From a virus (Duplodnaviria; Caudoviricetes): a DNA stretch of 64,000 nt. Shown in pieces: positions 1 through 64,000 of the stretch. Numbering within the stretch: the stretch's first letter is position 1; each line of letters opens with the position of its first letter. Below the pieces are notes generated by a model. The model had not been told where the DNA came from. It saw nothing but the letters and a program-made list of their open reading frames with translations, and did no database searches. The position numbers and the translations under genes are program-made. The DNA lies in the IMG/VR virus record IMGVR_UViG_3300042566_001028, positions 1 to 64,000 of that record; one strand, given 5' to 3'.

Positions 1-2
1 AA

Positions 3-34
3 TTTGGAGAATTAAGATATTTTTCTTATATTTG
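3..34 (+). promoter_or_regulatory. Bacteroidota-type -33/-7 promoter
   Basis: TTTG at 3 and TATATTTG at 27 (20-nt spacer); the motif recurs 16 times; ATG lies 4 nt after the -7 box. Confidence 0.75.
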
Positions 35-38
35 ATTT

Positions 39-353
39 ATGTCAATAAGAAAGAGATATAAACCAATCCAAATAACGGCTGATGACCCTTCGGATATTTT
101 TGAAACAAATAGACGAGAACTTGCAAAAGCAATCGTAGAAGGTATTCAACATGGTTTAAGAACTAAAAAGAAGAGAGTTGATTTTGCAAAAGTCTTAATT
201 AAAGGAATCATTGTCATTACACTATCAATTGATAGTAGAGAATTTTCAGAACTTTTAGAAGAACAATTACAGGTTCTTATTGATTTTGAGGAGTATGAAT
301 CTTGTGCGTTAGTTGTTAAATTACAAAATAAATTAAATAAACAAAAAGTATAG
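39..353 (+). CDS. hypothetical protein
   Basis: 104 aa ORF directly after a promoter; C-terminal FEEYESCA helix; family not recognised. Confidence 0.65.
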   Translation: MSIRKRYKPIQITADDPSDIFETNRRELAKAIVEGIQHGLRTKKKRVDFAKVLIKGIIVITLSIDSREFSELLEEQLQVLIDFEEYESCALVVKLQNKLNKQKV

Positions 354-355
354 GT

Positions 356-598
356 ATGGAAAAATTAGAACTTTACGAAAAATGTATAATGTGTAATATG
401 GAGACTACTATATTAAAAACCACTCATGTCGATTTTAGATATGGATATGTGGAAGGAGCAGGACAATTGTGTAGAGAATGTTATTTAAAAGAAGATAGAA
501 ATTTAATTACAATTAATAGTAGATTAATAATAGATACCCCAAATGATATGGAACTTGGAAAAAAAGTTAGACAAATATATTGGGATAGTAAAAAATAA
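356..598 (+). CDS. hypothetical protein, putative Zn-binding
   Basis: CxxC...CxxC (CIMC, CREC); tight operon spacing. Confidence 0.6.
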   Translation: MEKLELYEKCIMCNMETTILKTTHVDFRYGYVEGAGQLCRECYLKEDRNLITINSRLIIDTPNDMELGKKVRQIYWDSKK

Positions 599-601
599 GT
601 T

Positions 602-895
602 ATGGCAGAAAAGAAAAAAGATTCGGAGTTATTTTTAGGTGGAGGACACTTAAATATTCAATCGACACAATACGTTGAAACCTACAATTCATTAAAATTG
701 ATAACAATTACAGACGGAGCAATTGAATTAAATGTAGAAATAAAAGCCGATTTTAGTAAGATACCTGAAAAGTATCACGAAGTATTTTTAAATATGTTTT
801 CATCAAAATATGTAGGAACAACGTCATTTGGAGATAATCCATTTAGTTTATGTAAACCTGCACCTAAAAGAAAATGGTATCAAATCTGGAAATAA
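602..895 (+). CDS. hypothetical protein
   Basis: 97 aa ORF, 3 nt from both neighbours. Confidence 0.6.
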   Translation: MAEKKKDSELFLGGGHLNIQSTQYVETYNSLKLITITDGAIELNVEIKADFSKIPEKYHEVFLNMFSSKYVGTTSFGDNPFSLCKPAPKRKWYQIWK

Positions 896-898
896 TAT

Positions 899-1132
899 AT
901 GAATAAAGCATCTGAAATATTTCTAAGTTGGAGACGTGCAGCAAACCCAACACCCGAACAAACTATGTTGGCCGGTAAAAGATATACCATATGTCAAACC
1001 TGTCCATCAAAACAACCTTCCATAGTATTTACAGAAATATGTGGTGAATGTGGTTGTCCATTAGGTAAAAAAATATTTACACCTATTATGGGTAGTTGTG
1101 ATTTAGGAAAATGGAATAAAGTAGAAAATTAA
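899..1132 (+). CDS. small Cys-rich protein
   Basis: RYTICQTCP...CGECGC...CDLGKW pattern. Confidence 0.6.
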   Translation: MNKASEIFLSWRRAANPTPEQTMLAGKRYTICQTCPSKQPSIVFTEICGECGCPLGKKIFTPIMGSCDLGKWNKVEN

Positions 1133-1144
1133 AAAATAAGTTAT

Positions 1145-1375
1145 ATGTCGGATATAAAAGAAATGGTAAATGGCCCTCAACACTATGGGGGAGTAGACAA
1201 TCCATATGAAGTAATTAAAGTATGTGAAGCATGGGGATTAGACAAAGATGCATACCTATTCAATGTAGTCAAATATGTTGCAAGAGCAGGTAAAAAAGAC
1301 CCTCAAAAGGAACTGGAAGACCTCAAAAAAGCTGTATTTTACCTCGAAAGAAAGGTAAAAAACCTACAAAAATAA
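1145..1375 (+). CDS. DUF3310 family protein (T7 gp1.7-like nucleotide kinase domain)
   Basis: VNGPQHY, NVVKYVARAGKK and EDLKKAVFYL motifs. Confidence 0.8.
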   Translation: MSDIKEMVNGPQHYGGVDNPYEVIKVCEAWGLDKDAYLFNVVKYVARAGKKDPQKELEDLKKAVFYLERKVKNLQK

Positions 1376-1376
1376 A

Positions 1377-1408
1377 TTTGGTAATGTGGAAAAATAGTCG
1401 TATATTTA
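1377..1408 (+). promoter_or_regulatory. Bacteroidota-type promoter for the replication operon
   Basis: TTTGG at 1377 and TATATTTA at 1401. Confidence 0.75.
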
Positions 1409-1506
1409 TAGTAATAAAAGATGAAAAAGTTATATTTAGATATAGGAATATCGCGATATAAACCTCAACTTTAAAAACAAATTTTAAACCTTAAAAACAA
1501 AAAACA

Positions 1507-2349
1507 ATGGACATTTCATTGGCTCTAAAGAGATTTAGCTCTTTACAAAACAACACTAAAAAGTCGGATTCAATCTTTAAACCGGCAAACGGAAAATCTC
1601 AAGTGAGAATCGTTCCTTACAAGTTCAACAAAGACATTCCTTTCATTGAACTTTACTTTCACTACAACATTAACAATAAGACTTATTTGAGTCCAATGTC
1701 ATTTGGTAGACCTGACCCTATCGTTGAGTTTGCAGAAAAACTTAAGAGAACAGGTGATACTGATGATTGGAAAGCAGGTAAGAAAATGGAACCAAAGTTA
1801 AGAACTTTCGTACCAGTTATCGTAAGAGGTAAAGAATCAGAGGGAGTAAAATTCTGGGGATTCGGTAAGACAGTTTATCAAGATATCTTAGGATATATTG
1901 CTGACCCTGATTACGGAGATATTACAGACCCAAACACAGGTAGAGATATCGTATTGGAAGTAATGTCAGCAGAAGAGTCTAATGCATCTTATCCAACAAC
2001 AACAATCAGAGTTAAACCTGCAACATCTAAATTAGCAGATTCTCCGGAAACTATTCAACAATTATTAGATGGTCAAAAAGAAATTACTGAATTATATCAG
2101 GAGTTATCTTACGCAGAATTAAAGTCAGTTTTAGAAAATTGGTTAAATCCATCGGCAGCAGTTAATGATGAAATCGTTGAGGAATTAGAAGCACCAAAAC
2201 CAAAAGCAGTAGTTGCAACTCCAACACAACCAATGGTTGACTTAGGTGGAACATCTGATATTAGTGGTGACTTACCTTGGGAAAAGGAAGAAGCTCCTAA
2301 ACAAAAAGATGATGTAGCATCAGCATTTGATGATTTATTTAACAATTAA
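1507..2349 (+). CDS. single-stranded DNA-binding protein (T4 gp32-like)
   Basis: FKP..G...VRIVP, WGFGKTVY and DITDPNTGRDI motifs; acidic tail AFDDLFNN; adjacent to UvsX. Confidence 0.85.
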   Translation: MDISLALKRFSSLQNNTKKSDSIFKPANGKSQVRIVPYKFNKDIPFIELYFHYNINNKTYLSPMSFGRPDPIVEFAEKLKRTGDTDDWKAGKKMEPKLRTFVPVIVRGKESEGVKFWGFGKTVYQDILGYIADPDYGDITDPNTGRDIVLEVMSAEESNASYPTTTIRVKPATSKLADSPETIQQLLDGQKEITELYQELSYAELKSVLENWLNPSAAVNDEIVEELEAPKPKAVVATPTQPMVDLGGTSDISGDLPWEKEEAPKQKDDVASAFDDLFNN

Positions 2350-2362
2350 TAATTAGGTTACA

Positions 2363-3469
2363 ATGGCCAAAAGAGAAGAGGATTTAGCAAGTATTCTTGC
2401 TGATTCATTAAACAAACAAAATAAGGATGGTAAGATTGCCTACTTTCTAAATGATGAAGGTGGTGATGCTCCTACCAATGTTAAAGATTGGATTTCAACT
2501 GGTAATGCTATGTTGGATGTTGCAATCTCTAATAGACCTTATGGTGGCTTCCCTGTTGGACGTATATGTGAGATTACGGGTTTAGAGCAGAGTGGAAAAT
2601 CTCTGCTCTCTGCCCATATTCTTGCAGAAACACAACGTAAAGGTGGAGTAGCCGTATTGATTGATACCGAAACTGCGGTAAGTAGAGAATATTTAGAAGC
2701 AATCGGAGTAGATATTTCAAAACTATTATATGTTTCAGTTGACACCGTCGAAGGTATTTTTGAAGCATGTGAAACAATTATTGAAAAGGTTAGAACAGGA
2801 GACAAAGATAGATTAGTTACAATTGTAGTCGATTCAGTAGCAGCAGCATCTTCAAAGAAAGAGATGGAAGCCGATTACGATAAAGATGGTTACGCAACTG
2901 ATAAGGCAATTATCATTTCAAAAGCAATGAGAAAGATTACCAATATGATTGGTCGTCAATCAATTGCATTAGTATTCACAAATCAATTAAGACAGAAAAT
3001 GAACGCAATGTTCGGTGACCCTTGGACAACATCCGGTGGTAAAGCACTTGCATTTCATGCTTCGGTTAGATTGAGATTAAAGAATATGGGCCAACTTAAA
3101 GCCGGTGATAGAATCGTAGGTATCAAAGTTCGTTGTCAGGTTATTAAAAACAGAATGGGCCCACCATTGAGACACGCAGATTTCGATATATTCTTTGATA
3201 GAGGTATTGACAATTATGGTGGATGGTTATCAGTAATGAAAGACGCCAAAATTGTAAAGCAAGCAGGAGCTTGGTATGAATACATCGACATTGATAGTGG
3301 TGAAGTTATGAAGTTTCAATCAAAGGATTTTCCAAAGATGTTAGAAAATCAAGAACTAAAAGACCAAATCTATGTAAGGATTTGTGAGGCAACAATATTA
3401 TTATATAAGAACAATTCCAATTCGGATGAAGTTGAAGTAACAACGGACGAAGCAAATGAGTCAGATTAA
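2363..3469 (+). CDS. uvsX: RecA/UvsX recombinase
   Basis: Walker A GLEQSGKS, IVVDSVAA, FTNQLR, TSGGKALAFHASVRL, KNR. Confidence 0.95.
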   Translation: MAKREEDLASILADSLNKQNKDGKIAYFLNDEGGDAPTNVKDWISTGNAMLDVAISNRPYGGFPVGRICEITGLEQSGKSLLSAHILAETQRKGGVAVLIDTETAVSREYLEAIGVDISKLLYVSVDTVEGIFEACETIIEKVRTGDKDRLVTIVVDSVAAASSKKEMEADYDKDGYATDKAIIISKAMRKITNMIGRQSIALVFTNQLRQKMNAMFGDPWTTSGGKALAFHASVRLRLKNMGQLKAGDRIVGIKVRCQVIKNRMGPPLRHADFDIFFDRGIDNYGGWLSVMKDAKIVKQAGAWYEYIDIDSGEVMKFQSKDFPKMLENQELKDQIYVRICEATILLYKNNSNSDEVEVTTDEANESD

Positions 3470-4514
3470 CAAAAAGTATTTAGATATACTAAAAGAAATA
3501 GATGAAGAACATAAAGGATTTGGAGATTTGCAACGCAACTCTAAAACTTTAGTAATTGATGGTCTTAATACCTTCATTCGTTCTTGGTCAACTGCACCTA
3601 ATCTTAACGATAATGGTGACCATATTGGAGGCATAGTCGGTACTTTAAAAAGTATCGGCTTTGCAATCCGCACAATTAACCCCACAAGAGTTGTCGTTGT
3701 TTTTGACGGCAAAGGTGGTTCACAAAGTAGAAAAGACATATATTCTGGTTACAAATCAGAGAGAGGCAAGAACAAAATCAAAATGAGATTGAATCGTGCC
3801 GCATCTATTGAAATGAATCCAGAAGAAGAAAGTGCATCAATGAAAAGACAAATGTCTGCATTGGGTGAATTGCTTTCATCATTACCTGTTTCTATTATGA
3901 TTTACGATGGAATTGAAGCAGATGATGTTATGGCGTATATTGCAACAACCCTACGACAAGAAAACGAAAAGGTTGTGATAATGAGTACGGATAAGGATTT
4001 CCTTCAATTGGTAAATAAAGATGTGAGTGTATATTCACCATCTAAAAAGAAAGTTTACAATATTCCAGAAGTAGTAGAAGAATTTGGTATTCATCCACAC
4101 AATTTCATTAATTTCAGAATGATTGACGGAGACAAATCCGACAATGTAGAAGGTATTAGTGGATTGGGTGTTAAATCGATTATGAAAGCATTTCCAATGT
4201 TAACGGAACACCAATTAGTTGATACTACCGATATGGTTAATTATGTAAACACATTAACAAAAAAATCAAAAGCACACGAATTATTCTTAGATAATTTGGA
4301 AATTTGCGAAAGAAATCGTAAATTGATGCAGTTAGCAGAACCAACATTTAGTGGTAATCTCCGTATGAAAATTATGGATAGATACAACGAACCTACTACC
4401 AAATTTGACAAACAAACTTTCTTAAAGTATGGTTTGAAGAATAGAATATTAGAAGGTTTCCCAAATGTGTTGGACTGGTTACAATCAACATTTTCACATA
4501 TAGCAAAATTTTAA
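3456..4514 (+). CDS. 5'-3' exonuclease / RNase H (FEN family)
   Basis: IDGLN, VFDG, YKSER, EADD, STDKD and GDKSDNVEGISGLG motifs. Confidence 0.92.
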   Translation: MSQINKKYLDILKEIDEEHKGFGDLQRNSKTLVIDGLNTFIRSWSTAPNLNDNGDHIGGIVGTLKSIGFAIRTINPTRVVVVFDGKGGSQSRKDIYSGYKSERGKNKIKMRLNRAASIEMNPEEESASMKRQMSALGELLSSLPVSIMIYDGIEADDVMAYIATTLRQENEKVVIMSTDKDFLQLVNKDVSVYSPSKKKVYNIPEVVEEFGIHPHNFINFRMIDGDKSDNVEGISGLGVKSIMKAFPMLTEHQLVDTTDMVNYVNTLTKKSKAHELFLDNLEICERNRKLMQLAEPTFSGNLRMKIMDRYNEPTTKFDKQTFLKYGLKNRILEGFPNVLDWLQSTFSHIAKF

Positions 4515-4526
4515 AAACAAAAAGTT

Positions 4527-4841
4527 ATGGCAAAGTCAGTAGACAAATTAGCAAAACCATTAGGAGACAGAGTTCTTTTAACGGAATTAGAAGCAGAGGC
4601 ATCAAAAACTGCCGGTGGTATCATTATCCCAGATAGTGCAAAATCGGAAGATGTAAAAAGAGCAAAAGTAGAAGCCGTAGGTGACGGAATCTATACACAA
4701 AGTGGAGTAGCAATTCCAATGAGTGTAAAAGTAGGTGATGAAGTAATCCTTCCACCATATCATCAAGGAGTAGAAATTAAAGTAGGTGGTAACAAATACA
4801 TCTTACTTAGAGAATCAGAATTATTAATGGTTATTAGATAA
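4527..4841 (+). CDS. groES: co-chaperonin GroES
   Basis: KPLGDRVL, TAGGIIIPDSA, VKVGDEV, LRESELL. Confidence 0.95.
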   Translation: MAKSVDKLAKPLGDRVLLTELEAEASKTAGGIIIPDSAKSEDVKRAKVEAVGDGIYTQSGVAIPMSVKVGDEVILPPYHQGVEIKVGGNKYILLRESELLMVIR

Positions 4842-4863
4842 CATAAAAACATGGAGGTCAACA

Positions 4864-5019
4864 ATGAAGTGTCTTAAAAGTAATAAAACAGGAAAAATTA
4901 TTAGAGTATCTGATAAAGATGCCAATAATGCAACGAGTGAGTGGAAGTTCATTCCAAAAAGTGAATGGAAAGCTGCAACAAGAAAAGTAAAAGTAGAAAC
5001 CGATAAAATAGAAGCATAA
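4864..5019 (+). CDS. small hypothetical protein (51 aa, below ORF-track cutoff)
   Basis: MKCLKSNKTGKIIRVSD...WKFIPKSEWK...; GGAGG upstream; TAATG overlap with the helicase start. Confidence 0.65.
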   Translation: MKCLKSNKTGKIIRVSDKDANNATSEWKFIPKSEWKAATRKVKVETDKIEA

Positions 5020-6377
5020 TGCAAGAAGTAGATACACTAGTCAAATATGGCCAGGGTTATCAATCTAAAGTTGTAGCTGCACTTATCACGGATGTAAAAT
5101 TTTTAGAACAAGTTGGTGAAATTACTAAACCTGCATTTTTTGAATCTCAAGCAAACCAATGGATTATAGGTGAAGTCCAACATTACTTTGATGAGTATAG
5201 AACAGTTCCGACAATGGAAGTGTTTAAGATTAAAGTCGGTGCAATAGAGGATAAGGGATTGAAGTTAACTGTAGTAGAACAATTAAAGAATGTTTACTTA
5301 CAGGTTGGTTGTGAGGATATGCCTTATGTAAAAAAGGAGTATCTAACATTTTGTAAAAACCAAAAAGTTAAAGAAGCCCTATTCAAATCAGTAGACTTAC
5401 TCAAAAACGGACAATACGAACAAATCATAGATACAATGATGAAGGCATCCAAAGTGGGTGTTGAATCTGATTTGGGTTTAGATTTTATTGAAGATTTTGA
5501 AAGTATATTAGAGAATGTCAAACGAGATTCGTGTCCTACGGGTTGGTCAGTAATTGATGAACTTATGGATGGTGGTTTAGGTCCCGGCGAATTAGGTGTA
5601 GTAATGGCTCCATCGGGTATCGGTAAAAGTTGGTTCTTATCTAAAATAGCATGTTCTGCTTTGGAAAAGGGTATTGATGTAATACATTATACTTTGGAAT
5701 TATCAGAAAGTTATGTAGGACAAAGATACATCACAATTTTAACGGGTATTCCAACAACCGACCAGAAAGATAGAAAGGATGAGATTATCAGAAAGGTAAA
5801 ACAAGTTCCAGGTAGAGTTCGTATTAAGTATTATCCACCACAATTTGCATCTGCTAAAACAATTGCAGCTCACATTGAAAAGATAAAACAAACCGGATTC
5901 AAACCAAAACTTATCATTATTGACTACGCAGATTTATTAAAGAGTGGAAATGGTAACAGGGATGGTCTTTATGCTGAATTAGGTGGGATATATGAGGAGT
6001 TAAGAGGTTTGAGTGGTGAAACACTTATCCCGATTTGGACAGCAACACAGACCAATAGAGCAGCAATAGACCACGAAGTTATTGGGGCAGATTCGGTAGG
6101 TGATTCATATAAGAAAGTTCAAACTGCAGATTTCATTATGTCGGTTAGTAGAAAAACAAAGGATAAGTTATCAAACACAGGTCGTATTCATATTGTCAAA
6201 AATAGATTTGGTCCTGATGGTTTAACATTTCCTGCAAAAATTGACACCTTTACAGGTACAATGGATGTATTTGCAGCAACATCGGTGGATGGTATGGCAT
6301 CAACTAGAGATAGTAAAAGTGGTGAAGGATTAGAGAAAAAACTCCTACATAAAAAGTATGTGGAGAATATGGGATAA
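5019..6377 (+). CDS. replicative DNA helicase (DnaB/T4 gp41-like)
   Basis: MAPSGIGKS Walker A, YTLEL, IIIDYADLL, TATQTNR, KNRFGPDG. Confidence 0.93.
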   Translation: MQEVDTLVKYGQGYQSKVVAALITDVKFLEQVGEITKPAFFESQANQWIIGEVQHYFDEYRTVPTMEVFKIKVGAIEDKGLKLTVVEQLKNVYLQVGCEDMPYVKKEYLTFCKNQKVKEALFKSVDLLKNGQYEQIIDTMMKASKVGVESDLGLDFIEDFESILENVKRDSCPTGWSVIDELMDGGLGPGELGVVMAPSGIGKSWFLSKIACSALEKGIDVIHYTLELSESYVGQRYITILTGIPTTDQKDRKDEIIRKVKQVPGRVRIKYYPPQFASAKTIAAHIEKIKQTGFKPKLIIIDYADLLKSGNGNRDGLYAELGGIYEELRGLSGETLIPIWTATQTNRAAIDHEVIGADSVGDSYKKVQTADFIMSVSRKTKDKLSNTGRIHIVKNRFGPDGLTFPAKIDTFTGTMDVFAATSVDGMASTRDSKSGEGLEKKLLHKKYVENMG

Positions 6378-6539
6378 GTATAAAAAAATTAAAAAAAGTG
6401 TGAATAAATATTTTTGAAAAAACCTAAAATTAACTAAAGAAAATGGGGTATAACAGTAGTCTAGTCCATATATATCTTTACATTTCCCACTTTTTAGGGG
6501 AAAATATTTACTAACTAAAATTAAAAATTTACAAACAAA

Positions 6540-8396
6540 ATGGACATTTCAAACAAAATCCTTTCAGAAATTACGGTTTATATGAAGTATGCAAAATACA
6601 GACCCGAATTACAAAGGAGAGAGACGTGGGAGGAATTGGTTACAAGAAATATGGAAATGCATATTAAAAAGTATCCACAATTAGAACAAGAGATTAGAGA
6701 TAACTACAAATTCGTATATGATAAGAAGTGTTTACCATCTATGCGTTCAATGCAGTTCGCAGGTAAACCGATTGAAATGTCACCAAATAGAATTTACAAT
6801 TGTGCATTTGCACCAATAGATGATTGGAGAGTATTTTCTGAAATTATGTTCTTACTATTAGGTGGAACAGGTGTTGGTTATTCAGTTCAAAAACATCACG
6901 TTGAAGCATTGCCTGAAATTAGAAAACCAAATGCAGACAAAACTCGTAGATTCCTTATTGGAGATTCTATTGAAGGATGGGCAGATTCAATTTCAGTATT
7001 GGTTAAAGCATATTTCTTTGGCGGAAGTAAACCACAATTTGACTTTAGAGATATTAGAGCAAAAGGAGCAAGATTAATTACATCAGGTGGTAAAGCACCA
7101 GGACCTCAACCTCTAAAAGAATGTCTTATTAAATTAGAAGGTATTTTAGATGCAAAAAAAGATGGCGATAAATTATCTCCATTGGAAGTACATGATATGG
7201 TTTGTCATATTGCAGATGCAGTATTGGCAGGTGGTATTAGAAGAGCTGCATTAATTTCTTTGTTCTCTGCAAATGACGAACAAATGATTAGTTGTAAGAG
7301 TGGAGCTTGGTGGGAAACAAATCCACAAAGAGGTAGAGCAAATAACTCAGCAGTATTGATGAGACATAAGATTGACAAACCTTACTTTATGGATTTGTGG
7401 AAAAGAATTGAAGCAAGTGGAGCAGGTGAACCTGGTATCTACTTATCAAACGACAAAGATTGGGGAACTAATCCATGTTGTGAGATTGCATTGAGACCTT
7501 TCCAATTCTGTAATTTATGTGAAGTAAATGTAAGTGATGTAGTTGACCAAGACGATTTGAACGCAAGAGTTAAAGCAGCATCATTCATTGGAACATTACA
7601 AGCGGGTTATACTGATTTCCATTACTTAAGACCAATCTGGCAAAGAACAACTGAAAAGGACGCACTTATTGGTGTATCTATGACAGGTATCGGAAGTGGT
7701 GCAGTTTTGAAAATGAATATGAAAGAAGCAGCAAAAGTTGTGAAAGTTGAAAATACAAGAGTGGCGGATATGTTAAGTATCAATCCATCTGCAAGAACTA
7801 CAACAGTTAAACCGGCAGGAACAACATCATTGACATTAGGAACCAGTTCGGGCATTCACGCTTGGCATAATGATTACTATATTCGTAGAGTAAGAGTAGG
7901 TAAGAACGAAGCAATTTATTCTCACTTATTATTAAATCATCCAGAATTAGTAGAAGATGAATATTTTAGACCACATGATACCGCAGTAATTGGTATTCCA
8001 CAAAAGGCACCATCGGATGCAATTTTTAGAACTGAATCTCCAATTCAATTATTAGAGAGAGTTAAAAAAGTACATGGTGAATGGATTAAACCAGGTCATA
8101 GAACAGGAAACAACACACACAATGTATCTGCAACTGTTTCAATTAGAGAACATGAGTGGGATGCAGTTGGAGAGTGGATGTGGGAAAATAAAGAATTTTA
8201 TAATGGACTTTCGGTATTACCTTACGATGGTGGAACTTATATTCAAGCACCATTCGAAGATTGCACGAAAGAAAAATATGAAGAATTATTAAAAACACTT
8301 ACCGAAGTCGACTTAAGTAAAGTTATTGAAATCGAAGATAATACGGATTTATCGGGTGAGGTAGCTTGTGCAGGAGGTGCGTGTGAAGTTAAATAA
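6540..8396 (+). CDS. nrdJ: class II (AdoCbl-dependent) ribonucleoside-triphosphate reductase
   Basis: GTNPCCEI active site, GGIRRAA, TTVKPAGTTS, C-terminal CAGGACEV; no beta subunit nearby. Confidence 0.88.
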   Translation: MDISNKILSEITVYMKYAKYRPELQRRETWEELVTRNMEMHIKKYPQLEQEIRDNYKFVYDKKCLPSMRSMQFAGKPIEMSPNRIYNCAFAPIDDWRVFSEIMFLLLGGTGVGYSVQKHHVEALPEIRKPNADKTRRFLIGDSIEGWADSISVLVKAYFFGGSKPQFDFRDIRAKGARLITSGGKAPGPQPLKECLIKLEGILDAKKDGDKLSPLEVHDMVCHIADAVLAGGIRRAALISLFSANDEQMISCKSGAWWETNPQRGRANNSAVLMRHKIDKPYFMDLWKRIEASGAGEPGIYLSNDKDWGTNPCCEIALRPFQFCNLCEVNVSDVVDQDDLNARVKAASFIGTLQAGYTDFHYLRPIWQRTTEKDALIGVSMTGIGSGAVLKMNMKEAAKVVKVENTRVADMLSINPSARTTTVKPAGTTSLTLGTSSGIHAWHNDYYIRRVRVGKNEAIYSHLLLNHPELVEDEYFRPHDTAVIGIPQKAPSDAIFRTESPIQLLERVKKVHGEWIKPGHRTGNNTHNVSATVSIREHEWDAVGEWMWENKEFYNGLSVLPYDGGTYIQAPFEDCTKEKYEELLKTLTEVDLSKVIEIEDNTDLSGEVACAGGACEVK

Positions 8397-8565
8397 AGAT
8401 GATAAGGAATTATATTATTTGGAAAATGGTAAAGTGGTGTTCACTCCTGAGTATCACCTTAAGCGAGGTGATTGCTGTGGGAGTGGGTGCCGTCATTGTC
8501 CATATATTCCAGTTGGTATAAAAGGAAATAAAAATATAAAACAAAAACAAAATGGTAACAGTTAA
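8383..8565 (+). CDS. DUF5522-like Cys-rich protein
   Basis: VVFTPEYHLKRGDCCGSGCRHCPY; start uncertain (GTG 8383). Confidence 0.7.
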   Translation: MKLNKDDKELYYLENGKVVFTPEYHLKRGDCCGSGCRHCPYIPVGIKGNKNIKQKQNGNS

Positions 8566-8815
8566 AAAATTCTCGGCAGTATGGTGTGGCCCTTGTAGAG
8601 CTTTGGCACCGGTAATGAACGAAATCAAAGGAAACTTTTCAAATGTAAAGTTTGAAGAATATGATATTGATGAATATAGTGAAATCACAGAAAAATACGG
8701 AGTTCGTTCGGTTCCAACGGTAATCATCGAAAGAGATGGTGTTGAGTTACAAAGATTTGCAGGACTTTCATCTAAAATGGCATATGTCAATGCAATCAAT
8801 GAGGCAGTAAAGTAA
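8552..8815 (+). CDS. trxA: thioredoxin
   Basis: WCGPC active site and cis-Pro VPT; follows RNR. Confidence 0.92.
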   Translation: MVTVKKFSAVWCGPCRALAPVMNEIKGNFSNVKFEEYDIDEYSEITEKYGVRSVPTVIIERDGVELQRFAGLSSKMAYVNAINEAVK

Positions 8816-8816
8816 A

Positions 8817-8848
8817 TTTGGTATTGTGGAAAAAATTAGTTATATTAG
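8817..8848 (+). promoter_or_regulatory. Bacteroidota-type promoter
   Basis: TTTGG 8817, TATATTAG 8841, ATG at 8853. Confidence 0.75.
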
Positions 8849-8852
8849 AGTC

Positions 8853-9053
8853 ATGTTAAGAGGTGAAGCACATCCAATGCATAAACTTACGGAAGAACAA
8901 GTTTTGCAAATTAGGGAACTATACAAAATAGGTCATAGAAATATTAATGTAATAGCTAGGAACTATAAAGTGTCACCTGCAAACATTAAAAAAATAGTTA
9001 CAAACGAAACGTGGAAACACATGGTTAAATGGCCTTATGAAAGTACGAGATAA
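8853..9053 (+). CDS. stand-alone HTH DNA-binding protein (HNH endonuclease C-terminal type)
   Basis: RGEAHPMHKLTEEQVLQIR...IARNYKVS...I..IV...WKH; start reassigned to ATG 8853. Confidence 0.7.
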   Translation: MLRGEAHPMHKLTEEQVLQIRELYKIGHRNINVIARNYKVSPANIKKIVTNETWKHMVKWPYESTR

Positions 9054-9768
9054 TATATCATTTTTTGATTATAGTAAAACTTACGATTATCCAATATTTT
9101 TGCAAGAATGTAGCAATACGGAACATACGACTATTTTTAGAAATATAATTAATACACATCATTCTTATGTCAAATATAAAGATGTTCCACAGAGAAGAAT
9201 TAATTATTTAATTTATAGAACATCAGATGGTGTAGCAATAGGTGCAATAGGAATATCTTCATGTGTATTAGCAATTGGTGTAAGAGATAGATGGATTGGT
9301 TGGGATAAAGAAATTAGATTGAGAAATTCAAACAAAGTAGCTAACAATTATAGATTTTGTTTAATTCCTGACAATGGTATTAAAAATGTCGGAACAATGG
9401 CACTTAAATTATTAAGAGAAGAAGGTGCAAAACGATGGGAAGAAAAATATGGTGATGAGTTAATAATGTTAGAAACATTTGTTCAACCACTAATCGATGG
9501 TTCGGATAACAAACGAAATGGTGCGGTTTATTTAGCTGATAATTGGGTTATGGTCGGTGAAACATTGGGAAACTCAATTAAAAAAGCACCTGTATTATTG
9601 TGGCAAAAAGAAACTTCTGCAAGAGGAGAATTGGCTAGAACAAATCCAGAAGCTGCAATTGCAAAATATGCAGTAGGTAGAGAACACTATGTTGTTACGG
9701 AATCACCAATAAAAAAAGTATTTATAAAACCATTAGTAAAAGATTGGAAAGATAAGTTATTAAAATAA
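9037..9768 (+). CDS. DUF4338 / DruA-like GNAT-fold protein (short form)
   Basis: HHSY, RDRWIGW, NNYRF, WEEKYG, LETFV and GAVYLADNWVMVGETLG motifs. Confidence 0.75.
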   Translation: MKVRDNISFFDYSKTYDYPIFLQECSNTEHTTIFRNIINTHHSYVKYKDVPQRRINYLIYRTSDGVAIGAIGISSCVLAIGVRDRWIGWDKEIRLRNSNKVANNYRFCLIPDNGIKNVGTMALKLLREEGAKRWEEKYGDELIMLETFVQPLIDGSDNKRNGAVYLADNWVMVGETLGNSIKKAPVLLWQKETSARGELARTNPEAAIAKYAVGREHYVVTESPIKKVFIKPLVKDWKDKLLK

Positions 9769-10535
9769 TGAAAGAGTCTAATAAGTTATATTGTGATACT
9801 TCCAAGTTTAGTGTAAGGTTAATAGAAAAGTCAGTTGCAAAGAATATAATAGTAAAATATCATTATTCAAAACAATGGACAAAAGTTAGTTACGCATTAG
9901 GTTTGTTCTACGAAAATGACACCGAACATAAATTCTTTGGTGGAGTAAATCAGGAACTAATTGGAGTGATTTGTTATGGTGACCCAATTGGTAGACATTG
10001 TGGAGCTTCTATAAGTGAAACATTAGATAGAACGGAAGTGATGGAGTTGGTAAGGCTTTTTGTATTTGACGGATATGGTTGTAACATTGAAAGTTGGTTT
10101 GTCGGAAAGTCTTTTGAATGGTTAAAAGAAAACGCAAAACAAATACGAGCATTGATATCATACTCCGACCCTGTGCAAGGACATAAAGGACAAATATATC
10201 AGGCAACAAATTGGTTATATCAAGGAACAAGTATTAGACCTAATGACACATGGTCTTTTCGTTTTGAAGAAGGTGGTAAATGGATACATGGTAGAACTAT
10301 GGCACCTTATTGGGGAACAACCTCACCTTTCAAATTGCAAGAACTTATTGATAAACCATTTTGGGTAAAAAGAGAACCAAAGAAACATAGGTATATCTAC
10401 ATTTTGGGCAAGGATAAAAAAGATAAAAAGGAATTGTTGAAAAGAATAAAACATCCTCTATATCAATATCCAAAAACATTAGAGGAATATACTGAAGAAA
10501 TATTAAAATTAGAACCAATTGAAAGAGTTAAATAA
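9768..10535 (+). CDS. Mom-family DNA adenine modification protein
   Basis: KYHYS, ELVRL, ESWF, ISYSDP..GHKGQIYQATNWLYQG, KHRYIY. Confidence 0.8.
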   Translation: MKESNKLYCDTSKFSVRLIEKSVAKNIIVKYHYSKQWTKVSYALGLFYENDTEHKFFGGVNQELIGVICYGDPIGRHCGASISETLDRTEVMELVRLFVFDGYGCNIESWFVGKSFEWLKENAKQIRALISYSDPVQGHKGQIYQATNWLYQGTSIRPNDTWSFRFEEGGKWIHGRTMAPYWGTTSPFKLQELIDKPFWVKREPKKHRYIYILGKDKKDKKELLKRIKHPLYQYPKTLEEYTEEILKLEPIERVK

Positions 10536-11322
10536 GTTATATTGTGATACAAGTAGAGTATCAATTAGAGAAATCAGTTCGGCAGTTGCGAAAGAGATTA
10601 TAGTTAAGAAACACTATACGCACGCATGGACGGCTTGTAGATACGCATTGGGAATATTTTATAGAACGGATGAGTCAAACGCAGTTGGTGATAATCATAA
10701 ACTTATAGGATGTTTAGTTTATGGTTTTCCAGTAGGAGCTAGAGCATCAACATCAGTTTGTGAAGGTTTAACCAAAGATAACATTTTAGAATTGACAAGA
10801 TTGTATTGTGATGATGGATATGGTTCAAATATTGAGTCATATGCATTAGGACAATCGTTTAAGTGGTTTAGAGAGAATGATAAAGCAATCAAAGTTTTAA
10901 TATCATACGCAGATAACGGACAAGAACATTTAGGAGGTATTTATCAGGCAACCAATTGGATTTATCAAGGAATGAATACCGATATTGCACTAATGCCAAA
11001 TTACGGAATATCACTTTCAAATGACCCTTACAAATGGATACATAGTAGAACTGTGTTTTCAATGTGGGGTAGTGGTAATTTAGAAGCATTAAGAGCAGCA
11101 ATTGGAAAGGATGGTTATAAAGAGTTTTGGAGAAGGGAAGAACCACCAAAACATAGATACATACAAATTATAGGAGAGGATAAAAAAGAAAAGAAAGACC
11201 TAAAGAAAAGATTAAAGCACGAAATTAGACCCTATCCTAAAAATACACAGGAATTTAACAAAGCAATTCAACATCACACAACGATAGAGCCTGAAACCGA
11301 TATTAAGACAAAGTTTTGGTAA
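10519..11322 (+). CDS. Mom-family DNA adenine modification protein (paralog)
   Basis: KKHYT, ELTRL, ISYADN..EHLGGIYQATNWIYQG, KHRY; TTG start; N-terminus nearly identical to the preceding gene. Confidence 0.8.
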   Translation: MKELNKLYCDTSRVSIREISSAVAKEIIVKKHYTHAWTACRYALGIFYRTDESNAVGDNHKLIGCLVYGFPVGARASTSVCEGLTKDNILELTRLYCDDGYGSNIESYALGQSFKWFRENDKAIKVLISYADNGQEHLGGIYQATNWIYQGMNTDIALMPNYGISLSNDPYKWIHSRTVFSMWGSGNLEALRAAIGKDGYKEFWRREEPPKHRYIQIIGEDKKEKKDLKKRLKHEIRPYPKNTQEFNKAIQHHTTIEPETDIKTKFW

Positions 11323-11346
11323 TATCAAATAATTTAAGTATATTAG
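11315..11346 (+). promoter_or_regulatory. Bacteroidota-type promoter
   Basis: TTTGG 11315, TATATTAG 11339, ATG at 11351. Confidence 0.75.
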
Positions 11347-11350
11347 ACAT

Positions 11351-12553
11351 ATGAAATTTTGGGACACAGGAACGGAAATAAAAAAGACAGACGCATTTGA
11401 TTTTGAGAGAAGTAAAAGAGAGTTAATTGAAAACTTAGATTACTTATTCGCAATGACGGTGCAAGAACAAACCCTTTATAAGAAGTGGTTAGAATGGAAT
11501 GAAGATTTGCATGCAAGTATGAAATTACTGCCGGCACTTCACCAACAATATGATAAGATTTGGGAACCGAAAGACTTATTAGACAAAGAGGAAACAATCA
11601 AAGAAATCCAAGAGATGCAACCCTATGTTGAATTAGTTGGGGAAGGTGATGAAGCAACTCGTTGGACATATGTTAGAAAGTTAATCAGTTCAATGGAGTT
11701 TACACCGAATCCAGGTCGTAATGTTAAAGCATATGTAAAGGATAGAGTTAGTGGAAAAATATTAGGTGTTATCAGTTTAGGTAGTGATATTACCTCATTG
11801 GGTGTTAGAGATGAATTCATTGGTTGGACAAAGGAGGATAAGTTCAATGGTGGTAAATTAAACTGTACGGCAATTGGAACATCAATCATCGCAACTCAAC
11901 CATTGGGATATAACTTTTTAGGTGGTAAATTGGTATCAGCATTGACAACCTCACCTACATTTAGACAAGAGTGGAAAGATAAATACAAAAATACATTAGT
12001 AGCAGTTGGAACGACATCATTATATGGTATTCATTCACAATACAATGGTATTCCACATTTCAAAACATTGGGTGAAAGTAAAGGTAAAATCAGTATCAAA
12101 CCCGATGATAAGTTTTATGATGTATGGCACCATTGGTTACAAGAAAATAGAGCCGATTGGTATAGAGACCAAATTGAATTAGCATCGGCAGATAAGTCCG
12201 GCCCAGTTAGTGGAGTTAAACAAAAGATATTAGGACAAATATTCAAAGAATTGGGAATTAAATCGGATGCATATCATCATGGATTCAAGAGAGGTGTATA
12301 TTTTGCACCAATGTATGAGAATGGTAATGATTATCTATGTTCTAAAATTGATGAGGATAAATTGATAATGAAACCAAAGTTTGCACAAGGTGATGAATAT
12401 ACAATCAAATGGTGGAAAGAAAAAGCAATCAAGCGATATTCTAAATTACACGAAGAAGGCAGATTGAAACCAGAAAAGTTATTCTATGCAGACGCAATCG
12501 GTTTAACTTGGGAGGAAATGAAAGACAAATTTTTAGCAGACGTAGGTAGATAA
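11351..12553 (+). CDS. DUF4338 / DruA-like protein (long form)
   Basis: PGRN, RDEFIGW, PLGYNFLGGKL, TTSLYG..SQYNG and HGFKRGVY motifs. Confidence 0.75.
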   Translation: MKFWDTGTEIKKTDAFDFERSKRELIENLDYLFAMTVQEQTLYKKWLEWNEDLHASMKLLPALHQQYDKIWEPKDLLDKEETIKEIQEMQPYVELVGEGDEATRWTYVRKLISSMEFTPNPGRNVKAYVKDRVSGKILGVISLGSDITSLGVRDEFIGWTKEDKFNGGKLNCTAIGTSIIATQPLGYNFLGGKLVSALTTSPTFRQEWKDKYKNTLVAVGTTSLYGIHSQYNGIPHFKTLGESKGKISIKPDDKFYDVWHHWLQENRADWYRDQIELASADKSGPVSGVKQKILGQIFKELGIKSDAYHHGFKRGVYFAPMYENGNDYLCSKIDEDKLIMKPKFAQGDEYTIKWWKEKAIKRYSKLHEEGRLKPEKLFYADAIGLTWEEMKDKFLADVGR

Positions 12554-12561
12554 AATAGCAT

Positions 12562-15117
12562 ATGTATCAAAACATTTATTACGAGAGACAAAAGAATTTA
12601 ATGCATCTTTGGGATGACAAGAATGGGTATCAAACAATGCCATACCGAAAGTATGCATATAAGAAAGACCCGCATGGACAACATCTTTCAATGAATGGTG
12701 AGAAACTAACCCGTATTTCAAAGTGGGAAAAAGATGAAGCGGATGACCTATTTGAAAGTGATGTTCCAGAAACAACAAGAGTATTAGTAGATATTTACGA
12801 TAGTGATATTCCCTCAACAGGACATAGAGTATTGACTTTTGACATTGAGGTTGAAATGATTACCGGACTACCAAACACACGAGAAGCACAAAACGAATTA
12901 ACAGCAATTGCTGCACATGATGGAGCAACAAAACTCTATGATGTATTCGTATTAGATAAAGACAAAACAGTAAAAAATAATGCCAAAAACTTTAGCAAAG
13001 ATGGGAGAGAAGTTACTCTTCACATTTTCGATAACGAGAAAAATCTCTTACTTGCTTTCCTTAATTATTACGAGGAAATTGACCCAACTATTCTTACGGG
13101 ATGGAATATAGATTTCTTTGATATTCCCTACCTTTACAATCGTATTAAAAATGTATGTGGTGAAAGTCATGCAAAAAGACTTTCTAGAATAGGACAATGT
13201 TTCTATTCACCTTATAGAGAAAAGTGGACATTCGGTGGTGTATCTATTTTGGATTACATCAGTTTATATAAACAATATAATTTTGGTTTAGAAAGTTCAT
13301 ATACACTCAATCATATTGCAACAAAAGAATTGGGTAGAGGTAAGGTGGAGTATGAAGGAAGTTTGGATGATTTGTTCGTAAATGATTTGGAAAAATTCAT
13401 TGAGTATAATATTGTCGATGTGGACTTAGTGGTATCAATGGATGAGAAATTAAAGTTTATTGATTTATGTAGGGCTATATGTCACGCTGGATATGTTCCT
13501 TACGAAGATTATATGTTTTCGTCAAAATGGTTAGAGGGTGCTTGTTTAGCATATCTTAAAACAAAAGGTATGGTTGCAACAAACAAACCGGCGGATAGGA
13601 GAGAAAGAATGCAGGCTTTGAGAGATAATGACCAAGAGAAATTTATTGGAGCATATGTAAAAGAACCAATTGTTGGAAAGTATGATTGGATTTATGATTT
13701 GGATTTGACATCACTATATCCATCAATCATTATGACCTTAAATATCTCACCTGAAACAAAGATTGGTAAGATTTCAAATTGGGATGCAGAACAATATATC
13801 AAAGGTGAGGAAATCACATATAAGTTAAAGGGTAAGGATGGTGATGAGTATGAATATAACCGTCAGGAATTAGCAGATGTTATCAAAGATAGTAATTTGG
13901 GTGTAGCAGCTAATGGTGTCCTTTATATGCAAGATAAACCAGGTTTGATTGCGGATATCCTTAATACATGGTTTAACAAAAGAGTTGAATATCGTAAATT
14001 AGAAAAGAAATATGGTGAGGAAAAAAATACTGAATTATATGAGTTCTATGGTAAGAGACAACACGTTCAGAAAATCCTTTTGAACTCAATGTATGGTGTA
14101 TTAGGTCTACCAGCATTCCGTTTCTATGATGTGGATAATGCAGAAGCAGTGACCCTAACAGGACAAGTCGTAATTAAAAAGACGGCTGAAATGGCAAATA
14201 GAAAATATTGGAAAGAATTGGGAACAACCGATGACTATAATGTTTATATTGATACTGACTCAATTTATATGATGGCAGAACCTTTGGTAAAACATAGATA
14301 TCCAGAATATAAGACATTTGATGAAAAGAGGATGGCAGTTGAGGTAGACAATATTGCAACCGAAACACAAACATTCTTAAACTCATTCTACGATTTATTG
14401 GCAGAGAGATTTTTCTTTATTCCAAAAGACAAACATAGATTTGAAATTAAAAAGGAATACATCAGTAAAGCAGGATTTTGGGTAGCAAAGAAACGATATG
14501 CACAATGGATGATTTTGAAAAACGGAATACCATGTGATAAATTGGATGTGAAAGGATTGGATGTAGTTAGAAGTTCATTCCCCAAAGCATTTCAAAAGTT
14601 TATGTCTACAATGTTGAAAGATATTTTAATGGGTAAAGATAATGAATATATAGATGATACTTTATTAACATTTAAGAAAAGTTTACCAACACTACCTGTA
14701 AATACAATTGCAAAAGGTGGAGCATTGAAAGAATTGAGTAAATATGATAATGGCAGTTGGAAAACGGGTGACGCAGTTGCAAACTTTGAGAAAGGGACAC
14801 CTGCACACGTTAAAGCCGGAATAACATACAATAGATTATTAAAGTTCTTTAATTGTCCATATAAGCATGAACCGATTAGAGATGGTGATAAAGTAAAATG
14901 GGTATATCTTAAAGACAATCCATTAGGATTAGAAACAGTTGCATTCAAAGATTATAATGACCCAAAAGAAATTATGGATTTTGTCGAAACCTATGTGGAT
15001 AGAAACAAAATATTTGAAGCAGAATTAGAAAACAAATTGGATGACTTTTATAACGCATTAAAGTGGGATAAAGTCACAGCAGATACAAAAACAGCAAAGA
15101 AATTCTTTGCATTCTAA
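12562..15117 (+). CDS. family B DNA polymerase
   Basis: Exo I FDIE, Exo II GWNIDFFD, DLTSLYPS, KILLNSMYG, YIDTDS, KKRY. Confidence 0.97.
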   Translation: MYQNIYYERQKNLMHLWDDKNGYQTMPYRKYAYKKDPHGQHLSMNGEKLTRISKWEKDEADDLFESDVPETTRVLVDIYDSDIPSTGHRVLTFDIEVEMITGLPNTREAQNELTAIAAHDGATKLYDVFVLDKDKTVKNNAKNFSKDGREVTLHIFDNEKNLLLAFLNYYEEIDPTILTGWNIDFFDIPYLYNRIKNVCGESHAKRLSRIGQCFYSPYREKWTFGGVSILDYISLYKQYNFGLESSYTLNHIATKELGRGKVEYEGSLDDLFVNDLEKFIEYNIVDVDLVVSMDEKLKFIDLCRAICHAGYVPYEDYMFSSKWLEGACLAYLKTKGMVATNKPADRRERMQALRDNDQEKFIGAYVKEPIVGKYDWIYDLDLTSLYPSIIMTLNISPETKIGKISNWDAEQYIKGEEITYKLKGKDGDEYEYNRQELADVIKDSNLGVAANGVLYMQDKPGLIADILNTWFNKRVEYRKLEKKYGEEKNTELYEFYGKRQHVQKILLNSMYGVLGLPAFRFYDVDNAEAVTLTGQVVIKKTAEMANRKYWKELGTTDDYNVYIDTDSIYMMAEPLVKHRYPEYKTFDEKRMAVEVDNIATETQTFLNSFYDLLAERFFFIPKDKHRFEIKKEYISKAGFWVAKKRYAQWMILKNGIPCDKLDVKGLDVVRSSFPKAFQKFMSTMLKDILMGKDNEYIDDTLLTFKKSLPTLPVNTIAKGGALKELSKYDNGSWKTGDAVANFEKGTPAHVKAGITYNRLLKFFNCPYKHEPIRDGDKVKWVYLKDNPLGLETVAFKDYNDPKEIMDFVETYVDRNKIFEAELENKLDDFYNALKWDKVTADTKTAKKFFAF

Positions 15118-15136
15118 AAAATTTATCGTATATTAG
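15106..15136 (+). promoter_or_regulatory. Bacteroidota-type promoter
   Basis: TTTG 15106 and TATATTAG 15129 (19-nt spacer). Confidence 0.6.
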
Positions 15137-15154
15137 TAAAACAAACAATAAAAC

Positions 15155-15868
15155 ATGAACAAAAACAATTTATTAAAATTCATTCAAAAGTATTCACTAG
15201 GTGGACTTATTGAATCAGTAGCGTGGAACGCTGAAGGAACAAAGTTATCAGTTAGATTTATTTCAGATGACAAAACATTATTAGGTGAGGTTGAGTATAA
15301 TGCTTACACTTCTACTCCAATGAATGTGGGTATTTACACAACATCATTATTAAAAAATATGATTGGTGTATTGGACAACGATTTAACATTAAAAGTTGAC
15401 AAAGCAGGTGATAAATCAGTATCATTAAAATTATCATCCGATGAAACGGAAACATCTTATCAATTAGCAGACTTAGGAGTTATTCCACCTGTACCAGATT
15501 TGAAAACATTACCTGATTTTGGTATTTCAATTGATATGGCATCTAATATGATTGACAAGTTTATCAAAGCAAAAGGTGCATTGAGTGATGTAGATACTTT
15601 CACAATCTTTACTGAAGGTGGTGATTTGAAGATGGCAATTGGTTATTCTTCTATCTCTACAAACCGAGTTACATTTACTGCACAAAAAGATTACGCAGAA
15701 ACTGTAAAACCAATTTCTTTCTCTGCAAAGTATTTGAAAGAAATCTTAACAGCAAACAAAGAAGCAACATCAGCAAAATTAAAAGTTTCAACAGATGGTT
15801 TATCAAATGTTGAATTTCAAATTGATGATTTTGTATGTAAATATTATTTAGTAGAAATTTCAAATTAA
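15155..15868 (+). CDS. sliding clamp (gp45/PCNA-like)
   Basis: 237 aa; FSAKYLKEIL and C-terminal KYYL PCNA-like motifs; between polymerase and clamp loader. Confidence 0.75.
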   Translation: MNKNNLLKFIQKYSLGGLIESVAWNAEGTKLSVRFISDDKTLLGEVEYNAYTSTPMNVGIYTTSLLKNMIGVLDNDLTLKVDKAGDKSVSLKLSSDETETSYQLADLGVIPPVPDLKTLPDFGISIDMASNMIDKFIKAKGALSDVDTFTIFTEGGDLKMAIGYSSISTNRVTFTAQKDYAETVKPISFSAKYLKEILTANKEATSAKLKVSTDGLSNVEFQIDDFVCKYYLVEISN

Positions 15869-15873
15869 TAAAA

Positions 15874-16191
15874 ATGAGTAAAGAACAATTAGAATTATTC
15901 CCAACGGAAGTTGGTTATGAATTATCCCCACAAGAAGAAGTAAATATTCCAGAAGCACAACCAATTCAAGACGCAGAATGGTGTTTTCAATTTTTCAATA
16001 ATGAACCAATTGTATTTGCATGGTCAAACGAAGGTGAAGAACCTGCTCCATTGGTTTTACAATTACAACCAAAAGATGGTGAGGGATTAAACTTCCAACA
16101 AAATGGAATGTCTTTTAGAATTTTCCCAAGACCAATTAGTGAAGAAACAAAAAAAGAAAGAGAGAATGTTAGTAAAAGTAAAGAAGCTTAG
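15874..16191 (+). CDS. hypothetical protein
   Basis: 105 aa; N-terminal QLELF resembles a clamp-binding motif. Confidence 0.6.
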   Translation: MSKEQLELFPTEVGYELSPQEEVNIPEAQPIQDAEWCFQFFNNEPIVFAWSNEGEEPAPLVLQLQPKDGEGLNFQQNGMSFRIFPRPISEETKKERENVSKSKEA

Positions 16192-16600
16192 TTCAGACGC
16201 AGTAATTCCAACTTACGCAAAAGATGGAGATGCCGGTATGGATATGGTAACAACCCGTATCATAAACGAAACTTTGGATTCTATTACATACGGAACGGAT
16301 ATTGCAATGGAAATTCCAAAGGGATTTGTAGGATTAGTATTCCCCCGTTCATCTATTAGAAAAACTGGTTTACAATTAAGTAATTCGGTGGGTGTAATAG
16401 ATAGTGGTTATAGAGGTGAAATTCAAGCTACCTTTAAGAAAATTCAAGGAATAACTAATGATGAATTGGACAATTACAAGGTTGGTGATAGAATTTGTCA
16501 AATTATGATTATACCACATCCACCGGTAGTATTTTATGAAGCAGAAGAATTAAATAACACCGAAAGAGGCGCAGGCGGATTCGGTTCAACTGGAAAATAA
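16166..16600 (+). CDS. dut: dUTPase
   Basis: DAGMD, PRSS, GVIDSGYRGEI, GDRICQ, RGAGGFGSTG; start reassigned to ATG 16166. Confidence 0.95.
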   Translation: MLVKVKKLSSDAVIPTYAKDGDAGMDMVTTRIINETLDSITYGTDIAMEIPKGFVGLVFPRSSIRKTGLQLSNSVGVIDSGYRGEIQATFKKIQGITNDELDNYKVGDRICQIMIIPHPPVVFYEAEELNNTERGAGGFGSTGK

Positions 16601-16601
16601 T

Positions 16602-17549
16602 ATGAGTTTTTTCGCAAACGAAAACAATAAAAAAGAACATAGCTTGTGGGTGGAGAAATACCGTCCACAAACTCTTGCTGACTATGTTGGTAATGAAACC
16701 ATCAAAGAAACAATTCAGCAGTATTTAGATGCAAACGATATTCCACATTTATTGTTATACGGAAAAGCAGGTACGGGTAAAACCACACTTGCAAAGTTAA
16801 TCGTAAACACAATCAAATGTGACTTTATGATTATCAACGCATCAGATGAAAACAATGTGGATACCGTAAGAACAAAAGTAAAGAACTTCGCATCATCGGT
16901 TGGATTTGCAGGTTTCAAAGTAATCATCTTAGATGAGTTTGATTATATGACACCGGGAGCACAAGCGATTTTGAGAAACTTAATGGAAACGTTCAGTAAG
17001 CATTGTAGGTTTATCTTAACCTGTAATTACATTGAGAAAATCATTGACCCTATTCAAAGTAGATGTCAGTCTTTCGCAATCACTCCACCGACTAAAAAGG
17101 ATGTAGCAGTTCAGGTAGCAAAGATATTAGATGCTGAAAAGATTAAGTATGAACCAAAGAATATGGCTGATGTGATTAATTCATATTACCCAGATATTAG
17201 AAGGATACTTAATACTTGTCAATTACAATCTGCAAAAGGTGAATTGAAAGTAGACCACAAAATTATGGTTGAGTCAAACTTTGCAAGTAAACTTATTGAG
17301 TTATTGAAATCAAACGATGAAAAACGAAATGTGTTTATGGCAACAAGACAAGCCGTAGCTGATAACAAACTAAACGACTATTCAGAAATGTATACAATGT
17401 TATACGACAAAGTAGATGAATACGCAACCGGAAATGTTGCAAATGTGATTTTAACTATTGCAGATGGTCTTTCAAAAGATGCATTAGTAGTAGATAAGGA
17501 AATCGTATTTATGTCAACAATTATACAAATATTAAACATTATAAAATAA
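16602..17549 (+). CDS. clamp loader AAA+ subunit (RFC small/gp44-like)
   Basis: LWVEKYRP, GKAGTGKTT, NASDE, ILDEFD, IQSRC. Confidence 0.95.
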   Translation: MSFFANENNKKEHSLWVEKYRPQTLADYVGNETIKETIQQYLDANDIPHLLLYGKAGTGKTTLAKLIVNTIKCDFMIINASDENNVDTVRTKVKNFASSVGFAGFKVIILDEFDYMTPGAQAILRNLMETFSKHCRFILTCNYIEKIIDPIQSRCQSFAITPPTKKDVAVQVAKILDAEKIKYEPKNMADVINSYYPDIRRILNTCQLQSAKGELKVDHKIMVESNFASKLIELLKSNDEKRNVFMATRQAVADNKLNDYSEMYTMLYDKVDEYATGNVANVILTIADGLSKDALVVDKEIVFMSTIIQILNIIK

Positions 17550-17553
17550 AAAA

Positions 17554-17793
17554 ATGGAACAAGGACAACAATTACCAGTTAATTTTAAGTTAACTGATGC
17601 AAGAGACATGAATTGCGAATGTGGCAATAATATGTTTATGCAAGGGTATAGATTTAAAAAAGTAAGTAGATTACTTACAGGTGGTGCAAAAGATACGGTT
17701 TTACCTGTTGAAGTGTATATTTGCACACAATGTAGTAAACCATTACAAGATTTATTGCCACAAGAATTGCAAGATACAAAAATTACAGAATAA
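17554..17793 (+). CDS. Zn-ribbon hypothetical protein
   Basis: CECG...CTQC. Confidence 0.6.
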   Translation: MEQGQQLPVNFKLTDARDMNCECGNNMFMQGYRFKKVSRLLTGGAKDTVLPVEVYICTQCSKPLQDLLPQELQDTKITE

Positions 17794-18242
17794 TGGCAGC
17801 AAAATTGTTTGACCATATCAATGCAATAACTACCATACAAGACCCAAAGTATTTTGACAAACTATCCGATGAGGATGTTAAGACTTGGAGTAATTTTATG
17901 ATAAATAGATTTCTATCAATGAAGCCTGAATGGGTTGAGTTGGTAGCATCTCTATTGCCTTTAACACAAACTCTACAACCAAAAGAAATGTATAAGTTGT
18001 ATATTAGTGTTATTCCAAAAGGTAAATACTTTTTAAAATACATAAAAGGAAAATCAGAAGATAAATACGAACAATTCATAGTTGACTTACTAAAGAAAGA
18101 ATATGATTGTTCAGAAAACCAAGCAATTGAGTATTTAGAAGTTCTTTATTCAACAAGAGAAGGTAGAGAATATATGAAATATGTTTGTGAAAAATATGGT
18201 ATAGATAAAAAACAAATAACTAAATTGAAACTTAAGATATAA
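17793..18242 (+). CDS. putative clamp loader small subunit (gp62-like)
   Basis: FMINRFLSM, IPKGKYFLKYIK and QAIEYL motifs; position after the RFC subunit. Confidence 0.6.
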   Translation: MAAKLFDHINAITTIQDPKYFDKLSDEDVKTWSNFMINRFLSMKPEWVELVASLLPLTQTLQPKEMYKLYISVIPKGKYFLKYIKGKSEDKYEQFIVDLLKKEYDCSENQAIEYLEVLYSTREGREYMKYVCEKYGIDKKQITKLKLKI

Positions 18243-18274
18243 TTTGGTAAATCCAATTATTTGTCTTATATTAC
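18243..18274 (+). promoter_or_regulatory. Bacteroidota-type promoter
   Basis: TTTGG 18243 and TATATTAC 18267. Confidence 0.75.
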
Positions 18275-18281
18275 AGTTATT

Positions 18282-19166
18282 ATGGCAAGAGTATCATTTT
18301 CACAATATAGTATGTGGCATAGTTGTCCACAACAATACAAATTAGCATACATAGATAAGTTAGGTGAATCATCATCAAATATTCATTCAATCTTTGGAAC
18401 TGCAATGCATGAGACACTCCAAAACTATTTGGAGAAGTGTTTAAGAATATCAAAGTCACAAGCTGACAAAATGATTGACTTAAAGGAATATCTAAAAGAA
18501 AGAATGAGAGATTCGTATCTTAAAGAAACTGAGGGGGAAATAGGCAATACAACAATATGCACCAAAGAAGAAATGGTGGAGTTTTTAGAAGATGGAAATG
18601 TCTTATTAGATTGGTTTCAAAAACCCAAAAACTTTAACAAATTCTTTTCGTTAAAACACGATGAGTTGGTAGCAATTGAACAACCCATAAACACAAAGAT
18701 TTCGGAGAATGTAAACTTTATGGGTTTTATAGATTTGATTATCAGAGATACCTTTACAGGCAGATATAGAATCATTGACTTTAAAACTTCTACAAGAGGT
18801 TGGAGTAAATATCAAAAATCAGACCCAGTTAAAAGTGCACAAATTCTTTTATACAAAAAGTTCTATGCCGAATTGATTGGTATTTCCGAAGATGTGATTG
18901 ATGTTGAATTTATCATATTGAAAAGAAAAGTAGAAGTAAGAGAGGATATCCCAACACATAGAATTAGTAAACATATACCTGCAAATGGTAAGGTATCGGT
19001 GAATAAGGCCTGGAAGGGTTTTACCGAGTTTGTAGAGAGTGTATTTGACAAAGATGGTAATTATAGAACCGATATAGAATTCCCAAAGAACGCAACCAAA
19101 CTATGTGAATGGTGTGAGTTTTTTGATAGAGGAATATGTGATAGAGGATTAAAAAATTTAAATTAA
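18282..19166 (+). CDS. PD-(D/E)XK nuclease (RecB/Cas4-like, probable Fe-S)
   Basis: SFSQ..W..CP, GTAMH, GFIDL, IIDFKT, QILLY, CEWCEF...C; start reassigned to ATG 18282. Confidence 0.85.
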   Translation: MARVSFSQYSMWHSCPQQYKLAYIDKLGESSSNIHSIFGTAMHETLQNYLEKCLRISKSQADKMIDLKEYLKERMRDSYLKETEGEIGNTTICTKEEMVEFLEDGNVLLDWFQKPKNFNKFFSLKHDELVAIEQPINTKISENVNFMGFIDLIIRDTFTGRYRIIDFKTSTRGWSKYQKSDPVKSAQILLYKKFYAELIGISEDVIDVEFIILKRKVEVREDIPTHRISKHIPANGKVSVNKAWKGFTEFVESVFDKDGNYRTDIEFPKNATKLCEWCEFFDRGICDRGLKNLN

Positions 19167-19191
19167 ACAATATATATTTTAAAAATAAGTT

Positions 19192-20574
19192 ATGGCAAAA
19201 AAGAAGATTCTGTTATTATCAGATGACTTAAGAATGGCAAGTGGTATTGCTAATGTTTCTAAGCAATTAGTATTAGGAACAGTCGATAAATATGATTGGG
19301 TTCAATTAGGAGCAGCAATCAAACATCCAGAAGCGGGTAGAGTATTGGATTTAAATGAAGATGTTAGAAAACAAACTGGCGTAAAAGATGCAAGTGTTAA
19401 AATATACCCATTTGATGGTTATGGAAATCCGGATATAATTAGACAATTATTAATGACAGAACGTCCTGATGCAATCTTACACTTTACTGACCCAAGATAT
19501 TGGATTTGGTTATATGAAATTGAGCATGAAATTAGACAATCGGTTCCATTATTCTTTTATCACATTTGGGATGATTTACCAGACCCAAAATATAATAGAA
19601 ATTATTACGAAAGTTGTGATTGGATTGGGTGTATTTCAAAGCAAACATATGGTATTACTCGTAGAGTTTGGGGATGGGATAAGGAAAAACATTGGGAAAA
19701 GCCAGCAGATTGGCAAGTAAGTTATGTCCCACATGGTATCAATTCGGATTTATACAAACCAATTGAAGTTCCTAAAGAATTCAAAAAAGAAATTTTTGGC
19801 GATAAAGAATATGATTTTGTATTGTATTGGAATAATAGAAACATTCGTAGAAAACAACCGATTGATGTTATTTTAGCATTTGATAAATTTGTAGAAGCAT
19901 TGGCACCTGAACATAGAGATAAAGTATGTTTATTGATGCATACACAACCTGTGGAAGAACATGGAACGGATTTACCAAGAACAATTGCAGAATGTTGCTC
20001 ACCTGAAACAAATGTAGTATTTGCACCAAATAGATATACCGAAGAACAATTGAACTATCTTTATAATATTGGTGATGTAACAATCAATGTTGCATCCAAC
20101 GAAGGATTTGGATTGGCAACTGCAGAATCAGTAATGGCTGGAACTCCTATTATTGTAACTGTCACCGGTGGATTACAAGACCAATGTGGATTTAGAGATA
20201 AAGGTACCGGTAAATTGGCAACCGCTGAAGATTATGTTGAAATTGGTTCTTTACACGATAGACATAAAAAGGCGGGTGTAGTTTGGGGAGATTGGGTTAA
20301 ACCAATCTGGCCAGTTCGTTCAACAACAGGTTCGGTTCCTACTCCATACATTTTTGACGATAGAGTTGATTTTGAAGATATCAGTCCTTTAATTATGGAT
20401 TGGTATAAAATGCCAAAAGAAGATAGAGAAGCTGCCGGATTGAAAGGTAGAAAACACTTTTTAGGTGAAGGTAAATTAAGTAGAGAAGCAATGTGTGATT
20501 CATTAGTTGAAGGCATGGATGGGGCATTTGCAAATTGGAAACCAAAACAAAAATTTAAATTAATAGAGTTATAG
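19192..20574 (+). CDS. glycosyltransferase (GT4/GT-B)
   Basis: SGIANV, VPHGIN, NRNIRRK, NEGFGLATAESVMAGTPII. Confidence 0.9.
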   Translation: MAKKKILLLSDDLRMASGIANVSKQLVLGTVDKYDWVQLGAAIKHPEAGRVLDLNEDVRKQTGVKDASVKIYPFDGYGNPDIIRQLLMTERPDAILHFTDPRYWIWLYEIEHEIRQSVPLFFYHIWDDLPDPKYNRNYYESCDWIGCISKQTYGITRRVWGWDKEKHWEKPADWQVSYVPHGINSDLYKPIEVPKEFKKEIFGDKEYDFVLYWNNRNIRRKQPIDVILAFDKFVEALAPEHRDKVCLLMHTQPVEEHGTDLPRTIAECCSPETNVVFAPNRYTEEQLNYLYNIGDVTINVASNEGFGLATAESVMAGTPIIVTVTGGLQDQCGFRDKGTGKLATAEDYVEIGSLHDRHKKAGVVWGDWVKPIWPVRSTTGSVPTPYIFDDRVDFEDISPLIMDWYKMPKEDREAAGLKGRKHFLGEGKLSREAMCDSLVEGMDGAFANWKPKQKFKLIEL

Positions 20575-20575
20575 T

Positions 20576-21844
20576 ATGAAACCAACATTAGTATTTCAGG
20601 CACCAGTAGCAACAAGAAGTGGGTATGGTGACCACGCGAGAGATTTGTTGCATTCATTATACAAATTAAATAAGTTTGATATTAAAGTAATCAGTACTCG
20701 TTGGGGAAATACTCCAATGGATTCTCTTAATTATGATAAACCATTTCACAAATGGGTAGTAGATAACATTATTCCAAAAATTGAACAAAAGCCTGATATC
20801 TATATTCAGGTAACGGTACCAAATGAGTTTCAACCAATAGGACATTATAACATTGGTATTACTGCCGCAATTGAAACAACGCATTCACCATTGGATTGGG
20901 TACATGGATGTAATAGAATGGATTTAATTATAGTTCCATCTGAACATTCAAAAAAGAGTTTAATTGATAGTGTATATAATGAAGCAGATAAACAAACTGG
21001 TCAATTAATAAAACAACATAGAATTGAAAAACCGGTAGAAATTTTATTTGAAGGATTTGACGAAGAAGATTTTGGAACAGAACATGTTGCACATATTACT
21101 GAATTGGATTCAATCAAAGAAGATTTCGCATTCTTATTCGTAGGACATTGGTTAAGAGGTGATTTAGGTGAAGATAGAAAGAATGTGGGAATGATGATTA
21201 AAACATTCGCAATGGCATTCAAAAATGAAAAGGTTAAACCGGCATTAGTTCTAAAAACCAGTTCAGCGGGATTTAGTGTGATGGATAGAGAAAATACTAT
21301 TAAAAAAATTAAAGAGGTATTGGGTAAAGATTATAAGTCAGTTCCAATTTATCTTTTACATGGTGATTTAACCTCAACAGAAATGAATGGTTTATATGAA
21401 CATCCAAAAGTAAAAGCAATGTTAAACTTTACAAAGGGTGAAGGATTTGGTAGACCATTGCTAGAATTTAGTTTAACAGGTAAACCGATATTAGTAAGTG
21501 GTTGGAGTGGGCATTTGGATTTCTTAAAGCAAGGAGCGGTATTATTGGAAGGTGAATTAAAACCTGTACATGAATCAGCGGCCGACCAATTTTTATTAAA
21601 AGAAGCACAATGGTTTAATGTTAATATTTCAAAAGCATTGACTACAATGAAAGATGTTTATAAAAATTATGACAAATACAAAGTAGATTCATTCCAATTA
21701 GGTAAACAAAATAAACAAAATTTCAGCTTAGAAAAAATGACTAAATTGTTTGATGTTATTTTAAATCAATATGGTATTTATACTAAAACACAACCAAAGT
21801 TTCAACAATTACAATTACCAAAATTGAAAATGTTAAATAAATAA
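20576..21844 (+). CDS. glycosyltransferase (GT4/GT-B)
   Basis: SGYGDHAR, RKNVG, GEGFGRPLLEF...GKP..SG..GHLDF. Confidence 0.9.
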   Translation: MKPTLVFQAPVATRSGYGDHARDLLHSLYKLNKFDIKVISTRWGNTPMDSLNYDKPFHKWVVDNIIPKIEQKPDIYIQVTVPNEFQPIGHYNIGITAAIETTHSPLDWVHGCNRMDLIIVPSEHSKKSLIDSVYNEADKQTGQLIKQHRIEKPVEILFEGFDEEDFGTEHVAHITELDSIKEDFAFLFVGHWLRGDLGEDRKNVGMMIKTFAMAFKNEKVKPALVLKTSSAGFSVMDRENTIKKIKEVLGKDYKSVPIYLLHGDLTSTEMNGLYEHPKVKAMLNFTKGEGFGRPLLEFSLTGKPILVSGWSGHLDFLKQGAVLLEGELKPVHESAADQFLLKEAQWFNVNISKALTTMKDVYKNYDKYKVDSFQLGKQNKQNFSLEKMTKLFDVILNQYGIYTKTQPKFQQLQLPKLKMLNK

Positions 21845-21845
21845 T

Positions 21846-22409
21846 ATGAATATATTAATTGTAACATCAAATAGATGTGGTAGTATGGCATTGGCGAATT
21901 GGATACAAAAAGAATTATCAATAACCGATACAATTTCTTATTCAATAATAAATAACTCAGAGGTTGATAAAGATGTATTTTCTAAAATAAACAATTCAAT
22001 TGTAATATTATTATACTCTGATTATAAAAAATTAATAATAGATAAAAAATATATACCTGAAGAAAATTTTGATTTTACAATTTGTTTAAAAAGAGAATCT
22101 TCAAAAGACCAAGCTGAAAGTTATTTGTGGAATATTCAAAATAAAAAAAATAAACCATATATAATCAATGATAATTGGATTGAAGAAAATAAAAAAGAAC
22201 TTAAAAAGTTAGAATCTAAATTTAAAAAAGAATATGATGAGATGTCAATTGTTTTTGGATATCATGCATCATACGAATCTGTATTTGCAGACTCCATACC
22301 ACAAGATTTATGGAATATTTCATCATATATTGGTATAAGACCGGCTTTTTATTGGAAAATAGCACCAACATTTAAACTTAGAAGATTTGATAAAATAAAT
22401 TTAATATAA
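21846..22409 (+). CDS. putative sulfotransferase-like protein
   Basis: N-terminal NRCGSMAL (PAPS-loop-like), LKR...QAES, SYE. Confidence 0.5.
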   Translation: MNILIVTSNRCGSMALANWIQKELSITDTISYSIINNSEVDKDVFSKINNSIVILLYSDYKKLIIDKKYIPEENFDFTICLKRESSKDQAESYLWNIQNKKNKPYIINDNWIEENKKELKKLESKFKKEYDEMSIVFGYHASYESVFADSIPQDLWNISSYIGIRPAFYWKIAPTFKLRRFDKINLI

Positions 22410-22412
22410 TAT

Positions 22413-23051
22413 ATGATATGGATATTTGGCGATTCTTTTAGTGCTCCATTTCAAATGCATTTGGATAGAAAAAATCAATGGGCAATTGACTATTGTGATT
22501 ATAAGAAAAAAATACCAAAAACATTTGATAATGTTTTATTTGATTTATTGGACATTCCAATCAATAATTTGGCATTACCAGGTTCCGATAATTATACAAT
22601 ATTTCACACATATATAAAAAATTTGGAAAACATTAAAAACGATGATATTTTGATATTTGGGTGGTCTAGTGTGTTACGATATCGTTTGGGAAATATTGAC
22701 GGAGGTTTTTCAACAATATTAACTGAAAATGGATACGAATTGGTTCACCATTTGTTTGATAATTTAACACAAAAGACAATCGATGAAACGTTGGTTATAA
22801 GGACTTCGGATGCATATTATAGAGAATTGGAAGATTTTATAAAAATAATAGAACATTCATCATTAACTAAAAATATTTATCATTGGTCTCCATTTATAGA
22901 AAATAGATTAAATGTAAAAAATATTAATCAAATATCACCAGTTGGTATAAAAATTGAAACAAATTCAATAATTGATGATGAACATTTTGGTGAAGTTGGG
23001 CATTTAAGTTTGGCAATGTATTTTTATAAAAAAATTAAATCACAAAAATGA
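22413..23051 (+). CDS. SGNH/GDSL-like hydrolase
   Basis: IFGDSF, NLALPGSDN, DEHFGEVGH. Confidence 0.7.
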   Translation: MIWIFGDSFSAPFQMHLDRKNQWAIDYCDYKKKIPKTFDNVLFDLLDIPINNLALPGSDNYTIFHTYIKNLENIKNDDILIFGWSSVLRYRLGNIDGGFSTILTENGYELVHHLFDNLTQKTIDETLVIRTSDAYYRELEDFIKIIEHSSLTKNIYHWSPFIENRLNVKNINQISPVGIKIETNSIIDDEHFGEVGHLSLAMYFYKKIKSQK

Positions 23052-23524
23052 TAAGAAATTACTTTTTAACATATAAAAAATACATAGATGATAGACAAAA
23101 AATAGCTGCATCTCAAATGAAAAGTGGAACTTTTTATATTATAAAGGAATATACATATGTTGATGGAAATAATAAAACATATAGTGCAGCTGAAACACCT
23201 ATTATATATACATTATATGTTTCCAAATCGAAAGATGTAGTCCATGCTGTAAAAGTAACAACTGTAAATCCTCAAATAATAAAAAGATTTTTTTCTAAAA
23301 TGGTAAATGAGGAGACGGAACTTATTCAAATGAAAGGTAAGAGTTCTACTTTTTTTGATAAATATGTAAAAAAAATACCAGTTGTAAGTAGAGACTCATA
23401 TAGAACATATAAATTGAGTGGATTGGATACTGTATTTGAATTGAATATGGATGTCAATGAAATGACACCAAAATCTAAAACAGTAACCGGAATAGATGAA
23501 AAATCACAAAAACAAAGTAAATAG
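23048..23524 (+). CDS. hypothetical protein
   Basis: 158 aa basic ORF with ATGA overlap. Confidence 0.6.
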   Translation: MIRNYFLTYKKYIDDRQKIAASQMKSGTFYIIKEYTYVDGNNKTYSAAETPIIYTLYVSKSKDVVHAVKVTTVNPQIIKRFFSKMVNEETELIQMKGKSSTFFDKYVKKIPVVSRDSYRTYKLSGLDTVFELNMDVNEMTPKSKTVTGIDEKSQKQSK

Positions 23525-23526
23525 TT

Positions 23527-23898
23527 ATGACATCAAAAGAATTCGTTATTTGGTTAAAAGGTTTTACGGAAGGAGTGCATGAATTTGCAATTACTCCAAA
23601 ACAATGGGATTACTTAAAAGAAAAGTTGGCAGAAGTGGATGACAATACAATTCCTATGGGTGGAGTAATTGTAGACCATAATACATTTAAAACTGTTTAT
23701 CCAAATTGGACAGGAATTAACCCATATGAAACAAGAGGTCCTGAAACACCTACGGGTACTACAATAACAACAACACCGGGTGTTGGTTCAATTACAATTG
23801 CTAATCCACCATTTGGATTTGGAGTGACATCAACTGCATATGGATATCCGAGTGGGAGTGCATGGAGTTATACAACATCAAACGAAAAAATATTTTAA
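23527..23898 (+). CDS. hypothetical protein
   Basis: MTSKEFVIWLKGF..QW N-terminus; Thr/Pro-rich tail. Confidence 0.6.
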   Translation: MTSKEFVIWLKGFTEGVHEFAITPKQWDYLKEKLAEVDDNTIPMGGVIVDHNTFKTVYPNWTGINPYETRGPETPTGTTITTTPGVGSITIANPPFGFGVTSTAYGYPSGSAWSYTTSNEKIF

Positions 23899-24521
23899 TG
23901 AAATTAAGTTACGCAATAACGGCTTGTAATGAAGTCGAAGAAACCATTAGATTGGTAAATCAGTTATTAAACTATAAAGAAGAAAATTCAGAAATAGTAG
24001 TCCTATTAGACATACCAAAAGCACCTACCGAATTAGTAGAGTATTTGGAACTACAAGCAAACGCAGACCACATCACATTGATTGAATCTGAATTTAATAA
24101 TGATTTTGCACAATGGAAAAATCTATTAAACTCACAATGTAAAGGTGAGTGGATATTTCAATTAGATGCGGATGAGTATTTAACACCAGATTTAATTGTT
24201 AATATGGAATCTCTATTAGATGCAAATACTGATAAGGATATGATTGTTGTTCCACGCATCAATACAGTTGAAGGGTTAACTGAAGCACATATTCAAAAAT
24301 GGAGATGGAATGTAAATGAAAAAGGATGGGTAAATTTTCCAGATGTTCAAACTCGTATCTACAAAAACTCTGATAAAATTGGATGGAGTGGCAAAGTGCA
24401 TGAAAGAATCGTAGGATTTGAATCTTACACAAATTTTCCAGCAGATGAAATATATTGTATTATACACCCTAAGACAATAGACAGACAAGAAAGACAAAAT
24501 AATTATTACGATACTTTATAA
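23898..24521 (+). CDS. glycosyltransferase family 2
   Basis: ITACNE, WIFQLDADE, VHE; start at the TAATG overlap. Confidence 0.85.
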   Translation: MKLSYAITACNEVEETIRLVNQLLNYKEENSEIVVLLDIPKAPTELVEYLELQANADHITLIESEFNNDFAQWKNLLNSQCKGEWIFQLDADEYLTPDLIVNMESLLDANTDKDMIVVPRINTVEGLTEAHIQKWRWNVNEKGWVNFPDVQTRIYKNSDKIGWSGKVHERIVGFESYTNFPADEIYCIIHPKTIDRQERQNNYYDTL

Positions 24522-25165
24522 TGGTTCACATATACTATCACATATATGCAATAGATGGTGTTGAATCTATAATAGATGAACAATTAAATTTAATAAAAAA
24601 ACATTTTAATTTTCCATATATTTTAAATATTGGTATAGTAATACCCAATGAAAATAAGTCTATATCTAATATATTAAATAAAATTGATAAATCAAAAATT
24701 AGAGACATCCGTTCAATGGGTAATGAATTTGTTACATTGGATTTAATTGAAAATGATAAAATAAATTTTAAAGATTCCGATTATATTTTATATATTCACA
24801 CTAAAGGTGCTTCCAAACAAACCGATATTCAATATCAAAATATAATTACTTGGAGACAATTAATGAATTATTTTAATATAGAAAAATTTGAAAATATATT
24901 TAAATTATTTCAACAAACCGAATATAATACATACGGAGTTTTATATAGTATTTTGGGTAATTGGAAATTATATTCTGGTAATTTTTGGTGGGCAAAGGCT
25001 AAATACTTAAAAAGTATTAATATTGAAAAAATAAAAAAAAATAGATTTAATGCCGAAACCAATTATATTCAAAACGGTGAAAATTGGAAACCATATTCAC
25101 CATTGAATAGACAGGGTGAAAATCACTATTTAATAAATTTCAAAAGAGAAGAGTATGCAAAATAA
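24521..25165 (+). CDS. putative glycosyltransferase
   Basis: YIHTKG, WRQLM and YSGNFWW motifs within the glycan cluster. Confidence 0.55.
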   Translation: MVHIYYHIYAIDGVESIIDEQLNLIKKHFNFPYILNIGIVIPNENKSISNILNKIDKSKIRDIRSMGNEFVTLDLIENDKINFKDSDYILYIHTKGASKQTDIQYQNIITWRQLMNYFNIEKFENIFKLFQQTEYNTYGVLYSILGNWKLYSGNFWWAKAKYLKSINIEKIKKNRFNAETNYIQNGENWKPYSPLNRQGENHYLINFKREEYAK

Positions 25166-25898
25166 ATTACCAGTTAGTGTAGGAATATTAGCTTGGAATA
25201 GTGGACAAGTGTTGGTAGATACTTTAACAACATATTACGAAAATGGGTTGTTGGATATGGTAAATGATGTTACTATTCTTTTTCAGGAAGTAACAAAAGA
25301 GGATATAGAAATTGCAAATCATTTTGGAATTGATTGTATTGGGTTACAACAAAACATTGGTATAGGTAAGGCATTCAAACGATTAACAGAAAATGCACAA
25401 ACCGATTATGTTTTAATTTTAGAACATGATTGGAACCTCATTGAAAATAGAGAAACTACTTACAAAACACTAAGTCAAAGTATTTCTGCAATAGAAATGG
25501 GATTAGATGTAGTTCGTTTAAGACATAGAAAAGACCCAGGTCATCCACATTTTTCATTTCAGTATAAAGGTAGAGAATTGACTTATTACGATGATTGGCA
25601 TGAAGTTACATCACCACATCTTTTAGATTCGATTCATTGGTGTGAACCGGATATGGAGTTTCCAGAACAAATTGAAAAAATAGGAGATATGTTTTATACA
25701 ACATCTCGTTATGGTAATTGGACAAACAATCCATGTCTTTATAAAAAAGAATTTTACTTAAATGTAATTGAACCATTTATGGGTGAGGGTATTGATTTGG
25801 AAAGAAAGATTGCATATTGGTGGCCAAGACAAAATTTCAAAGTAGGACACAACGAAGGATTATTCAAACATAACGATTACTTAAAATACGGAAAATAA
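25155..25898 (+). CDS. glycosyltransferase family 2-like
   Basis: NIGIG, LILEHDW, TNNPCL. Confidence 0.7.
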   Translation: MQNKLPVSVGILAWNSGQVLVDTLTTYYENGLLDMVNDVTILFQEVTKEDIEIANHFGIDCIGLQQNIGIGKAFKRLTENAQTDYVLILEHDWNLIENRETTYKTLSQSISAIEMGLDVVRLRHRKDPGHPHFSFQYKGRELTYYDDWHEVTSPHLLDSIHWCEPDMEFPEQIEKIGDMFYTTSRYGNWTNNPCLYKKEFYLNVIEPFMGEGIDLERKIAYWWPRQNFKVGHNEGLFKHNDYLKYGK

Positions 25899-27262
25899 TG
25901 ACAAAATTAATTATCTTTGACTTGGATGGTGTTCTTGTCGAAGCAAAACAAATCCACTACGATACATTAAATGAAGCACTGAAAGAAATTGATGAGAAGT
26001 ATATAATTACTGAAGCTGAACATCTTTCAATTTATGATGGATTAAAGACAACACAAAAGTTGGAATTACTTACAAAGAATAAAGGATTACACCCAGAATT
26101 TTATGATGATATTTGGTATAGAAAACAACACTTAACCATTGAAGTAATTTCACAACTAGAACCAGATTTACAAAAAATTGAATTATTTAAGGAATTGAGA
26201 AATAATGGATATAAGTTGGCATGTGCTTCAAACTCAATTAGAAGGTCTGTATTAGTAATGTTGGCAAAGATAGGTATAATTGAGTATATGGACTTAATCA
26301 TCTCTAATGAGGATGTAAAGAACTCTAAACCACATCCTGAAATGTATTGGAAGGCAATGAGTATGATGGGATGTTTGCCCGAAGAAACCCTAATTGTAGA
26401 AGATTCTCCACATGGTTTATTGGCAGCAAGTAGAAGTAGAGCAAATGTTTTAAGAGTAGATAGTCCAAAAGATTTGGTAATATCAAAAATTATTAGTAAA
26501 TTAGATGAAACAAAAAATAATATGAGTATTCCAAAATGGCAAGGTGGTAAGATGAATGTTTTAATACCAATGGCAGGAGCCGGAAGTAGATTCCAACAAG
26601 CAGGTTACACATTTCCTAAACCACTAATTGATGTGGAAGGAAAACCAATGATTCAGGTTGTAGTTGATAATCTTAATATAGAGGCAACTTACATTTATGT
26701 AGTTCAAAAAGAACATAGAGCAAAATATAATTTAGATACTTTATTAAACTTAATTACACCTGGTTGTAAAATTGTAGAAGTAGATGGTATTACCGAAGGT
26801 GCAGCATGCACAACTTTATTGGCAAAGGAATATATCGACAACGACCAACCATTGGTTATGGCAAACTCTGACCAATTCGTAGAATGGGATAGTAATGAGT
26901 TTATGTATAAAATGATTGAACAAAAAGTTGATGGTGGTATTTTAACATTTACAGCAACGCATCCTAAATGGTCATTCGCTAAAGTGGATGAGTATGGATA
27001 TGTAACGGAAGTAGCAGAAAAGAATCCAATTTCAGATATAGCAACTGTTGGTGTTTACTATTGGGCTAAAGGTTCTGATTATGTAAAATACGCAGAACAA
27101 ATGATTAGTAAGAATATCAGAACTAATAATGAATTTTATACTTGCCCTACTTTCAATGAAGCAATTGCAGATGGTAAGAAAATAAAAACATTCAACATTG
27201 ATAAGATGTGGGGGTTGGGCACACCAGAAGATTTAAATTATTATTTAGAAAATAAGAAATGA
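25898..27262 (+). CDS. HAD phosphatase fused to sugar-nucleotidyltransferase
   Basis: N-half FDLDGVL, KPHPE, VEDS; C-half PMAGAGSRF, PKPLI, LGTPEDL. Confidence 0.9.
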   Translation: MTKLIIFDLDGVLVEAKQIHYDTLNEALKEIDEKYIITEAEHLSIYDGLKTTQKLELLTKNKGLHPEFYDDIWYRKQHLTIEVISQLEPDLQKIELFKELRNNGYKLACASNSIRRSVLVMLAKIGIIEYMDLIISNEDVKNSKPHPEMYWKAMSMMGCLPEETLIVEDSPHGLLAASRSRANVLRVDSPKDLVISKIISKLDETKNNMSIPKWQGGKMNVLIPMAGAGSRFQQAGYTFPKPLIDVEGKPMIQVVVDNLNIEATYIYVVQKEHRAKYNLDTLLNLITPGCKIVEVDGITEGAACTTLLAKEYIDNDQPLVMANSDQFVEWDSNEFMYKMIEQKVDGGILTFTATHPKWSFAKVDEYGYVTEVAEKNPISDIATVGVYYWAKGSDYVKYAEQMISKNIRTNNEFYTCPTFNEAIADGKKIKTFNIDKMWGLGTPEDLNYYLENKK

Positions 27263-27684
27263 TATTAATATCACATAGAGGAAACATAGATGGTAGAATG
27301 CCTGAATATGAAAACAATCCAAATTATATAGAAGCTGCATTGAACTTAGGTTATGATGTTGAAGTTGATGTATGGTTTGTTGATGGTAAGTTTATGTTAG
27401 GACATGATGAACCATTATACGAAACTGATTATAAGTTTTTGATGAATGAAAAACTATGGTGTCATGCCAAACATCTGGATGCATTATTTGAAATGAAAAA
27501 ATATGCTATTCACTATTTTTGGCACGAAACCGATACTGTAACGCTTACATCTAAAAACTATGTTTGGGCATATCCTGGTAAACAACCAATAAAAGGTAGT
27601 ATTGCTGTTATGCCCGAATTAGAAAACGATAATGTATTATTGTGTAGAGGAATTTGTTCAGATTATATAAAACGATATAAATGA
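27259..27684 (+). CDS. glycerophosphodiester phosphodiesterase-like protein
   Basis: ISHRGN, ENN, DVEVDV, LGHD, GICSDY. Confidence 0.75.
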   Translation: MILISHRGNIDGRMPEYENNPNYIEAALNLGYDVEVDVWFVDGKFMLGHDEPLYETDYKFLMNEKLWCHAKHLDALFEMKKYAIHYFWHETDTVTLTSKNYVWAYPGKQPIKGSIAVMPELENDNVLLCRGICSDYIKRYK

Positions 27685-28310
27685 AAATAGGAATTAATAT
27701 TGCTGGATTATCACACAACGATTTAGGTAATGGTATTCATACCTATAAAGATGCATATGAAAATTTATTCAAAAATTTAATAACTCCACTTAAAAAAAAT
27801 AATGATATTAGGATTTATCTTCATACATATTATACTACTGAAACGAATAATATTTTAGAAATATATAAACCAGAAAAATATACAATTTTAGAATCGACAA
27901 ATAATAATTCAGCTGAACTTGCAGCAAATACTTACATAGATTCTTTACAAAAATTAAAAGATGAAGATATTGATTTTATTATAACAACTAGATTTGATTT
28001 AGATATTCGTTGTAATATTGGTATTGATTTTAAAAAGTTTAATTTTTTATTTAAAGAATTAAATCATTGGAATGAAACACATTTAACAACAGATACATTT
28101 TATGCTTTTCCAAAAGATATGTTAGATGATGTGATTATTTCTTTAAAAGAAACTTGGTTTGGTAAAAATACACACTTTTGTCCTGGATTGTTTCATTGTC
28201 TTTATAAGTTCTTATTAAAAAGAATAGATAAATCAAATATACATTTTATAGATAACGAAGAATCAACAATACAAATTTCAAATAAATTTAGACTAGGAAA
28301 ATTTAAATAA
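27681..28310 (+). CDS. hypothetical glycan-related protein
   Basis: KIGINIAG, IYLHTY and TRFD motifs in the glycan cluster. Confidence 0.5.
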   Translation: MKIGINIAGLSHNDLGNGIHTYKDAYENLFKNLITPLKKNNDIRIYLHTYYTTETNNILEIYKPEKYTILESTNNNSAELAANTYIDSLQKLKDEDIDFIITTRFDLDIRCNIGIDFKKFNFLFKELNHWNETHLTTDTFYAFPKDMLDDVIISLKETWFGKNTHFCPGLFHCLYKFLLKRIDKSNIHFIDNEESTIQISNKFRLGKFK

Positions 28311-28315
28311 AAAAT

Positions 28316-28978
28316 ATGATAGATAACACACAAGACAGATTAATTATTGAACAAGAAAATTCAATGGTAAAAAGATATGATTTAGTAAATTATATTATAA
28401 ATAAATATGAGTTTAAAGACTACTTAGAAATAGGTGTAGCATTTGGCCATTGTATTAGAAAAATAGAAGCACCAAATAAAGATGGAGTTGACCCCGTAGT
28501 TGAAGAAAATGTTAGTTGTCCAGAAATAAATTACAAAATGGGTTCTAATGAATTTTTTGCATTACCAGAAATAACTAATAAAAAATATGATGTTATTTTT
28601 ATAGATGGATTACATCATTCCGAACAAGTTGATATTGATATTAAAAATGCGTTAGAACATTTAAACCATGGTGGTTTTGTATTTATACACGATTGCAATC
28701 CACCTTCATATGAATCACAATTAGTACCCAGAGTTGCAGCTGCTTGGAATGGTGATGTTTGGAAATCTATTGTAAAATTAAGACATTTGGATATTGATTT
28801 GGATATATCAGTAGTTAATACCGATTATGGTGTTGGTATTATTACACATGGAAAAAATTCCCCAATCGATAAATTTACATTAGAAGAATCATTGCAATGG
28901 GATGTATTTTCAAGTGATAGAAAATATTTTTTAAACCTATTGGAAATTGATGAATTTTTTGATAAATATTCTTACTAA
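28316..28978 (+). CDS. class I SAM-dependent methyltransferase (Methyltransf_24-like)
   Basis: YLEIGV, GVDP, DVIFIDGLHH, IHDC. Confidence 0.85.
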   Translation: MIDNTQDRLIIEQENSMVKRYDLVNYIINKYEFKDYLEIGVAFGHCIRKIEAPNKDGVDPVVEENVSCPEINYKMGSNEFFALPEITNKKYDVIFIDGLHHSEQVDIDIKNALEHLNHGGFVFIHDCNPPSYESQLVPRVAAAWNGDVWKSIVKLRHLDIDLDISVVNTDYGVGIITHGKNSPIDKFTLEESLQWDVFSSDRKYFLNLLEIDEFFDKYSY

Positions 28979-28986
28979 AATCTGTT

Positions 28987-29778
28987 ATGAATAAATTATT
29001 AAATGCATATCTTTGGGGTTATAAAAATTGGGAAGCAGCTGATAATTCCTTTCGAAAATTCAGAGAGTTCTATCCTGATGGGGATATTTATGTTAGTGTC
29101 GATGATAATGGTGATTTTGAAAATTATACAAAAATAGCTGAAAAATATAATGCAGAATGTTATAAAAATCCATTTCAAATAGGATATCCTGGTAATTTTC
29201 AAAATCATAAAAGTAATAGAGAATGTTGGCCAAAAGATAACGCATTACTTTGGTGTGATAACATATATTGGGCGTGTAAAAAATCTGATTCTAAATTTAT
29301 GATTCTTTTAGAAGAAGATAGTTTTATTATTAAACCAATTAGTATCACAAAAGAAAATGAATTTGGAATAGCAGTTTTAGAATATAATGCAAATATAATA
29401 ACTGAAAATATATTGTATATAATTCAACAAGTAGGTGGTAATACCGATGTTCCATTAAATATATTTGGTAACAAAGGATATGGTGCTAGTGGTGGATGTA
29501 TTATAGATTGTCAAAAATGGATTATTAGTTGGGAAAAATTCAGACACATATTAGAATTAAATTATGATTCAATTGCATCGTATGATAAATTAATTGGTTG
29601 GCCAGATTCATTAGGTCAATTTGTTATTATGGCCGGTGGATTTGATGTTGTTCAGAATAAACAAATGGTACAAGCTTGGTATCACGAACGACCAGATTTA
29701 TATCCAAATTATACTAATTGGAAAGACTATGAAATAGTTGATTATTTAAAAGATATAGAAGAAATTAAAAAGTTATAA
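28987..29778 (+). CDS. putative glycosyltransferase
   Basis: FREFYPD, SVDDNG and LLEED motifs. Confidence 0.5.
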   Translation: MNKLLNAYLWGYKNWEAADNSFRKFREFYPDGDIYVSVDDNGDFENYTKIAEKYNAECYKNPFQIGYPGNFQNHKSNRECWPKDNALLWCDNIYWACKKSDSKFMILLEEDSFIIKPISITKENEFGIAVLEYNANIITENILYIIQQVGGNTDVPLNIFGNKGYGASGGCIIDCQKWIISWEKFRHILELNYDSIASYDKLIGWPDSLGQFVIMAGGFDVVQNKQMVQAWYHERPDLYPNYTNWKDYEIVDYLKDIEEIKKL

Positions 29779-30533
29779 TGAAAGATTTGGTTATATCGGC
29801 AATAGCAAACTATGTGCCAGAAAAAATTAAAATATATGTAGAATCACTAAACGATTGTGGATTTAGTGGTGATAAAATAATGATATGTTATAACATACCA
29901 GATGAAACGATAGAATATCTTTCAACAAAAGGTTGGGAATGTTATGGTGCAGAGTTGCAAGGACACCCTCATATGAAACGATTGGTTGATATGTGGTGGT
30001 TTTTACAAAATGATGAAAGAGAGTGGAATCATATAATTACAACGGATGTTAGAGATATAGTATGGCAAACAAATCCATCCGATTGGTTGCAACAAAATCT
30101 TAAAACCGAAATACTATGTGCTTCCGAATGTGTTACATATGAAAATGAAGCATGGGGTTATAAAAATATACATGAAGGATATGGCCCGATGTTTTGGGAT
30201 TGGATTAAACCTAATACGATTGGTAATGTTGGAGTGATTGCAGGAAAATATAAATCAGTTAAAGACCTATTAATGTTAAATTGGCTAGTATCACAATCGG
30301 GAGATACAAGACATTTTACAGACCAAAGTTCATTTAATCTCATTATACACAATGAACTCATCAGAAACAAAATATCAATTAATTCGGATTTTGCATTACA
30401 AATTGGAACTAATACAAATGATTTGAAAATAGAAAATGATGTAATAATGAATGGAGAAACTCCATATGTTTTGGTTCATCAATACGATAGAGACCCGACT
30501 ATTAAAGAAAAAATAAAACAATTATATAAATGA
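29778..30533 (+). CDS. putative glycosyltransferase (GT-A)
   Basis: TTDVRD, NVGVIAG, DQSSFN, HQYDR. Confidence 0.65.
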   Translation: MKDLVISAIANYVPEKIKIYVESLNDCGFSGDKIMICYNIPDETIEYLSTKGWECYGAELQGHPHMKRLVDMWWFLQNDEREWNHIITTDVRDIVWQTNPSDWLQQNLKTEILCASECVTYENEAWGYKNIHEGYGPMFWDWIKPNTIGNVGVIAGKYKSVKDLLMLNWLVSQSGDTRHFTDQSSFNLIIHNELIRNKISINSDFALQIGTNTNDLKIENDVIMNGETPYVLVHQYDRDPTIKEKIKQLYK

Positions 30534-31420
30534 AAATAGTTTTTACAACATTCATATTACCAAATGAAATTGATGATTTGGAAAGAATATTGATTTCATT
30601 AAAGAGAGCATCTAAATTTATAGATGGTAATGATTATCAATTTTGTATATCTTTAGGAATATCCGATTATTTAACTGATTGGAATAGTTCTAAATTAGAT
30701 AAACAATTTATTATTGATAAATTTGAATCTTTAAAATTATTAACTGATTGGGCAAATAATTCTATATTCCAAATGAGAGAAGATATATTAGGATGTGTAT
30801 CATCTAGAAGAACTGCACATTTGGAAATAAGCGATGCCACTCATTTTGTTTGGTTAGATAGTGATATTATATTTGATGAGCAGATATTATTTTATTTACA
30901 AAATGCAATAGTTGGTATAGAAGAAGAAGGTATAAAAAATTATATATTAACACCTGAAATTGTAAAAATATGGGATAATACTTGGGATTGTTTAGTTAAT
31001 GAAAATTATTTAGATAAACCAATTAATTATCATAAAACAAACGACCCGTATATGGAATGTGGGGTATATGGTGATATTTCTATAAAATTAGTAAATAATA
31101 ATGTTATGGGCCAACCCGCATCTAAATTTGCAGGTGGTTGGTTTACTTGTATATCTAAAAATCTATTGGATTTAACAGGAATTCCAGAATCATTTGGCCA
31201 TTATGGTATAGAAGATACTTTCATAATGTGGGCAATTGATAAACTTAGAAATGTTGGTAATGAAATTTACCAATTTAAATTGAACAACTATGTAGTATGT
31301 GAAGATTATTCATATAGAAATAGAAATTACTACAATAATTCAATTAAATCTATAAGTAGAAAAGATGAATTTAGAAAAATTGCAGAAAGTAATTTTAATA
31401 ATGAATTGAATAAACTTTAA
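30530..31420 (+). CDS. putative glycosyltransferase (GT-A)
   Basis: WLDSDI, GGWF, YGIED. Confidence 0.6.
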   Translation: MKIVFTTFILPNEIDDLERILISLKRASKFIDGNDYQFCISLGISDYLTDWNSSKLDKQFIIDKFESLKLLTDWANNSIFQMREDILGCVSSRRTAHLEISDATHFVWLDSDIIFDEQILFYLQNAIVGIEEEGIKNYILTPEIVKIWDNTWDCLVNENYLDKPINYHKTNDPYMECGVYGDISIKLVNNNVMGQPASKFAGGWFTCISKNLLDLTGIPESFGHYGIEDTFIMWAIDKLRNVGNEIYQFKLNNYVVCEDYSYRNRNYYNNSIKSISRKDEFRKIAESNFNNELNKL

Positions 31421-31465
31421 TATTAAAAATATATATTTATATCAGTATATACAACCAATTTAAAT

Positions 31466-31855
31466 ATGAAATTCGAAGTAACTCATCCAAAAGTTTGGAA
31501 AGCAGTATGTGAAAAGGCTATTCCAATGAAGCATAAAATCCAAATCTATGAAAAACTAGGTGGAGCATATCGTTTAGGTGAAGATGGTGGCGAACAAGTA
31601 TTCAATAAAATGACAGATTTATTGAAACATCAAATTAATGAAGGACCTGAATCTCCAGACCACGAAGTATCAATGGCGGCCGGCCAATTGGATGATATTA
31701 TTCGTAACGCAACCGAACTTAAAGGTAAAGTTGGTGAAAAAGAAATGAACTTACCAGGATGGATACAAGACCATATCTCTCAAGCACAAAATTTTATAAA
31801 TCAAGCAAATACAAGCTTCCATAAATTAGAAGGAGGTGATGATGCAAATGGATAA
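31466..31855 (+). CDS. hypothetical protein (possible virion protein)
   Basis: INE site, DHEVSMA and LPGWIQDHI motifs; -7-only motif upstream. Confidence 0.6.
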   Translation: MKFEVTHPKVWKAVCEKAIPMKHKIQIYEKLGGAYRLGEDGGEQVFNKMTDLLKHQINEGPESPDHEVSMAAGQLDDIIRNATELKGKVGEKEMNLPGWIQDHISQAQNFINQANTSFHKLEGGDDANG

Positions 31856-32162
31856 TTTATATACAGTTATCATATCAATCGTAACCGTATTAGGTTCAGC
31901 AGGAGCTTTTCGTTATTATGAAAAGAGGCAAATGCATAAAGAAAGAGATGAAGATTTTATCAGACATGATTGCAAAGACCGTATCTCTAAATTAGAAGGA
32001 TTGTTAGAAGCTGCGTCAAGAGAAAAAGATGACCTACGTTCAATGGTATTGGCACTTACAAAAGAAGTTGCTGCATTGAGTGTTAAAGTTGAATTTCTTA
32101 CAAAAGAAAATGATAAATTGGAGAAGGCATTACCAAAAGCAAAGAAACAATTAAATGGGTAA
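31848..32162 (+). CDS. membrane-anchored coiled-coil protein
   Basis: N-terminal TM helix followed by a heptad-rich region; start uncertain (31836-31848). Confidence 0.6.
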   Translation: MDNLYTVIISIVTVLGSAGAFRYYEKRQMHKERDEDFIRHDCKDRISKLEGLLEAASREKDDLRSMVLALTKEVAALSVKVEFLTKENDKLEKALPKAKKQLNG

Positions 32163-32997
32163 AAGCGGATTCATAGAAGGGATGTGGAATGGTTTAAAAG
32201 TAGAATTTGGAAAAGTATATTCCAATCTAAATGCATTTGCGTTTAATCCTATAAATGAAGCTGAAACCAAAAAATTAAGAATATTTGATTTTGACGATAC
32301 AATAGTTAAAACAAAATCTCACATATACATTACACATGGTGACGGAAAAAAATCAAAATTAACTCCTGGTGAATATGCAATATATGAACCAAAAGACGGA
32401 GACAACTATGATTTTTCAGATTTTGAACAAGTTAAGCAACCGCAAGAAATTAAAGGTGTTACTAAATTATTAAAAACAGTAGCAAGAGCAGAGGGTGAAA
32501 GAAAGGTTGTAATATTAACCGCAAGAGCTGCATACAAACCTGTTAAGGATTATTTACAAGATATTGGATTGGAAGGAATATATGTGGTTGCATTGGCATC
32601 TAATAACCCACAAGACAAAGCAGATTGGATTGAAGATAAAATTAAAGCAGGATATAACGATGTATTTTTTATAGACGATTCTCATAAAAACATTACCGCA
32701 GTAAACAAACTTAAAGAAAAATATCCTAATATCAAAATGAAGGTTAGTCATGTGAAACACGATATACCTGCACCACCAAAACAATCTGATATGAAATCCC
32801 AAAAAGATAAGGAAGCAACAAAGCCAGTTGAACCTAAAAAAAACGACATGAGTTTAAAATCATTGTTACCAAAAGATTTGGATAAAAAAATTAAAAACCC
32901 AGAAACGGGTAAAATGATTAAAATTAAATCAGCATTACAATACGACAAATCATCAAAAGCACATAAAGCAGCTGAGTTCGCATTAAAAAAGAAATAA
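32155..32997 (+). CDS. HAD-superfamily phosphatase with basic C-terminal extension
   Basis: FDFDDT, ILTAR, K, FIDDS; tail KIKNPETGKMIKIKSAL. Confidence 0.75.
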   Translation: MGKSGFIEGMWNGLKVEFGKVYSNLNAFAFNPINEAETKKLRIFDFDDTIVKTKSHIYITHGDGKKSKLTPGEYAIYEPKDGDNYDFSDFEQVKQPQEIKGVTKLLKTVARAEGERKVVILTARAAYKPVKDYLQDIGLEGIYVVALASNNPQDKADWIEDKIKAGYNDVFFIDDSHKNITAVNKLKEKYPNIKMKVSHVKHDIPAPPKQSDMKSQKDKEATKPVEPKKNDMSLKSLLPKDLDKKIKNPETGKMIKIKSALQYDKSSKAHKAAEFALKKK

Positions 32998-33000
32998 GTT

Positions 33001-33447
33001 ATGATATACCTTTTAACGGGTCAGCCTGGAAGTGGTAAAACTACTTTGGGCAAGAAGTTACAAATATGGTTACAAACTGATAAGAAAAATTGGAGAAAAT
33101 CCGTATTTCATATTGACGGAGACCAATTAAGAGAATTATTCCCAAATACAGACTATTCCAAAGAAGGAAGATATAAGAACATTAACAAAGCATTTGATAT
33201 AGCAAAGTTTTTAGATGCATCGGGGAACGATGTCGTAATATCATTAGTTAGTCCTTATAAAGAATTAAGAGATGAATTTAAGTCTCAATGCAAGATACAA
33301 GAGATATATTGTCATACAAAAAAAATTAGAGGTAGAGAAGATAAGTTTGCATTAGATTACGAACCACCTACCGAATTTTATATAGATTTAGATACATCGG
33401 ACACCATCGATAATACATTTAATAAGTTGATAAAAATATTAATTTGA
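33001..33447 (+). CDS. cysC: adenylyl-sulfate kinase
   Basis: TGQPGSGKTT, IDGDQLR, VISLVSPY, YEPP. Confidence 0.8.
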   Translation: MIYLLTGQPGSGKTTLGKKLQIWLQTDKKNWRKSVFHIDGDQLRELFPNTDYSKEGRYKNINKAFDIAKFLDASGNDVVISLVSPYKELRDEFKSQCKIQEIYCHTKKIRGREDKFALDYEPPTEFYIDLDTSDTIDNTFNKLIKILI

Positions 33448-33480
33448 TATACTTATAATTACAATTAAATAGTTATTAGT

Positions 33481-34092
33481 ATGGAAAATGAAGAAATTCA
33501 ACAAGAGGAAGGATTTTTCCCAAACATAGAAAGTAGTAAAACAACAAAAAGAGGATTGGGTGCCAGACCATTATTAGAATCCCAAATTAAAGCAGCACAA
33601 GAAAAATGCAAGTCTGCGTTCGAAGCAGCAAGATTATTGGGTGTATCATATAACACTTATAAGAAATATGCAAAACTTTATGGTATTTTTGAAGACTTGA
33701 AAAATCCGTATGGTATTGGAATTGAAAAGGCCAAAAAAATAAAAAACAAAAAATATCACATTGACGATATAATTGATGGTAAACACATGCACTACCCATT
33801 ACATAAGTTTAAGAATAAATTATTTTTAAGTGGATATATTCCAAAAATTTGTAGTAGTTGTGGGTTTAGCGAAGAAAGAATTACGGATGGTAAAATGCCA
33901 TTACTTATAGATTTTTTAGATGGTAATTTGAATAACCGTAAATTAGATAACATCAGAGCCCTTTGTTACAACTGTTTCTTTTTATTAGTAGGAGAAAGAA
34001 ATGTGAAAAATTGGTATGCAGAAAATGGTGGACAAATCACAGAAGCTGAAGAAAACTTATTAAACAATCAAAACATAGAAACAAATGAGTAA
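33481..34092 (+). CDS. HTH + degenerate HNH/Zn-finger protein
   Basis: EAARLLGVSYNT HTH; CSSCG...LIDFLDGNLNN..NIRALCYNC. Confidence 0.65.
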   Translation: MENEEIQQEEGFFPNIESSKTTKRGLGARPLLESQIKAAQEKCKSAFEAARLLGVSYNTYKKYAKLYGIFEDLKNPYGIGIEKAKKIKNKKYHIDDIIDGKHMHYPLHKFKNKLFLSGYIPKICSSCGFSEERITDGKMPLLIDFLDGNLNNRKLDNIRALCYNCFFLLVGERNVKNWYAENGGQITEAEENLLNNQNIETNE

Positions 34093-34492
34093 GGAACGAA
34101 AATATCTCCCTACATTGGCAGAATTAATTGATAGATTGAGTATTTCACAATTAAAAGAAGTATTCATTACGGAACACAAAGAAGAATATGCACAAGAAAT
34201 TGCAGACATAGTAAATGATATTCAAATTTGTATTGAAACAGGAACTGAACCTGTTACCGCTGAAACCATTAGAGCAATTGTTGTTTTATCCCAAATGAAT
34301 TTACATATTTGGCATAATGAAAGTGCAGTTCGTAAAGGAACGGCTGGCCCTGCTAATTTAGCATTGACACATGGTTTGAATGGTATTAGAAATACTGCAA
34401 AGAATAAAATACAAGAAGTAGTGGGTGGTAGAAAGGATTATAAGATTGATTGTTTAGCGTCTGAATTTAAAGATTGGGAAATTAGTTGGTAA
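34085..34492 (+). CDS. hypothetical protein
   Basis: LAELIDRLSISQLK, NLHIWHNE and NGIRN..KNKI helical motifs. Confidence 0.6.
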   Translation: MSKERKYLPTLAELIDRLSISQLKEVFITEHKEEYAQEIADIVNDIQICIETGTEPVTAETIRAIVVLSQMNLHIWHNESAVRKGTAGPANLALTHGLNGIRNTAKNKIQEVVGGRKDYKIDCLASEFKDWEISW

Positions 34493-34516
34493 TTTCAAAT
34501 ATTTGTTGTATATTTA
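34485..34516 (+). promoter_or_regulatory. Bacteroidota-type promoter for the Fe-S genes
   Basis: GTTGG 34485 and TATATTTA 34509. Confidence 0.6.
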
Positions 34517-34538
34517 TGTATGACCAAAATCATATATT

Positions 34539-34949
34539 ATGGCTTATAGCGAAAAAGTAATTGACCATTATCAAAATCCCAAAAATGTAGGAACTTTGGA
34601 CAAATCAAAATCCAATGTAGGAACAGGTTTAGTGGGTGCACCGGAATGTGGTGATGTAATGAGACTACAAATAGAAGTAAACGACAATATCATAACCGAT
34701 GCAAAGTTTAAAACATTTGGTTGTGGGAGTGCTATCGCAGCATCTTCATTGGCAACGGAGTGGTTGAAAGGTATGACATTAGAAGAAGCAGTTAAAATGG
34801 ATAATATGGAGTTAGTAGAGGAATTAAATTTACCTCCAGTTAAAATTCACTGTTCAGTATTAGCAGAAGATGCTATCAAATCTGCGATAAATGATTATAG
34901 ACAAAAACAAGGATTAGAACAATTGGTGTTTGAAGAATCACATATATAA
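34539..34949 (+). CDS. iscU: Fe-S cluster scaffold IscU
   Basis: YSEKVIDHY, GAPECGDVM, KTFGCGSAIA, LPPVKIHCSVLAEDA. Confidence 0.97.
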   Translation: MAYSEKVIDHYQNPKNVGTLDKSKSNVGTGLVGAPECGDVMRLQIEVNDNIITDAKFKTFGCGSAIAASSLATEWLKGMTLEEAVKMDNMELVEELNLPPVKIHCSVLAEDAIKSAINDYRQKQGLEQLVFEESHI

Positions 34950-34959
34950 AAAATAAAGT

Positions 34960-35268
34960 ATGAGTTATATTATTGGAAAGAGTTGTGTTGATTGTATGGA
35001 TACTGCATGTGCAAGTGTGTGTCCGGTAGATTGTATTCATGGCCCGATTGATATAGATGGTTCGGGTGGTGAAATTGAAAGAGATGGTAGAGAGGCATTT
35101 CCAGGTGGGCAAATGTATATCAATCCCGATACTTGTATAAATTGTGGAGCATGTGTTCCAGAATGTCCTGTTTCTGCAATTTATGAAGATGAGGATTTAG
35201 CAATTAAAGCCGGTGATGAAGTATCGGTGCATAAGAATTACGAATTTTTCGGACTAAAATACGCATAA
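34960..35268 (+). CDS. 7Fe/8Fe ferredoxin
   Basis: CVDC...CASVCPVDCI and CINCGACVPECPV. Confidence 0.9.
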   Translation: MSYIIGKSCVDCMDTACASVCPVDCIHGPIDIDGSGGEIERDGREAFPGGQMYINPDTCINCGACVPECPVSAIYEDEDLAIKAGDEVSVHKNYEFFGLKYA

Positions 35269-35591
35269 TGGTAACAGTATCAGAAGGTGCAGCAAAAAAA
35301 TTAAACTCACTCATCGAAGAAAGTGGGTTCAAAACTCCATTTGTTAGAGTGGCGGTTAAAGGTGGTGGGTGTAGTGGATTGTCATACGACCTTTCATTTG
35401 ATACCGACCAACAAACAGGAGATACTCTTGCAGAAAATAATGGAGTAAAAATCTTAATAGACAACAAATCGTTACTATATCTTTTCGGAACTGAATTGGA
35501 TTTTTCAGACGGACTTAATGGTAAGGGATTCCAATTTATAAATCCCAATGCATCCCGAACCTGTGGATGTGGTGAAAGTTTTGCACTATAA
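35268..35591 (+). CDS. iscA: A-type Fe-S carrier IscA/HesB
   Basis: GGGCSGLSY, NPNA..TCGCGESF. Confidence 0.95.
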   Translation: MVTVSEGAAKKLNSLIEESGFKTPFVRVAVKGGGCSGLSYDLSFDTDQQTGDTLAENNGVKILIDNKSLLYLFGTELDFSDGLNGKGFQFINPNASRTCGCGESFAL

Positions 35592-35612
35592 TGTGGATAA
35601 AATTAATAAGTT

Positions 35613-35813
35613 ATGTCTCTAAAACCTTCTAAAGAAAACTTAAGTAAAACGGAAAAACCTACAAAATTTGAATACATATTTGAAGATGAAGATTCAAAAT
35701 CTATCTGGAAGTATGACTTAAAGAAATTCCCGAATGGGCCCGTTTCGGTTGAATATCATTGGAAGGCACACTACCTTAAAGAATTGGCAATTCGTCAAAA
35801 AAGAGGAAGATAA
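35613..35813 (+). CDS. hypothetical protein
   Basis: 66 aa; SIWKYDLKK.PNGP. Confidence 0.55.
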   Translation: MSLKPSKENLSKTEKPTKFEYIFEDEDSKSIWKYDLKKFPNGPVSVEYHWKAHYLKELAIRQKRGR

Positions 35814-35845
35814 TTTGGTAATATCAAAAATCTTTCTTATATTTA
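35814..35845 (+). promoter_or_regulatory. Bacteroidota-type promoter
   Basis: TTTGG 35814 and TATATTTA 35838. Confidence 0.75.
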
Positions 35846-35868
35846 GTTAACAAACAAAAAACAGAATT

Positions 35869-36051
35869 ATGGCTAGTAAGAAGCAAGAAATTTTTGAAAC
35901 AATGAAATCGTTGTTCGTAAAATTTGAAGAAGAGCACAACAAGACAACAAAAGTATCTCAAAAGAATGCAAGAACGCATATCGGTGACTTAAAAAAATTA
36001 GTTACAGATTATCGTCAGGCCTCAGTAGAAGAAACTAAAACATCAAATTAA
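35869..36051 (+). CDS. Hc1/histone H1-like small basic protein
   Basis: K....NAR....LKKL...YRQASVE resembles the Hc1 family pattern. Confidence 0.55.
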   Translation: MASKKQEIFETMKSLFVKFEEEHNKTTKVSQKNARTHIGDLKKLVTDYRQASVEETKTSN

Positions 36052-36058
36052 ACCCAAC

Positions 36059-36092
36059 AGGGTGGAACATATCGTCTCCACCCTTTATTTTT
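36059..36092 (+). terminator. intrinsic terminator
   Basis: AGGGTGGA/TCCACCCT stem followed by TTATTTTT. Confidence 0.7.
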
Positions 36093-36112
36093 TAACAAAA
36101 AACAAAACAAAC

Positions 36113-39100
36113 ATGAAAAAAACGATTCTATCGTTGTTCCTTTCAGTATCAGTTTTAATGGGATTCGGTCAAGTTACCACATCCTCTATTTCTGGTGTAG
36201 TTAAGAACGAAAAACAAGAAGTGTTGGTAGGTGCTACAATACATGTAGTTCACACTCCAACAGGTACAAGTTACAAAACCGTAACAAATAAGAATGGTGT
36301 TTATGCATTACCTGCTGTAAGAGTGGGTGGCCCATATACATTACATGCTTCATTTGTCGGATTTAGAAAAGGTGAAGAAACGGATGTAAACACTCAATTG
36401 GGTGTAACTACAAACGTGAACTTTACATTAGTGGATGAGAAGACTGCTCTTAAAGAAGTAGTTGTGACTGGAACAAAATCTGGATTATTCTCAAAAGAAA
36501 AGACAGGTGCAGCACAACAATTTACTCGTAGAGAATTACAAACTATTCCAATTACAGGAGCAAGAACAATCAATGGTATTACTAAATACAATCCATTCGG
36601 TGATGGTTCTTCATTTGGAGCACAAGATTCTCGTTTAAACAACTTCACAATTGATGGTTCTCAATTTAATAACAACTTCGGGTTAGGTTCATCTGCACAA
36701 GCGGGTGGTAGAACTGGTGCAAGTGCTATTTCATTGGATGCGATTGACCAATTACAGGTGAATGTTGCCCCATTTGATATCCGTCAGTCTGGGTTTACTG
36801 GTGCTGGTATCAATGCAGTAACAAGAAGTGGTACAAATGAAGTGGAAGGTAGTGTTTATCAAACACAAAGAGATAATAGTTCTCGTTATGTTGGTGATAA
36901 TGCTAAAGGAACAAAAGTAACTGCATCTAAATTTGATGAGAAGGTACAAGGTTTCCGTTTAGGGGCACCAATTATTAAGAACAAATTATTTATCTTTGGT
37001 AACTACGAATCAATTGAAAGAACTGAGCCAGGTACAACTTGGATTTCAACAGGTTCTCCATTGGCAGGTTCACAAGTAAGTAGACCAACTTTCCAACAAT
37101 TGACTGACCTTTCTAAATTTATGAAAGATAAGTTCAATTATGAAACAGGTCCATTTGAAGGTTATTCTAACACAAACACATCTAACAAATTTTTAGTTCG
37201 TGTTGATTGGAATATTAACGATAAGAACAAATTAACTGCTCGTTATGTGTTCCATAATTCTGAAGCACAAATCGGAATTTCAAATTCAAATTCGGCGGGT
37301 GCGGGAAGTAGAACACAAAACATCAACGCAATGTCTTTCCAAAATAGTGGATATACTATTCAGGATAATACTCGTTCAGCAGTATTGGAATTAAACTCTA
37401 AGATTTCAAATACATTATACAATAACTTAATTGTATCGTATGACAAACAAATTGAGAACAGAGGTTATATGAGCCAAATGTTCCCAACGATTGATATCTT
37501 ACAATCTACCCCAACTCTTACATCAGTAGGATTTGACCCATTCACTCCGGGTAACAAATTAGATTACAATACTTTTAATGTAACTAACAACTTAACAAAA
37601 TATGCAGGTAAGCATACTTTGGTTGGTGGTTTTAACTTCCAAAAGTATCAATCAAATAACTTATTTTTCCCCGCATCTAATGGTGTTTACATCTTTAATA
37701 GTTTAAATGATTTCTACACTGCAGCTAATCAATCATTAGCAAATGGTGGAAGACCATCTACATTTGCACCTGCAAGATTTCAATTCCGTTACTCGGCATT
37801 ACCAGGAGCAATTGAACCAATGCAAACTTTAAAATCAGATAGATTAGATTTATACTTACAAGATGAATATAACGCAACTAGAGATTTGAAATTAACATTT
37901 GGTGCAAGAGTAAACATCATTGGTTTTGAAAATACGGCATTAGAAAACAAAGCAGTAACTGCAATGACTTTTGCAAATGGTGAAAAATTAAATACAGGTC
38001 TAATGCCTAAAACACAAGTTCTTTTTGAACCAAGATTAGGTTTCAACTACGACTTGAAAGGACAAAAGAAAACACAATTTAGAGGTGGTACTGGTGTATT
38101 CACAGGTAGACCTCCTTATGTATTCTTATCTAACCAAATCGGTAACAATGGTGTGTTGACAGGATTTATTGATGTGACAGGAGCAGCGGCAGCCCAATAT
38201 GGTTTCACTGCCGACCCTAACAAATATTTCATCCCATCAACTCCACAATTGCCTTCAACATTTGACTTAGCATTAACTGACCCTAACTACAAATTCCCAC
38301 AAGTTTGGAAAACAAATTTGGCAGTAGACCAAAAGTTACCATTCTTCGGATTAGTAGCAAGTGCTGAATATCTTTATAATAAAACACTTAACGCAGTTCA
38401 TTACTACGAAGCTAATTTAAGAGCACCTGTTGGAACTTTGGGTGGCGTAGATAACAGACCTCGTTTCGGTGGTACGGATGCAACTGTGAGAGTAAATAAC
38501 AATGTAAGTAGAGCAATAGTTCTTACAAATAGAGATGGTGCATATCACGAATCATTGACATTGAAATTAGAGAAACCATATCAAAAAGGTTTCTGGGGTT
38601 CATTCGCTTGGACAACTGCTAACTCAAAAGACTTTATGAGTGCGGGTTCAATCGCTAGTGGTAGTTGGCAATCAGCTTTATCAGTAGCAGGTAACAACGA
38701 TTTAGGATTATCGTTTGCCGACCAATTTGTTAAAAACAGATTCGTAGGTTTATTAGGATATAGAATTGAATATGGTTCTAAATATGGTGGAGCTACTACA
38801 TTTACATTAGGTTATGTAGGACAACAAGGTAATCCATATTCTTATGTTGTAACAAGTAGTTCAACTGCAGATTTCAATGGAGATAGAGTATATAATAACG
38901 ATTTAATTTTCGTTCCAATGAAAGGTTCGGATATGAAATTTACTAGTTTTACTTCAGGTGGTAAAACATTTACTGAAGCAGAACAACAAGCTGCATTTGA
39001 TAAGTTTATCGGACAAGATAAATACTTATCAACTCGTAGAGGTCAATATGCTGAAAGAAATGGTGGTTTATTACCTTACTTACATAGATTTGATTTATCG

Positions 39101-39403
39101 GTAGCACAAGATGTATTTGTTAAAATTGGTGGAAAGAGAAATGCTTTCCAAATCAGAGCAGATATCTTAAACTTCGGTAATATGATTGACAATAAGTTTG
39201 GTGTTTCACAAAGAGCTACGGCACCTCAAATTTTGAACTTTGTAAGCAGAGATGCAGTTACAAATGTTCCAACATTTAGATTGGCAACACAAAGATTAAC
39301 AGATGGTTCTACTATTTTAGCTAGAGATAGTTATCAGTACAACTCATCAGTATTTGATGTATGGTCTGCACAATTAGGTATCCGTTACATCTTCGGTAAA
39401 TAA
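36113..39403 (+). CDS. TonB-dependent outer membrane receptor (Oar-like)
   Basis: Signal peptide MKKTILSLFL..FGQ, carboxypeptidase-regulatory-like N-domain, EVVVTG, GFTGAGINAVTRSGTN plug, C-terminal QLGIRYIF; start reassigned to ATG 36113. Confidence 0.9.
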   Translation: MKKTILSLFLSVSVLMGFGQVTTSSISGVVKNEKQEVLVGATIHVVHTPTGTSYKTVTNKNGVYALPAVRVGGPYTLHASFVGFRKGEETDVNTQLGVTTNVNFTLVDEKTALKEVVVTGTKSGLFSKEKTGAAQQFTRRELQTIPITGARTINGITKYNPFGDGSSFGAQDSRLNNFTIDGSQFNNNFGLGSSAQAGGRTGASAISLDAIDQLQVNVAPFDIRQSGFTGAGINAVTRSGTNEVEGSVYQTQRDNSSRYVGDNAKGTKVTASKFDEKVQGFRLGAPIIKNKLFIFGNYESIERTEPGTTWISTGSPLAGSQVSRPTFQQLTDLSKFMKDKFNYETGPFEGYSNTNTSNKFLVRVDWNINDKNKLTARYVFHNSEAQIGISNSNSAGAGSRTQNINAMSFQNSGYTIQDNTRSAVLELNSKISNTLYNNLIVSYDKQIENRGYMSQMFPTIDILQSTPTLTSVGFDPFTPGNKLDYNTFNVTNNLTKYAGKHTLVGGFNFQKYQSNNLFFPASNGVYIFNSLNDFYTAANQSLANGGRPSTFAPARFQFRYSALPGAIEPMQTLKSDRLDLYLQDEYNATRDLKLTFGARVNIIGFENTALENKAVTAMTFANGEKLNTGLMPKTQVLFEPRLGFNYDLKGQKKTQFRGGTGVFTGRPPYVFLSNQIGNNGVLTGFIDVTGAAAAQYGFTADPNKYFIPSTPQLPSTFDLALTDPNYKFPQVWKTNLAVDQKLPFFGLVASAEYLYNKTLNAVHYYEANLRAPVGTLGGVDNRPRFGGTDATVRVNNNVSRAIVLTNRDGAYHESLTLKLEKPYQKGFWGSFAWTTANSKDFMSAGSIASGSWQSALSVAGNNDLGLSFADQFVKNRFVGLLGYRIEYGSKYGGATTFTLGYVGQQGNPYSYVVTSSSTADFNGDRVYNNDLIFVPMKGSDMKFTSFTSGGKTFTEAEQQAAFDKFIGQDKYLSTRRGQYAERNGGLLPYLHRFDLSVAQDVFVKIGGKRNAFQIRADILNFGNMIDNKFGVSQRATAPQILNFVSRDAVTNVPTFRLATQRLTDGSTILARDSYQYNSSVFDVWSAQLGIRYIFGK

Positions 39404-39428
39404 GATTACGCAGTCAAAATATACTCAC

Positions 39429-39460
39429 AATCCCTCACCTTAAAAAGTGGGGGATTTTTT
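39429..39460 (+). terminator. intrinsic terminator
   Basis: AATCCCTCAC/GTGGGGGATT stem plus T-tract. Confidence 0.8.
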
Positions 39461-39461
39461 A

Positions 39462-39493
39462 TTTGGTGGATTAAAATATTTTTCGTATATTAG
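39462..39493 (+). promoter_or_regulatory. Bacteroidota-type promoter for groEL
   Basis: TTTGG 39462 and TATATTAG 39486. Confidence 0.75.
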
Positions 39494-39516
39494 AGTATAA
39501 ACAAAAAACAAAATAG

Positions 39517-41139
<1,623 letters not shown>

Positions 41140-41164
41140 TAAATAAAACAATAAAACAAAACAA

Positions 41165-41371
41165 ATGGCAAAGTATTATTCAGTACAAGTAGCAATCGAA
41201 GTAGAAGATGCTAAAGGTAAGATTAAAAAACAAAAAGAAAACTATTTAGTAGACGCAATGTCGGTGACAGAAGCAGAAGCTAAGTTGGTAAACAAATTCA
41301 TTGAAGAAGCAGTTAAGCTTGAATATGAAGTAGTAAAAGTATCGGAAACAAACATTATTGAAGTATTCTAA
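41165..41371 (+). CDS. DUF4494-like protein
   Basis: KKQKENYLVDAMSVTEAEA motif typical of Bacteroidota DUF4494. Confidence 0.7.
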   Translation: MAKYYSVQVAIEVEDAKGKIKKQKENYLVDAMSVTEAEAKLVNKFIEEAVKLEYEVVKVSETNIIEVF

Positions 41372-41372
41372 T

Positions 41373-41621
41373 ATGGAAAAAGAACTCAAAGAACAAAAGG
41401 AATTAGTCCTTAAAAGAGTTCCACCCGGAGATAGATGGATATTTGCTGACTTAAAAAATAGTGCAGTATATCCATCTCTCACCGATGCTTTGGAAGCTTG
41501 GTATCAAACAAATGGTGATACTAACTTTTATATCGAAGCTAGAAAGGGAACTGTAGAAATTATTAGACAAGAAGAAGTAGAAATACCCGTTAAAAGATTT
41601 TCTCTATATGGAGAGGATTAA
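41373..41621 (+). CDS. hypothetical protein
   Basis: RVPPGDRW motif; start reassigned to ATG 41373. Confidence 0.6.
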   Translation: MEKELKEQKELVLKRVPPGDRWIFADLKNSAVYPSLTDALEAWYQTNGDTNFYIEARKGTVEIIRQEEVEIPVKRFSLYGED

Positions 41622-41675
41622 TTTAACTAAAAATTTTTAATATTTATATTTAATTCTAAACAAAAACAAAAAACA

Positions 41676-41933
41676 ATGAGTACATTCGTATTATTCGTAG
41701 TTGCAGTGGCAGTAGCAGGTGCAGTTACTTATATCCTTATGAAAAAGGGTACAATCGCAGACGCAAACAACAACAACATTCCAGATACAATCGAAGAAAA
41801 GATTGAAGAAGCTAAAGTTGTAGTTAAGAAAGCAAAAGCTAAAGTTGAAAAAGCTAAAGAAGTTGTAGCAGAAGTTAAAAAAGTAGCTGATAAAGTTACA
41901 AAACCTGCAACTAAAAAATCAACAAAAAAATAA
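41676..41933 (+). CDS. small membrane protein with Lys-rich tail
   Basis: N-terminal TM helix, DANNNNIPD, K/A/V-rich tail. Confidence 0.6.
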   Translation: MSTFVLFVVAVAVAGAVTYILMKKGTIADANNNNIPDTIEEKIEEAKVVVKKAKAKVEKAKEVVAEVKKVADKVTKPATKKSTKK

Positions 41934-41960
41934 GTAAAGTAAATCGGAAAATAACTAAAA

Positions 41961-42092
41961 ATGGCAAAAGCAAAAGCTATCAGTTCTAATAAAACCACAT
42001 TTGGTACAAGAAAGACTGGCCCTGGTTCTGGACAAAAAAGTTTCAATAAACACACTCCAAAACCAAAAAGGTATAGAGGACAAGGTAGATAA
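41961..42092 (+). CDS. small basic protein with YRGQG motif (43 aa)
   Basis: MAKAKAISSNK...KPKRYRGQGR; below the ORF-track cutoff; A-rich leader. Confidence 0.65.
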   Translation: MAKAKAISSNKTTFGTRKTGPGSGQKSFNKHTPKPKRYRGQGR

Positions 42093-42093
42093 A

Positions 42094-43017
42094 ATGATTA
42101 GACTAAAATCTTTATTAAAAGAAGATGACATCGTAAAAAACAAAAAGACAGGAAATGTCTATATTGTTAAACAGATGGACCCGGCTAAACACGACAAACC
42201 TACCCCTGCGGAAACTGATAAAACAAAACAGGCAAACCCGACCACAATTAAAGGAAAAACATCTGGTAAAGATATTCAAACAACTAATATCGGTGGTGGT
42301 AAAGTATATGGTACTATTCATAGAAATACCAAAATGGTTGATGATATAGTTGACCATATAAAATCCACAATACCAAAAGATAGATGGAAAGACATCGTAT
42401 TTGTAGGTGAAGGTGGTGCAACTAATAAAGAAACAGGTGAATTAGAATTCCACGATGAAATGGATTATGCAGTTCCAAAGTTTAAAGAAATGGGTGCAAG
42501 TGTTGATACATTTGATGGTGATGAATTGGATGTTCATAAACCAGATTCTAAACTATACAAAAAACAAATTGAAAAAACAGGACTAAACCAATCACAGGTT
42601 AATGCCGGTAATTGGGCTAGTATGATTGGACAGGGTGAGGGTACCGATACAATGAAACCATCTAAATTTTTAGATGATGCGGGTAAGCAATTTTTACAAG
42701 ATGCAGCAAAAGAAGCAGGATTTCCTACAATAGAAAATTTCGACAATCCAACTGAACAAGATATAGATACATTATATAGATTATCATTTCCACTAGATAA
42801 TGGTGATACTGAAACGAAAGTCAATGATATTCAAGTTGCATTTAATGAAATAAGAGATGAGAATATAATAAATAAATCAAACGAATTGGAAAAACAGGGA
42901 AAAATTCCAATCGTAATTGCAGGAGAAGGTCATATTGAATTAGTTAAAAACGCAATGACCCAAAAACCAAAAATATCAGAATTTTCTTTAAGAGGTATTC
43001 TTAAATCAATTAAATAA
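42094..43017 (+). CDS. putative virion protein with TraB/EreA-like hydrolase motifs
   Basis: Start MIRLKSLLKE; YGTIH, VFVGEG, RDENI, IAGEGH. Confidence 0.55.
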   Translation: MIRLKSLLKEDDIVKNKKTGNVYIVKQMDPAKHDKPTPAETDKTKQANPTTIKGKTSGKDIQTTNIGGGKVYGTIHRNTKMVDDIVDHIKSTIPKDRWKDIVFVGEGGATNKETGELEFHDEMDYAVPKFKEMGASVDTFDGDELDVHKPDSKLYKKQIEKTGLNQSQVNAGNWASMIGQGEGTDTMKPSKFLDDAGKQFLQDAAKEAGFPTIENFDNPTEQDIDTLYRLSFPLDNGDTETKVNDIQVAFNEIRDENIINKSNELEKQGKIPIVIAGEGHIELVKNAMTQKPKISEFSLRGILKSIK

Positions 43018-43041
43018 TATATTTATAATAAACTATAAATT

Positions 43042-43881
43042 ATGTTGTTAAGAAAAGGTGATAATAATGAGAATGTAAAGTTAATGCAACAAAAGTTGGG
43101 TATTGAACCAGCTGTTACTAACTTTGGCCCAAAAACAGAAGCTGCAGTAAAAGCTTGGCAGTCTGCACATGGTTTGACTCCAGATGGTATCGTAGGTGAT
43201 AAGACTTGGGCAATGATTATGGCAGAAGGACAATCGGTTCCTACTCCAGTTGAAACTCCAATACCACAATCAACAGGTGGATTAAAATTAGACAAATTAA
43301 AAGGACATATTCCAGACGCAGTAATCGCAATGATTCCTGACACTGCTGCAAAATTTGGCATCAACACTCCATTAAGATTAGCACACTTCTTAGCACAATG
43401 TGGACATGAAAGTGGTGGATTTAGATTAACACAAGAAAATCTAAACTATTCAGCTAAAGGATTGAATGGTATATTTAAAAAGTATTTCCCAACTGAAGCA
43501 GCTGCAGCACCCTACAATAGAAACCCACAAAAAATTGCAAACAAAGTTTACTCTAATAGAATGGGTAACGGAACTGAAGCAAGCGGTGATGGTTATAAAT
43601 TCAGAGGTAGAGGGTATATTCAATTAACAGGCAAAGATAACTACACTGCATTTGGTAAATCAATCGGAGTAGATATGACGGTTAATCCAGATTTAGTAGC
43701 ATCTCAATACGCATTACTTTCAGCAGCATGGTTCTTTACTAAAAACGGATTACACAAAATGGCTGATGGTGGTGCAACCGACGCAGTAGTAACATCTATT
43801 ACTAAAAGAGTAAATGGTGGAACAATTGGATTGGCCGACAGAATTAAACATTTCAAAGAATATTACCATCTATTGGCGTAA
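43042..43881 (+). CDS. GH19 endolysin with N-terminal peptidoglycan-binding domain
   Basis: FGPKTEAAVKAWQ..HGLTPDGIVG; HFLAQCGHESGGF, ENLNYS, FRGRGYIQLTGKDNY. Confidence 0.92.
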   Translation: MLLRKGDNNENVKLMQQKLGIEPAVTNFGPKTEAAVKAWQSAHGLTPDGIVGDKTWAMIMAEGQSVPTPVETPIPQSTGGLKLDKLKGHIPDAVIAMIPDTAAKFGINTPLRLAHFLAQCGHESGGFRLTQENLNYSAKGLNGIFKKYFPTEAAAAPYNRNPQKIANKVYSNRMGNGTEASGDGYKFRGRGYIQLTGKDNYTAFGKSIGVDMTVNPDLVASQYALLSAAWFFTKNGLHKMADGGATDAVVTSITKRVNGGTIGLADRIKHFKEYYHLLA

Positions 43882-44928
43882 ATGATGTTGTTAAAATCTT
43901 TACTAAACGAACTTTCAAATTGGACGGCCACTAAAAAAGATAGTGGTAAGATTGTTTCTTTTATAAGTAAACAAAATAGAGATGCCGCAATAAAAAAAGG
44001 TACACACGTTGACTCAAAAACAAACAAACCGACTCAGAAAAATAAAAAGGTCAACCCCAAAAAACCTGTTAGTAAACCCAAAAGAGTCAATGTTTTTGGA
44101 ACTAATAAAAAAGAAGAACCAATCAAATCTCCTAATGTACCTATAAAAAGTAGAACGTTAGATACAATAGATAATCTATATGATAATATGGTTAGTAGGT
44201 GGAATGTTGAAAAACAAAAATCCGTTGCTAAAATAGAAAAAACTGCAATAAAAAAACAAGGAGAATGGATAAAAAACTTAGTAAAAGGTGGTGTGGATGC
44301 CAATAAGTATGATACTATAATGTATAATTGGCAAAATTGGTCAGATAAGAAATCATTAAAATCAATAGATAAACTTCTTAAAAATTATCCACCACCACCA
44401 ATTGAAACAAAAGAACCGATATATAGAGGTATTATCCTTTCAAAAAAGGAATATACAAAATTATTAGAAGATTTTAATAATAAAAAAAATATTAAATTAC
44501 CAATTAGTTCATTTACAACATCCTTTGAAACAGCAACAGATTTTGCTAATCCAATAGAACATCCACTAATGATAAAAACAGGTGATAAACCATATTCTGT
44601 TGTTTTTAGAGTTAAAAGTGAATGTGATAAATTAAACGCATTTTCTATGAATAGTAATATCGTATCTAAACGATTAAAACCCTATTCAGAATCTTTTTCA
44701 AATGAACATGAAGTATTGATGCCATCCAATCAAAAATACAAAGTGGATAAAATAAACTATGTTAAATTTTCAGATAAAAAATCATTTGCTAAAAGTATGG
44801 CATTTATTGATTTGGTTCAAACGTGTGCAAAAAATGAAGCAATTGGAGATGATGTGGATTTTACAAATGATGAATTTTATACAAATATATTCCAAACACA
44901 TATGAGACTAGATAAAGAGGGAGATTAA
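43882..44928 (+). CDS. ADP-ribosyltransferase (Alt/VIP2-like)
   Basis: R-S-E clade motifs IYRG, SSFTTS, EHEVL; N-terminus MMLLKSLLNE. Confidence 0.75.
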   Translation: MMLLKSLLNELSNWTATKKDSGKIVSFISKQNRDAAIKKGTHVDSKTNKPTQKNKKVNPKKPVSKPKRVNVFGTNKKEEPIKSPNVPIKSRTLDTIDNLYDNMVSRWNVEKQKSVAKIEKTAIKKQGEWIKNLVKGGVDANKYDTIMYNWQNWSDKKSLKSIDKLLKNYPPPPIETKEPIYRGIILSKKEYTKLLEDFNNKKNIKLPISSFTTSFETATDFANPIEHPLMIKTGDKPYSVVFRVKSECDKLNAFSMNSNIVSKRLKPYSESFSNEHEVLMPSNQKYKVDKINYVKFSDKKSFAKSMAFIDLVQTCAKNEAIGDDVDFTNDEFYTNIFQTHMRLDKEGD

Positions 44929-44942
44929 TTCTCTATTTTTTA

Positions 44943-44974
44943 TTTGGTATACTAAATAATTTTTCGTATATTAC
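44943..44974 (+). promoter_or_regulatory. Bacteroidota-type promoter
   Basis: TTTGG 44943, TATATTAC 44967, ATG at 44979. Confidence 0.75.
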
Positions 44975-44978
44975 TTAT

Positions 44979-45167
44979 ATGGAAAAATTAAAAATTACAT
45001 TAAATGTCATTATTGTTACCTGTGTAATAGGTTTAGCAATATCTTATTTGACACAATTGATACCGATGTTACCAAAATTAACTTTTTTGGAAGCAGTTGG
45101 TGTATATTGTCTTTGGACACCTGTTCATCATTTTTTGAATAGTTTTGGAAAAGATAATATAGAATAA
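44979..45167 (+). CDS. small two-TM membrane protein
   Basis: Two hydrophobic segments; own promoter. Confidence 0.6.
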   Translation: MEKLKITLNVIIVTCVIGLAISYLTQLIPMLPKLTFLEAVGVYCLWTPVHHFLNSFGKDNIE

Positions 45168-45224
45168 ATACTGATTATAATCACTTCGTTATATTTATAT
45201 TCGTAAAAGTAAAATGAGTATAAA

Positions 45225-45878
45225 ATGAAAGCAAAGTTATTGCAATTAAAGCAAAATTGGAGAGATACCCTTGCGATGGTATTTCTAAGTTTAGTAGGTA
45301 TATGGATTGTTTTCGCATTGTTATTCCAACTTACAATGGTTGGTATACATTTTGCAGGTAAAACCGAATTGGAAACAAATATATCAAATTGGTTTAGTTG
45401 GAAATTTGATGGAACATTCAAAAACGACCCTAACAATATTTGGTATAACGCCGAAGACCATATTTGGGTTGAGAGTGTTACAAATCAAGTTAAAATAGGA
45501 AAATTAGCCGGAAATAGAAAATTGGAATTCGGTGTAAAGAATATATTAGAAGAATATTTGCAAGATAAAGGTTATGACATCACCCCATCTGCAACTTACA
45601 AATTGAAAGTGGATATTATATTTTTAGATGTATTAACGACTAAAAAGAATGTATCAGTATTTCATAGTAACGAACAAGAAGTTGTTATCCGTTTAAGAGG
45701 AACACTTTACAAAGATGGTAAAAAAGAAAAAGAGGTTATGGTTGAAGAAAGTTCATCAGAAATCTCTATGTCAACTCTCATAGTAGATGAAGGTGGAAAG
45801 TTCAATCAGACTTCGTTAAGTAATGCACTTAAAAAAGGTTCCGGTCAACTTATCACCAAACTATTAGGAGAAAAATAA
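45225..45878 (+). CDS. membrane-anchored CsgG/HfaB-like protein
   Basis: TM helix; shares GV.NI..EYL and KFNQ......A.KK with 54846..55565. Confidence 0.55.
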   Translation: MKAKLLQLKQNWRDTLAMVFLSLVGIWIVFALLFQLTMVGIHFAGKTELETNISNWFSWKFDGTFKNDPNNIWYNAEDHIWVESVTNQVKIGKLAGNRKLEFGVKNILEEYLQDKGYDITPSATYKLKVDIIFLDVLTTKKNVSVFHSNEQEVVIRLRGTLYKDGKKEKEVMVEESSSEISMSTLIVDEGGKFNQTSLSNALKKGSGQLITKLLGEK

Positions 45879-47524
45879 TGAAAAAAATCATTTTATTTAT
45901 TGGGGTATTCTTATCAATATCCCTATCGGCATTTAGTCAATTAAATATTAGTCAGTCACTAACTCCAACAACTGGATTAAAAGTTGGTGATACTATAACA
46001 GTTAAATATACTTTAACAAAAGGGGACACTATTGTTAATCCTCGTTATCTTTGGTTTAGATACCAATTTAACAATAAGGCATTGACTTACCTTTCAACTG
46101 AATTTAATCAGGGTGCATCAACACAAACATTTTATACAGGTTGGAATAACTATAAGTTTACTCCAAATGCAGGTGCAAGTGATAACGCTTTGAATTTACA
46201 ATATAGTTTAAGTCCTTGGAATTATGCAGTAAATGCAGATTGGAATGTTGGTCAATTGACAATTCAAAGAGCAGACCGTTCTATCACAGGATTGTTGGCA
46301 ACACAAAAATATATTCTAAAAGACCAAAATACTTATAACAACATTTTCAAAATAGACTTAGCAACTGGTACTGATACAACTGGTGCAAATGTTGGAACTA
46401 TTACCGGTGGTGGATTTTCATCTATAACAAATGTAACAGGTAATACATCACAATTCAAAGTTAGAGTTTTATTCCCACAAGGATATACGATTTCTGACCA
46501 CAATGTTCAATTGATGAGATTGAAAACGGATGGTAGTGGTGATATAGACTGGTCACAACAACCTATTACACAGGCTGCATTGGATGCAAGTGGTGAGGTA
46601 ATATTCACATCAGGTATTAAAGTTGGTGATAGTGTTGGTGTATTTGTATCACCTGCTTCTCAAAAGACTTGGATGAATAATGTAATCACAGTTTCAGATG
46701 CATATAAAGCATTCTTAGGACATTCTCAAACTGATATTAGTGGAACTGCAAACTTCTTTACAAGACCTGTTTTAGAAAGAAAAATAGGTAATGTAACAAA
46801 AAATGATATGACATTCAACGAAGCTGACTCATATAACTTATTTGCATATGTAATCGGACAAGATGTATCTACAAATGCATTTATCCCAACATCAACTTCA
46901 ACTTCTTGGAGATGGCATAGTGGTTTGTTAAATCAAAGTTGGTTAGATAGTATTACTAAGAATAGAGTATACGTTACCGCTCCATCACAAACCGTTGATG
47001 CGGTATTTGCATGGGGTGGTGATTTAAACTGGTCACACTCATCTCATCCTGACACAATTGCAACTAGAATTACACAAGGTAATTTTACAAATTCAATAAA
47101 CGATAGAAACTTCCAATCATTCTCAGTAAAGTCAATGTCATATACTCAACCTACATTTGAAAAGGCAACATTGGGTATCAACTCTACTTTAGAAAATGGT
47201 AAAGTTATATTAACTGCAACATTAACAAAAGAAGGATTGGCAGGTTTACAAGTTATTATGAATTATGATGAAAGTAAATTAACTTTGGATAATGTTTCAT
47301 TTGATGCAGGTTCTACAATTACAAACTTTTCAACTCGTGATGGTAGTAGATTAACATTTGGTTCAATTGACCAATTAAAGACAGCAAGAATCAAAGTGGG
47401 AACACCATATAAATTAGTATTCACACCAAAAGAAACTTTAACAAATACTGCAGGATTATTCTATTTTATATTAGCAGATGCAGTAGATGGTTTGGGTAAG
47501 AAAATTGATTTAACAATAGAATAA
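45878..47524 (+). CDS. secreted cohesin/dockerin-like domain protein
   Basis: Signal peptide; N- and C-terminal cohesin-like domains (GLQVIMNYDESKL); central TVSDAY...NEADSY. Confidence 0.65.
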   Translation: MKKIILFIGVFLSISLSAFSQLNISQSLTPTTGLKVGDTITVKYTLTKGDTIVNPRYLWFRYQFNNKALTYLSTEFNQGASTQTFYTGWNNYKFTPNAGASDNALNLQYSLSPWNYAVNADWNVGQLTIQRADRSITGLLATQKYILKDQNTYNNIFKIDLATGTDTTGANVGTITGGGFSSITNVTGNTSQFKVRVLFPQGYTISDHNVQLMRLKTDGSGDIDWSQQPITQAALDASGEVIFTSGIKVGDSVGVFVSPASQKTWMNNVITVSDAYKAFLGHSQTDISGTANFFTRPVLERKIGNVTKNDMTFNEADSYNLFAYVIGQDVSTNAFIPTSTSTSWRWHSGLLNQSWLDSITKNRVYVTAPSQTVDAVFAWGGDLNWSHSSHPDTIATRITQGNFTNSINDRNFQSFSVKSMSYTQPTFEKATLGINSTLENGKVILTATLTKEGLAGLQVIMNYDESKLTLDNVSFDAGSTITNFSTRDGSRLTFGSIDQLKTARIKVGTPYKLVFTPKETLTNTAGLFYFILADAVDGLGKKIDLTIE

Positions 47525-47525
47525 T

Positions 47526-50114
47526 ATGAAACAAATATTAGTTACATTATTTCTTTTAATATCATTTTTAGGGTTTGGTCAGTCGGTTTCGGCACCAGAC
47601 CCTAAATCATTTACTGTCAATACGACTGGACAAGATGCTAGTGGATTTGAGTTAAATGGATTTAGTTCAACTGCAACTTTATTAGCATCGGTTAGTTTAG
47701 TAAATCCACCAACGGGCACAACATTCTATTTGAATACTTACACAGGTTTGACTGCAGCAAGTGGGTTTAATTTAATTGGTAATAAAACCAAATTAGTGTT
47801 TACGGGAACAATGGCCAGTATCAATACGGCATTATCATCTTTAAAAATAAACACAGGTTCTATTTCAGGTGATATTGTCATATCAGTCGCAGCAACTATA
47901 AATCCAACTGGTTTCTTTTACAATGGAACAAACGGACACTTTTATAGACCAATATCAACAGGAACAAGCTATACGGGTGCAAGAGCAGCGGCATTAAATA
48001 CTACATTTAAAGGCCAGACTGGATATTTAGTAACAATAACTTCAGCAGATGAAGATTCATTTGTATTCAATAATGTTCCACAAACAAATATTTGGTTTGC
48101 ATTAACCGATGAAGAAACCGAAGGTCAATGGAAAATTGATGCTGGTCCTGAAAAGGGAACTTTAATCAAAACATCAAACGGACAAACTGCGGGTAATATA
48201 CAAGGACAGTACAATAACTGGGCACCTGGTGAACCAAACAATAGTGGTAACGAAGATTATGCGGTAACAAAATGGAACGGTTCTCAATGGAATGATTTAC
48301 CGAATGGATTTAGTTGCCCTTATGTAATTGAATACGGAACTTGGACTAACCCTGATGATGCAACATTTACGGAGTTTTATACTAATTCGGTTTCTCATTC
48401 AAACGGGCAAACACTAAAGGCTTTATTCAATTTTACATTTGGTTCGGTGATTGATAAAAGTAAGTTTTCGGCACAAATATTCAAAAGAAATGATGCAACT
48501 TCTACATGGGAAACAACATCTGGATATAAATCATTAAGTGGTTTGGGTAAGGTATATCTTTCAAATCAAATAGATACAGCAAAACTTTATTCAACAGCAA
48601 TTCAATTAGGAGCTGGGACATCCGATATGACACAATTCACTAATGCAGATATCGGTAAGGTTTATAAATTGACAACAACGGGTACAACTGGTGGTGGATG
48701 GGGAACGGATATCTATACAAGTGATTCTTACATACCCGCAATGGCAGTACATGCTGGTGTTTTAACAATCGGCCAAACAAAAGAAATTTATATTAAAATA
48801 GTTGAAGGAAAAAGTAGTTATTTAGGTTCAACCCGTAATGGAATCACAACGTCAGAATGGGGTGGATGGGGATTGAGTTATCAATTTGTATCTCAACCAT
48901 CTTCATACAAGGCAATATCATCACCTGGCCAAGTTGAATGGTGTGTAATATATGATTACGATGCATCAAATCAAAGATATAGAGTTGGAATTGATAAAAG
49001 AGAATTTGATGGAACCAATGTATCACCAAATAATGTATCATCACTAAAATTATTTGATTTGTGGGATGGAAATGTAACATTTGATAGTGAAGACATATAT
49101 TGGGCAAATTATTGGGTTTATACATCTACACAATTTAATTATGCAGGTTCATCTTATTCATCGAATTTAAGAGCAGGAAATGGATTTTATGGAGTAAGTA
49201 GTGAGTTTGCCTTTTCACAATTAGGTGCATACAAACAACACAAAATGGAACTAAATGAATACGATAATGCACAATTAAAAACATTATATAATAACATTGT
49301 AACAGTATCGGATGTTTATTTGGCATTTAAGGAATTATCTAATAAGGGTTTATTTGGTAATCAAAGTGGTAATGAATTTGGATATGGTATTCAATATGTA
49401 AATGCAGATGTGGATGATAATGGTGTATTCAATGAAGTGGATACATATAAATTATTACAAAATTTAACGGGTGTAAATGATTTAGTTAGCAGTTATACTT
49501 TGGATAATACTATAAAAGTAATACCTGACTCAATCTATAATTTAATTGGTAAATCAACGTGGAGTTCGTTTACATCATATAAAGGTAAATCTTATTCATT
49601 TAGTTTATTGGATAATGTGTTGAATTACAATTACAATTTATCTGTGAGTTGGAAAGGTGACGTAAATCTATCTCATTCAGCAACACCGCCTTCAAATAAC
49701 ATTACTACAATGTCGGTTAGAACATCAATGAGTACACCGATATCAAATGAAATAAATACATCAATCATAACGGAATTGGTAGGTGATAGTGTTGTTGCAT
49801 ATATTACAATAGACCCATTACAACAAGAATTAGTAGGAACACAATTCAAATTAAATTACGATAATAGTTTATTAAAGTTTAGTAGTGTATCTTACAAAAC
49901 AAAAGGTTCACCAACCAATTACGGAACTGACAAAGGTGATTATATCAATTTAGGTTCTTTAATTACGGATGGTGGAATTTTAGATAATACAACTGAATAC
50001 AAAATTAGTTTCAAACCACAAACAAAATTAGATAATATATTGGGATTGATTTCAGTTGGATTTATGGATGCAGTAAATAAAAGTGGTAGAACATTAAAAG
50101 TAATAATGAAATAA
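47526..50114 (+). CDS. secreted C-type lectin + LCCL + dockerin-like + cohesin-like protein
   Basis: Signal peptide; YLVTITS..E, WAPGEPNN, WND; WGTDIYTSDS..AVHAG; ADVDDNG..NEVD; GTQFKLNYD. Confidence 0.75.
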   Translation: MKQILVTLFLLISFLGFGQSVSAPDPKSFTVNTTGQDASGFELNGFSSTATLLASVSLVNPPTGTTFYLNTYTGLTAASGFNLIGNKTKLVFTGTMASINTALSSLKINTGSISGDIVISVAATINPTGFFYNGTNGHFYRPISTGTSYTGARAAALNTTFKGQTGYLVTITSADEDSFVFNNVPQTNIWFALTDEETEGQWKIDAGPEKGTLIKTSNGQTAGNIQGQYNNWAPGEPNNSGNEDYAVTKWNGSQWNDLPNGFSCPYVIEYGTWTNPDDATFTEFYTNSVSHSNGQTLKALFNFTFGSVIDKSKFSAQIFKRNDATSTWETTSGYKSLSGLGKVYLSNQIDTAKLYSTAIQLGAGTSDMTQFTNADIGKVYKLTTTGTTGGGWGTDIYTSDSYIPAMAVHAGVLTIGQTKEIYIKIVEGKSSYLGSTRNGITTSEWGGWGLSYQFVSQPSSYKAISSPGQVEWCVIYDYDASNQRYRVGIDKREFDGTNVSPNNVSSLKLFDLWDGNVTFDSEDIYWANYWVYTSTQFNYAGSSYSSNLRAGNGFYGVSSEFAFSQLGAYKQHKMELNEYDNAQLKTLYNNIVTVSDVYLAFKELSNKGLFGNQSGNEFGYGIQYVNADVDDNGVFNEVDTYKLLQNLTGVNDLVSSYTLDNTIKVIPDSIYNLIGKSTWSSFTSYKGKSYSFSLLDNVLNYNYNLSVSWKGDVNLSHSATPPSNNITTMSVRTSMSTPISNEINTSIITELVGDSVVAYITIDPLQQELVGTQFKLNYDNSLLKFSSVSYKTKGSPTNYGTDKGDYINLGSLITDGGILDNTTEYKISFKPQTKLDNILGLISVGFMDAVNKSGRTLKVIMK

Positions 50115-50129
50115 AAAACTAAAAAAATT

Positions 50130-50411
50130 ATGGAATTTAATTTTGGATATGATGAAATGAAGAATTTCATATTAAAGACTGGTAAATATAAAATTGTAAA
50201 TGTTAAGTGTTTTAAACAAGTTCCTAGTAGCTGGTATAATGGTTTCCGATATACGGAAGAAGAAGTATATGTAGAAGTGGCTTACCTAATAGATGATATT
50301 GAAACTGAAAAATGGTTATTTAATGGTGAGTGGAAAGGAAACTATATGCTGCAGGGGAGGATTGAATCGGCTTTTCATACAGAGATGAAAAATAAACTAT
50401 TAAATTTATAA
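50130..50411 (+). CDS. hypothetical protein
   Basis: 93 aa, no signal peptide, inserted in the operon. Confidence 0.55.
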   Translation: MEFNFGYDEMKNFILKTGKYKIVNVKCFKQVPSSWYNGFRYTEEEVYVEVAYLIDDIETEKWLFNGEWKGNYMLQGRIESAFHTEMKNKLLNL

Positions 50412-50416
50412 TATAA

Positions 50417-51310
50417 GTGAAAAAATTATTATTAATCATATCGTTAGTTTTAATTGGATTTGTATCAAACGCACAAATACAAAAACCTGATACATTACAA
50501 TTATCGGCAAAAGAACTATTTGGAGAAAGTGATGACTGGAACGATGTGGGTATATTACAATCCTATGTTAATTTTTCAAAAGATGTTCTCTCATCATCAA
50601 ACCTTTCAGTTGGTGTAATTGGGAGACAAGTATCAACTACTCTTAATTTAGGATACCATAAATCATCTTTAAATGGACAATGGGGACACACATTTGCAGC
50701 ATCAATAAATCCTATATGGAACTATTATGGTGTGGGATATGGACTTAGTAGAAATACAGAAAAAAGAACAACAACAATACAAACATTTTATTCTACGGAC
50801 TTTGATTTCCAAAAAGATATTAACCTATCTTTTATAGATGTGTTTAGAACAAAAAAGTATGGAACATTCGGTTATAGTTTAACGGCATCAAAATCATTTT
50901 GGGGAACTTATCAGGGTGAGTGGGAAGGGAAATACACGGTAGATGAAAATGGTGATTTTAAAGATTTAATATATCCACAAATGCCCGCATCATCCGAACT
51001 TACTTATAGAGGTATGGTGATGTACACTTACACATTGAAAACAAAGAGGGTAGATATTTCACCGCAAGTATTTGCAATGAGTGATGTATATAAAGTATTT
51101 AAAGATGGAACTGAATCGGATTTAGCATATGTAGATGATTTTAATTTGGACTTATATTATGGTGTATCTATGGATTGGAAAATAACTAAAAGATTTGTAT
51201 TAAATACCAATATCAGATATAACACAACTTGGGATAAATTAAGTGAATCGGTTGGATATAAAAAGAGTAACCCAATCCTATTTATGATAGGAACAAACTT
51301 TCAATTTTAA
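50417..51310 (+). CDS. outer membrane beta-barrel protein
   Basis: Signal peptide, alternating aromatic strands, C-terminal Phe (GTNFQF). Confidence 0.7.
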   Translation: MKKLLLIISLVLIGFVSNAQIQKPDTLQLSAKELFGESDDWNDVGILQSYVNFSKDVLSSSNLSVGVIGRQVSTTLNLGYHKSSLNGQWGHTFAASINPIWNYYGVGYGLSRNTEKRTTTIQTFYSTDFDFQKDINLSFIDVFRTKKYGTFGYSLTASKSFWGTYQGEWEGKYTVDENGDFKDLIYPQMPASSELTYRGMVMYTYTLKTKRVDISPQVFAMSDVYKVFKDGTESDLAYVDDFNLDLYYGVSMDWKITKRFVLNTNIRYNTTWDKLSESVGYKKSNPILFMIGTNFQF

Positions 51311-51681
51311 TGAGTAAAAAAGATTTAATATCATTCGTAGTAATTTATTTATTAATCACATTTGCAATATTATTTAGTGGTTGTAGAAAAACACAAGTTA
51401 TACCTACACCACAACCTGTTGTAAATATATTTAGTGTTAGAGAAAGTAGTGTATCAAACGGGCAAGAAATACAATTTGAATTACCTAAAAGTGGTGTGTA
51501 TACATTGACTTTAGGTGATAGTGTGAATAACCAAGTTTTGACAAGAGAAAGATTTATCGGACAAATTGGACAAAATAAAAAGAAAATATACACTAAATCA
51601 CTTTCAGTTAAATATTTATATCTGTTATTGGAGGATGAAAACAAAAGTAAAGTAGGAAAAACAATAATAATAGTAAAGTAA
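51310..51681 (+). CDS. lipoprotein with Ig-like domain
   Basis: Lipobox FSGC-RK; beta-rich. Confidence 0.7.
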   Translation: MSKKDLISFVVIYLLITFAILFSGCRKTQVIPTPQPVVNIFSVRESSVSNGQEIQFELPKSGVYTLTLGDSVNNQVLTRERFIGQIGQNKKKIYTKSLSVKYLYLLLEDENKSKVGKTIIIVK

Positions 51682-51682
51682 A

Positions 51683-52066
51683 ATGAGAAAAATTGACAAA
51701 CTTTTAGGATTAGGATTTTTGGTAACATTGTTAGCATTGAGTTGTAGAAAGATTGACTTACCTGCACCAGTTGCACAAGAATTACCATCGGAATTAAAAA
51801 TATCAAATTCAGTAGGTATTAAATTACAAACTGCATTCGTAACATCGGAAGTTGCAATGAATGTAAAAAGTGATATAGCACAAACTGTCACTATTAGAAT
51901 ATTTGATATTGCAAACAAAGTTGTATCAAAATCTACAAGTGATGTAAATGTGGGTGACAATGTATTAAAAGTATATACAAATGCACTACCATCATCTGCT
52001 TATAGAATTGGAATATATGATATGGGTGGTAAACAATTAGGAATAACAGATTTTAACAAATTATAA
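51683..52066 (+). CDS. lipoprotein with Ig-like (FlgD/T9SS-CTD-like) domain
   Basis: Lipobox ALSC-RK; TIRIFDI, VGDN...LPSSAY. Confidence 0.7.
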   Translation: MRKIDKLLGLGFLVTLLALSCRKIDLPAPVAQELPSELKISNSVGIKLQTAFVTSEVAMNVKSDIAQTVTIRIFDIANKVVSKSTSDVNVGDNVLKVYTNALPSSAYRIGIYDMGGKQLGITDFNKL

Positions 52067-52079
52067 AAAACAACAATTT

Positions 52080-52391
52080 ATGTCAGAAGAAGTAGAAAAA
52101 TCAGAATCAACCGGTGGTTCAATTAAGAATATACTTATCGGTTTAGTATCAACAATCACATTAGGTGTGGGTGGTTGGTTCACAACAAAGTTAACAGGTG
52201 GTGACAAAGAAGAAACTCCAGTTCAACAAGCAGCTCCAGTAATTAACATTACAAATTCTAATCAACAATCACAATCTGCAGGTGGAACAACTAAAGTTAT
52301 TGAAAGAGAAAGAGTAGTTGAAAAAGAAAAACCAGCTCCAAAACCAAAAAAGGAAGCAGACGAATTTAAAGAGAAGCCTGCAGCTTGGTAA
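52080..52391 (+). CDS. single-TM membrane protein
   Basis: One TM helix; low-complexity tail ending in W. Confidence 0.6.
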   Translation: MSEEVEKSESTGGSIKNILIGLVSTITLGVGGWFTTKLTGGDKEETPVQQAAPVINITNSNQQSQSAGGTTKVIERERVVEKEKPAPKPKKEADEFKEKPAAW

Positions 52392-52417
52392 TTTAGAAAA
52401 TTAAAAATTTATATAAA

Positions 52418-53059
52418 ATGGCAGAACAAACACCAAGTGGTTTTAAAGACCTATTGAGTAATATGATGAAACGTAGATGGTATATCACTGCGTTGGTATT
52501 GGGTGGATTTATGTTTATTATAGGAGGAATGTTCTTCGCTATATTTTCTAAATCGGAAATAGCAGGAGAATGGAAAGAACTTCTATTATTGTTATTAGGA
52601 GCTTTCATTGGTTCTTATGGTAAAATTATTGACTATTGGTTTAGTGATACCGATAAGGATAAGATGTTAGTTCAGAAAATGGATGAAGAAGATGGTGTAT
52701 CAATGAGCAATACTGCTGATTTACCACCAACACCACCGAATAACACTCCATTGATTCCAGAAGCATTTACTGCAGCAATTTCAAATGCACAATCACAAGT
52801 TGTATCCGTAAAATCAGAACCAAATAACCCACAACAAATTGAATCTCCTTTCAAAACTGAAACCAAAGTTGGTGTTGAAGTAGATGAAGATGGTGATGGT
52901 GTAATGGATGGTTTGGATTTTGATGGTGACGGTAAAATTGACGAATATTTTGCACACAGACAATGTGAACACATATGGGGTGATGTAGATGGTGATGGTG
53001 ATGAAGAGTGTTTGAAATGTGGAAAGATTAAAGATGAAGATGCTGAAATGGCAGGATAA
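52418..53059 (+). CDS. two-TM protein with DxDxDG repeats and Cys/His knuckle
   Basis: Two TM helices, IIDYWFS; DEDGDG, DFDGDG, DVDGDG; CEH...CLKCG. Confidence 0.65.
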   Translation: MAEQTPSGFKDLLSNMMKRRWYITALVLGGFMFIIGGMFFAIFSKSEIAGEWKELLLLLLGAFIGSYGKIIDYWFSDTDKDKMLVQKMDEEDGVSMSNTADLPPTPPNNTPLIPEAFTAAISNAQSQVVSVKSEPNNPQQIESPFKTETKVGVEVDEDGDGVMDGLDFDGDGKIDEYFAHRQCEHIWGDVDGDGDEECLKCGKIKDEDAEMAG

Positions 53060-53096
53060 ATCAGTTACATAGTATTAACAATTTAAATTAAAAACT

Positions 53097-53369
53097 ATGG
53101 GATTTTTTAAAGAATTATTTAGTGATAGCAACGACATTAATGAGAAATCAGTTGTAGGGTTTGCATCTTTCGGTTGTATGGTCTTAGCTTTGGTAGTTGA
53201 CCTTGTAACTGGATATATGGGTAAACCATTATTGATTAACGAATACATCTTTAACGGATTTTTGGTAATCACTTTGGGTTCATTTGGTATCGCTTCAGTT
53301 GATAAGTTTATCAATAAGAAAGCAGAACATGATGCAGCTAAATTAGAAGCTGAAACCGAAGAAGGATAA
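53097..53369 (+). CDS. small two-TM membrane protein (holin-like)
   Basis: FFKELFSD..INEK, two TM helices, charged tail. Confidence 0.55.
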   Translation: MGFFKELFSDSNDINEKSVVGFASFGCMVLALVVDLVTGYMGKPLLINEYIFNGFLVITLGSFGIASVDKFINKKAEHDAAKLEAETEEG

Positions 53370-53386
53370 TGATTTGATAACATTAT

Positions 53387-53414
53387 AAACCCTCACTTTA
53401 GGTGGGGGTTTTTT
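53387..53414 (+). terminator. intrinsic terminator
   Basis: AAACCCTCAC/GTGGGGGTTT stem plus T-tract; same core stem as 39431. Confidence 0.8.
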
Positions 53415-53424
53415 ATTTATGTGT

Positions 53425-54120
53425 ATGGATAACTTATTAACGATAGTAATACCTTGTAAAAATGAAAAAGATAACATATATGAGTGTATTGCATTTATTG
53501 CAAAACAAGTGGGTTCCGCAGGACTTAAAGTTATTATTGCAGATAACTCCGATGAAGGTGATAGTTTAGATTTTTTATATTATGTTAAAAGAGATTTTAA
53601 ATACTCATTGGATATAGAAATTATACAAGGTGGGTTTCCTGCAAAAGCTAGATTAGAAGGAAGTAAATTAGTAACCACACCTTACATACTATTTTTGGAT
53701 GCAGATATAATGTTGCAGGATAAATTTATATTGGGTGAATGTTTGGCATATGATACAGATTTAGTAACTGTTCCATTTCAAACCGAAAAAGAATTTAATT
53801 GGATATTTAGATTATTTGATATTCAACAACAAATGAGTAATTGCTTGGGAACTCCATTTGCAATTGGTGGATTTCAATTGTGGAAAACTGAAGCATATTG
53901 GAAAACTGGTGGATACGATGAAACACATTTATTTGCAGAAGATTATTGGGTATCACAAAAGGCAGAAGTAATGAAAATACACAAAACAAAGGGTGTATGG
54001 ACATCTGCACGAAGATTTAAGAATAAAGGATTTTTTTATATGTTTATATTAAGTATCAAATGCTACATCAACCGAAACAATACAGAATTTTTCAAAAAAC
54101 ACCACAACTACTGGAAATGA
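53425..54120 (+). CDS. glycosyltransferase family 2
   Basis: IVIPCKNE, IIADNS, LFLDAD, GGYDE, AED. Confidence 0.9.
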   Translation: MDNLLTIVIPCKNEKDNIYECIAFIAKQVGSAGLKVIIADNSDEGDSLDFLYYVKRDFKYSLDIEIIQGGFPAKARLEGSKLVTTPYILFLDADIMLQDKFILGECLAYDTDLVTVPFQTEKEFNWIFRLFDIQQQMSNCLGTPFAIGGFQLWKTEAYWKTGGYDETHLFAEDYWVSQKAEVMKIHKTKGVWTSARRFKNKGFFYMFILSIKCYINRNNTEFFKKHHNYWK

Positions 54121-54839
54121 TACATCAAGCAATAATAGTATCGGATTTACATTTAGGAACAAAAGATAGTAAGGCGGAAGAGTTTATAGAATTTATAGAA
54201 ACACACCCAACCGAACTACTAATCCTTAATGGTGATATCATAGATGGGTGGGCTTTGAATAGAGGAACAAAGTGGAAAAAACCACATACAAAAGTTATTT
54301 CAAAATTATTACAATTATCAAACAAAACCAGAATTATCTGGATAAGAGGAAACCATGATGAGTTTATACAAGAGTTCATCGGCACCCATTTGGGAGCAAT
54401 TGAAATTAGAGAAGATTATAAGTTGGATATCAATAATACTATGGAGAGTTACTATATTTTCCACGGAGATGTTATTGATGTTTTTATAACAAAATATAAA
54501 TGGTTATCAAAAATTGGTTCAGTAGGATACGATTTTGCTCTTTGGTTAAATAGAGTTTATAACACATATCGTAAATGGAGAAAATTACCATACATTTCAA
54601 TATCTCAAAAAATTAAGGGGAGTGTTAAAGTAGCAACAAATTATGTAAATGATTTTGAAACAACTGCTCTATCAATGGCTACCAAAAAAGGATGTAATGG
54701 TGTAATTTGTGGTCACATTCACCAACCTGCAGATAGAATGATTAACGGAAAAAGATATCTAAATAGTGGTGATTGGATTGAGAATATGAGTGCTATTTGT
54801 ATAGATAATATCGGAAAGATATATTTATATGAAAAGTAG
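54117..54839 (+). CDS. PlcP/LpxH-like metallophosphoesterase
   Basis: SDLHLG, GDIIDGW, GNHD, HGD, CGHIH, NSGDWIE; start reassigned to ATG 54117. Confidence 0.85.
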   Translation: MIHQAIIVSDLHLGTKDSKAEEFIEFIETHPTELLILNGDIIDGWALNRGTKWKKPHTKVISKLLQLSNKTRIIWIRGNHDEFIQEFIGTHLGAIEIREDYKLDINNTMESYYIFHGDVIDVFITKYKWLSKIGSVGYDFALWLNRVYNTYRKWRKLPYISISQKIKGSVKVATNYVNDFETTALSMATKKGCNGVICGHIHQPADRMINGKRYLNSGDWIENMSAICIDNIGKIYLYEK

Positions 54840-54845
54840 TCATGT

Positions 54846-55565
54846 ATGAAAAAATTATTAGTATTCTTAAGTTTCTTTTTGTTAAGCAGTGTTGCCATTG
54901 CCCAAACTGTCGGAGTAACAAAAACAGAACAATTTAAAGCATCGTTTGAAACAAAGATTGATATTAGTCAATTTATGGATTATGACGGCCCACAAATTCC
55001 TATTCAAATCTTAAAGGCAGGTATATCGGATGAGATGTATGAAATGTATCCTGAATTGAAAGAAAAGAGAGTTGGATTGGGTGTTGCAAATATCTCAATG
55101 GAGTATTTGGAAAATCTTAATCGTTTTAAATTCACAGAGGACAAAACAGAAATTAAGAATAGAATGGTTAAACAATTCCAAGCATCAGCTGCAGGAATTT
55201 CCGAAAACAAATTAGATGGTAGAGGAAAGATTAGTTTGGCAGAATACTTTGTAACAATTGAATGTTATGATTATTCAGTTAGTGAAGATGAGACTATAAA
55301 CTTAAAAGATGGTATCAAAGATAATATGGTAACAAGAATAGGTTTACAAGTTAGATTTACAAATGCAGAAACAGGAGTAGTATTTGGTGCAAGTGGATTA
55401 GGAGAAGCAACTACCAATAGACAATTAACACTATTATCGGATGCATCAGTAGACCCAATTAAATTCAATCAGTCAACTATATCAATCGCAACTAAGAAGG
55501 CATTAGATATAGCTTGTGCAAGAATTTTGGATAGAATGATTAAAAAGGGAATATTTACAAAATAG
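54846..55565 (+). CDS. CsgG/HfaB-like secreted protein
   Basis: Signal peptide; GLGVANI, NRFKFTE, LQVRFTNAETG, GLGEA, ATKKALD. Confidence 0.7.
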   Translation: MKKLLVFLSFFLLSSVAIAQTVGVTKTEQFKASFETKIDISQFMDYDGPQIPIQILKAGISDEMYEMYPELKEKRVGLGVANISMEYLENLNRFKFTEDKTEIKNRMVKQFQASAAGISENKLDGRGKISLAEYFVTIECYDYSVSEDETINLKDGIKDNMVTRIGLQVRFTNAETGVVFGASGLGEATTNRQLTLLSDASVDPIKFNQSTISIATKKALDIACARILDRMIKKGIFTK

Positions 55566-55571
55566 AATAAT

Positions 55572-55679
55572 ATGGGAAGTAAAGCAAAAAAACCAAGAGC
55601 AATGAGAAGTAGAAGAAGTGGTGTAAAGAAAATGGAATTGGTTAAAAATAATTTGAGAATATTACAAAACTTAAAGTAA
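55572..55679 (+). CDS. small basic protein (35 aa)
   Basis: MGSKAKKPRAMRSRRSG...; TAATG coupling to the next gene. Confidence 0.5.
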   Translation: MGSKAKKPRAMRSRRSGVKKMELVKNNLRILQNLK

Positions 55680-56488
55680 TGAAAACGTTATTATTGATTC
55701 TATTGTTGGTTCCAACATTGGTATTGTCACAAGTTAGTAGTTGGAGAAGTGGCACAACCACACCCAAAGTAACATCTCCATCTATTCAATCACAAAGAAA
55801 TTCTATAAGTAATTGGAGAACCCAATCACCTAGAGATTTTAATAGACCACAACAAACAAGACGGGGTTCTAATATTGTTATAAATAATAACCCATGGCTT
55901 TGGAACAATTGGGGATGGGGGTGGAACAATTGGGGATGGTATCAACCATATCCTTATATTTGGTATGATGATTTTGGTTGGAGACAAAGAAGTGTAATTC
56001 GTGTATATGAAAACGGAAAGAGAGATACAATTAGAAAAGAACCCGTTTACACTTCATTCGGTATTGGAAAAACAAATAATGAACAAGCTGCATTTTGGGG
56101 TACCATTGGTAGTAATAAAGCATATTTTATCATGGATTATGTAATGACTTATGATATAGATAGAAACCAATACTATCCAAATGGTAATTTAGTTATTGCA
56201 GATTTTCCTGTTAGTGATAAATTATTTAGAAAAGAACATACATTCTATTTAGGTGGTGGTAAAAGATTTGGTAAATTGGGAGTACATGGTATGATTGGAT
56301 TTGGTAATGAAATTTTAAGATACCAGGGAAAAGATGATTTAGGTGGTATATCATTTCCAAAGTCAAATACAAATTTTACAACATTTAAAGTTGGTATAAT
56401 AAGAGAATTTAAATTCTTTACTTTAAAAATTGATACTGACCCAATACGAGGTTATTCTCAAATAGGAATAGGACTGAACAATAAGTAA
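55679..56488 (+). CDS. secreted protein with Trp/Asn/Gly-rich segment and probable beta-barrel
   Basis: Signal peptide; NNWGWGWNNWGW; amphipathic strands at the C-terminus. Confidence 0.6.
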   Translation: MKTLLLILLLVPTLVLSQVSSWRSGTTTPKVTSPSIQSQRNSISNWRTQSPRDFNRPQQTRRGSNIVINNNPWLWNNWGWGWNNWGWYQPYPYIWYDDFGWRQRSVIRVYENGKRDTIRKEPVYTSFGIGKTNNEQAAFWGTIGSNKAYFIMDYVMTYDIDRNQYYPNGNLVIADFPVSDKLFRKEHTFYLGGGKRFGKLGVHGMIGFGNEILRYQGKDDLGGISFPKSNTNFTTFKVGIIREFKFFTLKIDTDPIRGYSQIGIGLNNK

Positions 56489-57975
56489 TGAAAAAATGTC
56501 TAGTAAGTTTAATAGTAATTGTTATATCCCTAACAACATTTAAAGTTGAAGGACAAACCTATACCCAATCATTTATAGATAAGTGCACCGGTGAAAGAAA
56601 GGTTGCAACCACAACAATGATAAATGGTAGTGCAACTGTTTCTTTTTACAATGAGGTAAGAACATTTTCACCATTAGAAGTTCAAACAGGACAATTACAA
56701 GTTTGGATAAATCAGGTATATTTAAGGTATTCAACATTAGCATGTCCTACAAATATAGTAGTTCAACAAACGGTAACCAATGCAGTAGCACAAACGGCAT
56801 CAAATGCAGCAAGTAGTGCAGCGAGTAATGCAGCATCTGCCGCAGCAAGTAGTGCAGCATCTGCCGCAGCAAAACCACCTACTATAAATGTGCCGCCTCC
56901 ACCTCCGGCAGCATCGGCACCTCCACCACCTGCACCAACGGCATCGGCACCACCTCCTGCAAGTAGTGGTTCATCGGCACCTCCACCTGCAAGTGGTAGT
57001 TCTTCACAAAGTGGGGGTAGTTCTTCATCATCTTCGTCACAAAGTGGTGGTAGTTCTTCATCATCTGGAGAGAGTTCATCATCTAGCAGTAGTTCTTCAT
57101 CATCATCTGAAACAAAATCGGAGACCAAAACGGAAACAAAGAGTGAATCGAAATCAGAAAGTAAATCTGAAAGTAAGAGTGAAGAAAAGAAATCCGAAAG
57201 TAAGAGTGAAGAAAAGAAAGAAGAGAAAAAATCTGAAGAAAAGAAAGAGGAAAAAAAGGAAGAAAAGAAAGAAGAGAAGAAGGAGGAAAAGAAAAAAGAA
57301 GAAAAGAAAAAAAGTGGTAACTTAAATCCAATGTTAGTATCATCGGATTACTCAGTTGTAGAAAGTGCAGATAGAAAATTTGGTTCTATATTGGGATTGG
57401 GTTGGAGTAGAGCAAGTATGGCGGGTGATGAGATGTTCTCTGCAAACGCAATGATATGGTCTAATTTGAAACAATTTGCATTGGGTGGTGGTTATACTAA
57501 AATGGAATTTAATGACGGACAATTGGACGCCATACACTCTTACGGAGTAACTGGGGCATACTTAGACGGAAACTATATGGGGTTATTAGGATATACATGG
57601 ATTAAACCACATCCTAAATACGGAACATATGGTTATAATATTGGTATGGTAAATTTATTCTTAAAAAATGCAGAGAATAAATTTGATTATTCTATCATAA
57701 CATCAGCGGTTGCATTTTGGACTAAACCGTATCAGTATTCAAAAAAACTTACAATATCACCACAAGTATTTGTAATGTCATCACCTTTATCTTACAATTC
57801 ATCAACGGGTGGAACAACGGTAAATAGACATGCAGGATTTTTAATGGGTTCATCTTTTGACTATAAATTAAGTAAAAGATTTGGATTCAGTTTTAACTAC
57901 AAATTTAATGGTTCTACACAACCAGGAACACCACTATTACATATGTTTTTGGTAGGTAGTAGAATGATGTTATAA
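56488..57975 (+). CDS. outer membrane beta-barrel protein with low-complexity stalk
   Basis: Signal peptide; A/P/S/EK-rich linker; barrel paralogous to 50417 (ISPQVF.MS, D.K..KRF). Confidence 0.7.
   Translation: MKKCLVSLIVIVISLTTFKVEGQTYTQSFIDKCTGERKVATTTMINGSATVSFYNEVRTFSPLEVQTGQLQVWINQVYLRYSTLACPTNIVVQQTVTNAVAQTASNAASSAASNAASAAASSAASAAAKPPTINVPPPPPAASAPPPPAPTASAPPPASSGSSAPPPASGSSSQSGGSSSSSSSQSGGSSSSSGESSSSSSSSSSSSETKSETKTETKSESKSESKSESKSEEKKSESKSEEKKEEKKSEEKKEEKKEEKKEEKKEEKKKEEKKKSGNLNPMLVSSDYSVVESADRKFGSILGLGWSRASMAGDEMFSANAMIWSNLKQFALGGGYTKMEFNDGQLDAIHSYGVTGAYLDGNYMGLLGYTWIKPHPKYGTYGYNIGMVNLFLKNAENKFDYSIITSAVAFWTKPYQYSKKLTISPQVFVMSSPLSYNSSTGGTTVNRHAGFLMGSSFDYKLSKRFGFSFNYKFNGSTQPGTPLLHMFLVGSRMML
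56790..57315 (+). repeat. coding low-complexity repeats (ASSAA, SAPPP, SSSSG, EEKK)
   Basis: Imperfect tandem repeats such as gcatcggcacc(t/a)cc and gaagaaaagaaa. Confidence 0.8.
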
Positions 57976-58012
57976 TTGAAAAATGTTATATTTATCCTAA
58001 AGTAAAATCAGG

Positions 58013-58648
58013 ATGAAAAAAGTATTATTGTTAGTTACACTATTAGTTATTAGTGTTACATTATTTGCACAAGATGTAGTAGTATTAAAACATACAAATT
58101 ATACATCACATTTCAGTAAGTCAAAAAAATATCCAGTAATGGTAGAGTGGTGGGAAACCAAAGCAAAAGTAGGTTGTCCAACTCCATTACCTCGTAAAGA
58201 TAATTTCAAACCAGACCCATTGTTACCAGTTGAAACTAATATTGGAAACGACTATGTTGGTAGTGGGTATGATAGAGGACATTTGATGCCAGCAAAATCA
58301 AATCAATGCCAAACTCAAGCAGTTCAAGATGAGTGTTTCTACTTTTCTAATATGGTAGCACAAACACATAGATTGAATGCAGGAGATTGGAAATCATTGG
58401 AAACCTTAACAAGAGAAATTGCTGCAAGAGAAGATAGTGTTCACATTTGGGCAGGTAATGTTGGTGAGATTAAAAGAATTGGTAAAGTTGCAGTTCCAAA
58501 ACAATGTTGGAAAGTTGTATATTCAAAGACATCAAACGAATGGATGTTTTTCTTATTTGAAAACGACTTATCAAATCCAGATGGAATAAATAATAATAAA
58601 GTTTTAAGAGAAGATATAGAAAAATTAACAGGATTAAAATTTAAGTAA
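58013..58648 (+). CDS. secreted DNA/RNA non-specific endonuclease (NucA family)
   Basis: Signal peptide; YDRGHL, FYFSNMVAQ, LNAGDWKSLE. Confidence 0.9.
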   Translation: MKKVLLLVTLLVISVTLFAQDVVVLKHTNYTSHFSKSKKYPVMVEWWETKAKVGCPTPLPRKDNFKPDPLLPVETNIGNDYVGSGYDRGHLMPAKSNQCQTQAVQDECFYFSNMVAQTHRLNAGDWKSLETLTREIAAREDSVHIWAGNVGEIKRIGKVAVPKQCWKVVYSKTSNEWMFFLFENDLSNPDGINNNKVLREDIEKLTGLKFK

Positions 58649-58650
58649 AG

Positions 58651-59091
58651 ATGTTCGTACCAAACCACTTACACCTATTGGTAAAAGGGTATATGAAAAC
58701 CCCACCAAAAACGGAAAAAACCTTAAACATATGGTTTACACAATTAGTACAAAACGTAGGAATGAAAGTGGTAGCAGGGCCCACATCAGTCTATGTAAAG
58801 GAACCAGGTAATGAAGGAATAACCGGAACCGTTACTCTAGCAACCTCACATGCTTCAATTCATGTGTGGGATAATGAAAATCCGGCCATGTTTCAATTTG
58901 ATTTATATAGTTGTTCAAACTTCACACCAATGCAAGTGTTAGACCACATTGACGATTGGTTTGGATTGAATGAAGCACATTGGCAATTCATTGATAGAAA
59001 TGGTAGTGAGTTTTTAATATTAGATTCAGGTCACTATAAAAAAAGTTTGAATAGTAAAATAAAAGATATATTCAAAAAGAAAAAATTCTAA
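58651..59091 (+). CDS. speD: S-adenosylmethionine decarboxylase proenzyme
   Basis: GITG...LATSHASIH.W, FDLYSC. Confidence 0.8.
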   Translation: MFVPNHLHLLVKGYMKTPPKTEKTLNIWFTQLVQNVGMKVVAGPTSVYVKEPGNEGITGTVTLATSHASIHVWDNENPAMFQFDLYSCSNFTPMQVLDHIDDWFGLNEAHWQFIDRNGSEFLILDSGHYKKSLNSKIKDIFKKKKF

Positions 59092-59745
59092 ATGAGTTAT
59101 TTAGTAGCAAACATCCCACCAATAGAAGTTTATGTAGATAAAAGATTTCTATATGATTTTCAAAAAGATGAGATGGGTAATTATTTGGGTGATGGTGAAT
59201 GGGAAAGAGGTCATTGGGTTAGTGTAAAATCAATTCCAAATCGTGCACTATTATTTGAAACTTATATTGACAAGTTTGGTGCAGTATATGACAAATTACC
59301 TATACATGCATTCCGTTGGAGACCATTAGAAACGACAGATAAGGTGTTTCCTTTGGATTTCTTACAACTTTGGGATTGTTTATCATATAACATATCAGTC
59401 ATTGAAAAAAGGGTATTAAGGGGTGTTAAAACCTATACTACAATGAAAGACCATTCAGTAGTAGAGGGTGATTATCTTTTTACAATTGATACATCACATT
59501 CTGACCCAAATGAAATTGATTGTGGGTGGAGTGAAACACCAAATGAACATAAATGTTATAATGTGTCTAAATTGGAAAATGGCCAACTATGTGCACAACC
59601 AAATAATAGGACTAGATTTTATCAACCTAGTAGAACTAATGGTGTTTCTTTAATACCTTATTTTAGATATTCTACAAAAGTGTGGAAATGTGAGGATTTT
59701 GGAAAGTGGAGACCATCCGATACAAATTGGGATTACACAGAATAG
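59092..59745 (+). CDS. conserved phage hypothetical protein
   Basis: MSYLVANIPP, LPIHAF, LQLWDC, EHK, AQPNNR. Confidence 0.65.
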   Translation: MSYLVANIPPIEVYVDKRFLYDFQKDEMGNYLGDGEWERGHWVSVKSIPNRALLFETYIDKFGAVYDKLPIHAFRWRPLETTDKVFPLDFLQLWDCLSYNISVIEKRVLRGVKTYTTMKDHSVVEGDYLFTIDTSHSDPNEIDCGWSETPNEHKCYNVSKLENGQLCAQPNNRTRFYQPSRTNGVSLIPYFRYSTKVWKCEDFGKWRPSDTNWDYTE

Positions 59746-59785
59746 TAATATATAACTTGTTGATTACTAACAATTTATAAGTTTA

Positions 59786-59817
59786 TTTGGTAATTCGGGA
59801 TATTTATCGTATATTTG
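59786..59817 (+). promoter_or_regulatory. Bacteroidota-type promoter
   Basis: TTTGG 59786 and TATATTTG 59810. Confidence 0.78.
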
Positions 59818-59871
59818 AGTATATCAAAGAAAAATTGATACTTATTGTTATAACAACAAAATAATTTTAAA

Positions 59872-60063
59872 ATGGAAAATCAAAAATATTGTATAATTGA
59901 TGTAACTTTAGATATCAATAATCACATTGGAGTAGTAGATTTATCTTTAGAAGAAGCACAACAATGGATAATGGACAATCAAACTCAATTAGAAACTCCA
60001 GTAACCATAGGTGAAACAACTTTCCCTGCTCAATTCATATATAAATCATATCCTTTAGTTTAA
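59872..60063 (+). CDS. hypothetical protein
   Basis: 63 aa, immediately upstream of tmRNA. Confidence 0.55.
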   Translation: MENQKYCIIDVTLDINNHIGVVDLSLEEAQQWIMDNQTQLETPVTIGETTFPAQFIYKSYPLV

Positions 60064-60065
60064 TT

Positions 60066-60429
60066 GGGGATGCTTTGGAATTGATTGCTATGTAAATGGT
60101 AATATCACATGTAGACAAAGTAAGAATGTCTTTAAATACTTACAAAACAATAACTGACGAAAAGTCAACTATGACTTACAACGACTTAATGGCGTTTGTA
60201 GGTATGGATTACGCTGTAGCAGCCTAACCAATCCCGCACACATCGTGGGACTTTAAATAGAATGTGAAATTGAGTGGAAACTAACTGAACTCAAAATCGA
60301 GTTAGAATATTGATTATAATGAAATAATAAAACTTATATATTTGTCAGTTGTGAATAACTGAATAAACATGTGAGATGCTGATATTATTGATTTCTAGTA
60401 AGACACGAGTTCGACTCTCGTCATCTCCA
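60066..60429 (+). ncRNA. ssrA: tmRNA
   Basis: GGGGATG/CATCTCC-A acceptor with the G3:U Ala determinant; T-arm ACGAG-TTCGACT-CTCGT; tag frame 60156-60227 ending YAVAA*. Confidence 0.92.
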
Positions 60430-60489
60430 CAAATTTATTTAAGTATGGTAATCCTACTAACACAACTAGCGGACTTAAATAAAAAAATA

Positions 60490-60521
60490 TTTGGTAACTT
60501 AAAAAAGTTATCGTATATTAC
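60490..60521 (+). promoter_or_regulatory. Bacteroidota-type promoter
   Basis: TTTGG 60490 and TATATTAC 60514. Confidence 0.75.
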
Positions 60522-60530
60522 ATTTAATAT

Positions 60531-60602
60531 CGCAGGATAGAGCAGAGGTAGCTCACGTGGCTCATAACCACAAGGTCGGAGGTTCGAATCCTTCTCCTGC
60601 AA
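60531..60602 (+). tRNA. tRNA-Met(CAT), probable initiator
   Basis: Cloverleaf, CTCATAA loop, C1:A72 mismatch. Confidence 0.88.
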
Positions 60603-60710
60603 CAAATAAGATGATTGGTTGAAGCCATCAAATAATAAAACCGATTGAGTGACCTACCCAGTAGGGAAGAAAGCCGGACACCGATTATCTTAAAAGTTTT
60701 TTGAAATAAA

Positions 60711-60845
60711 TTTGGTAATGTTAAAAATGTTTCGTATATTACATAAGTAAATGAGAAACAATAGGTGATGAAAGATACTCGTTATTAAATTTACAAAAAA
60801 AGTTTTAAATAAATTTGGCAGAATAAAAAATTATTCGTATATTTA
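60711..60845 (+). promoter_or_regulatory. two tandem Bacteroidota-type promoters
   Basis: TTTGG 60711/TATATTAC 60735 and TTTGG 60814/TATATTTA 60838. Confidence 0.75.
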
Positions 60846-60849
60846 TTAA

Positions 60850-61760
60850 AACCGAAAGAAAGTTCTTTAAAAGATTGAAAATATTTTACATAGTGAGTTC
60901 GTCTCACATAGTAAACAACCGCCGCCTATGGTGGTTAAATAAACTACGAAAGTAGGATAAAGTGGATGTATTAAGTGATACATCTGCGGCTACTCTCCCC
61001 GTAAGGAGAGACTAGCTTGAGTAGGCAAGTGGGATATCATTCTCGCTAAAGTAGTTGAGGGTAACACTTTAGGCGAATAGTGGGAATGGTTGGGGTAGTA
61101 TAGATACTCCGACTGAGTTGGGAACAACAATAAGAATAACCCATAGAATATCAGTAAGAAGTGTAGACTTAATCCCTCTACATCATTGCGGTATTCAGTT
61201 TCAAAGTTATCTTAACATCAAGCCATCCGAAAGGACGCAAGATAAGATAGTGTACAAGTGGTGTTGTTACCATCCTTATATAGAGTTTGCCAAAACCTAT
61301 ATTTGAAGATGACTTAAAAAACCGCAGTAGGGATATTGCATCGGGTAGTTTAGTATTCTCTCGTTCAAAAGATGAGGGAGCTAGTGGTAAACCACTACCT
61401 GAATAATTCTATAAACTAAAACTCAATTTTGAATAGCATTTTCAAAAAATACAATTTAAAAATTAAGCTTAAGTGTTTACCAGTTGCAGATGAAAGGTGT
61501 GTACATAGTTAAGAGTTGTTCTTAGCCACGATACCTCCGCAAGAGGTCTGTGATTCTACCGAAAGGTTTCTAATTCCGCAAGAACTAATCAGGCTGCGAG
61601 GCTTGAAGAAAATGATTAAGTAGAGAGTAATCGGCAACTTAAAGACTGATAGTCTAAAATCATCCACATTGAATTGGTACTACTCAAAAGGTAGTGGAAA
61701 CGGAAGGAAACAAATAATCTTTCTAAAGCTGGTTCACCAAATAGAGTATTCTCATCTATT
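60850..61760 (+). ncRNA. large structured ncRNA, GOLLD-like
   Basis: ~900 nt, higher GC, no credible ORF, many GNRA-capped hairpins (CTAC-GAAA-GTAG, TCC-GAAA-GGA, ACC-GAAA-GGT, GCAA and GTAA loops), lies among tRNAs; family assignment inferred, boundaries approximate. Confidence 0.6.
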
Positions 61761-61765
61761 TATAA

Positions 61766-61837
61766 GCGGTTTTAGTGTAATAGTAGCACTCCTAGCATTC
61801 CAGTTAGGGAGAGGTGGGGCAGAACCATTTTACCGCT
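61766..61837 (+). tRNA. non-canonical tRNA-Gly-like RNA
   Basis: GCGGT/ACCGC acceptor with two mismatches, 8-nt loop CATTCCAG, T-loop GGCAGAA, no D-loop GG. Confidence 0.5.
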
Positions 61838-62166
61838 CAATACGAAGATTTTCGTGGTCTACCTTTTTGGCTGTTTCTTACTCAACAGTCGTTTCGTTTA
61901 AATTAGACCTAAAAGATAGAACGATATAATAAAATTGGAAGTAAGTGTTTTGGGGAGGATTTTGACACTAAAAATGCAATCAGAAACGATACACGATTGC
62001 CGGATTCGTAGTCGTACACTACAAGAGTTACCGCCTCCTATAAACTCTATTTTTGTGCAAAGTAATTTAATGAGGCTAGTATTAACCGGAGCATGACTTG
62101 ACGTGGCGTATTTTGAAATTGAATTACTTTTTAACATTAAACAAAAAAATTAGATATATATTAACA

Positions 62167-62256
62167 ATGAGAACTCTAACACATACACTTTGTAGTCAAC
62201 CGAATCAGATTTGGATTGGCAATTTCGTGCAGTTAGAGGATACGGATGTAGGATAA
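62167..62256 (+). CDS. putative leader peptide (29 aa)
   Basis: MRTLTHTLCSQPNQIWIGNFVQLEDTDVG*; contains attenuator segments 1 and 2. Confidence 0.5.
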   Translation: MRTLTHTLCSQPNQIWIGNFVQLEDTDVG

Positions 62257-62282
62257 AATGTAATAATTTTTGAATAATATTG

Positions 62283-62316
62283 AAAAACCTCTGACTAAAA
62301 AGTTAGGGGTTTTTTT
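62283..62316 (+). terminator. intrinsic terminator (putative attenuator) upstream of tRNA array
   Basis: AAAAACCTCTGACT-AAAA-AGTTAGGGGTTTTTTT; ends 5 nt before tRNA-Tyr. Confidence 0.75.
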
Positions 62317-62321
62317 GTTTT

Positions 62322-62403
62322 GGGAGTATCGCATAGTGGCAATTGCGGCTGACTGTAAATCAGCTCTCTTTCGAGTTCGGTGGTTCGAGTCCATCTACTC
62401 TCA
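62322..62403 (+). tRNA. tRNA-Tyr(GTA)
   Basis: GCTGA-CTGTAAA-TCAGC; long variable arm. Confidence 0.92.
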
Positions 62404-62409
62404 CAAAAT

Positions 62410-62483
62410 TCTCACTTAGCTCAGTTGGTTAGAGCGTCGCACTGTTAATGCGAAAGTCCTAAGTTCAAGTCTTAGAGTGAGAG
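62410..62483 (+). tRNA. tRNA-Asn(GTT)
   Basis: TCGCA-CTGTTAA-TGCGA. Confidence 0.92.
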
Positions 62484-62492
62484 CAAACAAAA

Positions 62493-62565
62493 GCGGATGT
62501 AGCTCAATTGGTAGAGTGCGTTCCTTCCAAGTACGAAGTTGCAGGTTCGAGCCCTGTCATCCGCT
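62493..62565 (+). tRNA. tRNA-Gly(TCC)
   Basis: CTTCCAA loop; GCGGATG/CATCCGC acceptor. Confidence 0.92.
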
Positions 62566-62645
62566 CAAACGGTTACCAATCCGGAACACGCCTGGAAGTT
62601 TAGTGTATTAGCACACCAGGAAATGGTGATAACAAAATTGGAAAT

Positions 62646-62716
62646 TGTTCGGTGGTGTAACGGTAGCACAATTGTTTTTGGTACAATTAGTTCTGGTTCG
62701 AATCCAGCCCGAATAA
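62646..62716 (+). tRNA. tRNA-Gln(TTG)
   Basis: ATTGT-TTTTGGT-ACAAT. Confidence 0.9.
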
Positions 62717-62721
62717 CATAT

Positions 62722-62790
62722 GCGTGGTAGGCTATGGCAGCCAATTGGTCTCCAAAACCAAAGGAGAGGGTTCAATTCCTTCACTGCGTG
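62722..62790 (+). tRNA. tRNA-Trp(CCA)
   Basis: TTGGT-CTCCAAA-ACCAA; short D-arm. Confidence 0.8.
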
Positions 62791-62795
62791 CAATT

Positions 62796-62868
62796 AGTTC
62801 TATGGTGTAATTGGATAGCACGAAACACTACGGATGTTTTAGTTTGGGTTCGATTCCTAATAGGACTA
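62796..62868 (+). tRNA. tRNA-Arg(ACG)
   Basis: AAACA-CTACGGA-TGTTT. Confidence 0.9.
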
Positions 62869-62874
62869 CAATAT

Positions 62875-62944
62875 GGTCAGTTTGGTCGTGGAGGCCGGTG
62901 GGACTGCAAATCTTACGGAGTTGGTTCGATTCCAACATTGACCT
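62875..62944 (+). tRNA. tRNA-Cys(GCA)
   Basis: CTGCAAA loop; U73. Confidence 0.82.
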
Positions 62945-62949
62945 CAAAT

Positions 62950-63024
62950 GGTGTTTGAAGCATTAAGGTGATGCGTCGGTTTGTGGAGCCGGATAAGACG
63001 GGTCGGTACCGTCCTTACACCCCA
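62950..63024 (+). tRNA. tRNA-His(GTG)
   Basis: G-1:C73, TTGTGGA loop, encoded CCA; atypical T-loop GTCGGTA. Confidence 0.75.
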
Positions 63025-63026
63025 AC

Positions 63027-63100
63027 ACCCGTATGGCGGAATTGGCATACGCAGTGGTCTTAGAAGCCATAAGTTACAGGTTCGACTCCTGTTACGGGTA
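63027..63100 (+). tRNA. tRNA-Leu(TAG), short variable loop
   Basis: GTGGT-CTTAGAA-GCCAT; Leu-type D-arm. Confidence 0.85.
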
Positions 63101-63106
63101 CAAATG

Positions 63107-63138
63107 TTTGGTAAAGTAAATTATTATTCGTATATTTA
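63107..63138 (+). promoter_or_regulatory. Bacteroidota-type promoter
   Basis: TTTGG 63107 and TATATTTA 63131. Confidence 0.75.
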
Positions 63139-63270
63139 ATTTATAAGGTTGATTGGGAACAAAAGTAGCCCGCTAAAACGAGTTAGTGAAAATCTAATAC
63201 GCTACTACCGGTTAGTAAAGCCAATCATAAAAGTAATCGTCCACGCACCCATCTTTTACTTTCCTTAAAT

Positions 63271-63342
63271 GCTCAGTTCGACTAAGGGTTAGGTCACATC
63301 CCTTTCACGGATGTAATACGGGTTCGAATCCCGTACTGAGTA
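63271..63342 (+). tRNA. tRNA-Glu(TTC)
   Basis: CATCC-CTTTCAC-GGATG. Confidence 0.92.
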
Positions 63343-63347
63343 CAATA

Positions 63348-63420
63348 GCCCGAGTAGCTCAGCTGGTAGAGCAACTGATTTGTAATCAGTAGGTCGTAAG
63401 TTCGATTCTTATCTTGGGCT
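63348..63420 (+). tRNA. tRNA-Thr(TGT)
   Basis: ACTGA-TTTGTAA-TCAGT. Confidence 0.93.
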
Positions 63421-63424
63421 CAAT

Positions 63425-63498
63425 GGATGGGTAGTTCAGTTGGTTAGAATGTCGGCTTGTCACGCCGAAGGTCGCGGGTTCGAGTCCCGTCCCGTCCG
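63425..63498 (+). tRNA. tRNA-Asp(GTC)
   Basis: TCGGC-TTGTCAC-GCCGA. Confidence 0.93.
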
Positions 63499-63503
63499 CA
63501 ATG

Positions 63504-63575
63504 GGTCTGTTAGTTAAATGGATATAACTTCTCACTTCTAATGAGATGTTCGTGGTTCGATTCCACGACGGACTA
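63504..63575 (+). tRNA. tRNA-Arg(TCT)
   Basis: TCTCA-CTTCTAA-TGAGA. Confidence 0.92.
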
Positions 63576-63581
63576 CAATAT

Positions 63582-63688
63582 GCCGGAGTGGCGGAATGAT
63601 AGTATGTACAACTATTAGACGTTCCCTTCCTAGGTGGGTGGTGTATCCGAAATGGACATCGTGTGAGTAACCAATCTCTCCTCCGGCA
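63582..63688 (+). ncRNA. tRNA-Leu-like RNA with D-loop hairpin insertion
   Basis: Perfect GCCGGAG/CTCCGGC-A acceptor, Leu-type TGGCGGAA...AGACG, extra hairpin, poorly paired anticodon arm, non-canonical T-loop. Confidence 0.55.
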
Positions 63689-63782
63689 CCTTATGGGCTT
63701 TGGTGATACAGCCATAAAGAGAGACAGATGTTTCTCATTCACTAAAATAGGTAGGTGACTCCACACCTGCTTATTTTCTTTC

Positions 63783-63856
63783 GGGAATGTAGCTCAGTTG
63801 GTTAGAGCAAAAAACTCATAATTTTGAGGTCACAGGTTCGAGCCCTGTCTTTCCCA
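63783..63856 (+). tRNA. tRNA-CAT (Ile2 or elongator Met)
   Basis: CTCATAA loop; G1:C72 paired. Confidence 0.85.
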
Positions 63857-63864
63857 CAAAAAGA

Positions 63865-63896
63865 TTTGGAAATATAAAAAAATAGTTGTATATTTA
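63865..63896 (+). promoter_or_regulatory. Bacteroidota-type promoter
   Basis: TTTGG 63865 and TATATTTA 63889. Confidence 0.75.
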
Positions 63897-63912
63897 TTAA
63901 AATTAGAAAATT

Positions 63913-64000
63913 ATGAATTGGTTTGTTATTTATTATGTTATCAGTATCCTTTATTGTTTTTATCAGTTAAATGTTAAATACAAAGAAAGAGGAGTTGAAT
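63913..64000 (+). CDS. hypothetical membrane protein (5' part, runs off window)
   Basis: MNWFVIYYVISILYCFYQL..., after a promoter. Confidence 0.5.
   Translation, partial: MNWFVIYYVISILYCFYQLNVKYKERGVE

What the first reader, a model, noticed from the sequence alone, without database searches (positions are those of the whole stretch)
62157..63100. Leader-peptide attenuator controlling a phage tRNA array: candidate translation-stress sensor
Seen: a 29-codon ORF (62167-62256) is followed by an intrinsic terminator ending 5 nt before nine tRNAs, with no promoter between. Four mutually exclusive segments exist: 1 CTCTAAC (62174-80), 2 AGTTAGAGG (62231-39, in the ORF), 3 CCTCTGACT (62288-96) and 4 AGTTAGGGG (62301-09). 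1:2 gives 7 bp, 2:3 gives a 9-bp antiterminator and 3:4 is the terminator. There is no run of one amino acid; instead the ORF samples many codons, including CTA, CAT, TGT, CAA, AAT and TGG before segment 2, which match the downstream Leu(TAG), His, Cys, Gln, Asn and Trp tRNAs. Established: this is the trp/his attenuator logic, and phage tRNAs can offset host tRNA destruction. Inference: stalling early in the leader frees segment 2 and turns on replacement tRNAs. I know of no described phage example.
Basis: partly seen in the sequence, partly recalled or inferred. Interest (0 to 1): 0.85.

Follow-up and report, generated by a model that had tools for sequence, protein, structure and literature searches.

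The report
Leader-ORF attenuator gating phage tRNAs
A short open reading frame followed by a switchable transcription stop signal sits directly in front of a block of tRNA genes in a family of large freshwater phages, and its conserved design suggests that the phage adjusts its own tRNA supply to how well ribosomes are translating.

Summary
The 29-codon ORF (62167-62256), the four segments and the terminator (62282-62315) lie where stated, and tRNA-Tyr starts 5 nt after the T-run.

Relatives support the attenuator reading. I found 73 distinct leader sequences in 106 related phage or metagenome loci.
- The ATG-started frame is always open, at 22-53 codons. Frame 1 has 0 stops in 756 codons, against 84 and 63 in 733 codons for frames 2 and 3.
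- The peptide sequence is not under purifying selection.
- Segment 2 tracks segment 3. On 56 distinct sequences the 2:3 antiterminator is 92.7% paired, with 5 of 9 pairs changed on both sides and 0 of 500 shuffles reaching it. This is as good as the 3:4 terminator.
- The stop codon keeps one of three fixed positions relative to segment 2.

Weaker or unsupported points:
- The 1:2 helix appears in every single-sequence fold but lacks column-wise covariation.
- The "codons match the downstream tRNAs" idea is not significant (P=0.052).
- Translation and termination were not measured.

New context: the leader lies downstream of a GOLLD RNA and an unknown structured element E.

Verdict: a probable ribosome-mediated attenuator with a new kind of output.

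The parts
60711..60843 (+). Two copies of the phage promoter-like motif TTTGGnA-N16-GTATATT (60711-60740 and 60814-60843). They are the last such motifs before the tRNA block; the next one is at 63107.
   Evidence: 9 matches in the window against 0.05 expected. None lies between 60843 and 63107.
60868..61758 (+). GOLLD RNA. The conserved 3' half is 61341-61758; the 5' half is placed by homology to relatives.
   Evidence: RF02032 at 280.8 bits (gathering score 150), model positions 1-416; both halves are conserved in 7 relatives; contigs of 4 of 4 RNA libraries cover it from bin 60868 on.
61769..61850 (+). Degenerate copy of the tRNA-Gly(tcc) that follows GOLLD in relatives.
   Evidence: it aligns to the ARAGORN-called tRNA-Gly of L004 (12766-12837) and L032 (5902-5975). 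It is not called in the window.
62060..62134 (+). Element E: a closing stem (62060-62071 paired with 62118-62129) around a nearly invariant 46-nt core, then a T-run. Function unknown.
   Evidence: 20 predicted pairs, 7 changed on both sides; 64 distinct copies; no Rfam match at E<=5; a T>=4 run follows the stem in 55 of 61 distinct spacers, and the distance to the ATG is 26-90 nt.
62167..62256 (+). Leader ORF of 29 codons. It runs through the whole 1:2 hairpin.
   Evidence: frame 1 has 0 stops in 756 codons over 23 distinct variants, against 84 and 63 in 733 codons for frames 2 and 3; 22-53 codons in 73 distinct leaders.
62174..62180 (+). Segment 1 (codons 3-5), the 5' strand of the anti-antiterminator helix.
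   Evidence: it is the closing helix of the single-sequence fold in 15 of 15 variants. No consensus helix was found by RNAalifold.
62231..62239 (+). Segment 2. It pairs either with segment 1 or with segment 3.
   Evidence: a complement to segment 3 is present in 67 of 67 analysed leaders (shuffle p<=0.05). Covariation.
62282..62321 (+). Intrinsic terminator. Segment 3 is 62288-62296 and segment 4 is 62301-62309. The stem is extended by A-U pairs to 62282-62315, and the T-tract runs up to the tRNA.
   Evidence: 15 pairs, loop of 4, T-run; 97.0% of cells paired, 4 of 9 pairs changed on both sides.
62322..63101 (+). First tRNA block, gated by the terminator: Tyr, Asn, Gly, a 79-nt insert, Gln, Trp, Arg(acg), Cys, a His-like stretch, Leu(tag).
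   Evidence: the same layout in relatives, with 4-25 tRNAs before the next promoter motif.
63107..63136 (+). Next promoter-like motif, which heads the second tRNA block.

Best explanation
The region 62167-62321 is a ribosome-mediated transcription attenuator that gates the first block of phage tRNA genes.

Proposed mechanism:
- Transcription arrives from upstream, from the GOLLD/E transcript and perhaps also from a weak start just before the ATG.
- With no ribosome on the leader, the long hairpin closed by 1:2 holds segment 2. The 3:4 terminator then forms and RNA polymerase stops 5 nt before tRNA-Tyr.
- A ribosome translating the first part of the ORF opens that hairpin and leaves segment 2 free. 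If it has not reached segment 2 or the stop codon when segment 3 emerges, 2:3 forms. The terminator is then pre-empted and the tRNAs are transcribed. RNase P would later remove the leader from the precursor.
- A ribosome that has run to the stop codon covers or flanks segment 2, so 3:4 forms.

The leader has no run of one codon, so it would report general ribosome speed or lag rather than one amino acid.

Shown: the anatomy, the conserved open frame, covariation of 2:3 and 3:4, the fixed placement of the stop codon, and the absence of a promoter between terminator and tRNA. Inferred: that the ORF is translated, that the hairpin terminates, the direction of the response, and its biological trigger.
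For: - Anatomy at the stated coordinates.
- Conserved synteny GOLLD - E - ORF - terminator - tRNAs in 7 of 7 relatives that reach the island via a neighbouring gene, and in all loci found via E.
- ORF plus terminator in 108 of 109 loci that extend far enough.
- The open frame is kept: 0 stops in 756 codons in frame 1, against 84 and 63 in 733 codons for the other frames. The chance of staying open is 0.010-0.21 per variant. Lengths are 22-53 codons, and segment 2 is read in the same phase in the long forms.
- Leader-like evolution: variable sites at codon positions 1/2/3 are 24/22/30 in the long forms, 8/12/9 in the 29-30 codon forms and 11/10/8 in the 22-codon forms. In the long forms, synonymous against nonsynonymous codon differences are 104 against 257.
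- 2:3 covariation: on A3, 94.4% paired, 5 of 9 pairs changed on both sides, 0 of 500 shuffles. On A7 (56 distinct sequences), 92.7%, 5 of 9 pairs, 30 cells, 0 of 500 shuffles, and slid controls at most 61%. One case is a Glu-to-Arg codon change in L094 and L091 that keeps the pairing with a changed segment 3.
- 3:4 covariation.
- Stop codon position: 12-17 nt after segment 2 in 52 of 67 leaders, directly before it in 13, inside it in 2. The stop-to-segment-3 distance is 26-51 nt.
- Folding logic on 67 leaders: the full transcript gives 1:2 plus 3:4 in 64. The transcript ending at segment 3 gives 2:3 in 51. With the first 33 nt masked it gives 2:3 in 67.
- No SD-like motif is the rule in this phage (4 of 45 long ORFs have one), so its absence before the leader is no objection.
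- Weak: contigs from RNA libraries bridge E and the ORF in 2 runs, and one contig crosses the terminator into the tRNA block. These may be DNA.
Against: - There is no direct evidence that the ORF is translated or that the hairpin terminates.
- There are no tandem regulatory codons, which is the hallmark of amino-acid attenuators.
- RNAalifold on MAFFT alignments found no consensus 1:2 helix. Shuffling nt 4-30 gave as many pairs to segment 2 at p<=0.05 in only 17 of 67 leaders. The ungapped 1:2 search gave p of about 0.6 in the common 22-codon forms (9 of the 25 sequences; 0.2 in L084).
- In 16 of 67 leaders, mostly the 22-codon forms, the transcript ending at segment 3 still prefers 1:2 at equilibrium. 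In 3 of 67 the full transcript prefers 2:3.
- Most conserved residues of the peptide coincide with RNA helices, so RNA structure alone explains much of the sequence conservation.
- The sequences are related, so shuffle counts overstate independence. The distinct stem types number about ten.
- Host and RNA polymerase behaviour are unknown.
- The promoter that feeds the leader is not identified.
Confidence: 0.6

Rival explanations
1. The same terminator/antiterminator switch exists but is set by a trans-acting factor: a phage or host RNA-binding protein, a small RNA, or a tRNA binding the long 1:2 hairpin or element E. It is not set by a translating ribosome. The open frame is secondary or serves another purpose.
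For: The leader is one long structured hairpin with negative z-scores (-0.7 to -6.1 in 15 variants). Its conserved nucleotides are the paired ones. A highly conserved structured element E always lies 26-90 nt upstream. There are no regulatory codon runs.
Against: An open frame of up to 53 codons is kept in AT-rich sequence in 108 of 109 loci. The ATG is invariant and the stop codon has fixed positions relative to segment 2. A factor-only switch does not explain this. No T-box or other known riboregulator was matched. The distance from E to the leader is variable. L011 has the leader without E.
Confidence: 0.15
2. The ORF is an ordinary small phage gene and the hairpin is its leaky terminator, or the 3' end of the GOLLD/E transcript. 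The tRNAs are made by constitutive readthrough. The 2:3 complementarity serves RNA stability or processing rather than regulated termination.
For: The hairpin with its T-run is a canonical terminator at the end of an ORF. The terminal motif LEDTDVG recurs in many variants. Phage terminators are often leaky (recalled, not tested here).
Against: There is no sign of purifying selection on the peptide. ORF length varies from 22 to 53 codons, with internal deletions and changed C-termini. 2:3 covaries as strongly as the terminator itself, including through a charge-reversing codon change. In the 22-codon forms segment 2 lies outside the ORF yet is kept.
Confidence: 0.12
3. The parts are the same but the logic is positive coupling. 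Any translation of the leader opens 1:2 and gives readthrough, so the tRNAs are made only while ribosomes are active. Fast against slow translation is not what is measured.
For: Segment 1 starts only 7 nt after the ATG, so even an initiating ribosome masks it. With the first 33 nt masked, 2:3 forms in 67 of 67 leaders.
Against: The fixed placement of the stop codon next to segment 2 suggests that a ribosome reaching the end matters. This model does not need that.
Confidence: 0.1

Closest known systems
Leader-peptide attenuators of amino-acid operons (E. coli trpL, hisL, pheL, thrL). The general description follows PMC1183508, of which I saw only the abstract start in a search listing. The trpL coordinates are recalled.
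   Same: A short upstream ORF. Three mutually exclusive helices: 1:2, the 2:3 antiterminator and the 3:4 intrinsic terminator. The stop codon lies next to segment 2; in the 22-codon variants it directly abuts segment 2, as recalled for trpL. The regulated genes follow the terminator with no promoter between.
   Different: There is no run of codons for one amino acid. The ORF spans the whole 1:2 hairpin rather than ending in segment 1. The output is a block of tRNA genes, not biosynthetic enzymes. It is carried by a phage. Lengths reach 53 codons.
Ribosome-mediated attenuators that sense general translation inhibition (B. subtilis bmrCD leader, PMC4191407; mef/mel leader, PMC4335068). I saw the abstracts in search listings only.
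   Same: A leader ORF without amino-acid-specific codon runs. Ribosome position on the leader decides between terminator and antiterminator.
   Different: Those systems respond to ribosome-targeting antibiotics and switch on efflux or protection genes in bacteria. Here the output would be tRNAs in a phage, and the trigger is unknown.
T-box riboswitches (recalled)
   Same: Transcription attenuation linked to tRNA status.
   Different: T-boxes have no ORF and bind uncharged tRNA through a specifier loop and a T-box sequence. No Rfam T-box match was found at E<=5 in 60600-62330. They control synthetase and amino-acid genes, not tRNA genes.
GOLLD RNA next to tRNA islands in phages (passages read in PMC5737381 and in bioRxiv 10.1101/2024.12.08.627333)
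   Same: The window has a GOLLD RNA downstream of tRNA-Met and upstream of tRNAs, as those papers describe. A tRNA, or a remnant of one, directly follows GOLLD.
   Different: The passages I read mention no leader ORF, no attenuator and no element E between GOLLD and the tRNA array.

Membership tests
Ribosome-mediated (leader-peptide) transcription attenuator | A short ORF in the leader transcript, kept open across relatives | tested here: met
   0 stops in 756 codons in frame 1, against 84 and 63 in 733 codons. ORF present in 108 of 109 loci.
Ribosome-mediated (leader-peptide) transcription attenuator | An intrinsic terminator directly before the regulated genes, with no promoter between | tested here: met
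   A 15-pair hairpin plus T-run. tRNA starts 5 nt later in the window and 5-9 nt later in 28 of 30 loci. Termination activity itself was not measured.
Ribosome-mediated (leader-peptide) transcription attenuator | An antiterminator helix (2:3) mutually exclusive with the terminator, conserved by covariation | tested here: met
   92.7% of 450 cells paired, 5 of 9 pairs changed on both sides, 0 of 500 shuffles, slid controls at most 61%. Also.
Ribosome-mediated (leader-peptide) transcription attenuator | An anti-antiterminator helix (1:2) overlapping the ORF | tested here: inconclusive
   It is the closing helix in 15 of 15 single folds and in 67 of 67. RNAalifold found no consensus helix. The shuffle control reached p<=0.05 in only 17 of 67.
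Ribosome-mediated (leader-peptide) transcription attenuator | A stop codon placed so that a terminating ribosome blocks segment 2 | tested here: met
   Three fixed geometries: 12-17 nt after segment 2 (52 of 67), directly before it (13 of 67), inside it (2 of 67). The ribosome footprint argument is inference.
Ribosome-mediated (leader-peptide) transcription attenuator | Translation of the leader changes readthrough | not testable with these tools
   Only assembled contigs of RNA libraries were available. No ends, strands or ribosome data.
Amino-acid-specific attenuator (trp/his type) | Tandem regulatory codons cognate to the regulated product | tested here: not met
   No codon run in any of the peptide variants. 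The match of leader codons to the downstream tRNAs is 8 of 20 against 21.9%, P=0.052.
T-box riboswitch | Stem I specifier loop and T-box antiterminator sequence | tested here: not met
   No Rfam match other than GOLLD and chance-level hits at E<=5 in 60600-62330.
GOLLD RNA (context, not the finding itself) | Match to Rfam RF02032 above the gathering score | tested here: met
   280.8 bits against 150, model positions 1-416, at 61341-61758.

The most novel reading that the evidence does not exclude
The leader is a tRNA-supply homeostat. The phage times ribosomes on a neutral test ORF, and when elongation lags it lets RNA polymerase read into 4-25 of its own tRNA genes. Lag could come from host tRNAs being depleted or cut by anticodon nucleases, or from codon usage that does not fit the host pool. 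This would be the first case of tRNA genes controlled by translation-coupled attenuation. It would act within an RNA island that also carries a phage tmRNA, a GOLLD RNA and a new structured element E, which may add a second input.
Probability: 0.3. Interest if true: 0.9.

Novelty: new variant of a known kind. Interest (0 to 1): 0.78.

Why it matters
Phage tRNAs are now discussed as a counter to tRNA-cleaving host defences. Abstracts I saw in search listings make this case: PMC10264068, PMC11555353 and PMC11464382. How phages control their tRNA genes is hardly known.

A conserved leader-ORF attenuator directly in front of tRNA arrays would mean that tRNA output is tied to the state of translation. 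That gives a concrete model that mutations can test. It would also widen the known outputs of ribosome-mediated attenuation from enzymes and resistance genes to components of the translation machinery itself.

The locus places GOLLD, an abundant phage RNA of unknown function, in one transcription context with a translation-sensing switch. It also adds a candidate new structured RNA (E).

Four literature searches listed no paper describing such an attenuator. I read only the listings, so this is not proof of absence.

Tried and rejected
- blastn of 60600-63200 against 50,697 phage records gave only tRNA-sized matches, covering at most 6% of the query. No isolate carries this leader.
- The nearest isolate by PolB is Microcystis phage Mel-JY01 at 48.8% identity. 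It has no GOLLD match, so it is no model.
- The search for related loci with the peptide alignment A1 failed because no stretch was conserved enough. I used a DNA pattern from element E instead.
- The first promoter pattern had the wrong spacing and found nothing. It was corrected.
- RNAalifold on MAFFT alignments of ATG-to-segment-2 found no 1:2 consensus. The helix shifts register between length classes, so column-wise tests fail.
- The idea that the ORF is a conserved small protein is rejected. There is no third-position excess, and synonymous differences are roughly a fifth to a third of the total in the three length classes (104 of 361 in the long forms).
- Codon-to-tRNA matching is not significant.
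- A promoter between E and the ATG: an A/T-rich TATAT-like box lies a few nt before the ATG in most variants. It would imply a leaderless start. The -35 spacing is inconsistent, and in the L084/L140 type only 26-27 nt separate E from the ATG. This is unresolved.
- A promoter between the stop codon and the tRNA: none fits.
- Element E as hammerhead or another known ribozyme or riboswitch: no Rfam match. E is absent from 185,579 species genomes by exact pattern.
- RNA libraries: only assembled contigs were available. Their depths cannot rank parts, and their ends are not RNA ends. The bin 61792-61875 without cover and the low figures over the leader and tRNAs are therefore not used as evidence. 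No run held half or more of the stretch's sampled words.
Supplementary files of papers were not consulted, so the alignments behind the GOLLD papers, which could show this leader, were not seen.
- 6 of 73 distinct leaders (L105, L128, L139, L152, L170, L189) were dropped from the automatic segment table because my arm parser failed on their terminators. The five other than L128 have bulged terminators. By eye these keep the 2:3 pairing (L105 also).
- Many loci are the same contig held in two collections. I therefore counted distinct sequences (73 leaders, 56 3' parts, 64 E copies).
Full report
**What the window is**

The window is the first 64 kb of a 78,280-base virus record that CheckV rates 36% complete. 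It has a family-B DNA polymerase, a chaperonin and other genes of a large T4-like phage. The nearest isolate by PolB is Microcystis phage Mel-JY01 at 48.8% amino-acid identity. The host is not established. Only 4 of 45 long ORFs have a Shine-Dalgarno-like motif, and start regions are A-rich.

From 59.8 kb onward the window is an RNA-gene island:
- a tmRNA at 60066-60430
- tRNA-Met
- a GOLLD RNA (Rfam 280.8 bits, 61341-61758)
- two blocks of tRNAs

A promoter-like motif, TTTGGnA-N16-GTATATT, occurs 9 times in the window against 0.05 expected. Six of the nine are in the island, and none lies between 60843 and 63107.

**The observation**

- the 29-codon ORF at 62167-62256
- segment 1 at 62174-62180
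- segment 2 at 62231-62239
- segment 3 at 62288-62296
- segment 4 at 62301-62309

The hairpin 62282-62315 with its T-run is the strongest terminator-like site of the region. tRNA-Tyr begins at 62322. The fold of 62157-62321 is more stable than 199 of 200 shuffles (z = -3.40) and shows 1:2 plus 3:4. "Nine tRNAs" is 8 called genes plus a His-like stretch that aligns to a called tRNA-His in a relative.

**Relatives**

A neighbouring protein gene (59092-59745) brought in 80 loci. Seven of them reach the island. All seven show the same order: tmRNA, tRNA-Met, promoter motif, GOLLD, a tRNA-Gly or its remnant, a conserved element, the small ORF, the terminator, then tRNAs.

A pattern from the conserved element found 31 more viral loci and 111 metagenome matches, of which 80 were fetched. 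Together with the window and L011 this makes 113 loci.
- 106 were parsed automatically, giving 73 distinct leader sequences.
- 4 are cut off by the contig end.
- 2 (L122, L124) have the ORF and terminator on inspection.
- 1 (L125) has lost the ORF and most of the first tRNA block.

The first tRNA follows the T-run by 5-9 nt in 28 of 30 loci. The block before the next promoter motif holds 4-25 tRNAs.

**The ORF**

The ATG is invariant. The frame it opens has 22, 26, 28, 29, 30, 31, 38, 39, 40, 43, 51, 52 or 53 codons. Over 23 distinct variants frame 1 has 0 stops in 756 codons, while frames 2 and 3 have 84 and 63 in 733. Shuffled ORF bodies stay open with probability 0.010-0.21.

The peptide itself is not conserved as a protein. 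Variable sites at codon positions 1/2/3 are 24/22/30, 8/12/9 and 11/10/8 in three length classes. In the long forms, synonymous codon differences number 104 against 257 nonsynonymous.

The residues that do recur (Leu4, His-Thr, Pro, Trp, Met) are encoded by nucleotides that pair with each other in the leader hairpin. ACAUAC pairs with GUAUGU, and CCN pairs with UGG. An open frame kept without selection on its product is what a regulatory leader ORF looks like.

**The helices**

Segment 2 follows segment 3 through about ten different stem versions. Examples of segment 2 with segment 3:
- GTTAGAGG with CCTCTAAC
- GTTAAGGG with CCCTTAAC
- GTCAGGG with CCCTGAC
- TGTTAGG with CCCTAACA

In 67 of 67 analysed leaders the complement is better than in at least 95% of shuffles.

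On a MAFFT alignment of 56 distinct 3' parts, the 2:3 helix results are:
- 92.7% of 450 cells paired
- 5 of 9 pairs changed on both sides (30 cells)
- no shuffle of 500 reaches the paired share or the covariation score
- slid registers reach at most 61%

The terminator on the same alignment has 97.0% paired and 4 of 9 pairs changed on both sides. The first set of 20 sequences gave the same picture. In L094 and L091 the pairing is kept through a Glu-to-Arg codon change. In the 22-codon forms segment 2 lies outside the ORF and is still kept. Both facts point to RNA pairing, not coding, as the constraint.

The 1:2 helix is less secure.
- It closes the single-sequence fold in 15 of 15 representatives, with z from -0.7 to -6.1, and in 67 of 67 leaders.
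- Its register shifts between length classes, and RNAalifold finds no consensus.
- Shuffling the first 30 nt does as well in most cases; p<=0.05 in only 17 of 67.

**Geometry and folding logic**

The stop codon takes one of three positions:
- 12-17 nt after segment 2 in 52 of 67 leaders. The five codons in between vary in sequence but not in number.
- Directly before segment 2 in 13 of 67, as I recall for trpL.
- Inside segment 2 in 2 of 67.

The stop-to-segment-3 distance is 26-51 nt.

Minimum-energy folds give the following:
- 1:2 plus 3:4 for the full transcript in 64 of 67
- 2:3 for the transcript that ends at segment 3 in 51 of 67
- 2:3 in 67 of 67 when the first 33 nt are masked, as by an early ribosome

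These are equilibrium folds, not kinetics.

**Mechanism**

The simplest reading is a trp-like, ribosome-mediated attenuator without amino-acid-specific codons.
- No ribosome, or a ribosome that has reached the stop, gives termination.
- A ribosome still in the first part of the ORF gives readthrough into the tRNAs.

The anatomy and its conservation are shown. Translation, termination and the direction of the response are inferred.

The count is 8 of 20 against 21.9%, P=0.052, post hoc, and the codons concerned are structurally constrained.

The leader lies downstream of a GOLLD RNA, whose association with phage tRNA islands is in print (passages read in PMC5737381 and bioRxiv 10.1101/2024.12.08.627333).

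It also lies downstream of element E (62060-62129):
- E has an 11-bp closing stem with covariation around a nearly invariant 46-nt core.
- It has no Rfam match and no exact copy in 185,579 species genomes.
- It is usually followed by a T-run and lies 26-90 nt before the ATG.

Its role is open. It could be a 3' domain or terminator of the GOLLD transcript, part of the leader's 5' UTR, or a second sensor.

Contigs from four RNA libraries cover GOLLD. Contigs of two runs bridge E and the ORF, and one contig crosses the terminator into the tRNA block. Contigs show neither ends nor strand, and may be DNA.

**Novelty**

Four full-text searches listed no description of a leader-ORF attenuator before tRNA genes. 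I read listings only.

Noticed in passing
window 62060-62134: Element E: a covarying 11-bp closing stem around a nearly invariant 46-nt core, usually followed by a T-run. It has no Rfam match and is absent from the bacterial and archaeal species genomes by exact pattern. It is a candidate new structured RNA that always accompanies the leader, except in L011.
   Followed up: partly
window 60066-60430: A phage-borne tmRNA (Rfam 75.8 bits; ARAGORN tag peptide DEKSTMTYNDLMAFVGMDYAVAA). It is conserved in relatives with the same or a nearly identical tag, at the head of the RNA island.
   Followed up: no
window 61769-61850; L003, L007, L014 homologous positions: Directly after GOLLD lies a tRNA-Gly(tcc) in L004 and L032. 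The window has a degenerate copy that ARAGORN does not call. In three relatives the copy carries a roughly 24-nt insert in the D-loop region.
   Followed up: partly
window 62567-62645: A 79-nt non-tRNA insert between tRNA-Gly and tRNA-Gln, with two small hairpin-like repeats. The same insert recurs in relatives (for example L090, L098, L112).
   Followed up: no
window 62946-63026 and 63577-63782: Two stretches inside the tRNA arrays that ARAGORN and Rfam do not call. The first aligns to a called tRNA-His(gtg) of L003. The second has tRNA-like acceptor ends with long internal inserts.
   Followed up: partly
window 1377, 11315, 44943, 59786, 60490, 60711, 60814, 63107, 63865: A phage-specific promoter-like motif TTTGGnA-N16-GTATATT: 9 copies against 0.05 expected. 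Six of them head the RNA genes of the island.
   Followed up: partly
L125 (metagenome locus), downstream of its element E: A natural deletion variant. E is joined directly to a terminator-like hairpin. The leader ORF and all but one tRNA of the first block are missing, and the next promoter motif follows.
   Followed up: partly
window 36062-39403: The phage encodes a 1113-aa protein with CarboxypepD_reg and outer-membrane beta-barrel domains (like a SusC-type TonB-dependent receptor). This is unusual cargo for a phage and a possible hint to a Bacteroidota host.
   Followed up: no
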